Assembly (NCBI GenBank): GCA_026026165.1
Contig: JAPEUD010000012.1
Coordinates: 186,001-250,000, forward strand
DNA: 64,000 nucleotides
Reading direction: 5' to 3'
DNA from: Sarea resinae
Lineage: Eukaryota
Shown: in pieces, positions 1-64,000 of the stretch
Layout of the letters: each line of letters opens with the position of its first letter
How positions within the stretch are numbered: the first letter of the stretch is position 1
Position numbers and translations under genes: made by a program
Notes under the pieces: generated by a model
What the model was told of the DNA's origin: nothing
Database searches by the model: none
The model's input: only the letters and a program-made list of their open reading frames with translations

Positions 1-754
1 TATAGTTTCCATGATCTGATGTTCCTACCCTTTCGATCGATCTCATATGCCCGACTCAAGCATTTACATATACTCAAGCTCCTGTCCAGAGTTCTCTAGA
101 GCAAAGGAATATTTACACAATGCTGTGCCTCCAGCTTCATCTGTTAGAGACCTTTGCTGGCCGAAAGTAGTCCGCACTCGAAAGGTCTACGATCTTAATT
201 GGAGATGAAGGCATATCGGACCTTACGGATTCTTAAACCCACATCATGCCCGATTGCGCAAAGGAGTCATCCATTCTGCTTTCATTGATCGTTCTATTAC
301 TGGCATTGATGCCATTGTGATACATCAAAACGTGTCTGGTTTACGACATTTGATCATGCCAGAGACGGGAAAACCAGACCGTAACGATATAAACACCGCG
401 CGGGAGCCAGATTTTCCAGTAAGAGAAACGATAGAGAGGTAGGTACATGATTCGTGTATCGAGCGAATCGCAGCATTCACTCGCATAAAGTTGCATATTG
501 CAGACGGGACGAAATCAAGCCATCAGCCACTGCGTGAACGAAGTGAACGCAAACCCGTGCTTCATATAGACCTTACTCAAGACTGGGGATCTTACACGCT
601 GATATCAGAATTCATAAATAAGATTATACAAGTATATTGCGTGCCTGGGTCTACCCGCGCTGTGATTTCCCTCTACATAGGCATCCGCCCCGCTCGACTT
701 CGCAGCCTGCCGTCCTGCCGCAGCCCCCTTCGCCCCTAGAGTTTCTCGCGACCC

Positions 755-3194
755 TCACGGCTTGACCTCACGGTTAATCTTGAACGCCCTTGATCCATCC
801 CTCCTCGACATCTGACCCAGCGCAGACAGATCCTGCCATGCTTCGGGATAGGTCTTCAGTCCCCATTCCTCAACGAGATCTTTCTGATTCTGGCCAGGGA
901 TGGCGTTGTAGAACGTGCCGAGCCTATTGGGTGGTGGATGGAGTATCAGTAAAATGAAAGGAGAAAATTTTAAGGGAAGAATTCGGGCGGGAAGAAACTT
1001 ACACCAAAGCATCAGGTTTATATCCAATATCTTTCTCCATGCCATCAATCGTTTTGATGACTTCATCGTAGAGAGACTGTCCTGCCAGAGCCCCAACGTA
1101 AGCAGCAAACGTTTCTGTATTGACTTCAATTTCCAGTGTTCGAAGTCGCTGCCAGATAGCCCTGGCCTGCTTATCTCCAAATGGCGCTGCCTCACACGCA
1201 CGAAACGCAATCTGGATGCTACTATAGGTTGGCCCCTCCCGGGACTTGGTGATGTCATCCCAGTAGTCCAGACTCCTCCTCGGCATCTCGCACGCCGTGT
1301 AACCCAACATTAGAGCGTTGTAAAGTCGTGTGTTGGGCTCAATGTCCATGTCCAGCTTCAGCATGTTGTGCACTGTTTCCAGTCCTTCCAGATCCGCGGC
1401 GCGCGCTATGCCCTCGAGACACTGGACATAAGTGTCGAGCGTTGGCCGCCATTCAGGCCGTTGTGATTGGCGCATGTGCCCGAAGACATGGACGGCCATG
1501 TCTGAACGACCACGGGCGAAGAATTCCCGCATCACATGTGTGCGAGTCTCAACGGGCGTTTCGGCAAAGATGTGACGGAAGATGGTGTAAGCTTCCCATA
1601 TTAGAGCGGTCGAGTTCGAGCGGTCAAGGCAGAAGGACACGAAGACGTCGCAGACACGAGCACGCTGGTTCATGGAGTAGTGGAAAGTGTGGGCTTGTAG
1701 GAGGTCGATGACGTCGTCGAATTCTTCTCGCCGTAAGTGGAGTTGGCAAAGAGCGCATAGTGTATCAGGCTCCAGCCTCGCTTTCCGCTCATTGAGATCC
1801 TCAACTAAATCCATGATGGCGTTGTGGTCGACGCGGCGCATGCCGCACATAGCTGTGATGAGCTTATTGAGCACTGGGATGTCTTCGCCTGCTTCAATCT
1901 CTTCGGCTTGGAGGTTGCGATAGGCGGTTCTGGCGCCGTCGATATCGCCGACGGATATTCGGTAGTCCATCTGCAGGATGTAGGTTCGGCCATTTGGCTG
2001 GACATCCCACTTTTGCCCCAAGGCAACGTATCTTTCCGCGCTATATGGGTCATTCCGTTGGTTTGCAAACTCTACCAGTGCGTTTATTGTGTCGACGTCT
2101 GCACGTATGTTGCTGTTTCCTTCGTTTCTCCGTACCATCACTCCCATGATGCGGTCGAGTTCATCGACACCCCTGCCCAAAGCGGCGGCCCAGAGAAAGA
2201 TGATGTCCCAAGTAGATTTGTTGGGGTTCTTGTTCAAAACAGATTCGAAGATCTTATCACCCCATTCCATTTCGTCGTTCCGCATGCAGAATCTCAAGAT
2301 GGTGGCATTTGTGGGATACGTTGGCGACTCGTTCTCGGCGATAGGATGTTCGTACCACTTCTTTGCATTTGCGACGTCATCATTCAGCGCAAAATAGTTC
2401 GTCAATATTTGGTGAGCCTTCGCATCGAAAGGAACACCACGGCTCTCCATCAAGTTTACCGTCTGTACGAGCTCTGCTTCGTTCTTCTCCTTTGCAAACC
2501 CCTTGAGTAGAAATGTCCAGAGCCTCCGGTTGTTTTTCGAGAAGTCATCACTCCAGTAATGTCCAACGAGACCTCGCGCTTCGAGGGAGTCTCCAGTGTA
2601 GCAGAGAACCTTGACAAGGGGCAGGAGGTCCTGAGTTCCAATGGTTGAGATGAGTGAGGGATCTTCTTCTTTCCTAGTCTTGATCTCCTCAAACAGCAGC
2701 CGTGCGAATTGATTGTGCGTGGAGGTGTTGTCCTTCGGCATCCAAACCAACGCATCCCTCGCCAACTCTAGATCCTCCAACGATAGCCCAAACCCTTTCC
2801 ACTCGGGATCCAAGGCCTGTAAGTGTCTGAAGGTCTGTAGAGCTCTGATGGCCTGGATTTCTTGGAGTGGCTCGCGAGTCTGCTCCTTTGCTCGAAAGAA
2901 AGCTCTGAATGCCTGGATGAGCTCCACAGGCGGCGGAGGTCTCCTTCCTTCCTTGGATGATATGTTCAACTCGAGCATCTTCCCCAAGCCGGGGTCCAGA
3001 TCTACCGCTTTGGCCTTGCGATCGGGCTTCCGGCCGAAACCGAAGAGAGAACGTCGGGGCGGAGGACGGAGCACGGCCGCCGAGGGACTTCGACATGCAT
3101 ATCTGGGCAGGGAGCCATAGGGACACTCGTGATAGATGAACACTTCATTAGATAGTAAGCGCCGAAACACATGGCGTGTAAGATGAGACCGCAT
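755..3194 (-). CDS. cia84: Mitochondrial PPR-like protein, complex I intermediate-associated protein 84 (CIA84)-like; exons 3194-1003, 923-755
   Basis: 731-aa ORF with an Arg-rich presequence-like N-terminus (MRSHLTRHVFRRLL) and helical PPR-like repeats (PNTRLYNALMLGY, PTLDTYVQCL). Intron 1002-924 (GTAAGT..TAG) joins it in frame to LGTFYNAIPG...EVKP*. Confidence 0.8.
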
Positions 3195-3594
3195 ATCGAA
3201 GAAGGCGTGATATTATCACAGCTACTGCGTTCCGGGTCAGTACAAGCTCATACAACGGGAGAGTTCTGTCATACTTTACACATCAGAGAAGATTTAATTG
3301 GCATCAAGCCACGGTCGGATGAGTTATATACACGGCGGAATCATCGATCGAGTTGAAAGTTATGAAGGGGTGGATTGGTTGTTGAAAATGAGGAGTCGAG
3401 CTGCAGCTGGTGTATGCTTCCTCTCTCTTCGTCTCTGCGCGTTGATTGACGATGGAACTTCGGCCGTCGGAACTTCCCACCACGACATACGCTTTGCCGC
3501 TTCGAGCACTCTTCAACTTCTTCCCGATCTTCAAATCTCGACATCCGCTCGCCGCGAAACTCCAAACCACTGCACCACTTCCACAACCGCCATC

Positions 3595-4470
3595 ATGCCT
3601 CCTCGACTAACGTCCATCTCCCCTCTGCTACGGCAAGGAGAAATACAACCCATATGTCGCTCCCTCTTCTCCTCCACCGCCATTGCCCGGGCCGAAGGCG
3701 GCCCGCTGTCGAGTACGAATCCCCTCTCCCTCAATCCAGCACCCCGTCGAGGCATCAAAAGTCTCGAGCCGCAGCTAATTGGCCATGCAGGCATATTCGG
3801 CTCAGCTCCCTCCTCCAACAAAAGCACAACAGCTACGCCTTCCGCGTCCTCGACGGATCCCTCCCTATCCCAACCCACCTCCAGAGACACCAACAGATAC
3901 GCCTTCGCCCAAGACCTAGTCAAATCCCGCCGTCGGAATAACACGCAAGAAGAAATCACTAAGTTCGCCCGCGCCCATGACATCGAGCGACAGCAGACGC
4001 GGCGCTGGAAACAAGGCGACGTGTATGCGCCGCGAGATATCGGACCCAATGAGATGCTGAAGTGGAGGCGCCGGACAAAACCAAGCATGGATGCGTTCGA
4101 TATCTTGGCTATCAACCCGTTGCATCAGTATAAAGTATTTTCTCTCTCCTCTTCGCCCTCTGCACTCTCTTTCGCGCCGCCCCCCCCCCTCATTCCCCTC
4201 TTCAATTTTCAAGCCAAGCCAATGCCCGGATCTGAAACCCCAACTAACAATATTGAAACCCCCCAGAATTTCGCCATAATGTCCGAATACATGACATCAA
4301 TGGGCCGCATAAAGGGAGCCAAGGACACCGGTCTGCGTCCCGTGAATCAGCGTCGCGTGGCCAAAGCCATCCGCCGATCCATCGGCATGGGCCTCATGCC
4401 CAGCGTCCATCGCCATCCCGAGATTCTGGAAGCCGAAGCTCGGGAGAGGGGTATCAGACGGTCATTCTAA
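3595..4470 (+). CDS. RSM18: Mitochondrial ribosomal protein bS18m (Rsm18); exons 3595-4134, 4267-4470
   Basis: Motifs W..GDVYAP.D, INPL..YK/NF.IMSEYMTSMGRIK...TGLRPVNQRRVAKAIRRSIGMGLMP match the S18 family. Intron 4135-4266 is GTATTT..ACTAAC..CAG. ATG 3595 begins a presequence-like peptide. Confidence 0.9.
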   Translation: MPPRLTSISPLLRQGEIQPICRSLFSSTAIARAEGGPLSSTNPLSLNPAPRRGIKSLEPQLIGHAGIFGSAPSSNKSTTATPSASSTDPSLSQPTSRDTNRYAFAQDLVKSRRRNNTQEEITKFARAHDIERQQTRRWKQGDVYAPRDIGPNEMLKWRRRTKPSMDAFDILAINPLHQYKVFSLSSSPSALSFAPPPPLIPLFNFQAKPMPGSETPTNNIETPQNFAIMSEYMTSMGRIKGAKDTGLRPVNQRRVAKAIRRSIGMGLMPSVHRHPEILEAEARERGIRRSF

Positions 4471-4799
4471 TTGACTGAAAAATGACGACGAGTCGTGGAC
4501 TGTTTATGCAGCAGAGGCGTGCGTGCTGTAACATATCAGTATATGAAAGAGGGTTATCTTGGTGCTAAACCGGATCTATCTACGGGCTTGTCCGTCCTGG
4601 AGAAACACCAGAGGAAGAAGGGTAGATAGAATAGGATCCTTTGTAAGATATATTCGTCTCCGTCGGGTTGGGCTGCATGTTCTTGGGGCGACTTCTAGCT
4701 CCGTGGGGGCGTACTTGAATTATAGATTCTCGGTCCAGACAGAGAAATGTCATCCACACTTCACGTATCAATGCGCAATTGATCTCAAATTCCGAGTGA

Positions 4800-4840
4800 C
4801 AATCACAGTCACAATCACAATCACAATCACATCAACAATC
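4800..4840. repeat. (ACAATC)n-like microsatellite
   Basis: caatcacagtcacaatcacaatcacaatcacatcaacaatc. Confidence 0.7.
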
Positions 4841-5734
4841 ATGAATCTCAAACATCCCCCCTTTCCCTCCCTCCCTCCCTCCCTAAGAAAAATTACTCAA
4901 CAATAGCAAGCTTTCCTATAAAAAAAAAGAGTATAGTATTCCCGAAATAATCATCATCTAAAACGAATTACTGAATATCTAACCAGTCTGCTAAACATAA
5001 AAGTTTTGTGTTTTTCTCGTTTTCTGCTCTTTTTTTTGGTGGGGTTCATCTCAAAATGAAAGGAAAAGAGGGAGAAATGAGGAGGGGAAAAAAAATTTGG
5101 AGAGAGGGAGAGGGGAAAGGAGGAGAAAAGTCTCTTATTGCCGCATTCGCATCCACTGTCATCATTGCCCATTGCCCATCGCCCATCGCTCATCAAGTCT
5201 TCAAATCCTCCAATCATCAATCCATCATCGTCCCGAAACCCCAGATCCACCAGTTCACCCAAAAAGGCGCCCTTGGTGGAAGGGAGATCGCAGGCACCGC
5301 CAGAACGGCTAAGAAAAAAGTCAGAGGACAGAGAGTGTCAACCTTGGTTTTTTGCTGAATGTTAAGGTGAGTCCTCTGTTTATCTGGATTTTATCGCTGT
5401 GATGGCGGTGGCCGTGGGGTCGATGGTGGTGATGGTGGTGGGGGTTAGATCTCTGTTGTGCAGTATAGAGGATTAGTGCTATTGGGGTGGACTAGGGGAA
5501 AGATAAGCTGAGCTAAACTACGCACGTGAATAGGAAATAGGGAATAGGAATTTGAGAAAAAGAAGGGTGGGTTGTTGCAAGAGAGACTTCATATGAAGAG
5601 AGAGAGAGAGGGAGAAAGAGAAAAGGAAAATGGGCAGGATAGACCCATTTATTCCTTCACCATAAAAGAATGCAAGCAATCGAGGGGGAGAGTCAGTAAG
5701 AGGAAGAGTAAATGTATGTTTCCTCGGTCCAGCC

Positions 5735-7005
5735 CTAGGAGCAGAAGGAGAAGGAGGAAGAAGAAGCAGAAGAGAGGGGAGGACGTGTAGGTATGGACGC
5801 GAAAGCGAGGCTGGAGACGGAAACGGAGGATGTGGCAGTAAGGGTACCAATCGTGTTCAACATGGCCCGAATCGGAGTCTCGGAAAGGGGGGCCGGTGGA
5901 GGTGAAGAGTAAGAAGAAGCAAAATTATTGGACATGGTGTCATTGGAGAGGGGCGCCATCGCCATGACCAGCGATGCTTTAACCGCCCAATGCAATTAGC
6001 GGTGTTTCTCCTTGATCGACGAGCTCCCTCCATAATCTCGTTCAAGAGATACGGGACTTACCAGCAAGACAGTACGAGGTCCCCACCCACAGATTGCTGC
6101 AATCGGCATTGACCGCCGGATTCATGGTCCGAAATCCGCTCAGAGTCAGATTTCCCAGGCTCAGCGCCTTCTGGCATGCATTTGTGTCGGCGGCCGGGAC
6201 GGTGTACCAGCGGCTGCAGTTCGGGAGGCTGCCGGCGGGGAAGGTGAGGGCATAGGGAGGAAGGTAGTCTACCAACCAGGAGTCGGTTTTGCTGAGGTGA
6301 AGAAAAGGGATGTGAATCGACCAAGGGGCTCGCAGATTCTTAACAGGAAGCAAAGTGACAGCGAAAGCGAAGAGTAGAAAGATGAGAAAGGCACAACAAG
6401 AGAGCAGCACGAAGGAGATCTTTGAAGCTTATCGAAGGGTCGAGTACTTACCAACCTCACGCTTGGCCTGCTTTATACAGCGCCCAGCCAGGTCACGTTT
6501 GCCTGTGGAAAACGTTAGCAGAAAGCTTCCATCATAGAAAGTAAAGACTTACACTCAAAGTCAGGATCAGAGTTGTCAACCTCATCGGTGTTGAGGCAAC
6601 GGCCATTCAAGTCACGAGTGCCTAAAAGGTCAATCAAGAAACGTAATTACCCATGAGTGTTCGAATCACTCCAATATAAGTTAATAAAAATGGAAAAAGC
6701 GGTGCTTACACTCCTTGAGGCAACGACCTTGCATGTCACGAGTGCCTTTCAAGAGGTCAGCAAAAAAGGTCGAAACACGGGAAAGGAGAACACGCTTACA
6801 CTGGATGGCCGGGTCAGGGGCTAGGGCGTCAAGCTTCCACTGGCAAAGCCTATGCGTGGAATTAAGGGTGCCTGCAGAATTTAGTAAGGTCGAGAAAGGT
6901 CATGTCGGAGTTGGACTGACAATTAGCGTGGACCGGACTGGCCATCACGTTGACGGCGAGATTCATGCACATGAGTGCGAGAATGCTCATAGTGATTGAC
7001 TTCAT
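5735..7005 (-). CDS. Secreted Cys-repeat + LysM-domain protein (~253 aa); exons 7005-6921, 6871-6800, 6745-6710, 6621-6553, 6502-6452, 6268-6062, 5976-5735; 3' end uncertain
   Basis: Signal peptide MKSITMSILALMCMNLAVNVMA-SPV. Six GT..AG introns (donors GTCAGT, GTAAGC x2, GTAAGT x3) give one open frame: CTLNSTHRLC, CTRDMQGRC, CTRDLNGRC, CKRDLAGRC, then KREV. This is followed by a fungal-type LysM (CSRWYTV....C..A....L....FRTMNPAVNADCSNLWVGTSYCL) and a Ser/Thr-rich tail. Confidence 0.8.
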
Positions 7006-8288
7006 CCTAAAGGGCCTTGGATCTAATATGAGAGCAAGGAAGGTTAGCCAGGTGCGTAGAATAGCAAAGTATCTGAATGTGCATGAGATGAAGAGAAGGG
7101 GAAGAGAATGGGAAAGGGAGCAGCCATTAAGATATTATAAAAATCAAGGCATTTGCATGTGAATTAAAATCCATTTCGTTCCGTCAAGTGCAGACACATC
7201 GATCCGGAAGGCAAGCTCAAAGTCATCGCAAAAAGACAATCGAAGAGATAACCTACATGGCAGCGAATGCTGATACCAAAGGTGGTCAGATCAAGAACTG
7301 AGGTCTTGTCAGAGCAAGAATAAGTGAGAAATATCTCAATAGATTTCAAAGGTAGTCAAGAAGATTGACTGAGAATGAGAAAAGTCTTGGTGATTGTGAG
7401 TGAATCAATATGAAAGAAGAGGAGAGGTGCAGAAAGAAGATTTCATGAGCGTTCAAATAGCTCCGGGATCCACGCTAGAAAGGCATCTTGATTCACCGCT
7501 GTGAAGGTGTCCAAATCGGGTTGCATGATGCCGTGAATGGTAAGTGAAGACAAAGAACTCTGAGAGGAGAGTTGAGCAGAAGACCGAGATTGCCATTGGG
7601 TAGTACGATAAGGGTCTCAAAAAATGAATGTCGATGTCGCAAAACTATTCACACCCTCATCAGATCCAGGCACCTGGGTTTATATCCTCAAAAACCATAT
7701 CTGAAGGCTTTGTGTGTGTGGATAAAGATGAAGGCAGGAATATTTCAAGGGGGATTAAGTCGAAAGGAGAAGGGAATACGAAGATAATCGGCATTACAAC
7801 AATACAATTCATCAGAGAAATCATTCATCAAAGTCCTAGATGAAATTGAGATATCTCAATGAGGACATATCATATCATAGTCTCATTCTAATCGTTCTAG
7901 CTCGTTTTAAAAAACAATGAAAGGAAAGTGCTTGTGTAGCTGTCAATGTTTTACAAACATATGTACGTATGATGTGCTGTAAGTCCTTTGAATATGATCC
8001 TTTTGCTGATATAGTAGATGATGGACCGAGAAAAGGGCAGCAGGCTTCAATAAGATCAGAGATGAGAGGAGCCGGAAAACTCCGCGCTTCCCAAAAGATG
8101 TATGGCGGTAGTGCCATGCTCGATATAAGACTTGATGGGGAAAAAAACGCGCCCTGCGCCTCTACACACCGGCCGCTGATGCGTTGAAGATACCCATCTA
8201 ATATGAGAGTAAAAAAGATTCGTGTAGCTCGTATTATCCGTATGATGCATTCCCGTTCGGCGTACCGTACGCCCTAAATATTTTGGCG

Positions 8289-11200
8289 CTAAGTTCTGTC
8301 GTGCTTACGATTGAAGTCGGTGAAGGACTCGTCCTCAACACTTCCGCTAGCAAGAGCCATGTGGGGATCTCCGCTAGGAGACTTAGCCAACTCAGTCCCT
8401 CCGTCATCATCGACTCCCTTGCCGGGATCGACGATCACGCTCGATCCGATCGGCGCAGTTCTCACTCTGGTGCTAAGCGGTAGCTGATATCTCAGTACAC
8501 CGCGAACAATCAGCTCGAAGGGATGCTGGACGATCTTTTCCCATCGTTCGGTGCCGCCAGCTTCGGTCTTGTTCCCGGGTGCTGCAAGACGAACTTCTCC
8601 AATGGAGGAAGAAAAGTGGTGCTTGAAAGGTGATCCGTCAAATAGCAAAGCAGAGTCGAATTCAAAAATCCTGCCCAGAAGCATTGTCTGAGAATCACCT
8701 CCAGGGTCAGGCATCGGATCAGTGTTGTCATCGTCCATGGTATGGTAATGGTTGCCACCATCCATCAGCGAGGGTGGCTCAGACTGTAAACCCCTGAGTC
8801 GAGGATTTTTGCGATTCGGCCTTGCAAGCGTGGCGGGAGGTCTAGTAGTATGATGATGGTCAGAACCAACATACTTGCTCTTGGCGAATACATTGACGTC
8901 CATATCTCCCACCGAGATCGCGACAACGTTTGGATTGACTGCTTTCACCAGTAGATCGAGCATGATTTCCTGTTCACTGGCAAGGACGTTTTGTATCTCT
9001 TGAACGCGGACATGTAGAAGAGGCTTGGTCGTCGCAAAGAGGAAACCCACCGCCCCTGAGATGACTAGGATGACCATAACGGTAAGAACAATACAGCCGG
9101 CAAGCCGGGTTGCCCATCCACGGTGACGCTCGTTATAGTAGTCCATCTGCCTGACGCTTGCACTGTTAGGTCTCCTTCCGCTGCGTGAACGAGTGACCCG
9201 CATAGAGCCAACCAACGGAGTGCGTTCATCATCGGCGCCCTCGCCATCAATATCGTAAGTGAGTACCTCGCCAGCCTTTTTCCCGTTACCAACACCAGCC
9301 AGGCGAAGTGCATGAGGATTCCGGGGACTAGAGGGTCGGGAAGACTGCCTAATGAGACTGCTAGCATTTGAGCGAAGGGGCTTCGACGGGGGTTGAAAGG
9401 GAGAATCGTTATCAAAGAGCGAGGTGTGTCCTCCTCCGCCACGGCCAAATCGTCCTATATGGTGGTGACGGTGAGTTGAGTTTCCTGGAGCCCCTCGGCC
9501 GCTGCCTGTACGGCCATCTCTGGCAGCATCTCCGCGCTCGCCACCTTCACCCTCATGGCCACTGTTATATGGATTATGAGCGAACTTCATGCTTCGCTTT
9601 GCCACCACACTATGATTGCCATCTGCTAAACCTTGTAGAGCTCTCACACCACCTCGGTGGTCTATTAAGCTTTGTACAGACGTAGCACTGGGTGTCCTAG
9701 AATGATATCTTGCCGCTCGAGGGGGATGTGGATCGGGAGGATTAGACTCGTAAACAAAGGTCTCTTCTGAATCCGAAGAGTTCGCCTCGTCGACCGCGCT
9801 GGCCACCTTTGCTTCGAATATGTCTGCCTTCGAAGATGCTGCGGCCGAAATCTAGTCAGTCCCATTTCCCAAATCCTGCGTTCGGAACCTGACAAGGATG
9901 CCGCTCTCCCATCAAAATTTGACGGTAGGTATTGAAATTCGCGAAAAGATGAACCATCTAGACAGAAGGTCTATAGGATAGGTTCAGAGACGAAGGAAAA
10001 AGGAGGACAGATATGCGGGAGCAGAATGAGCGATAAAGATGTCGGACTTACCGGTTCCAGAATTGATCGATGGTGCCTTTCGTACGATTCGCTTCTTCTC
10101 TTTTTTTGGCCTGATTGTTTCCACGCTGGGCTTCATGCGAATGCTTCCATTGGTATCCGCCCGTCCTGACGATCCGCGTTCCCCGGCACCACCTCCCAAG
10201 GCTACCTGGGGAATCGAACTGACCGTCTCCGTCTCCACCGTCATGTTCTTGGCTAATCCTTCGGCCCCAGCTTTTCCTCGTAGAGTATTAAGCTTCGTAT
10301 ATGATCGTTGAGGGGGAAGAGTGTTGGGTCTAGAAGAGCTCTTTTCGGAATCACTTTTCTTTCGGCTCTTGTCGTCGCTCTTATTGCCGCCACTTTCGCT
10401 CTCGCTACCCTTCGTGCTCTTCACGGAGTCTTCCATCGAGCTCTCGGCAACCTTATCTGTTCGATCATCAGACGATTCTCTGTTCTCGTTTGGTCCTCGT
10501 GCTGTCTCCAGCGCCGGTGTGGCTGGTAGACTGCTTTCCTGCACTGTCTCAAGCATCGGGCCATTCCCGCTGGCTCCTCTTGCCGGCGTTCGCATACCAG
10601 TGGTCGTCGCATGCTCTTCCGGTTCGGGATCCGTCGTACTTCCATCGAACCCAGCTCGGGGAGCTGTTGGGGGAGGGGTAGACCGCTGTAGGAAAATGTT
10701 TGGACTTGCAGACTGAGACTCTGCTTTCCGCGGGGAAAGTATCGAAGGGCGTATGGACGAAGAAGCCGGCGGCGGAGACTTAAGTCTCGGTGAGACCGGC
10801 CAACGAGGCGTGTTGTCTCCAGATGAACTGGCGCTCGCTTTCCGCGGTCGTGGGGCTTTGATTTGTGGTTCGGATAGCACGGTAGGCTGCATCTGTGGTA
10901 TGTTCGCGGAAGCCAAAGCTCGCTGCACCGCTGCAGCAGAAGGGACGGAAGGGGCGCTGACTCCCGATGCACTTGGGGTTCGACTTGGACTGAAGTCCTG
11001 GCTATTCTTTCTCGACCGCGTGGGTTTGGAAGCTGAGTAGGTCCCGGATCTTAACGATGGCCGAATCGGAGAGCTCTCGCGAGAAGGTTTCGGGGAGCTT
11101 GCAGCAGATGAATGCACTGAGGCTAAGTTCGAAGGACGAGTCACAGCAGCGCGAGATGAAGACTGTGAACGCCGATCGATCTTGCTGGGCCTTTCTGCAT

Positions 11201-11291
11201 CAGAGCCACTGCCATCGTGGCCAACCCCTGGCTCCGAAGTCTCGGGTTGCCCACTCATTGCCTGGTAGGGCGTCTCCTTGGCGGAAGCCAT
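8289..11291 (-). CDS. VAC7: Vacuolar segregation protein Vac7 (Fab1 regulator); exons 11291-10052, 9838-8289
   Basis: Motifs MTVETETVSSIP, ASSKADIFEAKVASAVDEANSSDSEETFVYESNP, one TM helix, then IQNVLASEQEIMLDL...NPN and PFELIVRGVLRYQLP. Intron 10051-9839 is GTAAGT..CTGAC..CAG. Start taken as the first in-frame ATG. Confidence 0.85.
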
Positions 11292-13254
11292 CACGGTGGA
11301 TTCGAGCCTGCAAGCGTGGGCCACGGGCTTTGGTCGAATGGTATCTTCATGGGGTGATGCTATTCCTTGAGATGTCGGGGAGGAATGCGTGGCTCCAAAG
11401 AACGCCTGAGCTGAAGCACGTCCAGACAAGCAAGGTTACGGTGACGATTGATCGCGTAGGAGAGTATCGTGACTTGCAAGAACAAGAAGGTAAAGTCCAT
11501 GCATCCGAGGAGGATCTTCGTCACCGCTGGAAAGTACCACGTTGCCGCGCTGCAGCCGACGGCGGTAGAAGTATCCTAGACCTCTAGCTACAGCTGTGTA
11601 AGGGAAGAGGTACTGGTTCGGAGTACCTCAGGTGGTACCTTAGGTATCACTCCGTTATTCTATTGATGCTTACCTTACCTCCTAGCGACTGCATTACCAT
11701 TTGTATTGAAGACTACCTAGTGGGAAATTTTCCTATCTAAGGCACCTGATGTATGTGGTGGCAGGCGCCCACTGAACGGCCACAATCACCTTTGTGGTAG
11801 AAGGTTTGGCATTGTCCGCCGGCCCGGCTGATGAAGATGATGAAGATGATGATGATGATGGAGTAAGGCATTGCGTAGGTACCTAGGTACTTCTCCGTGC
11901 CATCTGGCTACCTACTAGAAACCTAGATACTTTGCCTGAGGTTCAGATTCGGTGCATCATCTTCAGATTCGGTACCTCGAGTGCGCAGGAATAGCTGACG
12001 ATACTAAGTTCTACTTCTGTCGACTTCCGCTTTCGATTTCATGGTAGGTAGGTAAGACTACTCATAGTACGCTGTAGGTAGGTAGCGATCAACCCATAGG
12101 TAAATCTGTCAGCTTCCGGTTGGCGAAGAGGGGGGCCGAGGCCGAACCTACCTGAGGTGGGCTCGCCACGATTCGAGTTGAGTCAAACGACAATAACAGT
12201 AATTCTTTTTTTCGGTGCATGTGGCGGTTCCTTATTTGACGAGATGTTACAGATCGTGGCTGCAGCATGCTCAGATGACCGATACTGGACCATCAGCTAC
12301 TACCTTATGAGCTTTGATTCAGCATCCATTAACGAGGTTCATGATGAGGTACAGCGTAGGTTCTCGGACTTGACTACCTGATAAGATTGCGGGAAACTTA
12401 CTCCTTGGGAGCTAGAACGAGAGGCGCAAATGACATAGTACGGAGCATTAGTCTATCAGATAAAACCTACGAACTGGATCTCAGACGTCGGAAAGCCACA
12501 TAGTGACATAGATGATAACCACCAGGCATGGAACGTGGCCATATCGCCTGGAATGTACAATTTCAATTCAAGGACCACTCGATCTCTGCTTTGTGCATGC
12601 GAAAAGCCGAATCGTACGCAATAAAGTTCCCAGGGCCAACCCCTACAACAGGGTAAGGAGTGGTTCACTGGTTGCGTGGTTCCGCTATCTGCAGGATTCC
12701 AGATCAAATATTCTAATCTCAAATTCACAATTCCCGTGTTCCGATATTGAGACATCAAGTCATCAAGTTCTTCAAAGGCAAAGATGGGAAGATTATTCTC
12801 CTCCCCGATATTACTGCGTTTTCCCGTCCGCCGTCCGCTACGCAGTAAGTTTCGGTAACGATTTGGGCAAGAACAATAATCACGCGGTTTGAACATCTCA
12901 GACGAAATTCCGGCCAAGGCAAGGATCCATAAAAAATTTCAAATTTGGGTTGTCTTCAAGTAGGTACATGAGAGAGGTAGCTTTACGACCAAGAAGTTTG
13001 CCCCTGAGTAAGATGAGCTTGTTTCTCGGCGAGGACGGTTCTAAGACACGGTAGCTAAGATAGCCGGAAGGCCAGGGACTATGCGAAGGTGTGGGTGTCG
13101 TAATCATCATTTAATCTCCCAATGATGCTCCGCAGCATGGAAAAGCGATTGTTTTCTGTTTTGGTTTTACCCGTTCGGGCATTCGCGTAATGGGAGGAAC
13201 AACAAACACACGGGCGGCGCTGTGAGCAGACTCAAAAAGGTGGCGACTGATGAT

Positions 13255-13256
<2 letters not shown>

Positions 13257-13287
<31 letters not shown>
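13257..13287. repeat. Poly-G tract (~31 nt)
   Basis: Uninterrupted G run in the VAC7/WEE1 intergenic region. Confidence 0.9.
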
Positions 13288-13288
<1 letters not shown>

Positions 13289-14361
13289 TCCTCCTCCTGA
13301 CCTGATTCGTTTCACATGCGTGAAGTGTTGCTGACCCATGGAAGCATGGAATGGATGTGGTTGACGTCTAACTGTTGGAGGCCTGATGTGTCGGATGACG
13401 CAGCGCCAGTCGGCAAGACGGCGGAGGTGAGGTGTGGTTTGGGTTGCTGACGTGCACGAGATCCTTTGATCTGGATGACGAGCTGGACTCTGATCTCCAG
13501 TGGCTCTGGCTCCGACGACGATGGTTCTGTCGCCGACTGGTTCTCCAGTCAATGGACGGCGATAAAAGTAGACTCATGCAGAGTGTTTCGCTGCCTTATC
13601 CGTCTCGGGCCGCTCCTTGTTGATTCGTGCCCACCACTGCAGCACGATTAGGTACTCTGATACGTAGGTAGGAAAATAGGAAAGATCCCTAAGGTAGGCC
13701 CGTCGATACCTGATGAGGAGGTACCCTGGCCCCGACCAGGTGGAGGATGGCCATTGGTTTCAGGGGCAACAGAGACTTGCCAGATGGTACGGAGTAGATG
13801 CCTAACCAATGGCAGACTGCATTTCGGTGATTTTCTTTCCCCATTGTTCCTTTCCCAAACACACACGCAATTCCCTGAGGGCGATGTACCACGAGCGTCT
13901 CGGAGGAGCCTCCGAAGTACCAATACGCGCAAGTGGGCTCCAGGTCAAGCTCTCAGGCAAATGCAGTACGCTCGTGGGGAGGTGAGAGAGGTAACAGTAC
14001 TTCTTCTTAGGTACAGTACCTCCTTACGACGTACTCGGAACGGAGAACAACCACCTAAGAGAACGCGTGGTCCAAATCGAGCCGACACCCTGCCCATAAT
14101 ACTCTGCTGCACAACAGTACGAGTACAAAGTACATGCATACCCACTCCCACGCCCGCCCACCACCACCACCACCACTACCACCCTGCTCCTACACGCACA
14201 CGATTCTCACTCTTTCACTACTCACACATATTTTCGAACTTCACACCTCCTTGCATCCCTCTCTGCACCTATCTTCATATCGAAACATAGCCATCCCGTG
14301 GGCGCCTAATTCGAGATCGGCTTTCGATAGAAGACTCGGTGCATCATCCTGTCGGATCGAA

Positions 14362-14389
14362 ACGCGTCCGTGTCCCTTGAAACACGCGT
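14362..14389. promoter_or_regulatory. Two MCB boxes (ACGCGT) upstream of WEE1
   Basis: ACGCGT at 14362-14367 and 14384-14389. MCB/MBF control of G1/S genes is established in ascomycetes. Confidence 0.55.
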
Positions 14390-14920
14390 CTGCTCTGTTT
14401 ACCGCCTGTCTCATCGCTCCCAGACGTCAACATCCAATCGCGCCAGCTAGTGCGCATCATCATAGAAACGACGGCATCACGGCTGAGGTTCGAGAGGTTA
14501 GGAAGAGCACGGGGAGGCCGCCAGAATCTTCAACTGGTCGAGCATGACCGTGTCTTCCTGAGTCATCCATCGTGCACTTCTTCGGGAGCGCGTTGACGGC
14601 GCCGTGATCCGGTGACGCCGACTCCGACGCCATCTGCATATCTCTCCTCCATTCCTTCGGAGACAGATCTGGCCTAATCGCGCTTGTACTGTTTACCTTA
14701 CTGTTGTCACATCGGAGTGACCCTCATCTCATCATAGCTGCTCGCAACATCGAGTCGCTTTCCTTGCAAACAGACCCGAACGGTTGCTTCAACAGAGCCA
14801 TCGACAAATCTACTGAAGAATTGGCCCTTGCTCTTGATAAGCTTGCTTCACTTGTCTCCGGTTTTGTGTGTTGACGCGACTCGTGATCTGTCCTAGGAGG
14901 GACGGACTACCACATCAGAA

Positions 14921-17900
14921 ATGGTCGCGACTTACTCCCCGCATCGCGATGCGGGTGGCACTCTCCACTTCCCTTCTCCAACTCACATTCACCACGTCGA
15001 TGCCTCATCAGCTTTGCGACAGCTGCGGCGTTCACTGTCAAGATCGCCATCCAAAGGTCCCACCTTTCGACTGGTGACATCCAAATCGCCTTCTCCATCG
15101 CCCAAATCGCCTCTCTCGCCTTCTCCGCTGTCACCACCCGGAAGACCATCTTTTAATATGGTTAGCTGTGCCTCACCACTCGCAGTGCCTTTTCCACCTA
15201 GCGCCAAGATTCACCGTCCGACGAGTCGAAGATCTACTCCAATACGCGCGTCATCCAGGACAAGAACATCTCCGAGAAGCCCAGCGAAGCGTGCTTTGAG
15301 CGACTCCACGGATCACGGCAACGCAACGCCCGCCACTCCAGTGGCCCTTGATTTTATGGATGAGAAGAGGCAGTCAAGAAGTGCCAGCCCTATTGAAAAA
15401 CACAAGATGGAGCGAGGTTCTCGAAATGTTGGGATAGGAAATGCGGAGAACTCAACGCCATATTCCCAGACTCTGTTTAGGGGCGATAAGAGCTTTGCAA
15501 CGTCGTCGACATCGAGTCCCTTGAAGCGAAGTGATGGGAGCATGAACTTGGATCAAGCTAGCCTTGGAAGCCCAGTCGCGAAGAGACGGAGTTTGCATGG
15601 GGCCAGCTTTGGAGCTGATTTCAACATCTTCGATCACGCTCCTCCGCCTGCATCTGAAGAACGGAAGGATAACACGTCGCAAAATCCCGAAATGCTGCCT
15701 CCTCCCCAACCCGTTTCCAATGGAGGTTCTCCTTTTTTCACATCATTGCCGAAACGATCTTCATCGCTACGCAAATCAACATTGCAGCAACGACACAATG
15801 ATAAGCCTAGTTTTGCGCGCTCACGACCGAACATGGATGTTGGATTAGATTTCACAGTCCCTGGTCACGCGGCTGCAAAAAACAGAAATAGGTTGTCACT
15901 TGACAACCAGATGCCATCCGTTGGTCGAGATAGTCCCTTCTCTTCTCACGGAAATCTACCGAATGCGTCTATGCATATGATGCCCGAGCCGAGCAACGTT
16001 GCTCACAATTCTGATGGCCAGACCCTGCATCAACCTCACCCTCTTTCGCGGACCATGACCAATTCATCTTCCAACTCCAGCTTAGCCGATGACTCCCCAA
16101 CTCACGTCCCTCTAAGGCACGCAGAGAATCCGCGGTCCACAATAAACTTTTCGAAGTCTCTGCCCGTAGGGGCCTCAAGACCATTTGTCAACGATGATAT
16201 ATCCCGTGAAGCATCCACACAAGGCTCCTCGTCCGGATCTTCATTTGAGACGCCGCAGAATTACAAATTAGTTAAGCCTTTGCCGGCAGCTTTCATGTCC
16301 ACTGGACTGATATCAAAGCGCAACCGAAATGTTGAAGATCCTCAAGGATTAGGCGACAGCAAGTTCCATATGCCTGATACACCTTGCAAGAGACCAACAA
16401 ATATATTTGCGCCCGCTCCCGTGCCCGTTCCAGGGAGCGCGATGGGAAAGGCTCGTCAAGTCCGACATGCTTTCGGAACTCCCTCGACACCATTCAATCC
16501 GCATGTCCCATCTGCGTGCCCAGGAACCTTTGGCAAGGGTGTCAATATCTTTGGCAGTTCCTTCGGCAACGGTGCAGTGAGCAGGCGAGGCAGCTTTGTA
16601 AGTATCGACGGTGACGAAGGCCATCCATCCCCATCCGGCCTTGGTGATAGTCAATCAAGCACCGATTATGAGTTCCCTCCAACGCCTACCAAGCAAACTC
16701 CCGACGTTGCAGTATCCAGATCCCTTGGTCATAACGCAAGAAAAAGCCTCAATCAATTCGTTGACCGCAACCCTGAGTCAGCACCTGTTCCTCATGCTGG
16801 AGCTCAACCCTGGCAGCAGACAGTCGATTGTAAGTCACCTCCATCTCACGCATCACCCAAAAGAGTCAGCGGGAACACTCGTGAGACTGCCGTGGGCGGC
16901 TCCACCCGACCTCCTTTCTCACTATCATTTGCACGGTCCCGTTTGTCCCGTAATTCTCGTACTCGAGGCTGTCCAACACCCCTGTCCAAAAAGTCACTCA
17001 AAACATCTCCACCCAGTCCAAAGCAGTGCGAATTTACTAAAAGACGTCTTCTTTTTCCAGCAAGTCCGCTCGAACGATTGGCCCTCCCCGAACGTCTGTC
17101 CCCGCATACGCCGAAAGATAGTATCTTGCCCCCAGACCCGAGTGGTCTTTCCATCTCCGCACAGAATGATATCCCTGGGGATCTATCCAATGCCGGTTCA
17201 AGCGGTGCCTCTGCATTCCCTCCTGCCACACCGACTGCATCACGCGATTACTTCCCGACATTCCAGAAGAGAAGATCGAGCATCACTCCCATCAATGGCT
17301 TCGCCAGCACCGAGCTCGACGAGAGCTTGACGTCCAGATTCGGCAAGGTTGAATTAATTGGTATGGGAGAGTTCTCTCTTGTCTACCGTGCTACACAACC
17401 GGTGCGCCCTCTACCAGAGGCCTCGTATTTCCCCCAACAGGATGATAACGACGTCTCTACCGGGCCATCTTTGCCAAGTCAGGTTTGGGCCGTGAAAAAG
17501 GCAAGGCATGCTTTTGCTGGGGCCAAAGATCGACAGAGGAAGTTGCAAGAGGTGGCAGTGCTAAAAGCACTTGGCCAAGGTGATCATATAGTACAATATG
17601 TCGATAGTTGGGAAGAGAAGAATCATCTATACATTCAGACAGAAATGTGTGAGGAGGGCAGTCTTGATCTTTTCCTTGCGCAGGCTGGGAGAAAGGCAAG
17701 GCTAGACGATTTTAGGATTTGGAAAATCCTCCTGGAGCTGAGTCAGGTGGGTTTCATGTCCCCATATCTCTTACTGGCTGCTAACATCTTCCAGGGCTTA
17801 AAACACATCCACGATGCCGGATTCATCCATCTCGACTTGAAACCTGCTAATGTTTTGATCACCTTTGAGGGACTGTTGAAGATTGGCGATTTCGGCATGG

Positions 17901-18541
17901 CAGCATCGTGGCCAGCTGCACCAGGTATCGAAGGAGAGGGAGACCGCGAGTACATTGGACCAGAGATACTGATGGGCCAATACGACAAGCCCGCCGATAT
18001 TTTTGCTCTGGGTTTGATCATGCTTGAGATTGCAGGCAACGTGGAACTTCCCGACAATGGCCTCTCCTGGCAGAAGCTGAGGGCAGGCGACATGAGCGAT
18101 GTTCCTAGTCTGACGTGGAGTTCGGCAAGCAATATTTTCCGTGACTCGTCCGGAAACCCGCTTCCGCATGAGGACTCTGAAGGTGTTTATAGCTCTGACT
18201 CTGGTGTGGACGACTTGACGAATCCTGCCTTTATGGGTGGCCGATCCAGCGAGCGTAAGGATACCAAAGCCTCGCCATTTCCCCTCTCACGACCTGGCGA
18301 ATTAGCTCAGCCTCCGAGCTTCATGATGGACGCGAACAATGAACAGGCACTGGATGCGATTGTTCGCTGGATGATTTCACCTCATCCTGCAGACCGCCCG
18401 GTTGCTGATCAGATCCTGGGGAGCGCTGGTGTCCAATGGGTGGAGGCGCGAAGAAGAGCCGGTGCGACAGTGTTTGAAGGAAATTGGGGTCCGGCCGATG
18501 ATGTCCTGGCCGACCGGGATGCTGAGATGATTGACGTTTAG
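14921..18541 (+). CDS. wee1: Wee1/Swe1/Mik1-family CDK-inhibitory kinase; introns 17747-17794 and probably 16830-17060 (both in frame)
   Basis: Kinase motifs IGMGEFSLVY, AVKK, YIQTEMCEEGSL, HLDLKPANV, KIGDFG, EGDREYIGPE and LPDNGLSWQKLR are Wee1-type. The N-terminus is SP/TP-rich and contains PLPAAFMSTGLISK and MPDTPCK. Confidence 0.93.
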   Translation: MVATYSPHRDAGGTLHFPSPTHIHHVDASSALRQLRRSLSRSPSKGPTFRLVTSKSPSPSPKSPLSPSPLSPPGRPSFNMVSCASPLAVPFPPSAKIHRPTSRRSTPIRASSRTRTSPRSPAKRALSDSTDHGNATPATPVALDFMDEKRQSRSASPIEKHKMERGSRNVGIGNAENSTPYSQTLFRGDKSFATSSTSSPLKRSDGSMNLDQASLGSPVAKRRSLHGASFGADFNIFDHAPPPASEERKDNTSQNPEMLPPPQPVSNGGSPFFTSLPKRSSSLRKSTLQQRHNDKPSFARSRPNMDVGLDFTVPGHAAAKNRNRLSLDNQMPSVGRDSPFSSHGNLPNASMHMMPEPSNVAHNSDGQTLHQPHPLSRTMTNSSSNSSLADDSPTHVPLRHAENPRSTINFSKSLPVGASRPFVNDDISREASTQGSSSGSSFETPQNYKLVKPLPAAFMSTGLISKRNRNVEDPQGLGDSKFHMPDTPCKRPTNIFAPAPVPVPGSAMGKARQVRHAFGTPSTPFNPHVPSACPGTFGKGVNIFGSSFGNGAVSRRGSFVSIDGDEGHPSPSGLGDSQSSTDYEFPPTPTKQTPDVAVSRSLGHNARKSLNQFVDRNPESAPVPHAGAQPWQQTVDCKSPPSHASPKRVSGNTRETAVGGSTRPPFSLSFARSRLSRNSRTRGCPTPLSKKSLKTSPPSPKQCEFTKRRLLFPASPLERLALPERLSPHTPKDSILPPDPSGLSISAQNDIPGDLSNAGSSGASAFPPATPTASRDYFPTFQKRRSSITPINGFASTELDESLTSRFGKVELIGMGEFSLVYRATQPVRPLPEASYFPQQDDNDVSTGPSLPSQVWAVKKARHAFAGAKDRQRKLQEVAVLKALGQGDHIVQYVDSWEEKNHLYIQTEMCEEGSLDLFLAQAGRKARLDDFRIWKILLELSQVGFMSPYLLLAANIFQGLKHIHDAGFIHLDLKPANVLITFEGLLKIGDFGMAASWPAAPGIEGEGDREYIGPEILMGQYDKPADIFALGLIMLEIAGNVELPDNGLSWQKLRAGDMSDVPSLTWSSASNIFRDSSGNPLPHEDSEGVYSSDSGVDDLTNPAFMGGRSSERKDTKASPFPLSRPGELAQPPSFMMDANNEQALDAIVRWMISPHPADRPVADQILGSAGVQWVEARRRAGATVFEGNWGPADDVLADRDAEMIDV

Positions 18542-19729
18542 GTAGCTCGTGTTGCGGCTGCCTGGATAGAAAGGGTTTGGTTGGTATAGGACGCGCTTTG
18601 CTCCTACGCCGCCTCACAAAAAACTGGTGTTATGGTGTTTGAATTCGCTATAGTTCACTTGTGTTTGCCTTTTGGCTACGCAGGAGGCTGAGCGTGGTGT
18701 TAATCGTATCGAGGTGGATCTTTGTAGCTGGCTGATAAACGGCTTGGCTTTTGGGATGGTAGTATTGCTTTTTCTCCGTCACACGGTGACAACATTGGCT
18801 GTTTGCCTCTTCGGTCTTTACTTCTTCCCCTTCCTCCGAGCTCGGCAGATCTTGCTATGCTTTCTGATATGTCGTGGCAAGCTCTCTGCTGTTGCTCAAA
18901 AGCTATCAAGGAAAATCCGGACTGCAGTTGAGATATCTTTTATTTTCTCAACTTTTTTGAGTGACCACATCTTTACTTCTTTCTGTTTCGTCATACTGGG
19001 AATGTTAGCTTGGGAATAAGTGGTGGAGTTTATGTGGTCTCTGGTCGGCTTTGTTTATCTTGGCATGTACCATTTTCGTTGTTGCGTGGGTGAGCCGGAA
19101 ATCTCTCTGCTCCTTGACGAGCGCTTGCCTTACGATCTTATGAAGCGTTGTGCTGAGAGCGTGGCTTTGGACGCTGGTCATCTTTACTTTTTCTTGCTGG
19201 AAAGGGGCGGGAGCAATATGGCCGACGCAGGATACAGTTACCTTAGATAGCCATAGTGCAGCATTAGCTAGTTGAGATAGTCAGCAATCAAATAATGCTC
19301 TGCCTCGAGAGGCATGAGTTTTCAGTCAATGCAAAGTGTACAGGTACAGGAGCCGAGATCGATGGTGAAGGCTTTTGCTCTAGTCATGTAGGAGCTGAGG
19401 CATAACGAATAGACTGAAGGAGAGGCTCATACATATAGATAAAGGAGTAAGAGGAGAAATTACTGGTGCGATGATAGGAAAGTGTATCGTACTGGTAGTG
19501 GTATTTGTATTTGTATTTGTACGACGTTACGAAGCTACACTGTTTGGCGGGGATGGCTAGTGCTCCCTGGTGGGGCAGGTGTGACAGGTGTGGGCAGGAA
19601 CAGAAGCAGCCCACGTTACGTCGTCGGGCAACTGCGTTCAAGCCAAGCGCTAGAACAGCCATCCATCTTTGTCGTCGTTGTCGCCGTCGTCGCCGTCTCT
19701 CACCCTTCCTCAATTGATCACTCGCCACC

Positions 19730-21780
19730 ATGTCTCTCACCCAAGGTCTGTCCACGATGCTCATAACAATGCTCCCAGCAGGAGCAGCCAGAGCTCATCG
19801 CTGATGTTTGCAGATGCCATTTGGGCGGCGTCTCCCACCACGACACGCGGTCAGCCCACGCCTCTATCTGCAGATCCAAAAGGTGAACGGATAGCTTACG
19901 CCGTAAGTCTGCACTTAACCGGCCCGTGGCGTGCCAGATGAATGACTAATTCCATCGTTCCAATCTGCAGTCAAACAAATCCATCTTCCTCCGCTCCATT
20001 GACGAGCCCTCGATCAGCAAGCAATACACGGCTCATACCACACAAACTACAGTCGCCCGCTTCTCGCCTTCCGGATTCTACGTCGCTAGCGGAGATGTGG
20101 CGGGCACGGTGAGGGTATGGGACTGCGCTGGAGAAGGTGCCACGAAAGGTCTGTGAACTTCTTTCTGGTCGGCTACTTTTGTGAGCTATGCGCTGATATC
20201 CTGATTGATCGTATATAGGAGAATATAGCATCATCAGTGGCCGGATCAATGATATAGCTTGGGACGGTGACTCTCAACGAATCATTGCTGTTGGTCATGG
20301 TAAAGAGCGTTTTGGTCACTGTATCACGGCGGACAGCGGCAACTCGGTCGGAGAGATATCTGGTCATAGCGCGCAGATCAATTGTGTGTCAATAAGACAG
20401 CAGAGACCTCTCCGAGCAGCGACCGGCAGTGATGATAGTAGTATGGTTTTCTATCATGGCGCACCTTTCAAGTTCAATACCAGTCAGCGAGGCCAGCATT
20501 CCAACTTCGTATACGGCTCCGCGTTCAGTCCGGACGGAAGCACCCTGGTGACCGTTGGCGCCGACCGGAAAATCTGGTTGTATGACGGTAAGACTGGAGA
20601 GAAGAAAATACAAATAGGCGAGGGAGAGCACAAGGGGAGCATATTCGGAGTGTCGTGGTCAAAAGACTCGAAACGATTCGTCACCTCGAGTGCAGACCAG
20701 ACTGTGAAGATATGGGATGCAGAAGCAGGGAAGACGGTGCAAAACTGGAGGTTTGGTGATGAAGGGGTGGTAAACATTCCTGATCACCAAGTAGGAGTTG
20801 TTTGGCCATCCAGGAGCGACGGTCTAGTGATTAGTCTCAACCTAGACGGAGACCTGAATTATCTGGCGGAAGGGAACCCGAAGCCCGTGAAGCTGGTTCA
20901 AGGACATCAGAAGAACATCACTGCAGTAGGATCTATTGATGCTGCAGACTCCAAATCCGAAACACTTTGGACTGGAAGCTACGAGGGCCGCATATGCAGC
21001 TGGGACGTTGCTACTGGCTGGGGAGAAAAGGCAGGTGGTGAGACACATACAAATCAAGTATCTGGGATTGCAACTTCTGCGCAGGGCCAAGGCAAGATAT
21101 ACAGCGTCGGCTGGGACGACAGGCTACGGTCTATAGATGGTGCTTCGAAAGCCTTCAGCAGCGCCGCCATAGGATTAGGAGGCCAGCCGAAAGGTGTTGC
21201 CGTCGCTGACAGCAATGGTCCGAAGACGCTCGTAGCAACCAATAACGGGGTGGAGATCTTCCACGAGGATCAAAAGATTGGCGAACTTCTTGCAAAATTC
21301 GAACCCACGTCTATTGCAGCAAGTGACAGCCTGGTTGCCGTTGGTGCAAACGACCACATTGTCCGAATATACAATCTCGCCACCAAAGTCCTCGAGCCGA
21401 AGACTGAACTCAAGCAATCCGTCTCCTGGATCAGTGCCCTTGCCTTCTCTCCCGACGGCTCTCTCCTTGCCGTCGGTGACAACTCGGGAAAGATTGTCGC
21501 TTACAAGACGTCTGATTTCAGTGTCGCTACTAATAGGTGGACATCACATACGGCCCGCGTCACAAGCATTGCGTGGAATAAGGAGGGGACGCATGCGGTC
21601 AGTGGAGGGTTGGATACGAATGTCTTTGTTTGGAGTGTGGGAACGCCTGGTAGTAGAATCAAGACGACGAATGCGCACAAGGATGGCGTGAACGGCGTCG
21701 CGTGGGTTGGTGCCGATAAAGTCGTGAGCGCTGGAGGGGATGCGGCGGTCAAGGTCTGGAAAGTCAAGGGGCTGAAGTAG
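19730..21780 (+). CDS. AIP1: Actin-interacting protein 1 (WD40 double propeller); exons 19730-19745, 19814-19902, 19971-20148, 20219-21780
   Basis: Motifs P.TTRGQPT.LS.DPKGERIAY, TTVARFSPSGFYVASGD, INDIAWDGDSQRI, PLRAATGSDD and HGAPFKF, with many WD repeats and three canonical introns. Confidence 0.92.
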
Positions 21781-22334
21781 ATGAGATGGCGTTGGTTCAC
21801 ACTGAGAAACCGAATAAGACACAATTGTTGGATGTATCTATAAATCTTTGACGATGTTCATCAAAACTCTACCTTGATATGCGTGCCAATGCCGCCAGAT
21901 TACTCTACTAGAGGCGGGTCTACGTGTAGACGTCCAACGATTTGCCCCCAGACTTATGCCTAACATTCAGAAGAGTGACATTACGTTAGATTACCTCTCT
22001 ACCGCTGAAGGCGACCGATGTACGTAGTCGACGATACTTCTTATCATTTGCGTTTCTCGTCTTGTTGTCAGAGGATCATACTGATGTGTAGAAGTCAAGA
22101 ACTGCGGGGTCTAGGGCGAGGCTAGCTAAGGTCGCCATGTGTGCTGCCCAAAAGCGTATTTTTCGTATTGACTTCCCCGGATCTGCACGCGAAATACCTT
22201 AGCCAGACGTGCGACAGCAGATGCCAGACCTCGCATGCCACCAGGCCTATCAGCTGGTACACATTCCTAACATCACATCAAATCCCCCACCGCCAGAGGC
22301 AGAAGCCTCCGAGCATCACCATGCTAATAGCGAA

Positions 22335-25300
22335 ATGACTGGAAGTCAAGAAGCGGCATCTTCTTCTCCTTCGCCTCCTCCTTCATGGACAGCTCGCAGC
22401 TATTTCCGGCCCAAGGTGAGCTTGACCAGCTCTTCGACCCTAGTTCGTCGTGCGTGACAAGATCCAGAACACGTAGCTGACATAGTATTTGTAGCTGCGT
22501 CAGGCCACCTTGGTCCTCCCCAAGACCGGTCAGCGCGTCAAACGAACCGTCACTCTGCGAGAATCCGATCTCTTCAACGGGCCCAGTAATGCGAGCCCAT
22601 CGCTCCGAAGAGCCCACGCGCTTCGGCGAGGCGAGAGCCAGTCGTCCCCGAAAGGAAGAGCCAGTGGGCTCGTCCACAAGGGGAAGGACATCGCGAAGAA
22701 ATCATATGGCTTCGTAACCTCGAAAACGGGACAGGGAATACTCAAATGTAGCGTAGCATACTTTTTGGGAAGCCTGGCCACATTCGTGCCCCCGATTGCG
22801 CGTTTCTTGGGGCAGCAGGATGGCAAACATATGGTGGCTACGATAACTGTTTATTTTCATCCAGCCCGATCCCAAGGAAGTATGCATGAAGCTACCTTCT
22901 TGGCTATCGTGGCCTTCCTCTACGCTGTGTTCATCTCGTTTACCAGCATGGGAGTTTCGGTCTTCTTTGGAGACAGAGACCTGAAAGCCCTAGGCCATGC
23001 CATCGTTTTGATAGTCTTCTGTGGAGGCGGCTTGGGCTTGGTTGGATGGCTGAAACAGAGATTGGAAAATCCACTCGTGAACGTCGCGGCCTCTTTGACG
23101 TCGTTGGCTATCATCACCGTTCTAACAAAGGAGGGTGCCGTTCAAGAAGCCACGTTCTCGATTGACAAAATCTTTCAAGTGATGAAGATGGTCGTGATGG
23201 GCATCATTGCGACTACTGCCGTTTCTCTCTTAGTCCGGCCAATCTCGGCAAGAAACGAGCTGCGGGAAGCAATGATCAAGGCTACGGACTCTTTGGGAGA
23301 TATGCTGACGATGATTACACGGAGCTTTCTGGCTGGCTCCGAGGAAGAGCTCCAAGAGCCTTCATTCAACACCGCAACTAGCCAATTCAAAGGAGCTTTT
23401 GCCTCTCTGACTAAGAACTTGAAAGAAGCCAAATATGAGCATTACGTCGTGGGAACCGAAAAGGAATACCAGATAGAGGTAGAGCTCTTCAACAGCATGG
23501 AACGACTCGCTCACAACGTTGGCGGCCTTCGAAGTGCCGCAGCTACTCAATTTGCGCTTCTTTCGCAAGTGGACGCTGATGGGGAATCTGACATGCCACA
23601 TTCTACTCATGGACTTAAAAATACGCCATGGATTGCTTCCCCTCAACCTACTCCTCTGGAAGAACGATATGGGGTGCTCGCATCTATAGATGAAGCACCA
23701 GAAAATGAGAGTGCCGGCGAAGAACTCCAAGGGAATACTACCAACGTATCAGACGAGAATCACAATATGTCGACGAGTATTTCCAAACCTGACATATTCT
23801 CAAGATTTATCATGCACCTTGGACCTTCTATGGTGAGTCTCTGGCTATTTTTACAACAAGGACTGGTTCTAATACCGATCCAGAAATCTCTAGCCTTCAC
23901 CCTAAAGCAGATATTGAACGAACTTCCATACGGACCTGGGCCCCAATTTGAGATTGTGATCAAGAGTAATTTCAAATCTAGCCTGATTGATGCGATTGAT
24001 TTGTATGCAAAAGCAAGAGCCGAGGCTCTCATCCTCCTTTACAAGAGCAAAGACATGAACAAGGATCGTCCGATCGAAGTCGAGGCAGATTTCGAAGAGG
24101 TCGCCGCTTCTTGTGGTCATTTCAGTTCTTCCCTGCAGGATTTCGCCGAAGAGATGAAGTGCTACTTGGATATACTCGAGGAGCTGAAGCTTGAGGTTGA
24201 CCGCGAACCGCGTCAAAGATCCTGGGAGTGGCTGAAGTTTTGGCGCAGCGGTAAAAAGCATCTAGAGGCTGAAGAGAATGGCGAACAGGGTATGATAATA
24301 ACAATCAGCGATCGCTTGTCGTGGACCTAACAGCTTTGAAGCAGAGCCTCTTCTCTCTCCAAATCAACGGGATACTCTGCAGCAAGTGCCCGTAGACTCT
24401 TCTGGAATAGGCGTTGGCGGCACGGGTTCAATATCACCAGAGAAACTGACTTATCGCTATCGAGTTGGAAAAGCTCTTCGTATGTTTGAAAGAGAGGATG
24501 TGAGATTCGCGATCAGAGTAGGAGCGGGAGCGGCCTTATACGCACTACCCTCTTTCCTCACAGATACCAGGCCAATATACTCTCATTGGCGCGGGGAATG
24601 GGGTTTGTTGTCTTACATGCTGGTCTGTTCTATGACTATTGGAGCCTCAAACACCACCGGCTATCAGCGTTTCCTCGGTACCTGCATTGGGGCAGTCTGT
24701 GCAATACTTGCCTGGATCATAGCTCCTGGGAACCCTTACGCTCTCTCCGCTATTGGATGGTTCGTGTCTCTCGGTTGCTTCTACATCATCATTGGCCAAG
24801 GGAAAGGTCCCATGGGTCGCTTCATCCTGCTCACATATAACCTGTCCGCGCTTTACGCTTACTCTTTATCTGCTGAGAACGGCGACGATGACGACGACGA
24901 AGGAGGTATCAATCCGCACATTGTTGAGATCACGCTCCACCGTGTGGTTGCCGTCATGACTGGCTGTCTTTGGGGTATGATAATAACGAGGCTCATTTGG
25001 CCCATCAGTGCTCGTCGCAAGCTCAAAGATGGGCTCAGCATACTATGGTTACGCATGGGGATCATGTATAAGCGTGATCCGCTCTCCGTGCTCATGGAAG
25101 ATGAGGCCAACAACAAGTATATGGAGACTAGTCAGGAATTTGAACTTCAACGATATCTACGACGCCTGGAGACTCTACGCAAGGCCGCGGCATTTGAGTT
25201 TGATCTAAGCGGTCCATTTCCTGGTAAGATTTATGATCGAATACTGGAGAGTACCGCGAGCATGCTGAATGCATTTCATGCCATGAACGTGGTTATAATG

Positions 25301-25749
25301 AAGGATCTCAGGGCCTCTGAAGGAGAAGCAGAAATATTGAAATACACTGCAGAGGAGAGAGCACAGTTGTGCAACCGAATCAGCCATCTATTTCAAGGTA
25401 GGTCACACCCTTAACGCGGAAGACTACAGGCTAAGACTTATAGTCTTGGCTTCTTCGATGAAGATTGAGTATCCTTTGAACAACGCACTTCCTAGCACCG
25501 ACTATGCACGGGATAGGCTTCTTGCAAAACTCTTCAGCTACCGGAAGATCGCTGAGTCTGCTAAGGATGAGGATTTTGCTCTGTTATATGCTTACGGTAA
25601 GGCCACGGCACTTTTCGTCTTTCAAGACTTGAACTAATTCTGTCGTAGTCCTTGTGACGGGACAATTATCTCGCGAGATCGAAAAGGTCTCGGCAGAGAT
25701 CAAGAATTTATTCAACATCTGGGATGAGGACACTTTCAAATTGGAGTGA
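22335..25749 (+). CDS. FUSC/ArAE (aromatic acid exporter/ALMT-like) multi-pass membrane protein, YGL140C-like; introns ~22416-22494, 23833-23883, 24290-24344, 25398-25444, 25597-25648
   Basis: Two TM clusters: LKCSVAYFLGSL..HMVATITVYFHPARS.GSM and FAIRVGAGA..WRGEWGL..GASNTTG..RFLGT..LLTYNLSALY..HRVVAV..G..WG..ITRLIWPISAR. Canonical introns link the ORF fragments. Confidence 0.8.
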
Positions 25750-26238
25750 ATGGCTGGCTTTGCAACTGTAATATAGGCGGGCGCACGGGAGAATAGGAGT
25801 CGTAGGGCATCGTTTGGGCGTCTGCTTGGATTCAATGGATTGGCCCTACGTCGTGAGCATGATGTGCATGCAATTTTGCAAATACCGGCAGGCTTCAGCT
25901 TAGATTTGATCCGTGAATTTATATACTCCTTACAAGGCTGTGACCTAGGATTTCAATTGTGCCTGGAGTAGTTGGCATGTCCGAATTGAAAGTCACCTAT
26001 TCAACTGCGCAACGGCCGCAACCAACGCGACGGCAGTTCCCGCCCATCGCGAACGTCTTCCCCAGATCTTCACCCAAGAACGCACCATCAAGATCTTATT
26101 CAAATTTCCTTCAGGCATCATTTTTGTGTTCCTTTCGACTTTTACTGGATTCTCCCAGTCCAGGGCTCTCGAAAGAGGCCCGCTAAACCTTCTCTACATT
26201 CTCAAGCACTCCGAATATCCTACATCACAGCACGCACG

Positions 26239-27916
26239 ATGCCCGACATCGACCCCGCGGCTTTGAGCCGCTCTGCAACCATTCCACAGCCCTCTTCTAC
26301 GCCTACTACGGCCAGCAAAACCATCCCCGCTGGATCCGCGAATGCGCCGGCGTCTGTAAAGACGGGAAAGCCGGCCGCGGGCGTGCAGAGAATCGATTTG
26401 GAGCCCTTGTACACTAGTCTGAAGGCCGCAGTAGGGGATCACTGGGTCGAGTATAAAGAAGCCATCAGTTCATTTGTACTAGGTGAGTTGGTATGCGCAT
26501 TTGCGCATTGTTGCGGCGCATAGGCTGGCGTGTGCACGCAGTACTCAGCAGACATCACTCTCTCTTGCGATGGCAAAGCGCATCATTGCTAACAACTAAA
26601 ATATCCAAGGCCATCTCAACCAAGCCGAACTCTCGACCCGAATAGACCATTTCATCACTTCTGACCCGGCCACTCAGCATCTCCACAATCAGCTCATCAC
26701 CGCTGTCTACGGCAACGTCACGAGGGACCTGCCGGAACATGGTGTTGCTAGCTGGGTCTCCGCTAATGACAAGCCAACGAACGTGTCGAAGCCTGCGGCG
26801 GGCGATGCGGCCGAGCAGCGGTTGAAGACCGAGGTGATGCAGCTGCCGGCCAGGGACCGAAGAAGACTGAAAGCTATTGCCGACGTGAGTCAATGTCTTA
26901 TCTGGTGCTCGCGGGTGCTTTAGGTGCACCGAGTCTGATTATTGCTTCATTGTAGGCCGAACCTGTCGACGCGTTGTCAAATTCGCTATATGACTACCAC
27001 CAAGTAAAGCAGGTCAAAATCCCAGACACAGTCCCTGCCAGCGCTGGCGGCTTGAACAAAACTAGTATGTCCTTCAACACATCCTTTCCCTCTTTCACTG
27101 CCCCCTCTTGAATGATTGACTCACGGAATTGTTCCTCTAGACTGGGATCTCGAAATCCACAAACGCTACCACCAGCCCCTAGCAGCCGAGACCTTTGAAT
27201 TCCCTGAACCATCCACGATAGGCCTGCGCATGACGCCAATCTGCTACGAAGAAGGTCTACCGGCGGGGGCATCGACTCCTACAGAATGCGCAAACTACCT
27301 ATCCGTGGCGACGGAGACCTTCGTTAAAGAAGTGCTCTCGACCATATTCGGCCGCACTCGCTCGAACGGGCCGTCATACGTGAGCACGGAGAAATACAAA
27401 CGGCAGCTGGAGCGCGAGGAAGACGGCTGGTTACGAGGCGACGTCAAGCGCGATCTGAACGGTCTATTGCCCGTGGAGCAGGAGGGCGTGAGGGGCGGCG
27501 GCGTGTTGGGCATGGGCGATTTCAGGCTGGCGGTCGAGATGGGCGTCGGTGGTGGCCTAGGCATGATGCCGCTCCTCGTCGATCGCATCATGGGCGGGTA
27601 TCTCGAGGGGGAGGGCGAGGCCGAAAACGAGGGCTTCGATGGCGACGACGACCGAGATGGCGGGAATGCTGGAAATGGGCTTCTTCTCGAAGGCAGCGGG
27701 GGCTTGGACCTTGATGTCGGTGTCAATGGTGGCTTTTTCTCTGCTAATGGGAATGCCAATGGATCTCGGGAAGATAATGAGATGGACCCCCTGAATGGCG
27801 GCGACTATGGCGACTACGGCGACTACGGGTGGCAGGGCGCGGGAGCTGCTGATAGAGATATTTTGGGCAGTTTATTGGACGACTGTCTCGTCGGCACGTC
27901 GGCGGAAGCGCAATAA
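26239..27916 (+). CDS. ADA1: SAGA complex subunit Ada1/Hfi1 (Tad1); exons 26239-26482, 26610-26884, 26956-27064, 27141-27916
   Basis: Motifs [71 protein letters not shown] and [10 protein letters not shown]. All junctions checked in frame. Confidence 0.88.
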
Positions 27917-28379
27917 CCCGCCTGAGATCTTTCCCCTTTCTCCTTTACCCCTCTTTCTCGTTCCCTCCTACCTCTTTTCCTGCCCTCCATTCCATCAGTC
28001 TCCCTCCGACATCATCTCCGAACTCACTCTCTCCCTTTCTACCCACGAAGAAATGCCATATCACTGAAGATCCGTCTCTGGATCTCTCAGCAACGGCCTT
28101 GGCATTGGGCATGGTGGCGTATCGGCTTATCGGCGTATCGGCGACTTGGCGACTCGGGCACTACGCATGCATTGGATAAAGAATAACGAGATATCTGGAT
28201 TTCCATTTCCTGGCGTGCAGGTTTCTTTCTGGTATATCTATTGCTTGCAGAAGAGGACGGAGTGAGGAGGGCGCACCCAATCTCAGCCACAGCCGCATTC
28301 GCATTCACATCCACCGCAACACCCACACTACGTCTACATCCAACACGCCACCCACCCCCATACCCGGTTTCCACCACAC

Positions 28380-29780
28380 ACTAAACATCGATCACGACAT
28401 CATTCCTCTTTTATCGTTCACCATTTCAAACGCATGGGACACGGCGTTTCGTACCTTGATCTTATCTTATCTCTTCTATTCTGTCCTATCCTACTCTACT
28501 ATTATTCCCACGACCCTCCTATCCCACCCCGCCCACCTACTCTATCCCCATCATCCCCACACCATGCTATCCTACCACCGTCCCGATCATCTAATCCATG
28601 CCCCAAATCTTCATCTCCTACAATTTTCGAATCCTCCCTGAGGCCCTTCTTGATCTTCTCCCTCCCCTCTCTCTCCCTCTCTCCCTCCCTCCAACACACA
28701 CAGGCACACACACAAACAATATCCCCGGAGACCACGAACTCACACCTCCACCTCCACCAAAGCAAACAACCCCAACCTCTCTTTTCCCCGCACCCTTTAT
28801 CTCAAGGGAACAAACAGCAGGATAGTAGCACGGACAATCCGGTGTGCAGGTTCGGCGTTCATCTATCGATCAGCCGGTTGGTTCCATAAATCAATAAGCC
28901 AATTAATGAATTAATTACTTTAATTCCTCAACTGCTCGTTTGGGCCAATCACCTACCTATCCACGTAGTCACCTACCCCACTTACCTATCCCCTCTCCCC
29001 TGTCTTATCCAAATACCTAGCAACAAATCCCCTCCCCGAACGACACATCCATCCATCCATCCATCCCAATGGCGAGAAACCAAAAAACAAAAACGAAAAA
29101 GTAGATCGCGTACTACATCTCCGGGTTTAGTTTTATTTTTATCTTGGCTGCAGGCTGTTTGGCTGGCTGTTTGGCCCCCCGGTGCTGGCTAGGCACTGTG
29201 TACTCGCAATGAGAGTTGACACCACCGAACATTGTATTTTAATTGTATTGCATTGTATTATATTGTATTGTCCCTGGGGCTGGGTCTTGGCTTGCTTTTC
29301 TTTTGTTTGTCTCGAGAGGAAAGGAAAGGAAAGGAGAGAGGAAAGAAGGGGGGGGGGGAGAGGGAAGAAGGGGTGAGAGGTAGCAAGCAAGCCAGCGAGA
29401 ATGGATGGATAGGAAGAGGATTGGAAATGTACAATACCATACACGCCCGCGCTCACTCACGCACTCACTCACTCACGGGTTGATACAATACCCCGTGCAT
29501 GCATGCATGCATAATCTTGATTTTCTCCTTTGCTTTTTTATGCATCTTGCAATTTCCGAGTAAAAAGTCATCGTGCCCCATGAGCAGAGTGGATCATTAC
29601 GAACGAACGGACGGACGGACGGACGGACGAGATGAGAAGAGAAGAGAATGAGAAAAAGGATGCATTGAGTAATCAGATTACACGTATAGGCCGGCCCCCT
29701 TTCCTCCTCAACGCCCTGATATTTGGAACCCATACTATCCCGAAAACGCCTTCCCTCACTCCCTCCCTCCCTTCTTCGAG
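28380..29780. repeat. Low-complexity/microsatellite-rich convergent intergenic region (ADA1/PRP6 3' ends)
   Basis: Runs of (CATC)n, (CACT)n, (GGAC)n, (ATGC)n, CT- and GA-rich tracts, and ATTGT repeats. Confidence 0.6.
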
Positions 29781-29921
29781 CAGTAGAGGATATCCTGCCA
29801 CAATGTCCGTTGGCCAACCGTTCATGTCCTTCGATTCCATCTTTTTGTAAAACGATGGGACCGCTTCAAGCAAGCACGAAACACGCCCCCGCTTCCTCGC
29901 CTCCACCCAGATCCAATGCCC

Positions 29922-32828
29922 TTACTCCAGAATCTTAGCCACCTTTTCCAGGATGGCTTCGGTACCAAGGCCGGCATTCTTCGGATCCTTAGCCACGCTC
30001 TGCCAGACCTCTCCATGTTTGGGCTCCGAGAGCACGCACTTGGCGACGACGTCGGCGCGTTTCTCATCGGTGCCGTGCTGGGCCAGGAACTTGTGATACC
30101 AAGCCCAGGTATCGCCGAGGTCGCTATCGAGCAGGATGGCCTTCTCGAACCAGCTGCCGGCCTTCTCGAGCCGGCGCTCACCCCAGAAGATGCGCGCCAC
30201 CGTCACGAACAGCAGCGGATCGTTGTCGACCTTCTTGATCGCCTCGAGACTGCGCGGTTTCCGGTGCGTACGCGCTTCCAGGTGCCAGATGTTCTCCGAC
30301 CACAGCAAGCCAGAGTTCGGCACCTCTTGCAGCGCTTTGGCCATCAGGTTCTTCGCCTGCGCCACGTTGCCCGCCCGTCGCTCGACTCGCACGCTCTCGG
30401 TCCAGAGTTCGGCATTCTTGGGCACGGCGAGTCGGGCCCGGTCAAGCACCGATCGCGCTCGCACCGTGATGCCGGCTTTCTCTTCTAGCCGGGAGGCGAG
30501 GAGCCAGAGGGGTACGGACTTGGGACAGGCGCGGGTGCCAGTGTTGTAGGCTTCGCGCGCTTGGGGCAATTTGCCTTGAGCGTCGTAAATTTGCCCTTTG
30601 ATCATCCAGAGCTTGGCGGCCGCAGGGTAAACCTGGAGACCCTGGTTGACGAGATCAAGTGCCTCTTCCGTATTGCCGATCTGGCGTTCGAAAGCCGCGC
30701 TTTTGATCCACACCCTATCGGTACCGGCTTCGCGTCTCGCAGTCTGGAGCAGTTCACGCGCCTGCTCGGTTTGACCATTGTCCGCTTCGAGCTTGACGGC
30801 CGCGAGCCAGATGTCTTCGTTGTTGGGGTTCTGATTGAAAGCCTTGCCTAGGACCCGACGTGCGTTATCGATTTCGCCAGCCTGCCATTTCTCCTTAGCG
30901 AGTTGCATCCATAGGACTTCACTTTGAGGACAGGCTTCCGTGGCCTTTTCGAGTAGTTGCCATAGAGCCTCTTTGGTGCCGTGATTGCGCTCTAAATCTG
31001 CAGCGGCAAGCCAGATCGATTTGCTAGTGACGAAGACGCGTAAGGCGTAGGCGTAGATGGCGCGAGCTGTCTCGTATTTTCCTCGGCCGATGCTACTCCG
31101 GGCGTCGTCCATCCAAATCTCTTTTCGATCGTCATCTTCGTCCAGGCCCCAGCCTAGGGTTTCTCTGATGATTGCTCCGCAAGTAAGGACGGCCCCTTCC
31201 TCCTCACACTTTTCGGCTTCCGTGATCCATTCCTCACGCTTCAGCATAGCAGATTCTTTCGCGAGGGCCTGCACAGCACGCTTCATGACGTTGACCTTGT
31301 TGTTTCCCATTTGCTCTTGCAGTCGTGCTGCAGCAATCCAGATTTCGTGGCTGGTCGGCACCGCTCTACGGGCTTTATTGAGGACTGCCTGGGCATTCTC
31401 CGGCGTCTCTAATCGGGCAAGTGCCAGCCAAAGCTCAACAGAGAGAGGAATGATTTCGGTAGCTTTAGAGAGGAGTAGACGAGCATCGGCAGGGTCTTCT
31501 TCGAGATTGACTGCCTCTTTCCAGATGGCGACAGACTGGGGGATAGAATCCAGAGCATGGCGTAGCACTCTCTTCTTAGCTCTTGGGTCATGTTCCAACT
31601 TCATCGCCTCAATCCAGAGGCGTACTGAACGGTCGTTGTTCTTGATAGCGTTAGCAGCAATGATTTTGGCGTTATGGTTCTCGTTCATCCGAATATTCTC
31701 CAACCACGCATCCTCGCTCTTCGGACAGTATTCGCAACCTCTTGCGATAACGTTCCTCGCGGCGACTATCTTGCCTGCGATTTCTTCCAGACGAGCAGCT
31801 GCAATCCATCCAGGAGCGTGTTTGGGATTCGTCTTGATGACGGACTCAAGAAGGATCCGTACACGTTTAATGTCCCCGACCTCGACCTCGCCAGCTTTGA
31901 TTTCCGACTTTGAGAGACTTGTCAGGTAGCCCTTTGGGTCAATGTTCGTTGCGCTTCCGGCGACAGAATCGGTCCCAGATCCTTGTGCGGCCTGGTCAAG
32001 TCTGACCTGAAGGACTTTGTCTCGGGCTGCACCAATATCTGCAAAATTGGTCATGGTGCCATCCGCTTGATCATTTCCACTTGGCTCCGGGCCGCCATCC
32101 GCGATACTCGTCTGAAATTCGGTAGAATCCCTTGCGCCGGCGATGACACTATCTGGTACAGCATAGAACTTTTGGCGAAGATTCTGCTTGGCTCGTCGGT
32201 TCTTGCCTGTAAGATCTCCGACCTCAGGGATACCGGCCCAGTCCTCGTCGCTCACACTGCCCAGAGCTCTTTTCAGATCGGCGAATTGCTGTTGAATCTT
32301 CGGATTGTTTCGTTCGTATTCTTCTCGTTCCTTTTTCTCGCGCGCTTCCCTGTAGGTATTGAAAGGTTTCAAGTCGGTAATCTGTCCAGTAACATACAAA
32401 ATTTCTGATAAACCATTTGCTTCAGGAGAGCAGAGGGGGTGTGAAACAAAATGAGATGAAGAGACTAACCTTCGCGCCTTTCTTCTCCGATCCATCCTCT
32501 CATCAACTTCCTGATAAATTCGATCCGCCTCATCGTCGTCTCTGTCGTAGGACCCATTGGCAAAGAGGCCTACTTCGTTTTCCGGATCCTGATATCGATC
32601 ATCATCATCTTCCTCATCCTTCTTTTCCGTAGCACCGTAAGCTGTGGGAGGGGCAGCGCCTAGTTGCTGGGCTCGTTTCGCAAGAGCTTCCTTGATTTGA
32701 TCTTCACTGGGACCTTCTCGAGCAGGACCAAGATCTGACCGAGTGGTGAAGCCAGTAGCTCCTCGTCCGAGGCCGGCGACATAGTTTTCAGGCGCAGGTT
32801 GATTGAGGAAATCTTTGCGACCTGACAT
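29922..32828 (-). CDS. PRP6: Pre-mRNA splicing factor Prp6 (S. pombe Prp1), HAT/TPR repeats; exons 32828-32470, 32349-29922
   Basis: Motifs MSGRKDFLNQPAPENYVAGLGRGATGFTTRSDLGPARE, PKIQQQFADLKR, IDPKGYLTSL, NPKHAPGWIAAARLEE and EPKHGE.W. Intron 32469-32350 is GTTAGT..CAG, 120 nt, in frame. Confidence 0.96.
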   Translation of the reverse strand: MSGRKDFLNQPAPENYVAGLGRGATGFTTRSDLGPAREGPSEDQIKEALAKRAQQLGAAPPTAYGATEKKDEEDDDDRYQDPENEVGLFANGSYDRDDDEADRIYQEVDERMDRRRKARRLVSSSHFVSHPLCSPEANGLSEILYVTGQITDLKPFNTYREAREKKEREEYERNNPKIQQQFADLKRALGSVSDEDWAGIPEVGDLTGKNRRAKQNLRQKFYAVPDSVIAGARDSTEFQTSIADGGPEPSGNDQADGTMTNFADIGAARDKVLQVRLDQAAQGSGTDSVAGSATNIDPKGYLTSLSKSEIKAGEVEVGDIKRVRILLESVIKTNPKHAPGWIAAARLEEIAGKIVAARNVIARGCEYCPKSEDAWLENIRMNENHNAKIIAANAIKNNDRSVRLWIEAMKLEHDPRAKKRVLRHALDSIPQSVAIWKEAVNLEEDPADARLLLSKATEIIPLSVELWLALARLETPENAQAVLNKARRAVPTSHEIWIAAARLQEQMGNNKVNVMKRAVQALAKESAMLKREEWITEAEKCEEEGAVLTCGAIIRETLGWGLDEDDDRKEIWMDDARSSIGRGKYETARAIYAYALRVFVTSKSIWLAAADLERNHGTKEALWQLLEKATEACPQSEVLWMQLAKEKWQAGEIDNARRVLGKAFNQNPNNEDIWLAAVKLEADNGQTEQARELLQTARREAGTDRVWIKSAAFERQIGNTEEALDLVNQGLQVYPAAAKLWMIKGQIYDAQGKLPQAREAYNTGTRACPKSVPLWLLASRLEEKAGITVRARSVLDRARLAVPKNAELWTESVRVERRAGNVAQAKNLMAKALQEVPNSGLLWSENIWHLEARTHRKPRSLEAIKKVDNDPLLFVTVARIFWGERRLEKAGSWFEKAILLDSDLGDTWAWYHKFLAQHGTDEKRADVVAKCVLSEPKHGEVWQSVAKDPKNAGLGTEAILEKVAKILE

Positions 32829-32992
32829 GTTGCCCGGAGGGAAGAGAGGATTGGGCTGGTTACGATAGAAACTGCACAACGCAGAGGAAGATGGCTGAAA
32901 TCGGTGGATTCAAGATGGTGATGGCGGGCGACATGGATGTACAGCAAAATCCATGTGTTCGCTTACGTAATCACTATTCACTTTGGCGATGC

Positions 32993-33024
32993 GAGTTGAG
33001 TACAGAGTTGAGTACAGAGTTGAG
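32993..33024. repeat. 12-bp tandem repeat (GAGTTGAGTACA x2.7) between the XDH stop and the PRP6 start
   Basis: gagttgagtaca gagttgagtaca gagttgag. A palindromic TTACGTAA lies at 32963-32970. Confidence 0.75.
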
Positions 33025-33095
33025 CGCGCTTCTAAAGTAGGTGCCCTGGCTAAGGTATTGATTATTGCGGTTCTCTTTTATTTTCCAGCCCTGCC

Positions 33096-34321
33096 TTAAT
33101 CCTCCAGCCCTATTATCATCGTCTTGATACCTTTTCCTTCTTGGACGAGCTTGATCCCTTTCTCCGCCTCGGTGAAGGGCACTTGGGCCGTGATCAGTTC
33201 CTTGACCGGGATCTTTCCACTCGTCAACAGATCTACTGCTAATGGATAGTCTCCTGTACAGCCATTCATGATTCAGCATCAGTATCTTGTCGATGGCAGC
33301 CAACAGGCGAGGAACATATCGACGCGGCTAGGCTTTTTGGGCTACTCACCAGTGCCGTATCTGAAGCTTCCTTTGATGGTGAGTTCCTTCATGCATGCTT
33401 GCATTATGGGGAAGTCAATGTGGCTCCTCCCCATGCCACCCTGAACGAACGTCCCTCCTGCTCTGGCGACGTGAATCCCGGCTTGGATACTGGGCTCAGC
33501 ACCGGATGCATCAAGCACCACGTCCGCTCCGCTTCCAAGCGCATGTTTCTTTATCATCTCGGCCGCGACACCTGCAGCAGGTGCTCTTTCTTTCGAAGCC
33601 AGATATGTCCCAGTAGCTGCAAAGTTGGCAGCAAAGTCCAGTCGCGCTTGGATGACGTCGACCACCACCACAGTCTTAGCTCCGAATTCCCTAGCAACGG
33701 CACAGCATAGTAGTCCCACAGTCCCAGCGCCAAAGATCACCACCGACTGACCCGGCCGGATATCTGCCTGCTTCACGATGTGCACGGCAACGCTCATTGG
33801 CTCCACCAATGCCCCTTCCTCTAAGCTGACACTTTCAGGCAACTTATAGCAGAAATCTTCTTCAAGCGCGTAGAATTTCGACATTGTCCCGCTGTATGGT
33901 GGACTGCCCGCGAAAATCATATCTTTGCACAAGTGATACTTGCCTTCCTTGCAGCGCACGCATCGCCGACACGGGACCCCTGGTTCAAGACATACTCTAT
34001 CGCCGATCGAGAGGCTCTTGACCTGCTCGCCAATGGCAGAGACAGTGCCTGCTGCCTCATGTCCAATGACAATCGGATCCTTGGAGATGTAGGGGCCAAT
34101 GCCGCCGTGAAGATAGAAGTGCACATCGGAGCCGCAGATGCCAACGTGACTTATGCGGATGAGGACGCTCGTAGGGGTGAGGATGGGGATAGGGCGATCT
34201 TCGTAAGTGAGTCTCCGCGGTCCAGACAGGACGACGGAGAGGTTCTTGAGAATGAGTCAGTGCCGGTCTACACAACGTGTCCCAGACCTCTCGACAAGAA
34301 GCTCACTTGGACTGCTGCCAT
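33096..34321 (-). CDS. Zn-dependent NAD+ xylitol/sorbitol (polyol) dehydrogenase, MDR family; exons 34321-34307, 34244-33350, 33253-33096
   Basis: GICGSDVH, GHEAAG and LEPG motifs, structural Zn site CRRCVRCKEGKYHLC, EEGALVEPMSVAVH, GAGTVG, acidic D after beta-B (NAD preference), and KELTIKGSFRY. Confidence 0.9.
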
Positions 34322-36023
34322 GATGACGATCCACACCTCTCAAGAGTCTGAAAATACCAGACGCTCGCAGAATCTTAGCTTCGATTTGAGAGCTGGAGCA
34401 ATTGTCCACTCTTTTGGGAGGAAAGGAAAAGCCTGGAGAGAATCTTTGCTGGTAATGAAGAATCGCCCGCGACGGTAGAAGTGTGATATCCTTGTATCTG
34501 ATAGACTGCTTCAGAAGAGATATCAGATCAATTCTACTCAGCTCAATCCAATCCTCTTGCCAAGAGCTATGAAATCATCTCTCTTAACGAAACATGGCTG
34601 GAGTCACCACTGCATCGCAGCTCTTAACGTCTTCTTAAATAAAGACTAGCTGAGCCAGTTGATCTAAACGGCACTGGGCAACACCCCTCGACTTCGGACC
34701 CCCGAATCCCCTTTACCCCGCCGTTGCTATTACGCCATAAAAAAGTATTCTCAGTCCGGCCTCTCGGGCTTCGTGCATTGTCTGCTTACATCAAACAGTG
34801 GTCCTCTGCCTTCCCCCTTCTGGATTTTGAAAGCTAACGGCAGATGATGCGACCCGAGATATTGGCACACAGGACCGAGAAAACTCGCAGAGGGACAGAG
34901 AGCTACTGCGGCACTGCGGCAAAACCGTTAGATGATCGCTCTGGAAGTCGTTGATTTAAATGGGGCGGCTATTGCGCGCCCGTTGATCATGCCTGATTTC
35001 TCCAGCCAGCTCCTGTCGTGGCACGAACGATGGCAGGATAAGAATTCCGAGAAAAGTCGGGACCCTGAATGCGATCATTATTTCCACCTACGAGAAGCAA
35101 AGGAGTAGTATCAGTGGTATCTAATCTCATCGATTTACAGCTCATAAACACATACTAGAGGGTGGCTCCTTGCGTCGGGGTACCGCGCCGTGCTTTGCCC
35201 CACGCACCTTAAAACTGGCTGTAGCCTAATCCACGGATGAGATGCGTGTTGATGCAGTACTAGGCATCCATGAATGCGGGGCGGACTTAAGGCTCTCGGC
35301 TAAGTTGCCCTGCCCTTCTGATTCTTACTGCGCGGTAGATGATCGGATAAGTTGCCGCTCATTTATCCAAACAGATACTGAGGTAGTGGGCTGAGGTACC
35401 TTAGCCTTCACCTCCTTCCAGCTGGAGGGAGACGAGCTGGTGGGGCTAGACAGTTGGCGGATATAAGGAGATTGCGGGAGAGGAGAGGTTTTCGGTTGGT
35501 CCGGAAGAGATAGACGCCGGGAGAAATCATGATGAGCCTGATGCGATGCCATGAGAGTGGCCGGGGGCATGATATCACTTCTGTGACTCGCCTCGTTCCA
35601 TTACGATGCCTTGTCATGCCAGTCAGCACGATTCCATGTCGTTTGAGGCTATGCGCGAACCCGACGAAGCGGTCTTATGGCGGTAATGGTGATCGGGAGT
35701 GTTAAGGGTGTTAATGCCCCGAATCGGTGAGATTCACTCGAGTAGGGAACGTAAAGGAGAATGAGGCCTTGAAGCCTACAATGTGAGCGGCATACTGGAG
35801 TAGATGAAGAGCTTCGTTGCGTAGAGAGATGTATGATGAAAAAAAATGTTTTGATAAGCACGGGAAACCATGGCTGGTAAGCCTAGAGTCAACGCCACGC
35901 TTCGCCCCCGCTTCTTTGGGTGCTTCTAAACATGCACAGTTGATTTGATGCAACGCCGTCAACGACAGGGGAAACGCCTGAGAAACCACCCCGCCTCTTT
36001 TCTTAATGGATAGAAATAGGCTT

Positions 36024-37313
<1,290 letters not shown>

Positions 37314-37793
37314 TGCGACTGCGACAGGCCGGCAACGCTGAGTATCTGATCAACGCGGTCGCAAATCGAGGGTCAAATATGGTGGTGTTGAGTGCGCAAA
37401 ATACGACAAACAATGAAATCTGGGTACTTTGGTACATCCCGAAGTTTTTATCGATAGGCGAATGCCTTATGAGCACAGGCCGCAGCTTCAGGTTGTGGAT
37501 GCTAGTGACTAATCTAGACAAATAACTGTCTGTGGGATTGAGATAGAAATATAAGCCACAGATACTTCTATGCTGATGATTGATGGTCTGATCGAATTAT
37601 TCACAATGTTCATATTCAATATGGCCTATAGATTTTCATATGCCTGGAAAAATATCAGCAAGCAACGCTTATATGCGCCAAAGACAGCAAATATTAACGC
37701 CCGCTGTCCCGCTCCATCTGCCTGCCTGCCAGACACAGCATAGCTATGCCTATATACAATACTCGAAAATCCAGCGAACCTATCTGGGATGAC

Positions 37794-40035
37794 TCATGCA
37801 GATATTGAGCCGCTAACAGGGGTGCTCGAGTTTCGTAGATGAGCACTAGAGCCTCTGAAAAGGCTTTGCCAAATAAAGGCCTCGCTGAGGAGGAGCTCAA
37901 TGTCTTTTTCCGTCCAGTCCCGAGTAGGAAGGGCTTGCAGAAACATCATAATCTCCTAGATTTGAGAGAAATTTGATTGTTAATCTTGAGTAGGGAGACA
38001 GAATGGGAAGAAGAGAAGAGTACCTGGAAGTCCATTTTCAAAAGCTGTTCGGACCACTTGACGAGGAAGGCCGCACAGACGTAAACATGGAATTCGGAGA
38101 ATCCCTGGTCTTCGGCCTACGTTTGTTAGATCTTCTTGTTGGCCTTCAAAGAACTGGGTGTGAAGTCCGTACCATATACGTATCCCACATTCTGATTGTA
38201 TTCTTGACGCTGACTTCTCGCATTAGGAGGCAATTCATCCATCGAAAGCTGAATTGAATGAATTCGACGCCTTCCTTTTCCAGGTGGTTGGCAAGACCCG
38301 AATCTATCCGCTTCGTAAGGTCTCTAAGCGCAGCGACTTGGCGCTGTATTCCAGGCTGAGCAAAGATGTAATTATCTTGGATCCCGTCCAAGAGCTTCGT
38401 CAGACACCAGAAAGAGTCCGCCTCGACAGCATCTAATACCGATTTTGGGAGCTGGCCCGGATCCATGCCGCTTTCGATGTCGGAATCTGTGATATAGCTC
38501 GCCAAGAAGACTTGCCAGAACGGTGTAACTAGGTCATTGATGCCCTGAACATAGCCACTAGCTGGATGCCGGATAGCCCATACGTATAGGATGCGTTCGA
38601 GTGATCTTTGGGTGGCTTCATAGCCATACAGCTCTAGATGAGGATTTGTGCGAGGCACGTCAATACTTATTTGGTGCCAGATTGCCTCGTCTAGGCCCCG
38701 CCCTCTTGCAGCTTTTCCCGGGGTTACCGAGGAAGCCCCTGGAAACCCTGCGGCTGCAGCAGTCTGACTAGCTGAGGTGCCACGTTCTAGGGCTTGTCTT
38801 ACACCATCGAGATACTCTCTTCGCTTTCTTTCAAGAGTTGCCACACGTCTCTCACTGCTAGTTGGCAGATACCCTAGCAGCAGTTGCCAAGACATAGCAC
38901 GGACTTCTTTCGGAATACCAGACCACGATAAATCTCGTAGTTCGGATAGCGGTATCGAGCTCGTTTGCAGTATACGCTTGAACTTATTAATTCGAGATAT
39001 TCTTGAAGAATGAGCTTCGAGCTCCTTAGGCGTGGCATTGACCGGCACGGGTGGGTGATGGATGAGATGCAAGGAATTTGCTGTATCTAGAGAATGACGT
39101 CAAAAGATTGTCGATTTGCGAAGCACATTGTTGCTCACCTTTCAGTATGTCCTTGTACTGTGGTCGTAAGATCTTCCCTTCGCTCTTCTTTGTCGTAGGA
39201 TAGCTTGGTGGTCCTCGCTCTTCAGCAATATCCGCACTATTGGCCCTTCTCCGGCCAGAACCCTGCTCTGTAGGCAGAACGTCTATGGTTTGATGGTGTA
39301 GAAAATTCGTCAGTTCACCACCAGGGTCGTTGCTTTTATTGTTCGGTAAGCGTTTCCCTTTCCTTCTCATGCTTGCAATGCTAGGCAACCCAAATTCGTC
39401 CTCGTCATCGTCGAAAGTAAAACCGCCGTCCTCCTCGTTATCATCCTCTGCAGTCCAATCATCGTTTGTATAGGGAATGAATTCGTTGTAATTTCTTCGT
39501 GGAGGGGACGATATTCCGGGTATATGCTTCGTAAGTGGGGGTATACTTTTGTTTCGGCTTCCGCTATAAGAGGTCCTGGATGGGGGGCTCAAAGGACGAG
39601 AGGAGCTTCCTGAAAGAGAACTTTGAGACGTATCAGCATCCAAGCCGCAAATTTGGGGTGCCGGCTAGCTCACAGTGAGTCAAAGTTGACCATGTCCGCG
39701 TGGGAGTAGGATGCGCCAACGACTGTTCCAGGCTCATAGCTTTTCTCCGACTCGCGGCGACTATGTGACGGCCGACTTCTCCAAAAGGGGGACGAAGACC
39801 TGCTACAGCGCGACTATGTCAGAATTGATCTGATAGTATATAAGCAGAGCGGAATGAGCGAGAAAAGGCCAGCATACTCGGAGCGTCCTAGAACAGCACA
39901 TCCGGGACGTTAGCAAGGTGATCAGTACAGGCGCAATCAAATAGTATCGCAGACAAGGCTTCATTCATGGAAAGTGAATCCCCTGGAGGAAGATAGGCAG
40001 CATGAAGGAGAGGAATACGAACCAACCTGAACCAT
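37794..40035 (-). CDS. GYP1: Rab GTPase-activating protein Gyp1 (TBC domain); multi-exon, 5' end modelled with a 13-nt first exon and a 10-nt microexon
   Basis: Motifs LR.LSWSGIP.EVR..SWQLLLGYLP, QISIDVPRTNP, HPASGYVQGINDL, EADSFWCLTKLLDGIQDNY, QFSFRWMNCLLMRE, RMWDTYM and IMMFLQ.LPT..W. The 5' exons are less certain than the TBC exons. Confidence 0.88.
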
Positions 40036-40593
40036 CTCCTAAAGAGCAGTGGGTATTAGCATGTGCGATGTGGACAATGACAACATCAATGACAGCGGGC
40101 ACACGATTGCTCACCTGCTGAGGCTTCTTCCCGCCACCCATATTCAGGACATGAGTCAATTGAGAGTGAGTAAAAATGATGTTGATAGATCAAGACATTG
40201 CCGTCTTTGCCTGTTGGGATTATTATCGAACATGATGCCTCTGCTCCCCCACAATGACATTACACAGAGACACCCCATACACGAAGTATCTCCACCGCGA
40301 GATTACACGCGAAGGGTACATAGAGCTCGTCACAGCAGCTAGCCCGTTGCCTGCTCTGGTCCTGGGGCACTCGTTTAGGTCTAGCGCCTCAACTGAGCTG
40401 AACTTCACTTTCGAGAACACTTCACGCGAACTTCCTCACCTTTCATCACCTTCTCCTTCAACCACTGGAGCTAACGGCAATCTCAAATTTCTGGATTAGC
40501 CATTCTTCTTTCCTATCCAGCCTTAAGACCTGCAGCTCGGACTCTCACGATCGTCTCCACTTTGATACCGTTCATCCTGTAGTACCCGCAGCC

Positions 40594-43500
40594 ATGACGG
40601 AACCGGAGGATCTTGATGAAGATCTCTTTGCGGATCTGTGAGTACAACCGAGTTCCAACCATTAGATCCCGAGGCACTGATATCTGATCGCCCATATCTA
40701 GGTACGATGGAGATGACAGCATTCCTAAGCCGACTGCAGCACAGCCTGAGACCACTGAGCCAGAGGCTACTCCTTCAGGCTTGACGCAAAATCAAGCAGA
40801 GGCTCCGAATGAAGAATCGCAGCTTGAAGCACCTACTGAGGATCAGATTAGCGGCGCTCATGAAGACCAGCAGATGTACGGCAATGGCTCGAACGAGCAG
40901 GCCGAGGCCACATGGGATGGTGGAAATACAAATGATTTCGGAGAAGGATCGGGCGATCAGAATGCCCACGGACCTGGAATTAAGGAGGACGGGTAAGTTT
41001 TTTTTTTCTTGCAGTATGTTATTGATTACTGCATTTTCGTATCTTTTGCCGGTCTCGGAACTGCCTGGAACACCTATCGGTCGAATCTTCTCAATTCCTG
41101 GGAACCCCGATTACATCGTGCTTTTGTGAAGCACGATTCCTATCATTTGCAGGGCTCGCCTGCTCCTACGGCTTCGTGAGCTTGAGTCATGTGTCAGGGC
41201 TCCGCATCTACGCTTTACCCGCGAGCGATGAACTCGAGCACTAGATTTACCGAGCATGTCTAGTTGGTGGGGGCACAAGAAGGATGCGTTGGAGAATCAA
41301 GCTCGGCTTCACTCCCATACCTCTTGAATCACGGTCTTGCATTGGCTGAGATGGGAAACAAACGCCTGCTGGTGAAGTGGCGAGAGCGAGATTGCGGGTA
41401 CAAATATCGGGCTCTCTTGTTGGTGTCTATCAGGCGTGGACATACTCTGGCAGTTGGAGACTAGACGGCGGCTTGGAACTCTGAAGGAGAATCCGGAGGG
41501 GTTGAGGTCGAGAAGCCACTCAAAGCGAGCATTAGAACTGGTACATCACCTCGTACACTTACTTGACCGTCGACGGCAGCCATTGTTGCCTACTACTGCT
41601 ACATAGCTTGTCGATATATACTTGATAGAGCAGACAGACACTGGACAGCAGAACTGGACACAAGATAGGCCATCCTAGCATGCTTGGAGCAATTCGCGAG
41701 TAGCGATCGGGATCAGTACCTAGCACTCGACTTCATAGCAAAACAGAGACGCTTCAACGGAGCCTTCAATGTGCCTCTCGCTTTGAATGGGAAAGAAAAG
41801 ACAGCATGCTAAGCAAAGATGCGCATGATCGTCGAAGACTTCGCCGCCGAATCGAACGCCCAGATGGTGGGGTTGGATCTGCCATTTGCCCCATGCCTCA
41901 TTCCTGTCCTGCGCCTAGACGTGACTAGGCATGGTAAACACGGTATAAACCAACGAACCATATCAGTACTACGATATCCTTCCACCGGGACAACAACGAA
42001 ATAGACCGGACCAGACTTCAACGCAACCTGTCGGACAAGATAGTTGGATCATGAACTAGACATCTTTCATTATATTCAAGATGAGAGAGGCCTTATATCA
42101 TCCTAAGTGGGCGAATTGGACGCTGTTTTTCGCCGATGTACCGGAATCACTGCCCACTGGACTTACAACATTGCGATAGAAACCTTCGAGATGCTTTTTA
42201 AATCGCTATTGCTTTTACTGTTGCTTTATTTTTGGCTTGGCGAGATTTTCACTAGCTGACAGGCCGTGATATATTTTGTAGGAAAATGTTTATTGGTGGT
42301 CTGAATTGGGAGACAACGGATCGTGGGTTATCACCTCATCTGACACTATTTGTGTCCTTGACCTTACACGTACTGACTACGGACTACTAGAATCACTGAA
42401 AGATTATTTCTCTCAGTTTGGAGAGGTCGTTGAATGCACTGTCATGCGCGATGGAGCTACGGGGCGCTCGCGCGGCTTTGGTTTCCTCACCTTCAGGGAT
42501 CCAAAGACCGTCAACATAGTCATGGTCAAAGAGCACTACTTGGATGGCAAAATTGTAAGGCGTAGCATTCTCATTTCAGAGAAGAACCGTCGTATCTTCA
42601 GATTCACGGTCATTTTCCAAAGGCATGAAGGCTAACTCAGTGATTTAGATCGATCCCAAGCGCGCTATTCCTCGCGACGAACAAGAGCGTACGAGCAAAA
42701 TATTTGTTGGGGGTGTTAGTCAGGAGGCTACTGAGCAAGATTTCAAAGAGTATTTTACGCAATTCGGCCGAGTGGTCGATGCAACCCTTATGATGGACAA
42801 AGACACGGGCAGACCGCGAGGTTTTGGATTTGTCACATTCGATAGCGAGGCCGCCGTGGAGAATACCCTCGACCGACCATTGGAGATCCACGGAAAGCCG
42901 ATCGAGGTCAAGAAAGCCCAGCCAAGAGGCAACGTCCGGGACGACGACGACCGTGGTGACCGGAAATTTAACCGTCGCGGTAGGGATGAGAAGGGCGGAC
43001 GAGAGGGTGATCGTCAAGGCGGGGCTGGCGACGTCAGCAGCCAAGGTCAAAATCAGCAAAACTCCCAGGGTATGTACGGGAGTGGCATGACTCCCCAAAT
43101 GATGGCGCAGTATTGGCAACGCATGCAGCAATATTTTGCGATGATGCAACAGCAGATGGCTGCCAGCGTCACTCAGGGTCGAGGCGGGATGGGAGGCCCC
43201 ATGGGCATGAGTGGTATGGACGGTATGGGCGCCGGCGGCATGAATCCAGCTATGATGCAGCAGCAAATGCAGGCTATGCAGGGCATGGGGCGGGGTCAAG
43301 GCATGTCTGGATCCCAGAGCCCCGGTGCGCAGAGTCCTGGTCCGCAAAATTTGCAAGGCATGCAGAACATGTCTGGAATGAACCCAGCTATGATGCAGCA
43401 AATGCAGCAGATGCGCCAGATGCAAATGCAGCAGATGCAAATGCAGCAGCAACAAAAGCAAGGGCAACAGTCGCCTGGCGACTTTGGAGGCAGTCCTGGC

Positions 43501-44064
43501 CCTGCAGCCATGGGCTACGGCGGCAACCAAGGAATGGGTGGCGGAGGTATGAATGGATTCAACGGCGGAAGTGCTGGCGGTGGTGCTGGTGGTGGTGCTG
43601 CTGCTGCTGCTGCTGCTTCTGTCGCTGGAGCGGCTGCTCAACATCCGGGTTACAACGCACAAGAACAACTCATGTTCGAGCAGCGGAAATATGAACAGCA
43701 GCAAGCTCGTCGAGCTCGCGAACAGCAATCATATGGACAGTATGGCCAAGGTGGCCCCACCTCATGGGAAGGCATGTACGATGATGTCCCGCAGCCCCAT
43801 ATACCACAAGGCCCCGCAGCAGGAGTACGTGGTATCCCGACCCAACCGGGTGGAGGATTCGGACGCCAAATGTCTCCCGGCCAAGCTGGACGAGGTGCCG
43901 GTGCTGGTGGACGAGGTTCACAGGGTTCGATGACGCCACAACCCCAGAGTGCACCGCCTGCGAATGCGCCGACAGGGCCAAAGAACGCGGGGAAGCCGGG
44001 AGCGAACTACCGGGGCGGAGGGAGAGGAGGACACAGAGGGTTCCATCCTTATTCAAGGGGTTGA
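40594..44064 (+). CDS. HRP1: Hrp1/Nab4-Musashi-type twin-RRM hnRNP protein; exons 40594-40637, 40702-40992, 42282-42322, 42391-42554, 42649-44064
   Basis: RRM1 (KMFIGGLNWETT...RSRGFGFLTF) and RRM2 (KIFVGGV...RPRGFGFVTF), a Q/M/G-rich low-complexity tail, and C-terminal RGG plus a PY-NLS (RGFHPY). All junctions in frame. Confidence 0.88.
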
Positions 44065-45251
44065 CTTGCGAGTTGTTCCTGTGTGGCTGGTGGTGGATGT
44101 TGCTTTTAGATGCCCTTCTCTTGCTGCCGCAGCATCTTCACTCTTCACTTGTCTTTCTCTTCTCCTCTCTTAGGGTAGGTTGTATGACTGGCGCTTTTCT
44201 AATCTACGGAATTCGTTTTCATTTCGCCATTTCGTTTGTCCCTACATAAAGGCCGCGTGGTACGTCGCTGATGGATGACTATCGCCTTTGAAACTTTTCT
44301 AATCTCCGAATGATCTTGGTCACTGCATGTGAGCTGTTTGCTTCGGCGTATGCTGGCCTCGTTGATCGTTTCGAATGGTCTCGTGATTGGTTGATGGCGA
44401 GAGCCAGTATAGAGATTATCAGAGAAGCTGTAGGCCCGTATCTGTCTTGCTCTCCGATATTCTAGACGTTGCGACGAAGCTTGTAGCCATTGATGTTGGC
44501 CTTGAGGACTGTTATGATTCCCTGGATTCGCCCACTTGGGGTGAAGATATTTATAGCACGTAGCCAGGAACAAGATTCGGTAAACTACCTCCTTACTCTG
44601 TCCTCAAGCCCCTCAAGCCCTAGAGTCCAAGGTATTCCTGATTCCTGGCCCCTGGACCTCTGGACCCTTAGACCCCTAGACCTCCTCAACCTATTTGACC
44701 TGGATGCTGCGGCATGTTTTCTTGTTTCTTGTCCAATTGACCATGGTCTATCCAGCCACAATGCAGGCCATGGTACCGATCATTGCGATGCCTTTATCTC
44801 GGATAAGCTGAGTGCACAGCATCCATGGAGCGAACCTGTTTCGGGTCTCTGTCATGCAAGGCCACGCCAATTGTCCTCCCCATCTGTCGCCACCAGAGCC
44901 AGCGTGGCTGCATCTGCATCTGCATCTGCGTCTGCATCTGGACTCAACAATGTGGCGGCTGAGTCGATTGCCGTTCATGGTCTTTCCTACTGCTCTCGTC
45001 GCGTTCTAACCTCATCGTCTGCCTCATCCTTCGCTACCATCCATCTCTCGTCGTTTTGGTTTTGGTTCGTGTCATCATCTAATGTGCAATTGCATCTTCA
45101 TCGATCCATCTCATGCTTCTTTGGCGCGCTTCCTCAATCGTTCAACAGTCTGGCATCTTTGAGCTCGCCGGCGGACGGCAAGATTTTGATTGAGTTCTAG
45201 ACTGTAGATATCTTATCAATTCTCTCTTTCCATCTCCACCAAGAAACCAGC

Positions 45252-46407
45252 ATGATGCGTCTCCCACGCGCAATCGCAATTTTGGCCGTCCTTCCCACAG
45301 TCCTCTGCACCACCTCCTCCAAACGCGGCCTATGTTTCGTCCCTAGCCAACAGCACCCTTCAGACGACAACATCTGGGACTCGTCGACCTCAGACCTAAC
45401 ATGGTACTACAACTACGGCGCCACGCCCTCGACTGCCTTCAACAACGCAACACACCTGCAATTCGTGCCGATGCTGTGGGGCGCGCCGGCAAACAGCACC
45501 GACACGTCCTTCTCCGGCGCCATAACGGCGCAACTGGCGGCAGGCGCAAACATAAGCTCGCTGCTGTCCTTCAACGAGCCGGACTCCTCTGCGGACGGAG
45601 GCTCTGGCGTCCCCGCCCTCCTCGCCGCCCAGACCTGGATCCGCGAGCTGGAGCCCCTGCGCACCAAACACAACCTGTCGCTGGGCGCGCCGGCCGTGAC
45701 GGGATCGCCGCAGGGCTTCACATGGCTGCAGGAATTCTTCACCGCGTGCAATGGGAACTGCACGGCTGACTTCATCCCGGTGCATTGGTACGGCGATTTC
45801 GGCGGGTTGGCCAGCCATATCGGTCAGGTCAGAGCCGCGTACGGGAATATGAGTATCTGGGTGACGGAATTCGCGGAGCCGGGCGTCAATTTGGCCGAGA
45901 GCGAGACGTTTTATAATCAGAGCTCTTCGTACTTTGATCGGATAGAGTGAAGCTCCCTCCCTTTCTCTTTTTCTTGTCTTTCTTGTGCCACGCGTTATCT
46001 TCTTATCACCCGATTACCTCATTCCTCGCATCCATCTAGCTCGCTCCCCCATATCGCCGCGGCCCCTTCGCTTCCTTACCATCTCATCCCATCCTACCTA
46101 CCAGAAGAAGGCGAAACCAAAGAAGAAGAAAAATACTAACCCCCATTTCTTCCCAAGCTACATAACGCACTACTCATACTTTGGAGCCTTCCGGAGCTCG
46201 GCCTCGAACGTCGGGCCCAACGCCGCCATGCTGACGAAGAAGGGCAAGCTGACCGACATCGGCAGCTGGTACCTGGGCGGCGCGAGCACGGGCAACAAGC
46301 CGTCGTCGGCGCCGCAGCGGACGGTCTCGTCGTCGATGTTTGGTGGGGTGGGACTTTGGGGTATGGGGCTGATGTGGGTATTGGTGGTCGGGGTGGGAGT
46401 TTGGTAG
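45252..46407 (+). CDS. Secreted, probably GPI-anchored GH128 beta-1,3-glucanase (Asl1-like); exons 45252-45946, 46158-46407
   Basis: Signal peptide, then SSKRGL, WYYNY, FVPMLWG, FNEPD, LGAPAV, HWYG and IWVTEF (catalytic Glu motifs of GH128), followed by YSYFGAF and a hydrophobic C-terminus. The intron has a TACTAAC branch at 46134-46140. Confidence 0.87.
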
Positions 46408-47805
46408 ACGGGGTAGGGGGGAAGGAAAGGGGGAGAGAGATAAAAAGAGGGCCGGAAAGAAGACACCGAAGACAGCAAATCACCCACCTACCTACCTACC
46501 TACCTACCTAACCATCTACCTACGTACCTCGACATCCCAGCGACACAATTAGAGATAATCATTCCCACCACCACTACCCCCTTCTCTCCCTTCCATCACA
46601 GCACCAAAACCACGCCGGCTCCTCCAAAACCTCTAGACAAAACGAAATCGAAACGAGAATTAGACCCTGGCCACAAAGTGTCCTTACAGAATATCATCTG
46701 AGGAAAGCTTTCCTAGCTATTGGTGGAGGTAGAGTAAAGTAAAGTGAAGTAAAGTGATGGTGATTGATCTCGCTCGCTCCCTGGCGACTCACGGACCTCT
46801 CTCCCGGCCTACCCACCTGGCCGGCTTGGCCTGGCCTGGCCTGGCCTGGCATACCTAGCTCTCTCTCGTGCACAGAAGGAAATACAAGACCTCTAGTTGA
46901 AGACTTATGCATCCTGAAAGATAGACCGGGCAAAAAGACATAAAGATAAAACGCTAGAAGGGGGATCGGGGGTGAAGAGATATGTAAAAGAGAGAAAAGG
47001 CAAAGAGAGAGACATCAGACAACAGGCATCAAACAAAATCGGCAGAACTAAAAAAGCCTCCCCGAGCCGGAGAAAGAAAAGAAAACAAAAGAAAAGAAAA
47101 GAAAAGAAAAGGGTACACCACCACACTACCGTACCCAAATTGTATTTCCAGTGATTTAGAAAATTCGTTAATATTTTTTTCTCTATAAATCTCGGTAAGG
47201 TCCGGTATAAAATAGACCAAACCTGTTCCACCGAGGGAGGGCCGGGCCAAAAAAGACTACTATAACCCGGATCGTCCGCGTTACGATCGATTTGTCTACT
47301 ACATATATGCGCAGTGCTTGCTCCTCGTATTCTCCTATCTCTCGTATTCGAAACGAGGTTTTGTATTGATTATCGAGACCTATCCCCCTCCCCGCCCCCC
47401 CCCTATCACAAAACCAAACCAGAGATGCCCAAGCCAGACCAGAGATGCCCAGACCAGACCAGACCAAACCAGCCCTAAACACGGAAAAAGAAACGACCAA
47501 CCCAGCGATTCCCAGCCACGAAAAGAAAAAAAAATAACGAGATTAGAATCTCTCAGCCCGATGAATGGAGAAGAAAAGGGAGGAAAGTGAGATGGACGGG
47601 GAAGATAGAAGGCAGAATCGTGGTATCGATGCCGAGGCTTTCGTACGCCTGTTTGATCGATATGTCTGATCGCCATCGCCATTGGCATCGCCATCGCCGA
47701 CACCCTGAATCCCGCACATCCGCGCTGCCACCCTTCCCAATCCGCCATCCACACGGTCCAAACAACCAGAGTGCCATCAAGTGAGCAAGCCATGCCAACC
47801 CCCCA

Positions 47806-49485
47806 TCACGACGCCTCCTCAGTCCTCGCCCTCTTCGCACTTCCATTTCCATTTCTTTTCAGCTCATCATCTACGCCGTTCCCCTCCGGATCCCCGTCAT
47901 CCCCGACAGGCGACGACTTCTCAGCCGGTCGTTTCCGCCTCACCAGGCCCGTGAGGTCGTTTGCGGATTTACTGGCCTCGTCGAGGCGGGCTTGCTGTTG
48001 GGCGGGCGACTCGCCCAGGAGAGAGCCCAGGATGCCGGAGAGCGGGTTGGGGTCTGCAGATGGGGCGCCGGCGGGACCTTGTGAGGGGTTGGAGGAGAGG
48101 CCGAGGGGAAGCGGGAGGGTGGGTGCGAGGAGTTCGGTGAGCTATGCGAAGAGGGGTGTGTTAGTTGGTGAGGTGCTTTGTTTGGATTTGTGGTTTAGAA
48201 GGTGTGGTTCAAAGGGTGTGCAAAGGGTATGTTGCTTTGTGAGTACAGTAGGGGAAGAACGTACCCGCTGTTCCATCTCCGAGATCATTTCTTTAACATC
48301 ATCGATGCTCTGTCTGGTGACTTTCTTCTGGGCCTTGCCGCCTTCGGGCGTGCTATCCCCTCCTGCTCCGTCTCCCTCCGCCAAGATCGCCTCCTCCTTT
48401 TTCACCCGCAATCTGCAGCTCTCAATCGCGGCCTCCATCTCGCTGGCCGCCTGCTTCCTCATCCCCTCGTCAACCTGTGCGTCCGTAGTGCCGTCCTTCT
48501 GTTGCTGTCCCTCCTGGCTATCCTCGCCCTTGACCGTTGTCACGGACGCGAATTCGAGTGCAAGCGCGAGCTTAAAGTGCGCTTCGGCAATGAGGCTGGA
48601 CTCCTGCGGGAAGAGTTCCTGTTTCAGGGTGAGCGCTGCCTGCGAGTCGGTGATGGCGTCGGTGAAACGTTCGTTTTCGAGCGAGATCTCGGCCTGCAGG
48701 TCGTGAGTATCGGCGAGGCGTTCTTTGATGTGTTTTGTTTTGTCCGAGGCATGAGAGACGTCCGTGCTTATTGCTTTGCCCTTGCCTTTGCTGGGGTCTT
48801 GAGCTTCGGCCTCTTCGAGCTGGCGTATGAATAGCACGCGCGCTAGGTCGAGAATCTCGTAGGCAGTGGCGAAGTCATCGTCTTCCTCTTCTGCGTCGGC
48901 CTCTGCGCCGCGGTCCTCTCCGTCCGCATCTTCGCCTTCGTCAGCTGATTCGTCGGATGTGTCCCAGTTCTCGTCGCCTGTGAACTGGAAGTAAGGCTGG
49001 TTTGCAGGCTTCGGGGCGTCGCCCTTTGTGGAGTCCTTCGTGCCGCTCCTCTCCTCGACAACGTGCGTCACCGCCTCTTCTGCCACCTTTCCGTCTTCTG
49101 TCGATAGTCTCGCGCCTGCACCATCCGTGGCCGCCGTGGCGCTGCCCTCCCCATTAGCAGCCGTAGTAATCTTCCGCTTCCCTTTCTTCTGCTGTGATGT
49201 GCGCTCCGGCGCCTTTTCGCCCGCGACCTTGCCACCCAGGACATTGCTGTTGCTCACACCAACGTGGTACAGGCATCTTCCGTAGGAGTAGAGCAGGTCG
49301 GCGTTCTGGGGCGCCATCTCGCCGTTTATTTCCGCTTGGAGCTCGGTCGCTTCCGAGTAAAGCTCCGCGGCGGCGTTGTAGTTCTTGATTGCATATTGGA
49401 GTGTAGCCTGCGCTATTGTCTCGGCCAGCTGTGCCTTTGGCTCGCTGGAAGACGTCGCGGCATCTTTGGAGGCGGCTTCGGCCAT
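47806..49485 (-). CDS. NASP/Sim3/Hif1 family histone chaperone (SHNi-TPR); exons 49485-48265, 48141-47806
   Basis: Motifs YSEATELQAEINGEMAPQNADLLYSYGRCL, an acidic insert, DDFATAYEILDLARVLF, ADTHDLQAEISLENERF, IAEAHFKLALALEF and C-terminal NDLTGLVRRKR. Confidence 0.9.
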
Positions 49486-49747
49486 GGTGCTAAGTGTCGC
49501 TCGTCGCGCGCACCGGCTTGCTGGTTTGCGACGGGTGAAGTGTTGAGAGTAAAGGTTGAGGGTGTGATGATATATTGAGGTCAAAAGGTGTGCTTGAGTG
49601 GTGGAAGAAGGTTGGAAGTGAAGTATCACCGAAAGAGGGAGAGTTTGGGAGGTTGTGAGGCTTTGATGATGGAAGCAGGCGCACAGTGCAAGGAGGATGA
49701 TGCATACGGTTGGAAGCTGGATTTCCATATGCGTTCGCCAAATGGAA

Positions 49748-49778
49748 GCGCGTCCCGACCACTTTAGCCTCGACGCGT
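49748..49778. promoter_or_regulatory. MCB-type elements in the NASP/DPB2 divergent promoter
   Basis: GCGCGT at 49748-49753 and ACGCGT at 49773-49778, between two S-phase genes whose starts are 458 bp apart. Confidence 0.6.
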
Positions 49779-49943
49779 CTCCCAAGGCGCTGCGCAACTC
49801 AACTCACAAATCCCCCACACAATCCCCACACAGTTGTCTTTTTTTGATTTTTTGAATCATGTTACAGTCCACAAGGAAGTCTCAGTGATAAATTTCATAC
49901 TCATTGCACAGCCAGCGTCTCTGTTCACTCCTCTGAATCTAAT

Positions 49944-52533
49944 ATGAGCCGCCCAAACCAGCCGGCGGGCACCACCCGTACGGCCCCTCTCTTCCGGCCT
50001 CCTGCAACTCCGGCGCAAACCAAGGCCTCAGCACCCGCCGATCCCATTCCTTCCTCTTCACCAGCATTCGGCACTCCTGTTCATACGTTGCGACCCCATG
50101 GCGCTGCTGCTCGGCAACCCACCAAGTCTTCTGCCCTGCCAGTCCTGCCAATTCTCTTGCCCCCGCCCACCCTTCGCCCGCTGGCCTTCCGCACCTTTAC
50201 GAAGAAGCACAATCTGACTATCACGTCCTCGGCACTGCAGTCGCTTGCAACTTTCATCGGTCGACATTGTGGCGCGGCTTGGAGGGAAGAAGGCCTGGCG
50301 GAGAAGATCCTCGAAGAGGTTGCCAAGATCTGGAAGAAGAATGGCGGCGGGGTGATCGTCGACGGCGATGGCGAAGAGCTGAAAGGAATCCTAAGAAATC
50401 TCGAGGGGAGCATGAGCGGTGGGCGGATTATACAGAGCAGGTCATTGAGCAGGCAGAGCAGTTTCGCTTTTGGTGGAGATGCGGGTGCGGCCGCACGGTC
50501 AGAATCGCCCGATGTCAGGCCTGGGATTCCGGTCAGGGAGGACAGCCAATCTAGCTTGGGGTTTTCTGCGATGGGTATCGAGGATGATGCGGGAGAAGAT
50601 GAAAATAAAGATCCAAGGCATTGGCTCAAGATCATCGGAGCTTTTGAGCAGCCAAGGCATACGTATAATGTCGGAAAGAGGCATTTCGAGAGGTTCGCAT
50701 TTCAGAATAGTCCATGCTGCTTGGTTCTTCGTGACTGAAGTCTGTTCTAGGATCACTACTCCCGCCACCCTCTTCCCTCCGGCTTCACACAAGACACAGC
50801 TTTTCCGAAATCGCTACAATCTTATCCATCAACGCCTTCTCCGCAACGAGTCCTTCCAAACCCCATCCTTTGCGCCAACGCGAGCAGCCTTACATCGCTC
50901 CGCATCTGATCTTTCCGCCCTCCAATCCTACAAACTTACGCCGATCGCAAATCTGCTGGGGCGTAGTGGGACGGGCCATCTACTCCTTGGGCTGCTTACC
51001 ATAGCTCCGACAGGGACACTGGCTATCAGCGATCTCACGGGAAGCATATCGCTTGACCTGACGGATGCGAAACGAGTACCAGAAGATGGCGCGTGGTTCG
51101 CGCCTGGAATGATTGTCTTGGTGGACGGTATCTACGAGGAAGATTACAATTCAGCGGGAGGAGGCTTGGGTGGGGGTGGAGGGGTTGGAGGAACAATCGG
51201 CGGAAAGTTCATCGGATTCTCCGTAGGCGGGCCCCCCTGCGAGCGGAGAGAGTTCACGCTGGGTATCAATATCGCCAACATGGAGCGTGACATGTCGAGC
51301 GGTGGAGCCTTTGGCTGGGTCGACTTCCTAGGCGTGGGTAGTGAGCGTGCGATGGGCTCCAGGATGCGAGCCATTGAGCAGCGGGTGCTTGGCACCTCGG
51401 CGACACAGGAAGACTCGAATACAGGAAGAAGCCGCATAGTGATCATGGCCGAGATCAACCTCGACAATCCGCGCATCCTCGTTGCCCTGAAGAAGGTCTT
51501 GGGAACCTACGCTTCCGAACTGGCCGAGGACTCGCCCATGACTTTTGTTCTGATGGGCAATTTTGTCCAGCACGCCGTCATGGCTGGAGGCGGCAGCGGA
51601 GGCAGCGTCGAGTACAAAGAGTACTTTGACTCTCTTGCTTCTACCCTGGCTGATTATCCGTCTGTTCTCCAGAGGGCCACTTTCGTCTTCGTGCCCGGTG
51701 ACAACGACCCATGGGCATCGGCGTTCTCTGCGGGCGCTGCCACAGCCATTCCGAGGCAGGGCGTGCCGGAGCTGTTCACTTCGCGGGTCAAGCGGGCATT
51801 CGCAACCGCCAACACGGAGGCTGAGAACTCGATAGGCCAGAAGACGGATGGCTCCGCCGTGTGGACGACGAATCCCGCGCGTCTGAGTCTCTTCGGTCCG
51901 ACGCAGGAACTCGTGCTGTTTCGGGACGATATCTCCGGCCGACTACGGCGAAACGCCATACGATTCCGCGCATCGGAAGCCGGAGGTGAGGAGGTGGAAG
52001 AGGAAGAGGCCGCAGAGGGCGGCGATGTTCAAATGTCTTCCACTCCAGCCGCCACCACCACCACCACCGCCGCCGCTCCACTATCGGAAGAACAACCGCC
52101 CAACGAGGCGTCCAGCCACAGCGAGCCCATGGAGATCGACTCGGCCGTGCAAGCAGCGGAATCGCACACGGCGGCGGCGGCCCCCCCCAAGCCCAACGGC
52201 CCCAACCGTCCTCCCGGCCAGGTTCAGGTGTCCCCGGACCTGCACACGGCGCGCAAGCTGGTCAAGACGGTGCTCGACCAGGGCCACCTCTCGCCCTTTC
52301 CCCTGGCAACCCGCCCCGTGCTCTGGGACTACGCCGGCTCGCTGCAGCTGTACCCGCTCCCCACGGCCGTCGTGCTCGCCGATCAGGAGGCCCCGTCCTT
52401 TGCCGTCACGTACGAGGGCTGCCATGTCATGAACCCCGGCAAGCTCGTGCCGGACGGCAAGCGCGCCGTCGCGAGGTGGATCGAGTATGATGCCCGCACG
52501 CGCCGAGGCCGGGTTCGGGAGGCGCTGTTTTGA
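49944..52533 (+). CDS. DPB2: DNA polymerase epsilon subunit B; exons 49944-50692, 50751-52533
   Basis: Motifs LPPPTLRPLAFRTFTKKH, FRNRYNLIHQRLLRNESF, DLTGSISLD, FVLMGNF, FVFVPGDNDPW, WTTNPARL, KTVLDQGHLSPFP and LQLYPLP. Confidence 0.94.
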
Positions 52534-54330
52534 AAGGGGGAGTTGCGGGGCTGATCTGTCGGACTTTTTCCTTTCTTCTCCTTTGTTCTTTCGTTTCTAA
52601 TTTTTCTTGGGGGGGGCCATGGATGCTTTCATTTCTCATGTCTGCGTTTCTTTCTCATGTCGGGTGGGGTAGTCAATCACAAAGCTTCTACATTGGCGTT
52701 TAGCGGCCGCTGTTCTGTGCGTCCGTCTATCCGGGTGCTCTCCGTCTGCGTTGCTCTGGGCATTTCTTCCCCCCTTCTTCTTTCTACGCATCAGCATGGC
52801 GAGTCTTGTTTTTTTGTTTTTTTGCATCTGCATTTCTGTTCTCGTGGTACTATTAGGATAAGGGGGTTGGTTGACGACCGAATCATATTGATCGATCAGA
52901 AATGGATACCGATACAAATCCACCTGTCCCCCTCCCCCCCTGCCGGGAGACTTCCAGAGCAAAAGTTGACCCAATAGAGTACTCTGTATACATCGTAGTA
53001 CGCGTAACATCCTTTCGAGATCAAGCAGCTCTTTCGAAAGAAACAAAGATCTACTCGGAGTTTTGCAGACGTGCTGATTCATGCATGTGTTCTCATCAGC
53101 GCTATATCCATGAGTCTCCCTCTGTCTGGCACAAACCCACATTGCACAAATGGTGCCATGGTAACTAGCTGGTTCCTCGTCAACGGCGTCTGTCAACAGC
53201 GACGATAACAATCGCAAACAACGACACGAACAATCCCGGAGAAGTACGAGTACTCCGTAGAGTAGTACCATAGTAGGGCTCTAGAGCTGAAGAATCAATA
53301 TTGCTAGCTCGAGCAAATCAATCCACGGATCGCGTTAGTCGAGTCGAGAATAGAAGTACTAGTACGCTCTGGGGGAGGGGGGTGATGGCAGGCATCGTGC
53401 GAGAGTTGCGAGCGAGCAGTGAGTGTGAGTGCCTATTCTGCTAGTGGACTTGCAGGGCTGGCTGCTTGCTTGCTTGCTTGCTTGCTCGCCCGGGGACCCT
53501 CGATGGATGAAAAGAACAGGTATATAGATAGTAGCTTCGTACCTATCTAGAGAAGGTCAGGTAGGGTATTCGGTACCTGAGGTAGACAGACGCTCATCCT
53601 GCGCAAATCGCTCTGCTATTATACCTACTCTACATAGTACCTCGGTCGGGGATGCTGTGCTGTGCTTGCAGGTTGCGTGGCCCATCTCTCTCTCTCACGC
53701 GGGGTCGTATCCATAAGTCTGATCACAGTAGAGTAGAGTAGAGTACGTCCACCTGGATCCCTCGAGAGGACCGATCCCAGATTTCGATCACGACGGCTGG
53801 TGGTTCTCGACCTTTGATGACCGTAAAAAGACGCGCCGAGAGAGAGAAAAGCTGGGGCGCTGGAGGCCGCGCTGGAACGGTGGAGCGTTTCAAGCGTCGA
53901 GGTGATCAGGGTTACATCGTAGTAGTATGGAAGCTTGTACAGTGGACCAGTGGACCAGTGGACCGCTGGACCACCTACATAGTAGGGAGGGATGGAGTAA
54001 TGGATCGATGATGGGGGGGCCATACAGCGGAGGCGAGGCGAGGTACCGAGTTATAGTCGTTCTTGGGACGCTTTACGAAGGACCTCGAGGGGTCGGGTAC
54101 TGGTACTTGGTAAGACCTGGGATGGAGGTCGGATCGGATTTCGGTTCGCCTTTATTGTTTCTATCTTGGGTCTCGGTCAGGTCCTGCGAGGGACAGATGG
54201 ACCTACTCTGTCCTGGGAGTATGGTAGAGTAGTGGAGAGTACTCTATCGTTGCCTGTCCTCGTACGGGGTGGAGCAGATGCCGTGAGAGATACTCTCGAG
54301 ACCCTTTAATGCCCTTCAACGATAGGTCGT

Positions 54331-54364
54331 GTTCCTGGTGTTCCTGGTGTTCCTGGTGTTCCTG
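54331..54364. repeat. 9-bp tandem repeat (GTTCCTGGT x3.8); nearby (GTGGACCA)n at ~53942-53972 and (GCTT)n at ~53463-53486
   Basis: Directly visible in the DPB2/FLC intergenic region. Confidence 0.75.
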
Positions 54365-55363
54365 ACTAGAGTCGCGGGACTAATGTGGATGTGGTAACGA
54401 CAAGCCGCCTCCCTTCCCCCCCCGCTGGCCCCTGTCCGTGCTAACTCCTTGACCGTTGCCGTCTCGCCAGCCCGTCGTGGTCGTTGATGGACGTTGTCTG
54501 CCCCTGTGGCGGCCCTAGTGGCCTCGAGCGGGCTCTCGTCTCTGCTCGTGCGTCTCGTCCACGGCCTGGGTATGGAGTACACCATCTCTCGCTGATCGCT
54601 GCGCCAGTCAATGAAGTATCCAATCTGCTGATCCCACTGCCCTTCCCCTGCCTTGCCTTCCTTCGACGTCTTCACTTCCGTCCCTGGTCGTAGCTCGAAT
54701 GGCTCGAATGGGTCTACCTCGTACTTCCGCGGCATGGGCCGGCATGGCGCCAGCGTCTCCCGCCGTCTGACTGGCCCAGACAACCGACCAGACAGGCAGA
54801 CGATAGGCACAGACACAGACACAAGCCTGCCCCAATCTCCTGTTCCACTCGGGCTGCCTGTGTGCTGGTCTCTGGTCGGGTCTGGTCTGGTCTGGTCCGT
54901 CTGGTCGGTCTGTTCCTGAGCCTACGATGGTACCCTCCTCTTGTCCTGTTCCACTCTCACTACCGACTCACGAACGAACTACTCACCAATTCACACACCA
55001 CCAACCTCTCCTTCACGCTCTCTGCTCCGTCGATTGCTTTGACTATTCACATTCTTTAGGCGCTTCTGCAGCGTTCGTGTCTTGTTCAATCTTTCATCTC
55101 TATCCATCGGGGCTCATTCATTTGACGCTCGCGCTTTGCTTTCCATCTCCTTTTTCCGGCCCATGTATTGAATTGAATCCCTCTCGCAACGAATCTCTCA
55201 TCTTCGACGGGGAGTTCATATCCAACCCATCAAAAACGACGACATCGCATCTAGGCTCGTGACCACGCTTTTCTAGAGGCTGAAAGATCTACGAGGGGAG
55301 GCTGCTGGTCGTGGGGAACCATTTCATCCAAGAGGTCGTGGTCGACCGCCTCGCCTCTGCATC

Positions 55364-57791
55364 ATGAATCTCTCACGGTCTTTTCGATCCGCCATCCTCT
55401 CCCTCCTCCTTCTCGGGGCTCTGCCGGCCAGAGTCTTGGGGTCCGACGTCCTCGAAACCGGCGGCTTCTCAAGCTGTGCTGCAAACACCGACATTACGTT
55501 GAACAATATCAACGTCCAATTTGACCGATCGAGCAAAACGGTCACGTTCGATGTGTCGGGGACGAGTGCGAAATCACAGAACGTGACGGCCTCGTTGGTC
55601 GCCACCGCCTATGGCCGCCAAGTCTATTCCAAAAGCTTCGATCCATGTGATTCGGGTTCCTACGTCGAGCGACTCTGTCCTGGTAAGCATCTTGAGAAGG
55701 TCCCATTTCGACCAGCAGGCTGACTGCCGCCAATGATAGTACCCCAGGGAGAGTTCTCCGCCCAAGGAAGCACCGCAATTCCTGCGCAATACGCCTCGAT
55801 GATCCCTGCCATTGCGTACCAGGTTCCCGATCTCGATGGTGAAGCAACATTGCAACTCAAGTCTGTCGACAGTGGCGAAGATCTCGCGTGCATCCAATCC
55901 ACCATCACCAATGGTAAAACTGCCAGCGTTAAGGGAGTCAAATATGCCGCCGTCGGTGTCGCTGGAGCCGCGCTGGTCCTTGGTGGGGCGACCTCTCTCG
56001 CAGGACTGGGAACCGGTGCAGGAGCTACGGGTCCAAGCCCGGGATTTGGGGACGTCGTGATGTGGTTTCAGGGCGTGGCCATGAACGGCATGCTTTCTGT
56101 CAACTATCCCACGGTCTATCGAAGCTTCACCCAAAACTTTGCTTTCGCTGGCGGCCTGATCTCATGGAATCATATGCAGTCCACCATCGACTCATTCAGG
56201 AATCGGACTGGTGGAAACCTGACCGATGATAGTGTCGAATACCTGAAAAAGGCGACTCTGACGTACTCGAGCGATACCAATTCGTCGTCGTCGTCTAATC
56301 ACACGAAGCGCGCTATCGATTTTCTCTTCGAGGGTGTCAACCTGGTGGTTCGTGACGTTTCAACAGATGTCAATGGCACTCAATCAACCACGAGCACCAG
56401 TGGCCTTGGCGACGGAAGCAGCGCTGGCAACAGCAGCAGCAACAACAGCTCCGCCAGTAACGGCACCGCCAGTAGCACACACGGTGGTGAGGCCCAGAAG
56501 GTCATGCACGTCGTCCATGGTATCCAAGGCTACGTCGAGCAACTCACGATCCCTCAAGCCAACACCTTCATGACCGTGCTCCTGATCTTCGCAATTGTCA
56601 TCGCTGCAATCACAGTTGGCATTCTGCTTCTCAAGGTCGCTCTAGAGACGTGGGCGCTTTTCGGAACCTTTCCTAAGAGACTCACCAGCTTCCGCAAGCG
56701 GTACTGGTTGCTTCTGGCGAAGACCATCACTAATCTCATCCTGCTTTTGTATGGTGTCTGGACATTGTATTGCGTCTACCAATTCACGCACGGTGACTCG
56801 TGGGCCGCCAAAACACTTGCCGGAGTCACCTTCGGCGCTTTCACCGCTGTCTTGCTGTTCTTTACCGTTCGCATCTGGCTTATCGTTCGCAAGCACAAGA
56901 AGATGGAGGGTGATGCTTCAGCTCTGTTCGAGGACAAGGACACATGGCAGAAGTACAGTCTCTTCTACGATAACTACAAGAAGGGCGTCTGGTGGCTCTT
57001 TATTCCAGCGATCATCTACATGTTCGCCAAAGGTTGCGTTCTCGCCGCCGGAGATGGCCATGGATTGTCGCAGACTGTTGCCCAGCTCATCGTGGAATCG
57101 CTGATGTTGACCTTGCTGCTGTGGCAGCGTCCGTATGTCACCAAGGCCGGCAACTGGATCAACATCGTCATTCAGGTCACGAGGGTGTTGTCTGTCATCT
57201 GCATCCTCGTCTTTGTCGAGGAGTTGGGCATCTCGCAGACAACGAAGACGGTCACGGGCGTCGTCTTGATTGCCGTTCAATCTGCCTTGTCAGGAGTGCT
57301 GGCGATCTTGATTGCCGTGAACGCGATCATCGTCTGCATCAGAGAAAACCCGCATCGTAAGGCTAGAAAGGAAAACGGTAAGAGAGTCTTGAAGGCGATT
57401 TACTGGAAGCATCTGGAAGCTAATATATCTCCGTCTAGAAAAACGCCAACGTGATCTCGATGACCTCACGCCGCTCGATGCTCGCAATTCACTGCTCATG
57501 GATCCGGGTGACTACAAAGGACTAGACTCGAAACAACCACTCGTGTCGGTCGATAACGTCGGCATCGCAAAAGGAGGCTACGACGCAGTTCCCCCTTACC
57601 GAGATTACACGCCCGCAGGCCGGCGGTTCGGACCCCGCGAGTCGTCGGAGAATTTAGTCGACTCGGCCGCCGTCATGGGCCATGGACACGAGAGAAGCAT
57701 AAGTCGTGGTAGCGGTTCTCGCAGTCCTTCGCCTGAGCATATGGCACCGACCGTGCCGGATGTGGGTGCATATCGAGGCGTTGCGTATTGA
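55364..57791 (+). CDS. TRP-like/FLC family (flavin carrier, Pkd2/spray) membrane channel; exons 55364-55682, 55740-57377, 57439-57791
   Basis: Signal peptide, an ML-like domain (VTFDVSG...AYGR.VY...FDPC...LCP; IP.IAY.VPDLDG; ACIQS.I.NGKT), FQG.AMNGMLSVNYP.VYRSFTQNF, and multiple TM helices with YSLFYDNYK and RPY..KAGN. Confidence 0.88.
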
Positions 57792-58439
57792 ACAGGCCGA
57801 AAGATATCTGCGTCGGCGAGCGACGAACGAACAATCAATCAACCAAAGGTATCGGACGCGCTTTTCCCGATTTCGTGAAGCGAATGGGGGGCGCTCTGGG
57901 GTTTTCTCTCTCTCTCTCTCTCTCCTTGTTTCGCAGGCGCATGCATGCATCCAACGTCCACGCAGCCGTCTGCCATAGCGCTCATCGGGCTTCCGACCTT
58001 GACGCATCATTCCTTATTCCCCTTCCCATCTAGCGACAGTACTTCTCTCTCTTCCTCTGCCTTTTCGTTCTCTACCATACTCGGGGTCTTTTTCATACCC
58101 CATATACCAATCTTTTAACTCTGACGGGTCCGAAAATCTTCTTATTTTACGTGTTTGGATGGACAAGGTCGTAATTTGCCAAGAAATGGTGGTAGATATG
58201 TGTTTTCCTCTTCTTGAACGTTTCGAAATGCGTCGGTAGTAGTTAGTAGCTTGCTAGTTTAGTAGCACGGTGTGTGAGACATGAATCAAATCCATTGATC
58301 ACTCCTGGATCCTTAATATTTTGAGCATTGTTGTTGTTACTTGTGTGAAATGATGGATGCTGCGATTACTGATTACCTAATACGGCCGGACACGAAAGGA
58401 AGCCGAATCGAGGACTCAAGTGAGTTCGCTTTGTAATCG

Positions 58440-58449
58440 GTCACGTGAC
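58440..58449. promoter_or_regulatory. Palindromic E-box GTCACGTGAC (bHLH, Cbf1-like) upstream of the MPE1 leader; similar ATCACGTGAT at 61998-62007 upstream of antizyme
   Basis: Perfect 10-bp palindromes upstream of CT-rich putative TSS regions. Confidence 0.45.
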
Positions 58450-59343
58450 TGGCCGCGCCCGGAAGCGGTTTTCTCTCCTCTTTCTTACGTCTGTGATCGC
58501 CTCCCTCTCATTCTTCTACATCTACATACCAACTCTCACGACCAGTGGCCACCGACCATATCGTCAGCCTCATCGTTGCCAGGCTCATCGATATTCTGCT
58601 TGTCGCATCCAACATACTCTGGATGCTTCTACGCCTTCACTTACTCCGAATAACCATCCGACAGTGACCTTTCGCCTGTGATCCGTTTCGCTATTCTGTT
58701 CATTCGCCTTTGATTCGCAGTTTTCCGACACGTCATCGCCGCCCAAGCCTTGTTCACTTCCGTTGTTTCAGCTACAAAGTGGATATCGTGGGATTATCGG
58801 GCCATTGTACACTTCGAGACCAGGCACATACGGGGTTCTCTAAGGTTCTGTGGGCTCAGTCATTTCGCGTCTGAAGTGAAAGGTCTGGAGGTTTTTGACC
58901 AGCCACCTGATTGTTCGGCAGCCTCAGGCAGTCACATATTCTTCTCGTGTATTCAAAGTTCTATCGTGTCTTCTGTGTTTTGCTAGACCCAGCTTCGTGT
59001 GGTGCTTTTTCAGATCTTAAAAAATCATTCGCATTAATAAGAAACGTAAGAGCGGTGCCAGGACGCACGCTCTCGTTCACACTCTTACCAGAAGTTTCCA
59101 ACTGAGTCGCAAAATATAATACTGTCTATTGGAAGGTTTCTAAAGGGAAATCGCTATACTGTCTCCAGTATTCTCGATCGCTTCTGATCTGCCGCGTCCT
59201 TGTTGACTGCAGGTGGCTTTGATCGCATAAAGACCGAGTTTCTGAATAGTCAATTTCTGCCCGTTCCAACCTTGATCAACTAGCTTTGGTCATCGAGTCA
59301 ACGAGCCACCTTCTATAAGGGTCCTTGGTTGACGTGCAAAAGT

Positions 59344-61484
59344 ATGTCGTCCTCTGTGTTCTTTAAATTCAAATCCCAAAAGGAGCCGTCGCGCGTCACA
59401 TTTGATGGAACCGGCATATCCGTGTTTGAATTGAAACGGGAAATCATCACCATCAATCGTCTTGGCGATGGCACCGACTTCGATCTTGCCATATACAACG
59501 AAGACACCAATGAAGGTAGGCTCATTTGTTCCACAGAGATGTCCCGAGACAAATGCTAATGCACGAAACAGAGTACGATGACGATACATCTATCATCCCT
59601 CGGTCTACGTCAATCATCGCACGTCGACTTCCCGCCGCAAAAGCTGGACGCGGAGGCGCAGCTCGCTATGTGTCTGGAAAGATGCCTGTCAATGCCCGCA
59701 ATGCCAGCCGAATAGAGGCACCTGCATCAAAGCTTGCAGTCCAGGCAACGTCGCAAAAACCTATGAATGGATTGTCGGAGATGAATGGCGCACAAACGGA
59801 AGAGGAAAGAATTGCCGCCATGTTTAAAGCCGGGGCGGATCAGTGGGAGCAGCAGCAGCAAGAAATGGCAAAGTATGTATTTCTATATCAATGTTTCTCG
59901 GTGTGTAGTAGCACCTCCGCTGTAGTCGAGCCTAGAGACAAACAATTGCTAGTGTTGCCTTTGAAAGAGATTGACTGACATAATTCGAAAATAGTGCAAC
60001 GCCTATACATCGCAGCGGCCCCTTCAAAGGGAAGCCCTTGAATGTGCCGGACCACAAACCACCGCCTGGGTATATCTGCTACAGGTGTGGCGACAAAGGT
60101 ATTATTATATCTTGTTCCCATGTGATATACATTTAGCTAACGAGCCATAGGTCATTGGATCCAAGCTTGTCCGACGAATAATGACCCCAACTTCGATGGT
60201 CGGCCACGTGTCAAACGAACAACTGGAATCCCTCGTTCATTTCTCAAGACTATCGAGAAGCCTGCTGCCCTGTCCAGCGACGGTACCGGTGATGACTCTC
60301 GTCAGCCGTCAGGTGTGATGGTTAATGCTGAAGGCGAGTTTGTTGTGGCGGAGCCTGACAAGGCATCTTGGGAACAGTATCAGGCAAAGGCAAAGGTTTC
60401 GGCAGCCGCTCAGGAGGCGGCCGCTACAGGAAATAAAGAATTGCAGGACCGTGGATTAGAATGTCCCATTGATAAACGATTGTTTGTTGAGCCTACGAAG
60501 ACACCTTGTTGCGGGAAGACGTACTGCTCTGAGTGTATCAACAATGCTCTTATCGAGAGTGATTTCGTATGTCCTGGATGCTCCACAGAGGGTGTCCTTA
60601 TGGATAATCTGGAACCTGATAATGATATGGCGAAGAAAGTTCAAGACTATGAACAGGAAAAGGTCGAGCAGAAGAAGATGAAGGAAGCTTCAAAGAGCCC
60701 CCCGCAGAAGAAGGAGAGCCATCTCACAGAGAAGGCAAAATCACCGTCTCCCGCAGTCAGTACGAGTAGAGCTTCCACCTCCACCCCAAAGCCCGTGGCC
60801 AACGGCAATTCTAAGAAGCGTCCCGCCGAGGAAGAGCTGAAGAATGAGCACGTCCCCAAAGGTCCTGCTGCGACCCGAAACCAAGAGGTCCAACAACCAA
60901 AAGAGAGCCCGCTTCCAGTCATGGGAAATTTCGATCAGAATCAAAACCCATTCAATCAGCTGAATGGGTTTCCTCCGCCAATGCCTTTCAATCAACAACA
61001 GCAATTTGGGAATCAGGGTTTTTTCCCTTCTCAACATATACCCCAGGGCGGCTATCCAAACAACAATGGGTATATGGGTATGCCTTCGACCATGGGACCG
61101 ATGATGGGAATGAACCCGGGTATGATGAATCCGATGATGCAGTCTGGAGGTTATACGGGCAATAACGGAGGCGGGTGGAACCAGATGGGGAACATGACAG
61201 GGATGGGCTACGCAGCACCGCAACAAAACGGCATGTACGGAGGATATAACAATATGCTCCCCAGTGGCGGGTATGGCCAAGGCAGCATGCAGATGCCCAT
61301 GGGCAACATGATGATGATGCCAAATGGAATGGGTACGGGTGGTTTCCCGAATCAGCAACGCACCGTGTTCAGCGAGCCATTTCCCAACGAGGAGGACGAT
61401 GCCTACTTTCGTAAGCCCGTAAATCCTCATCGCCATCAAGCTCGCCAGAGACGAGTGCGTCCCAGCGACTATCGAGAGCTCTAA
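59344..61484 (+). CDS. MPE1: Mpe1/RBBP6 cleavage and polyadenylation factor (DWNN, zinc knuckle, RING-like); exons 59344-59515, 59572-59872, 59995-60098, 60151-61484
   Basis: MSSSVFFKFKSQKEP.RV.FDGTGISVFELKREI (DWNN), CYRCGDKGHWIQACP, RVKRTTGIPRSFL and CPID....P.KTPCC..TYC.ECI...L...DF.CP.C. Confidence 0.94.
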
Positions 61485-62259
61485 GCTACTTAAGATGTTT
61501 TCTTGGGCAGCGTTCGTTCGGTCAGCTTCCTACCTACTTTATCTTTCTTCATTTTCTCTCTTCGGCGGCTCGGGTTTCGGGGCACGGCGGGCTCGGCTTG
61601 CTCGCGTCATCTTCCACGCTCCTCTTTCATCGCATACCTGTTCATCACTTCGAGCGCAGGCGTTTTCTTGTCCTTTTCTTCGATATGCATGCATCCCTTG
61701 GGCACGGTATAGCTCGGGGGTGCGAGGTGCTCAGGGATTGGCGTTTGATACTTTTGTCCGCGATGAGTTATCGGCCACATTGGGCGCGAGCAGCGTATGC
61801 TCGCTGCGATAGGCAGTCCGAAGCACTTTGTTTGGCGGCTCTCTTCACTGTATATATACGATAGTAGGGCCGGATTTGCCCGTGAAAGCAATCCATACAT
61901 GCATACAACGTTCCTGACCTGTGCGATGATCGTCGTCTGCCATGATAAGTGAGTGAGGCACTCATGAACTGCGGTTCTGGTGGCTACAATGGATTGAATC
62001 ACGTGATCTTCCAGATCCAGCAAAGCGCCAATGCAGCGTCCTGTATGAAAGCGGAGAAAGATGCTCAGGCGCTCGCCTTTTCGATCTTCCCATCCATTGC
62101 CTCCAACAACCCTGCACGGCCGCGACAATTTTCGCAAAATCAGATCAACTTCGAGAGACTTTCATCTTTTTCTCGACTCTTCTCTCTCATCTCACCGCTC
62201 GGAGCTCCTCCAACCCTTTCAACGGTCGATTACGAGCACAACCGTGGCATCCAGTCCTC

Positions 62260-63188
62260 ATGGCGAAAATGACTAGCAGGATCACGAAAAGTAGTAGTAG
62301 TCATAACGCTACCGCCTACGCATCCAACATGAGGCCCGTGGCTCGTCCCAACGTCCTTGCCAGCTGCTACGCCGTCGACGCTCGTTCTATGGCGTTGCAG
62401 GGCTTCCACTACTCCACTACCGGGGCTGGCGGTAAGTCTTCACTTTGCACCAAAAAGATTTACTGTCCGATTTCATCTCGAAGAAGGTCGACTGACGCAC
62501 GCATCGCTAGGGGCCGAGTGGTATTCCTGAGGTCAGCTCGGGTATACCTTCACCACCCGAAAGTCCCCCACTCGCCGCCTACGCCGCCAAGAATGAGCAC
62601 TCGATCTCGAGAGTAGGCAAGGCGCAGCGAATGGGGGCTGTGTACACCATTGCGGAAGAGTGTGAGAGACTTTTCTGCGAGACATTCAGAACCGTTTTCC
62701 TTGGTGAGAGGGCAACGGCTGAGGACTCGCTGGCGATGGGTGCGCAAACGACAATGGCTTCAGATGGCTATTTTGGCCGCTATGGACAAGTCCGGGAGTG
62801 GGTCGAGGTGTGGGACTATGTCGGCGGATCGAATTTCCGAGGGTTCGTTGCTGGCGACGCAGACGATAGGACGTTGATTGTGTTCTTTGACGATGCCGTG
62901 GTTGGAAAGGACCTCAAGCAAGGGTATGCCTTGAAAGTCTGGTCTGGTCTGTTTGGCCTGGGGCTAATTTTCTCTAGGCTTATGGCGCTCATCGAGCTCG
63001 CAAGTACCGCGTGGTTGATGTGTTCCAGCCTCGTCGTATGTCTGAGCCGTGGCGACCAGCCGGCCGAGCTGAAGAGCCTGATGAGGGATCTCGGATGGGT
63101 TGGATTTGAGCTCATCACGCTCGACCGATGGGCGCATGCAAGGGATGTGACGAGCGATCAATATCTGCTCCTGGGCATGGACGTCTGA
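62260..63188 (+). CDS. OAZ1: Ornithine decarboxylase antizyme, expressed by +1 ribosomal frameshift at TCC-TGA (62525-62530); introns 62432-62510 and 62924-62977; ~264 aa
   Basis: Spliced ORF1 (63 codons) ends GGG GCC GAG TGG TAT TCC TGA. The +1 frame from 62529 continues EVSSGIPSPPESPP...IAEECERLFCE...EVWDYVGG..FRGFV...DLKQGLMALIELA....C..LVVC......LMRDLGWVGF, which matches the fungal antizyme domain. Confidence 0.93.
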
Positions 63189-64000
63189 GACAATGGGTCT
63201 CGATGGTCGCGCCCGGCCAGGGGACACGGCATGGCGTGCTACTTTATGTTTACCTTATTATTCCGATGGGTACTGTCCACTAATTTCGCCCATCATTTGG
63301 CCGGCAAGGGAGGATTTTTCGGTCATTTCAAGTTGCGTTGAAGAAAAAGCAGGCGAAGGTGGCTCGGTCAGGAAGTTATGATGGGTGTTGCTACGGGAGT
63401 CTGGAAGGTCGGTACCAAAAGCCAGACTTGAACAAAAGGGTTCCTTATCTACCATTGCCACTGCTATTGCCACTGCTATTGCTCTGGGCCCTGTAGTGAT
63501 TTCAATATAGCTTCTGTCTTTCATCTGGCACATGAGTGCAGTATCTTGAATGCATCCAGGTTGCGAGGAGCACTCTGTAACTCTGGAGTAGATTTGTAAT
63601 GCGTCTTTGCCGTCGATGTTTCGCGTGGTGGCATGATGGGCGGCAATTGGCGGGGTCGAGGGATTGCCTATCGATAAGCTGATAGGTGAGGTCTGACCGC
63701 CGCCGCGACGCAACCCAACGCACCGCAACCCACACACCACCGACCCCCTCGCGGCACCCGAGCCATCCGCAGTGCATCTGATGCGCCATCCTTTGAGATG
63801 ATTGCTCTTGTCGATGCTGCTGCTGTTGCTGCTGCCATCGAGAGTCCGTCCCCGCACTCAAGCCATCTGGAAAACGTCCACTGTCGACCACCAACAGAAG
63901 AGGGCAAAGACCATGCCCTACGGCTTTGCGAGCCACGGCTCGGACCCAAAGGAGCCACTGTTCCCGCAGTATCTGTTCCCCTCGATCCCGTTCCGACGGC

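What the first reader, a model, noticed from the sequence alone, without database searches (positions are those of the whole stretch)
5735..7005. Hidden secreted protein: exon-encoded CxRDxxGRC peptide repeats fused through a Kex2-like site to a LysM domain
Seen: splicing six canonical introns gives signal peptide + CTLNSTHRLC + CTRDMQGRC + CTRDLNGRC + CKRDLAGRC + IKQAKR|EV + LysM + S/T tail. The repeat exons are too short to appear in the ORF track. Exons 3 and 4 are near-identical at DNA level (gcactcgtgacatgcaaggtcgttgcctcaag vs gcactcgtgacttgaatggccgttgcctcaac). Established: fungal LysM effectors bind chitin, and KR is the Kex2 site used in repeat-peptide precursors (KEPs, fungal RiPP precursors). 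Inference: this may be a bipartite precursor that releases disulfide-looped C-x7-C peptides together with a chitin-binding LysM unit. I do not recognise this architecture. It sits as an apparent accessory gene between the housekeeping genes RSM18 and VAC7.
Basis: partly seen in the sequence, partly recalled or inferred. Interest (0 to 1): 0.8.

Follow-up and report, generated by a model that had tools for sequence, protein, structure and literature searches.

The report
Orphan fungal cysteine-repeat LysM gene
A resin-dwelling fungus hides a small secreted-protein gene made of four short cysteine-loop repeats next to a chitin-binding module; both parts are real, but whether they are spliced into one protein is unproven.

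Summary
Both parts are real; the joint between them is the weak point. On the minus strand, a signal-peptide-like exon is followed by four phase-1 mini-exons, each giving a Cys loop (three C-x-R-D-x-x-G-R-C, one divergent C-x8-C). At the conserved motif positions the copies differ only by synonymous changes. Exon 6 is a fungal four-cysteine LysM, with an atypical binding loop. Five introns look normal. 'Intron 5' (183 nt) has no recognised branch site before the in-frame acceptor; rival outcomes give a 111-aa repeats-only protein; and it hides an ATG-less, signal-peptide-like hydrophobic frame continuous with the LysM. Best reading (0.45): a young exon-shuffled chimera, cut once by Kex2 at A-K-R into an 8-Cys module and a LysM-plus-stalk. 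It is not a KEP or RiPP precursor: no dibasic sites separate the repeats, no Tyr, no DUF3328 gene on the contig. No homolog of the repeat was found, but the nearest sequenced relatives are distant (72-73% on a housekeeping protein). No RNA run was available. Verdict: new variant of secreted LysM proteins; moderate interest.

The parts
7135..7139 (-). TATA-like element about 134 nt before the ATG
   Evidence: consensus match only
6921..7005 (-). Exon 1: ATG and signal-peptide-like segment (about 22 aa), ends on first base of a Cys codon
   Evidence: 15-residue hydropathy 2.09 against median 1.99 in 69 signal-like LysM relatives; no SignalP available
6800..6871 (-). Exon 2: divergent repeat 1 (C-x8-C) and 14-aa spacer
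6710..6745 (-). Exon 3: repeat 2, C-x-R-D-x-x-G-R-C
6553..6621 (-). Exon 4: repeat 3 and acidic spacer
6452..6502 (-). Exon 5: repeat 4 (KR inside the loop, aa 89-90) and the A-K-R site (aa 100-102; KR at 6464-6459)
6269..6451 (-). 'Intron 5': perfect donor, 183 nt, no recognised branch site before 6269 or 6292; no ATG in any frame
6348..6419 (-). Signal-peptide-like hydrophobic run inside 'intron 5', in the LysM frame and stop-free down to the LysM
6062..6268 (-). Exon 6: fungal-specific four-Cys LysM with its short Pro-rich lead-in; C1-C2 loop two residues longer than usual
5735..5976 (-). Exon 7: 80-codon S/T/P-rich tail (47% S+T+P), stop at 5737-5735; no hydrophobic C-terminus
   Evidence: openness alone is not significant (1009 of 5000 shuffles)
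5648..5653 (-). Only AATAAA between 6431 and 5400, about 80 nt after the exon-7 stop
4264..4470 (+). Flank: last exon of RSM18 (ribosomal S18)
8289..11435 (-). Flank: VAC7

Best explanation
One transcription unit that arose by exon shuffling: a small secreted gene built from duplicated phase-1 Cys mini-exons has captured a formerly separate LysM gene, whose old leader now decays inside intron 5. Splicing 6451 to 6269 gives a 253-aa precursor. Inferred working: ER import; disulfides form (four loops in the repeat module, two in the LysM); Kex2 cuts once after A-K-R; an 80-aa, 8-Cys module of disulfide-closed turns is released or acts as a folded pro-domain, and the LysM with an O-glycosylated S/T stalk binds hyphal-wall chitin, shielding it or masking fragments in conifer tissue and resin. 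The exposed R-D-x-x-G-R turns most likely act as multivalent protein-binding or protease-decoy loops. Shown: exon anatomy, motif constraint, LysM fold, one good Kex2 motif. Inferred: splicing, processing, disulfide pattern, chitin binding and repeat function. Intron retention probably yields a repeats-only isoform as well.
For: Perfect donor after exon 5 and phase-1 TAG acceptor at 6269 exactly where LysM-family homology starts (alignments begin at query positions 1-12); a one-mismatch branch-like pentamer 14 nt before it, where CTGAC is the most enriched branch motif in this genome (19 seen against 5.3 expected). No ATG between exon 5 and the LysM, so an intact LysM can only be translated from upstream exons. 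LysM exon, its perfect donor, intron 6 (CTAAT branch) and the 80-codon tail are intact. One TATA-like site before exon 1 and one AATAAA after exon 7, none between. Tail composition (47% S/T/P) equals inter-LysM linkers of relatives (median 48%, 328 linkers). A-K-R matches the Kex2 sites of the genome's own alpha-pheromone precursor; 16 of 69 signal-bearing LysM relatives also have KR/RR before the first LysM. Hydrophobic stop-free frame in intron 5: 6 of 5000 shuffles, twice; 0 of 225 and 0 of 363 matched ATG-free genomic frames, 3 of 1095 when ATG is allowed.
Against: The branch-like pentamer before 6269 belongs to none of the four classes seen in 2022 Fusarium introns and is not enriched here (3 seen, 2.3 expected). 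Acceptor 6292 comes first, has the better pyrimidine tract and gives a stop (111 aa); acceptor 6339 is the first AG after the only recognised branch motif and puts the LysM out of frame. The relic-leader statistic was noticed post hoc, hydrophobic frames alone occur in 5 of 225 controls, and the run (2.99) is more hydrophobic than any of 69 real LysM leaders (maximum 2.83). The LysM lacks the usual G-D-x-C (374 of 618 relatives have it) and has a 13-residue C1-C2 spacing seen in 15 of 618, so chitin binding is uncertain. No homolog shows the fusion (0 of 150).
Confidence: 0.45

Rival explanations
1. Two things side by side: a functional repeats-only small secreted Cys protein of about 111 aa (intron 5 retained or spliced to 6292), and a downstream LysM gene that has lost its start and is decaying or is only a minor isoform.
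For: Retention and the 6292 acceptor both give 111 aa with an even 8 Cys in the mature part. No recognised branch site for the fusion. Leader-like frame without ATG in front of the LysM. The exon-5 donor may be an inherited copy of the repeat-exon donors. Atypical LysM binding loop.
Against: LysM exon, intron 6 and tail show no stop or frameshift while the leader looks decayed; no poly(A)-like signal after exon 5; a retained transcript would carry a long 3' UTR with a further intron, a likely decay target (established knowledge).
Confidence: 0.3
2. A KEP-like precursor, in which Kex2 also cuts after T-R, K-R or L-x-G-R inside each repeat and releases several short disulfide peptides with signalling or antimicrobial roles.
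For: Thr is among the tolerated P2 residues and LxxR is an expanded Kex2 motif (PMC8528282); R-D and G-R are invariant and every change at these positions is synonymous.
Against: P4 is Glu or Gln and P3 is Cys at the T-R/K-R sites, against the aliphatic P4 preference; cuts inside a loop leave pieces joined by the disulfide; spacers are 3-14 aa and unlike each other; motif words absent from the held supplements of both KEP surveys; the genome's alpha-pheromone is a different gene.
Confidence: 0.1
3. The fusion is made but stays whole: the LysM anchors a string of nine-residue disulfide loops to the wall, where they inhibit host or competitor serine proteases like canonical-loop inhibitors.
For: Loop size equals the nine-residue disulfide loop of Bowman-Birk inhibitors (PMC8410836); Cys-Thr-Arg fits P3-P2-P1 of such loops (recalled).
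Against: The P1' Ser and P3' cis-Pro of that loop (recalled) are absent; no PDB or Pfam match; a good A-K-R site lies between module and LysM.
Confidence: 0.08
4. The whole locus is a silent or decaying orphan.
For: Absent from the deposited protein set although neighbours are present; single copy.
Against: Synonymous-only change at motif positions, five good introns, intact frames. Mini-exon genes are routinely missed by annotation (established knowledge).
Confidence: 0.07

Closest known systems
Fungal-specific (four-Cys) LysM proteins such as Tal6, LdpA/LdpB (PMC4392113, PMC6399445)
   Same: Secreted, no catalytic domain, four Cys and N-P motif match the published pattern; beta-alpha-alpha-beta model closest to fern and horsetail chitinase LysMs (TM 0.77-0.78 on target, rmsd about 2 A); S/T-rich linker.
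   Different: Single LysM; binding loop two residues longer and without G-D-x-C; N-terminal 8-Cys repeat module in 0 of 150 top relatives (that list is biased to multi-LysM proteins).
Ustilago maydis Hum3 (PMC4617103)
   Same: Secreted repeat array followed by a folded Cys-bonded domain, with Kex2 motifs: the bipartite idea has precedent.
   Different: Hum3 has 17 amphipathic repeats of 31-36 aa, 14 separated by Kex2 motifs, and a hydrophobin; here four 9-10-aa Cys loops, no sites between repeats, and a LysM.
K2PP proteins (Kex2-processed pro-domain; PMC8528282)
   Same: N-terminal region ending in a dibasic site ahead of the mature domain.
   Different: Pro-domains there are typically disordered; this one is an 8-Cys repeat under motif constraint.
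KEPs, dikaritin RiPP precursors and alpha-pheromone precursors (PMC6339444, PMC7329392)
   Same: Signal peptide, short near-identical repeats, KR present; two-Cys repeats recall Pezizomycotina alpha-pheromones.
   Different: No Kex2 sites between repeats, no XA/XP spacer, no Tyr, no DUF3328 neighbour; the true pheromone gene is on C56.

Membership tests
Fungal-specific LysM | Four Cys and Asn at the published spacing | tested here: met
   Pattern from PMC4392113 matches P0001
Fungal-specific LysM | Beta-alpha-alpha-beta fold | tested here: met
   AF2 pLDDT 79.6, E20-22 H30-38 H42-48 E64-66; Foldseek top hits LysM, probability 0.99 but E 0.03-0.08; 1116 sequence hits at E<=0.001
Fungal-specific LysM | Usual G-D-x-C binding loop | tested here: not met
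   Asp-Thr kept but shifted, Gly missing, spacing 13 in 15 of 618 domains; loop Thr is critical in ChElp2
LysM effector-type protein | Signal peptide joined to the LysM in one protein | tested here: inconclusive
   Depends on intron 5
LysM effector-type protein | Chitin binding | not testable with these tools
   needs pull-down or ITC
KEP | Signal peptide | tested here: met
   hydropathy only
KEP | Internal repeats | tested here: met
KEP | Dibasic Kex2 sites between the repeats | tested here: not met
   Only KR at aa 89-90 (in a loop) and 101-102 (after the array)
Dikaritin RiPP precursor | Tyr in core and DUF3328 gene nearby | tested here: not met
   0 Tyr in aa 23-102; 14 UstYa matches, none on C24
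Alpha-pheromone precursor | C-x3-G-Q-x-C cores, each flanked by KR and XA/XP | tested here: not met
   Such a gene is on C56; this gene has none of it
K2PP protein | Kex2 motif after an N-terminal region | tested here: met
   Q-A-K-R at aa 99-102; cleavage itself not tested
K2PP protein | Disordered pro-domain removed in vivo | not testable with these tools
   8-Cys module suggests it is folded; spliced product could not be modelled
Bowman-Birk-type loop | Nine-residue disulfide loop | tested here: met
   size only, repeats 2-4
Bowman-Birk-type loop | Ser at P1' and Pro at P3' (recalled) | tested here: not met
   Asp at P1', no Pro in the loops

The most novel reading that the evidence does not exclude
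A young exon-shuffled precursor in which an undescribed family of exon-encoded nine-residue disulfide loops (C-x-R-D-x-x-G-R-C) is co-delivered with a variant LysM, the loops being bioactive on their own (protease-inhibiting or antimicrobial), with alternative use of intron 5 switching between a free repeat protein and a chitin-targeted form.
Probability: 0.18. Interest if true: 0.72.

Novelty: new variant of a known kind. Interest (0 to 1): 0.42.

Why it matters
If the splice is real, it is a snapshot of how fungi build new secreted proteins: duplicate a Cys mini-exon, then capture a LysM gene whose old leader is still legible in the intron. It would add an undescribed disulfide-loop repeat to the fungal secretome and shows a class of gene that annotation, and so KEP and effector surveys built on it, misses. 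If the splice is not real, what remains is an ordinary orphan small secreted Cys protein beside a decaying LysM gene.

Tried and rejected
Protein search with the LysM exon among proteins of 120-2000 aa: 0 of 38 candidates scored. Repeat profile among proteins of 96-2000 aa: 0 of 103 candidates at E<=10; proteins under 96 aa were not searched. ESM Atlas gave no answer. Repeat profile against PDB: 0 at E<=10; Pfam: only sub-threshold Myb and Anophelin. Metagenome scan for two intron-split repeats: 1 hit, L009, the antisense of a bacterial TPR repeat. Prokaryote scan for intronless tandem motif: 6 hits, all Arg-rich shadow-like frames in GC-rich DNA; viral scans 0 and 0. Own genome: acceptor-anchored motif 5 hits, 3 in this gene, L007 and L008 without splice signals; intronless motif 19 hits against 16 control, none convincing among the 17 of 19 whose context was printed; loose mini-exon pattern 76 against 61 control, no tandem cluster; DNA search single copy. 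KEP supplements: 0 occurrences in 3 and 4 held files; long files may have been cut and bioRxiv supplements are closed, so this is weak. Earlier findings: nothing in three look-ups. Rejected: alpha-pheromone, dikaritin, GPI anchor (C-terminus not hydrophobic), type I membrane protein by read-through of the intron-5 stop (would put a disulfide LysM in the cytosol), 24-33-nt micro-introns (below the 42-nt minimum). RSM18-VAC7 synteny could not be tested: no fungal genome collection is offered.

Full report
OBSERVATION. The region was read on the minus strand. An ATG at 7005 and six donor sites were found, and every downstream AG was listed with its frame. Introns 1-4 each split a Cys codon. This exon form occurs 5 times in 250 kb of the genome (window plus 19 stretches of C24), and 3 of the 5 are exons 2-4 of this gene. 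Over the first ten codons, all differences between exons 3, 4 and 5 at the R-D and G-R-C positions are synonymous, while the x positions change freely: the motif is under constraint. Repeat 1 is divergent (C-x8-C). The gene is single copy and lies between RSM18 and VAC7.

ORGANISM AND REACH OF THE SEARCHES. A neighbouring WD40 protein is 100% identical to a record labelled Sarea resinae; the next relatives (Pycnora, Xylona, Candelaria) are 71-73% identical (best 120 of 1684 listed). The genus lives on conifer resin and as an endophyte; pathogenicity is unresolved (PMC7961326, passages). This genome's proteins are in the collection, yet neither the LysM exon (>=120 aa) nor the repeat exons (>=96 aa) found themselves, so the gene seems unannotated. 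With no close relative on hand, the absence of repeat homologs says little about its true range.

THE LysM. Exon 6 matches the published fungal-specific pattern of four Cys plus Asn (PMC4392113, part 1 of 6, passages and section 10; match). It finds 1116 proteins at E<=0.001, the top 150 being mostly multi-LysM proteins at 28-45% identity. The model has beta-alpha-alpha-beta order (pLDDT 79.6) and its best structural matches are chitinase LysMs of fern and horsetail (probability 0.99, E 0.03-0.05; same by sequence, E 0.07). Pfam misses it, as that review predicts. Against a plain chitin-binding role: 526 of 618 domains in the hits have 11 residues between Cys1 and Cys2 and 374 have G-D-x-C; this one has 13 (15 of 618) and no Gly. 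The loop Thr, critical in ChElp2 (PMC9614474, passages), is present but shifted. None of the 150 hits carries the repeat.

THE JOINT. Introns 1-4 and 6 have branch motifs of the classes CTRAY, TTRAY or CTHAH that cover nearly all of 2022 Fusarium introns (PMC5677156, passages). Intron 5 has a perfect donor but none of these before acceptor 6269 (in frame) or 6292 (stop after six codons, 111 aa); its only recognised motif lies 44 nt before 6339, which is out of frame. Retention also gives 111 aa. For 6269: it sits where LysM-family homology begins and has a one-mismatch branch-like pentamer at 14 nt; that pentamer is not enriched in this genome (3 against 2.3). Both features together occur in 6 of 5000 dinucleotide shuffles and 6 of 5000 block shuffles, in 0 of 225 and 0 of 363 composition-matched ATG-free genomic frames and 3 of 1095 when ATG is allowed; hydrophobicity alone is not rare (5 of 225), and the test is post hoc. 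There is no ATG in the intron. I read this as the decayed leader of a once separate LysM gene. Since the LysM exon, intron 6 and the tail are intact, and there is one TATA-like site before exon 1 and one AATAAA after exon 7, a working chimera is slightly more likely than a dead neighbour. The tail is 47% S/T/P like LysM linkers (median 48%), but its openness is not significant (1009 of 5000).

PROCESSING. KEPs are defined by Kex2 sites between repeats (PMC6339444, passages; PMC7329392, part 1 of 8 and passages). Here the dibasic sites are aa 89-90, inside loop 4, and aa 101-102, after the array. Kex2 tolerates Thr at P2 and prefers aliphatic P4 (PMC8528282, part 1 of 3), so the T-R sites are possible but have Glu or Gln at P4 and Cys at P3. 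The A-K-R site has the same P3-P1 as the genome's own alpha-pheromone precursor on C56, a useful internal control. The module has no Tyr and none of 14 UstYa matches is on C24. So one cut is likely, a series of cuts is not, and RiPP cyclisation is unlikely.

MECHANISM. Most likely (0.45): secretion, disulfide formation, one Kex2 cut, an 8-Cys module plus a LysM-stalk that binds the wall, as LdpA/LdpB localise to wall and matrix (PMC6399445, passages). That D-x-x-G-R forms a hairpin turn is recalled knowledge, not tested; the spliced module could not be modelled. The loops equal Bowman-Birk loops in size (PMC8410836, passages) but lack their recalled Ser and Pro. Rivals: repeats-only protein plus decaying LysM (0.3), KEP-like release (0.1), uncut wall-tethered inhibitor (0.08), silent locus (0.07).

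COMPARISON AND NOVELTY. It works like a K2PP or Hum3-type precursor: Hum3 already joins Kex2-separated repeats to a hydrophobin (PMC4617103, passages). It is a member of the fungal LysM family by domain, not a KEP by definition. I found no report of this repeat or of a Kex2-cut repeat-LysM protein in searches (0 papers; listings only, plus passages of three papers), nor in the held KEP supplements; the library lacks most subscription papers and cut files may hide rows. Verdict: new variant of a known kind; orphan, one genome, key joint unproven; interest 0.42.

Noticed in passing
G000:C56:684603-684746 (L053): The genome's alpha-pheromone precursor: signal peptide, two two-Cys cores close to the Xylona motif given in PMC6339444, each followed by A-K-R and XA/XP spacers.
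   Followed up: partly
G000:C70:25300-40912; C38:2815-3266; C77:196889-197380: Cluster of UstYa/DUF3328 matches (11 of 14 on C70), a likely dikaritin RiPP cluster; precursor not looked for.
   Followed up: no
G000:C58:1-1550 (L002): Multi-LysM gene directly beside telomere repeats at the contig end, its 5' part apparently cut off.
   Followed up: no
G000:C27:19488-19601 and C67:269651-269776: Two further LysM (PF01476) matches, one above and one below the cut-off.
   Followed up: no
window 20209-21780 and protein P0245: An Aspergillus gene model for this WD40 protein also carries a ribosomal S18 domain, hinting that RSM18 and AIP1 are neighbours there, while VAC7 and a kinase gene lie between them here.
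   Followed up: no
window 62511-63188: ORF that looks like ornithine decarboxylase antizyme (recalled resemblance); such genes use a +1 frameshift.
   Followed up: no
window 6799-6746: Intron 2 is 54 nt, in frame and stop-free, and read-through restores a Cys at the donor, so its retention would give a longer in-frame isoform.
   Followed up: no
L009 46-2862: Bacterial TPR-repeat glycosyltransferase-like ORF whose antisense mimics the search pattern.
   Followed up: yes
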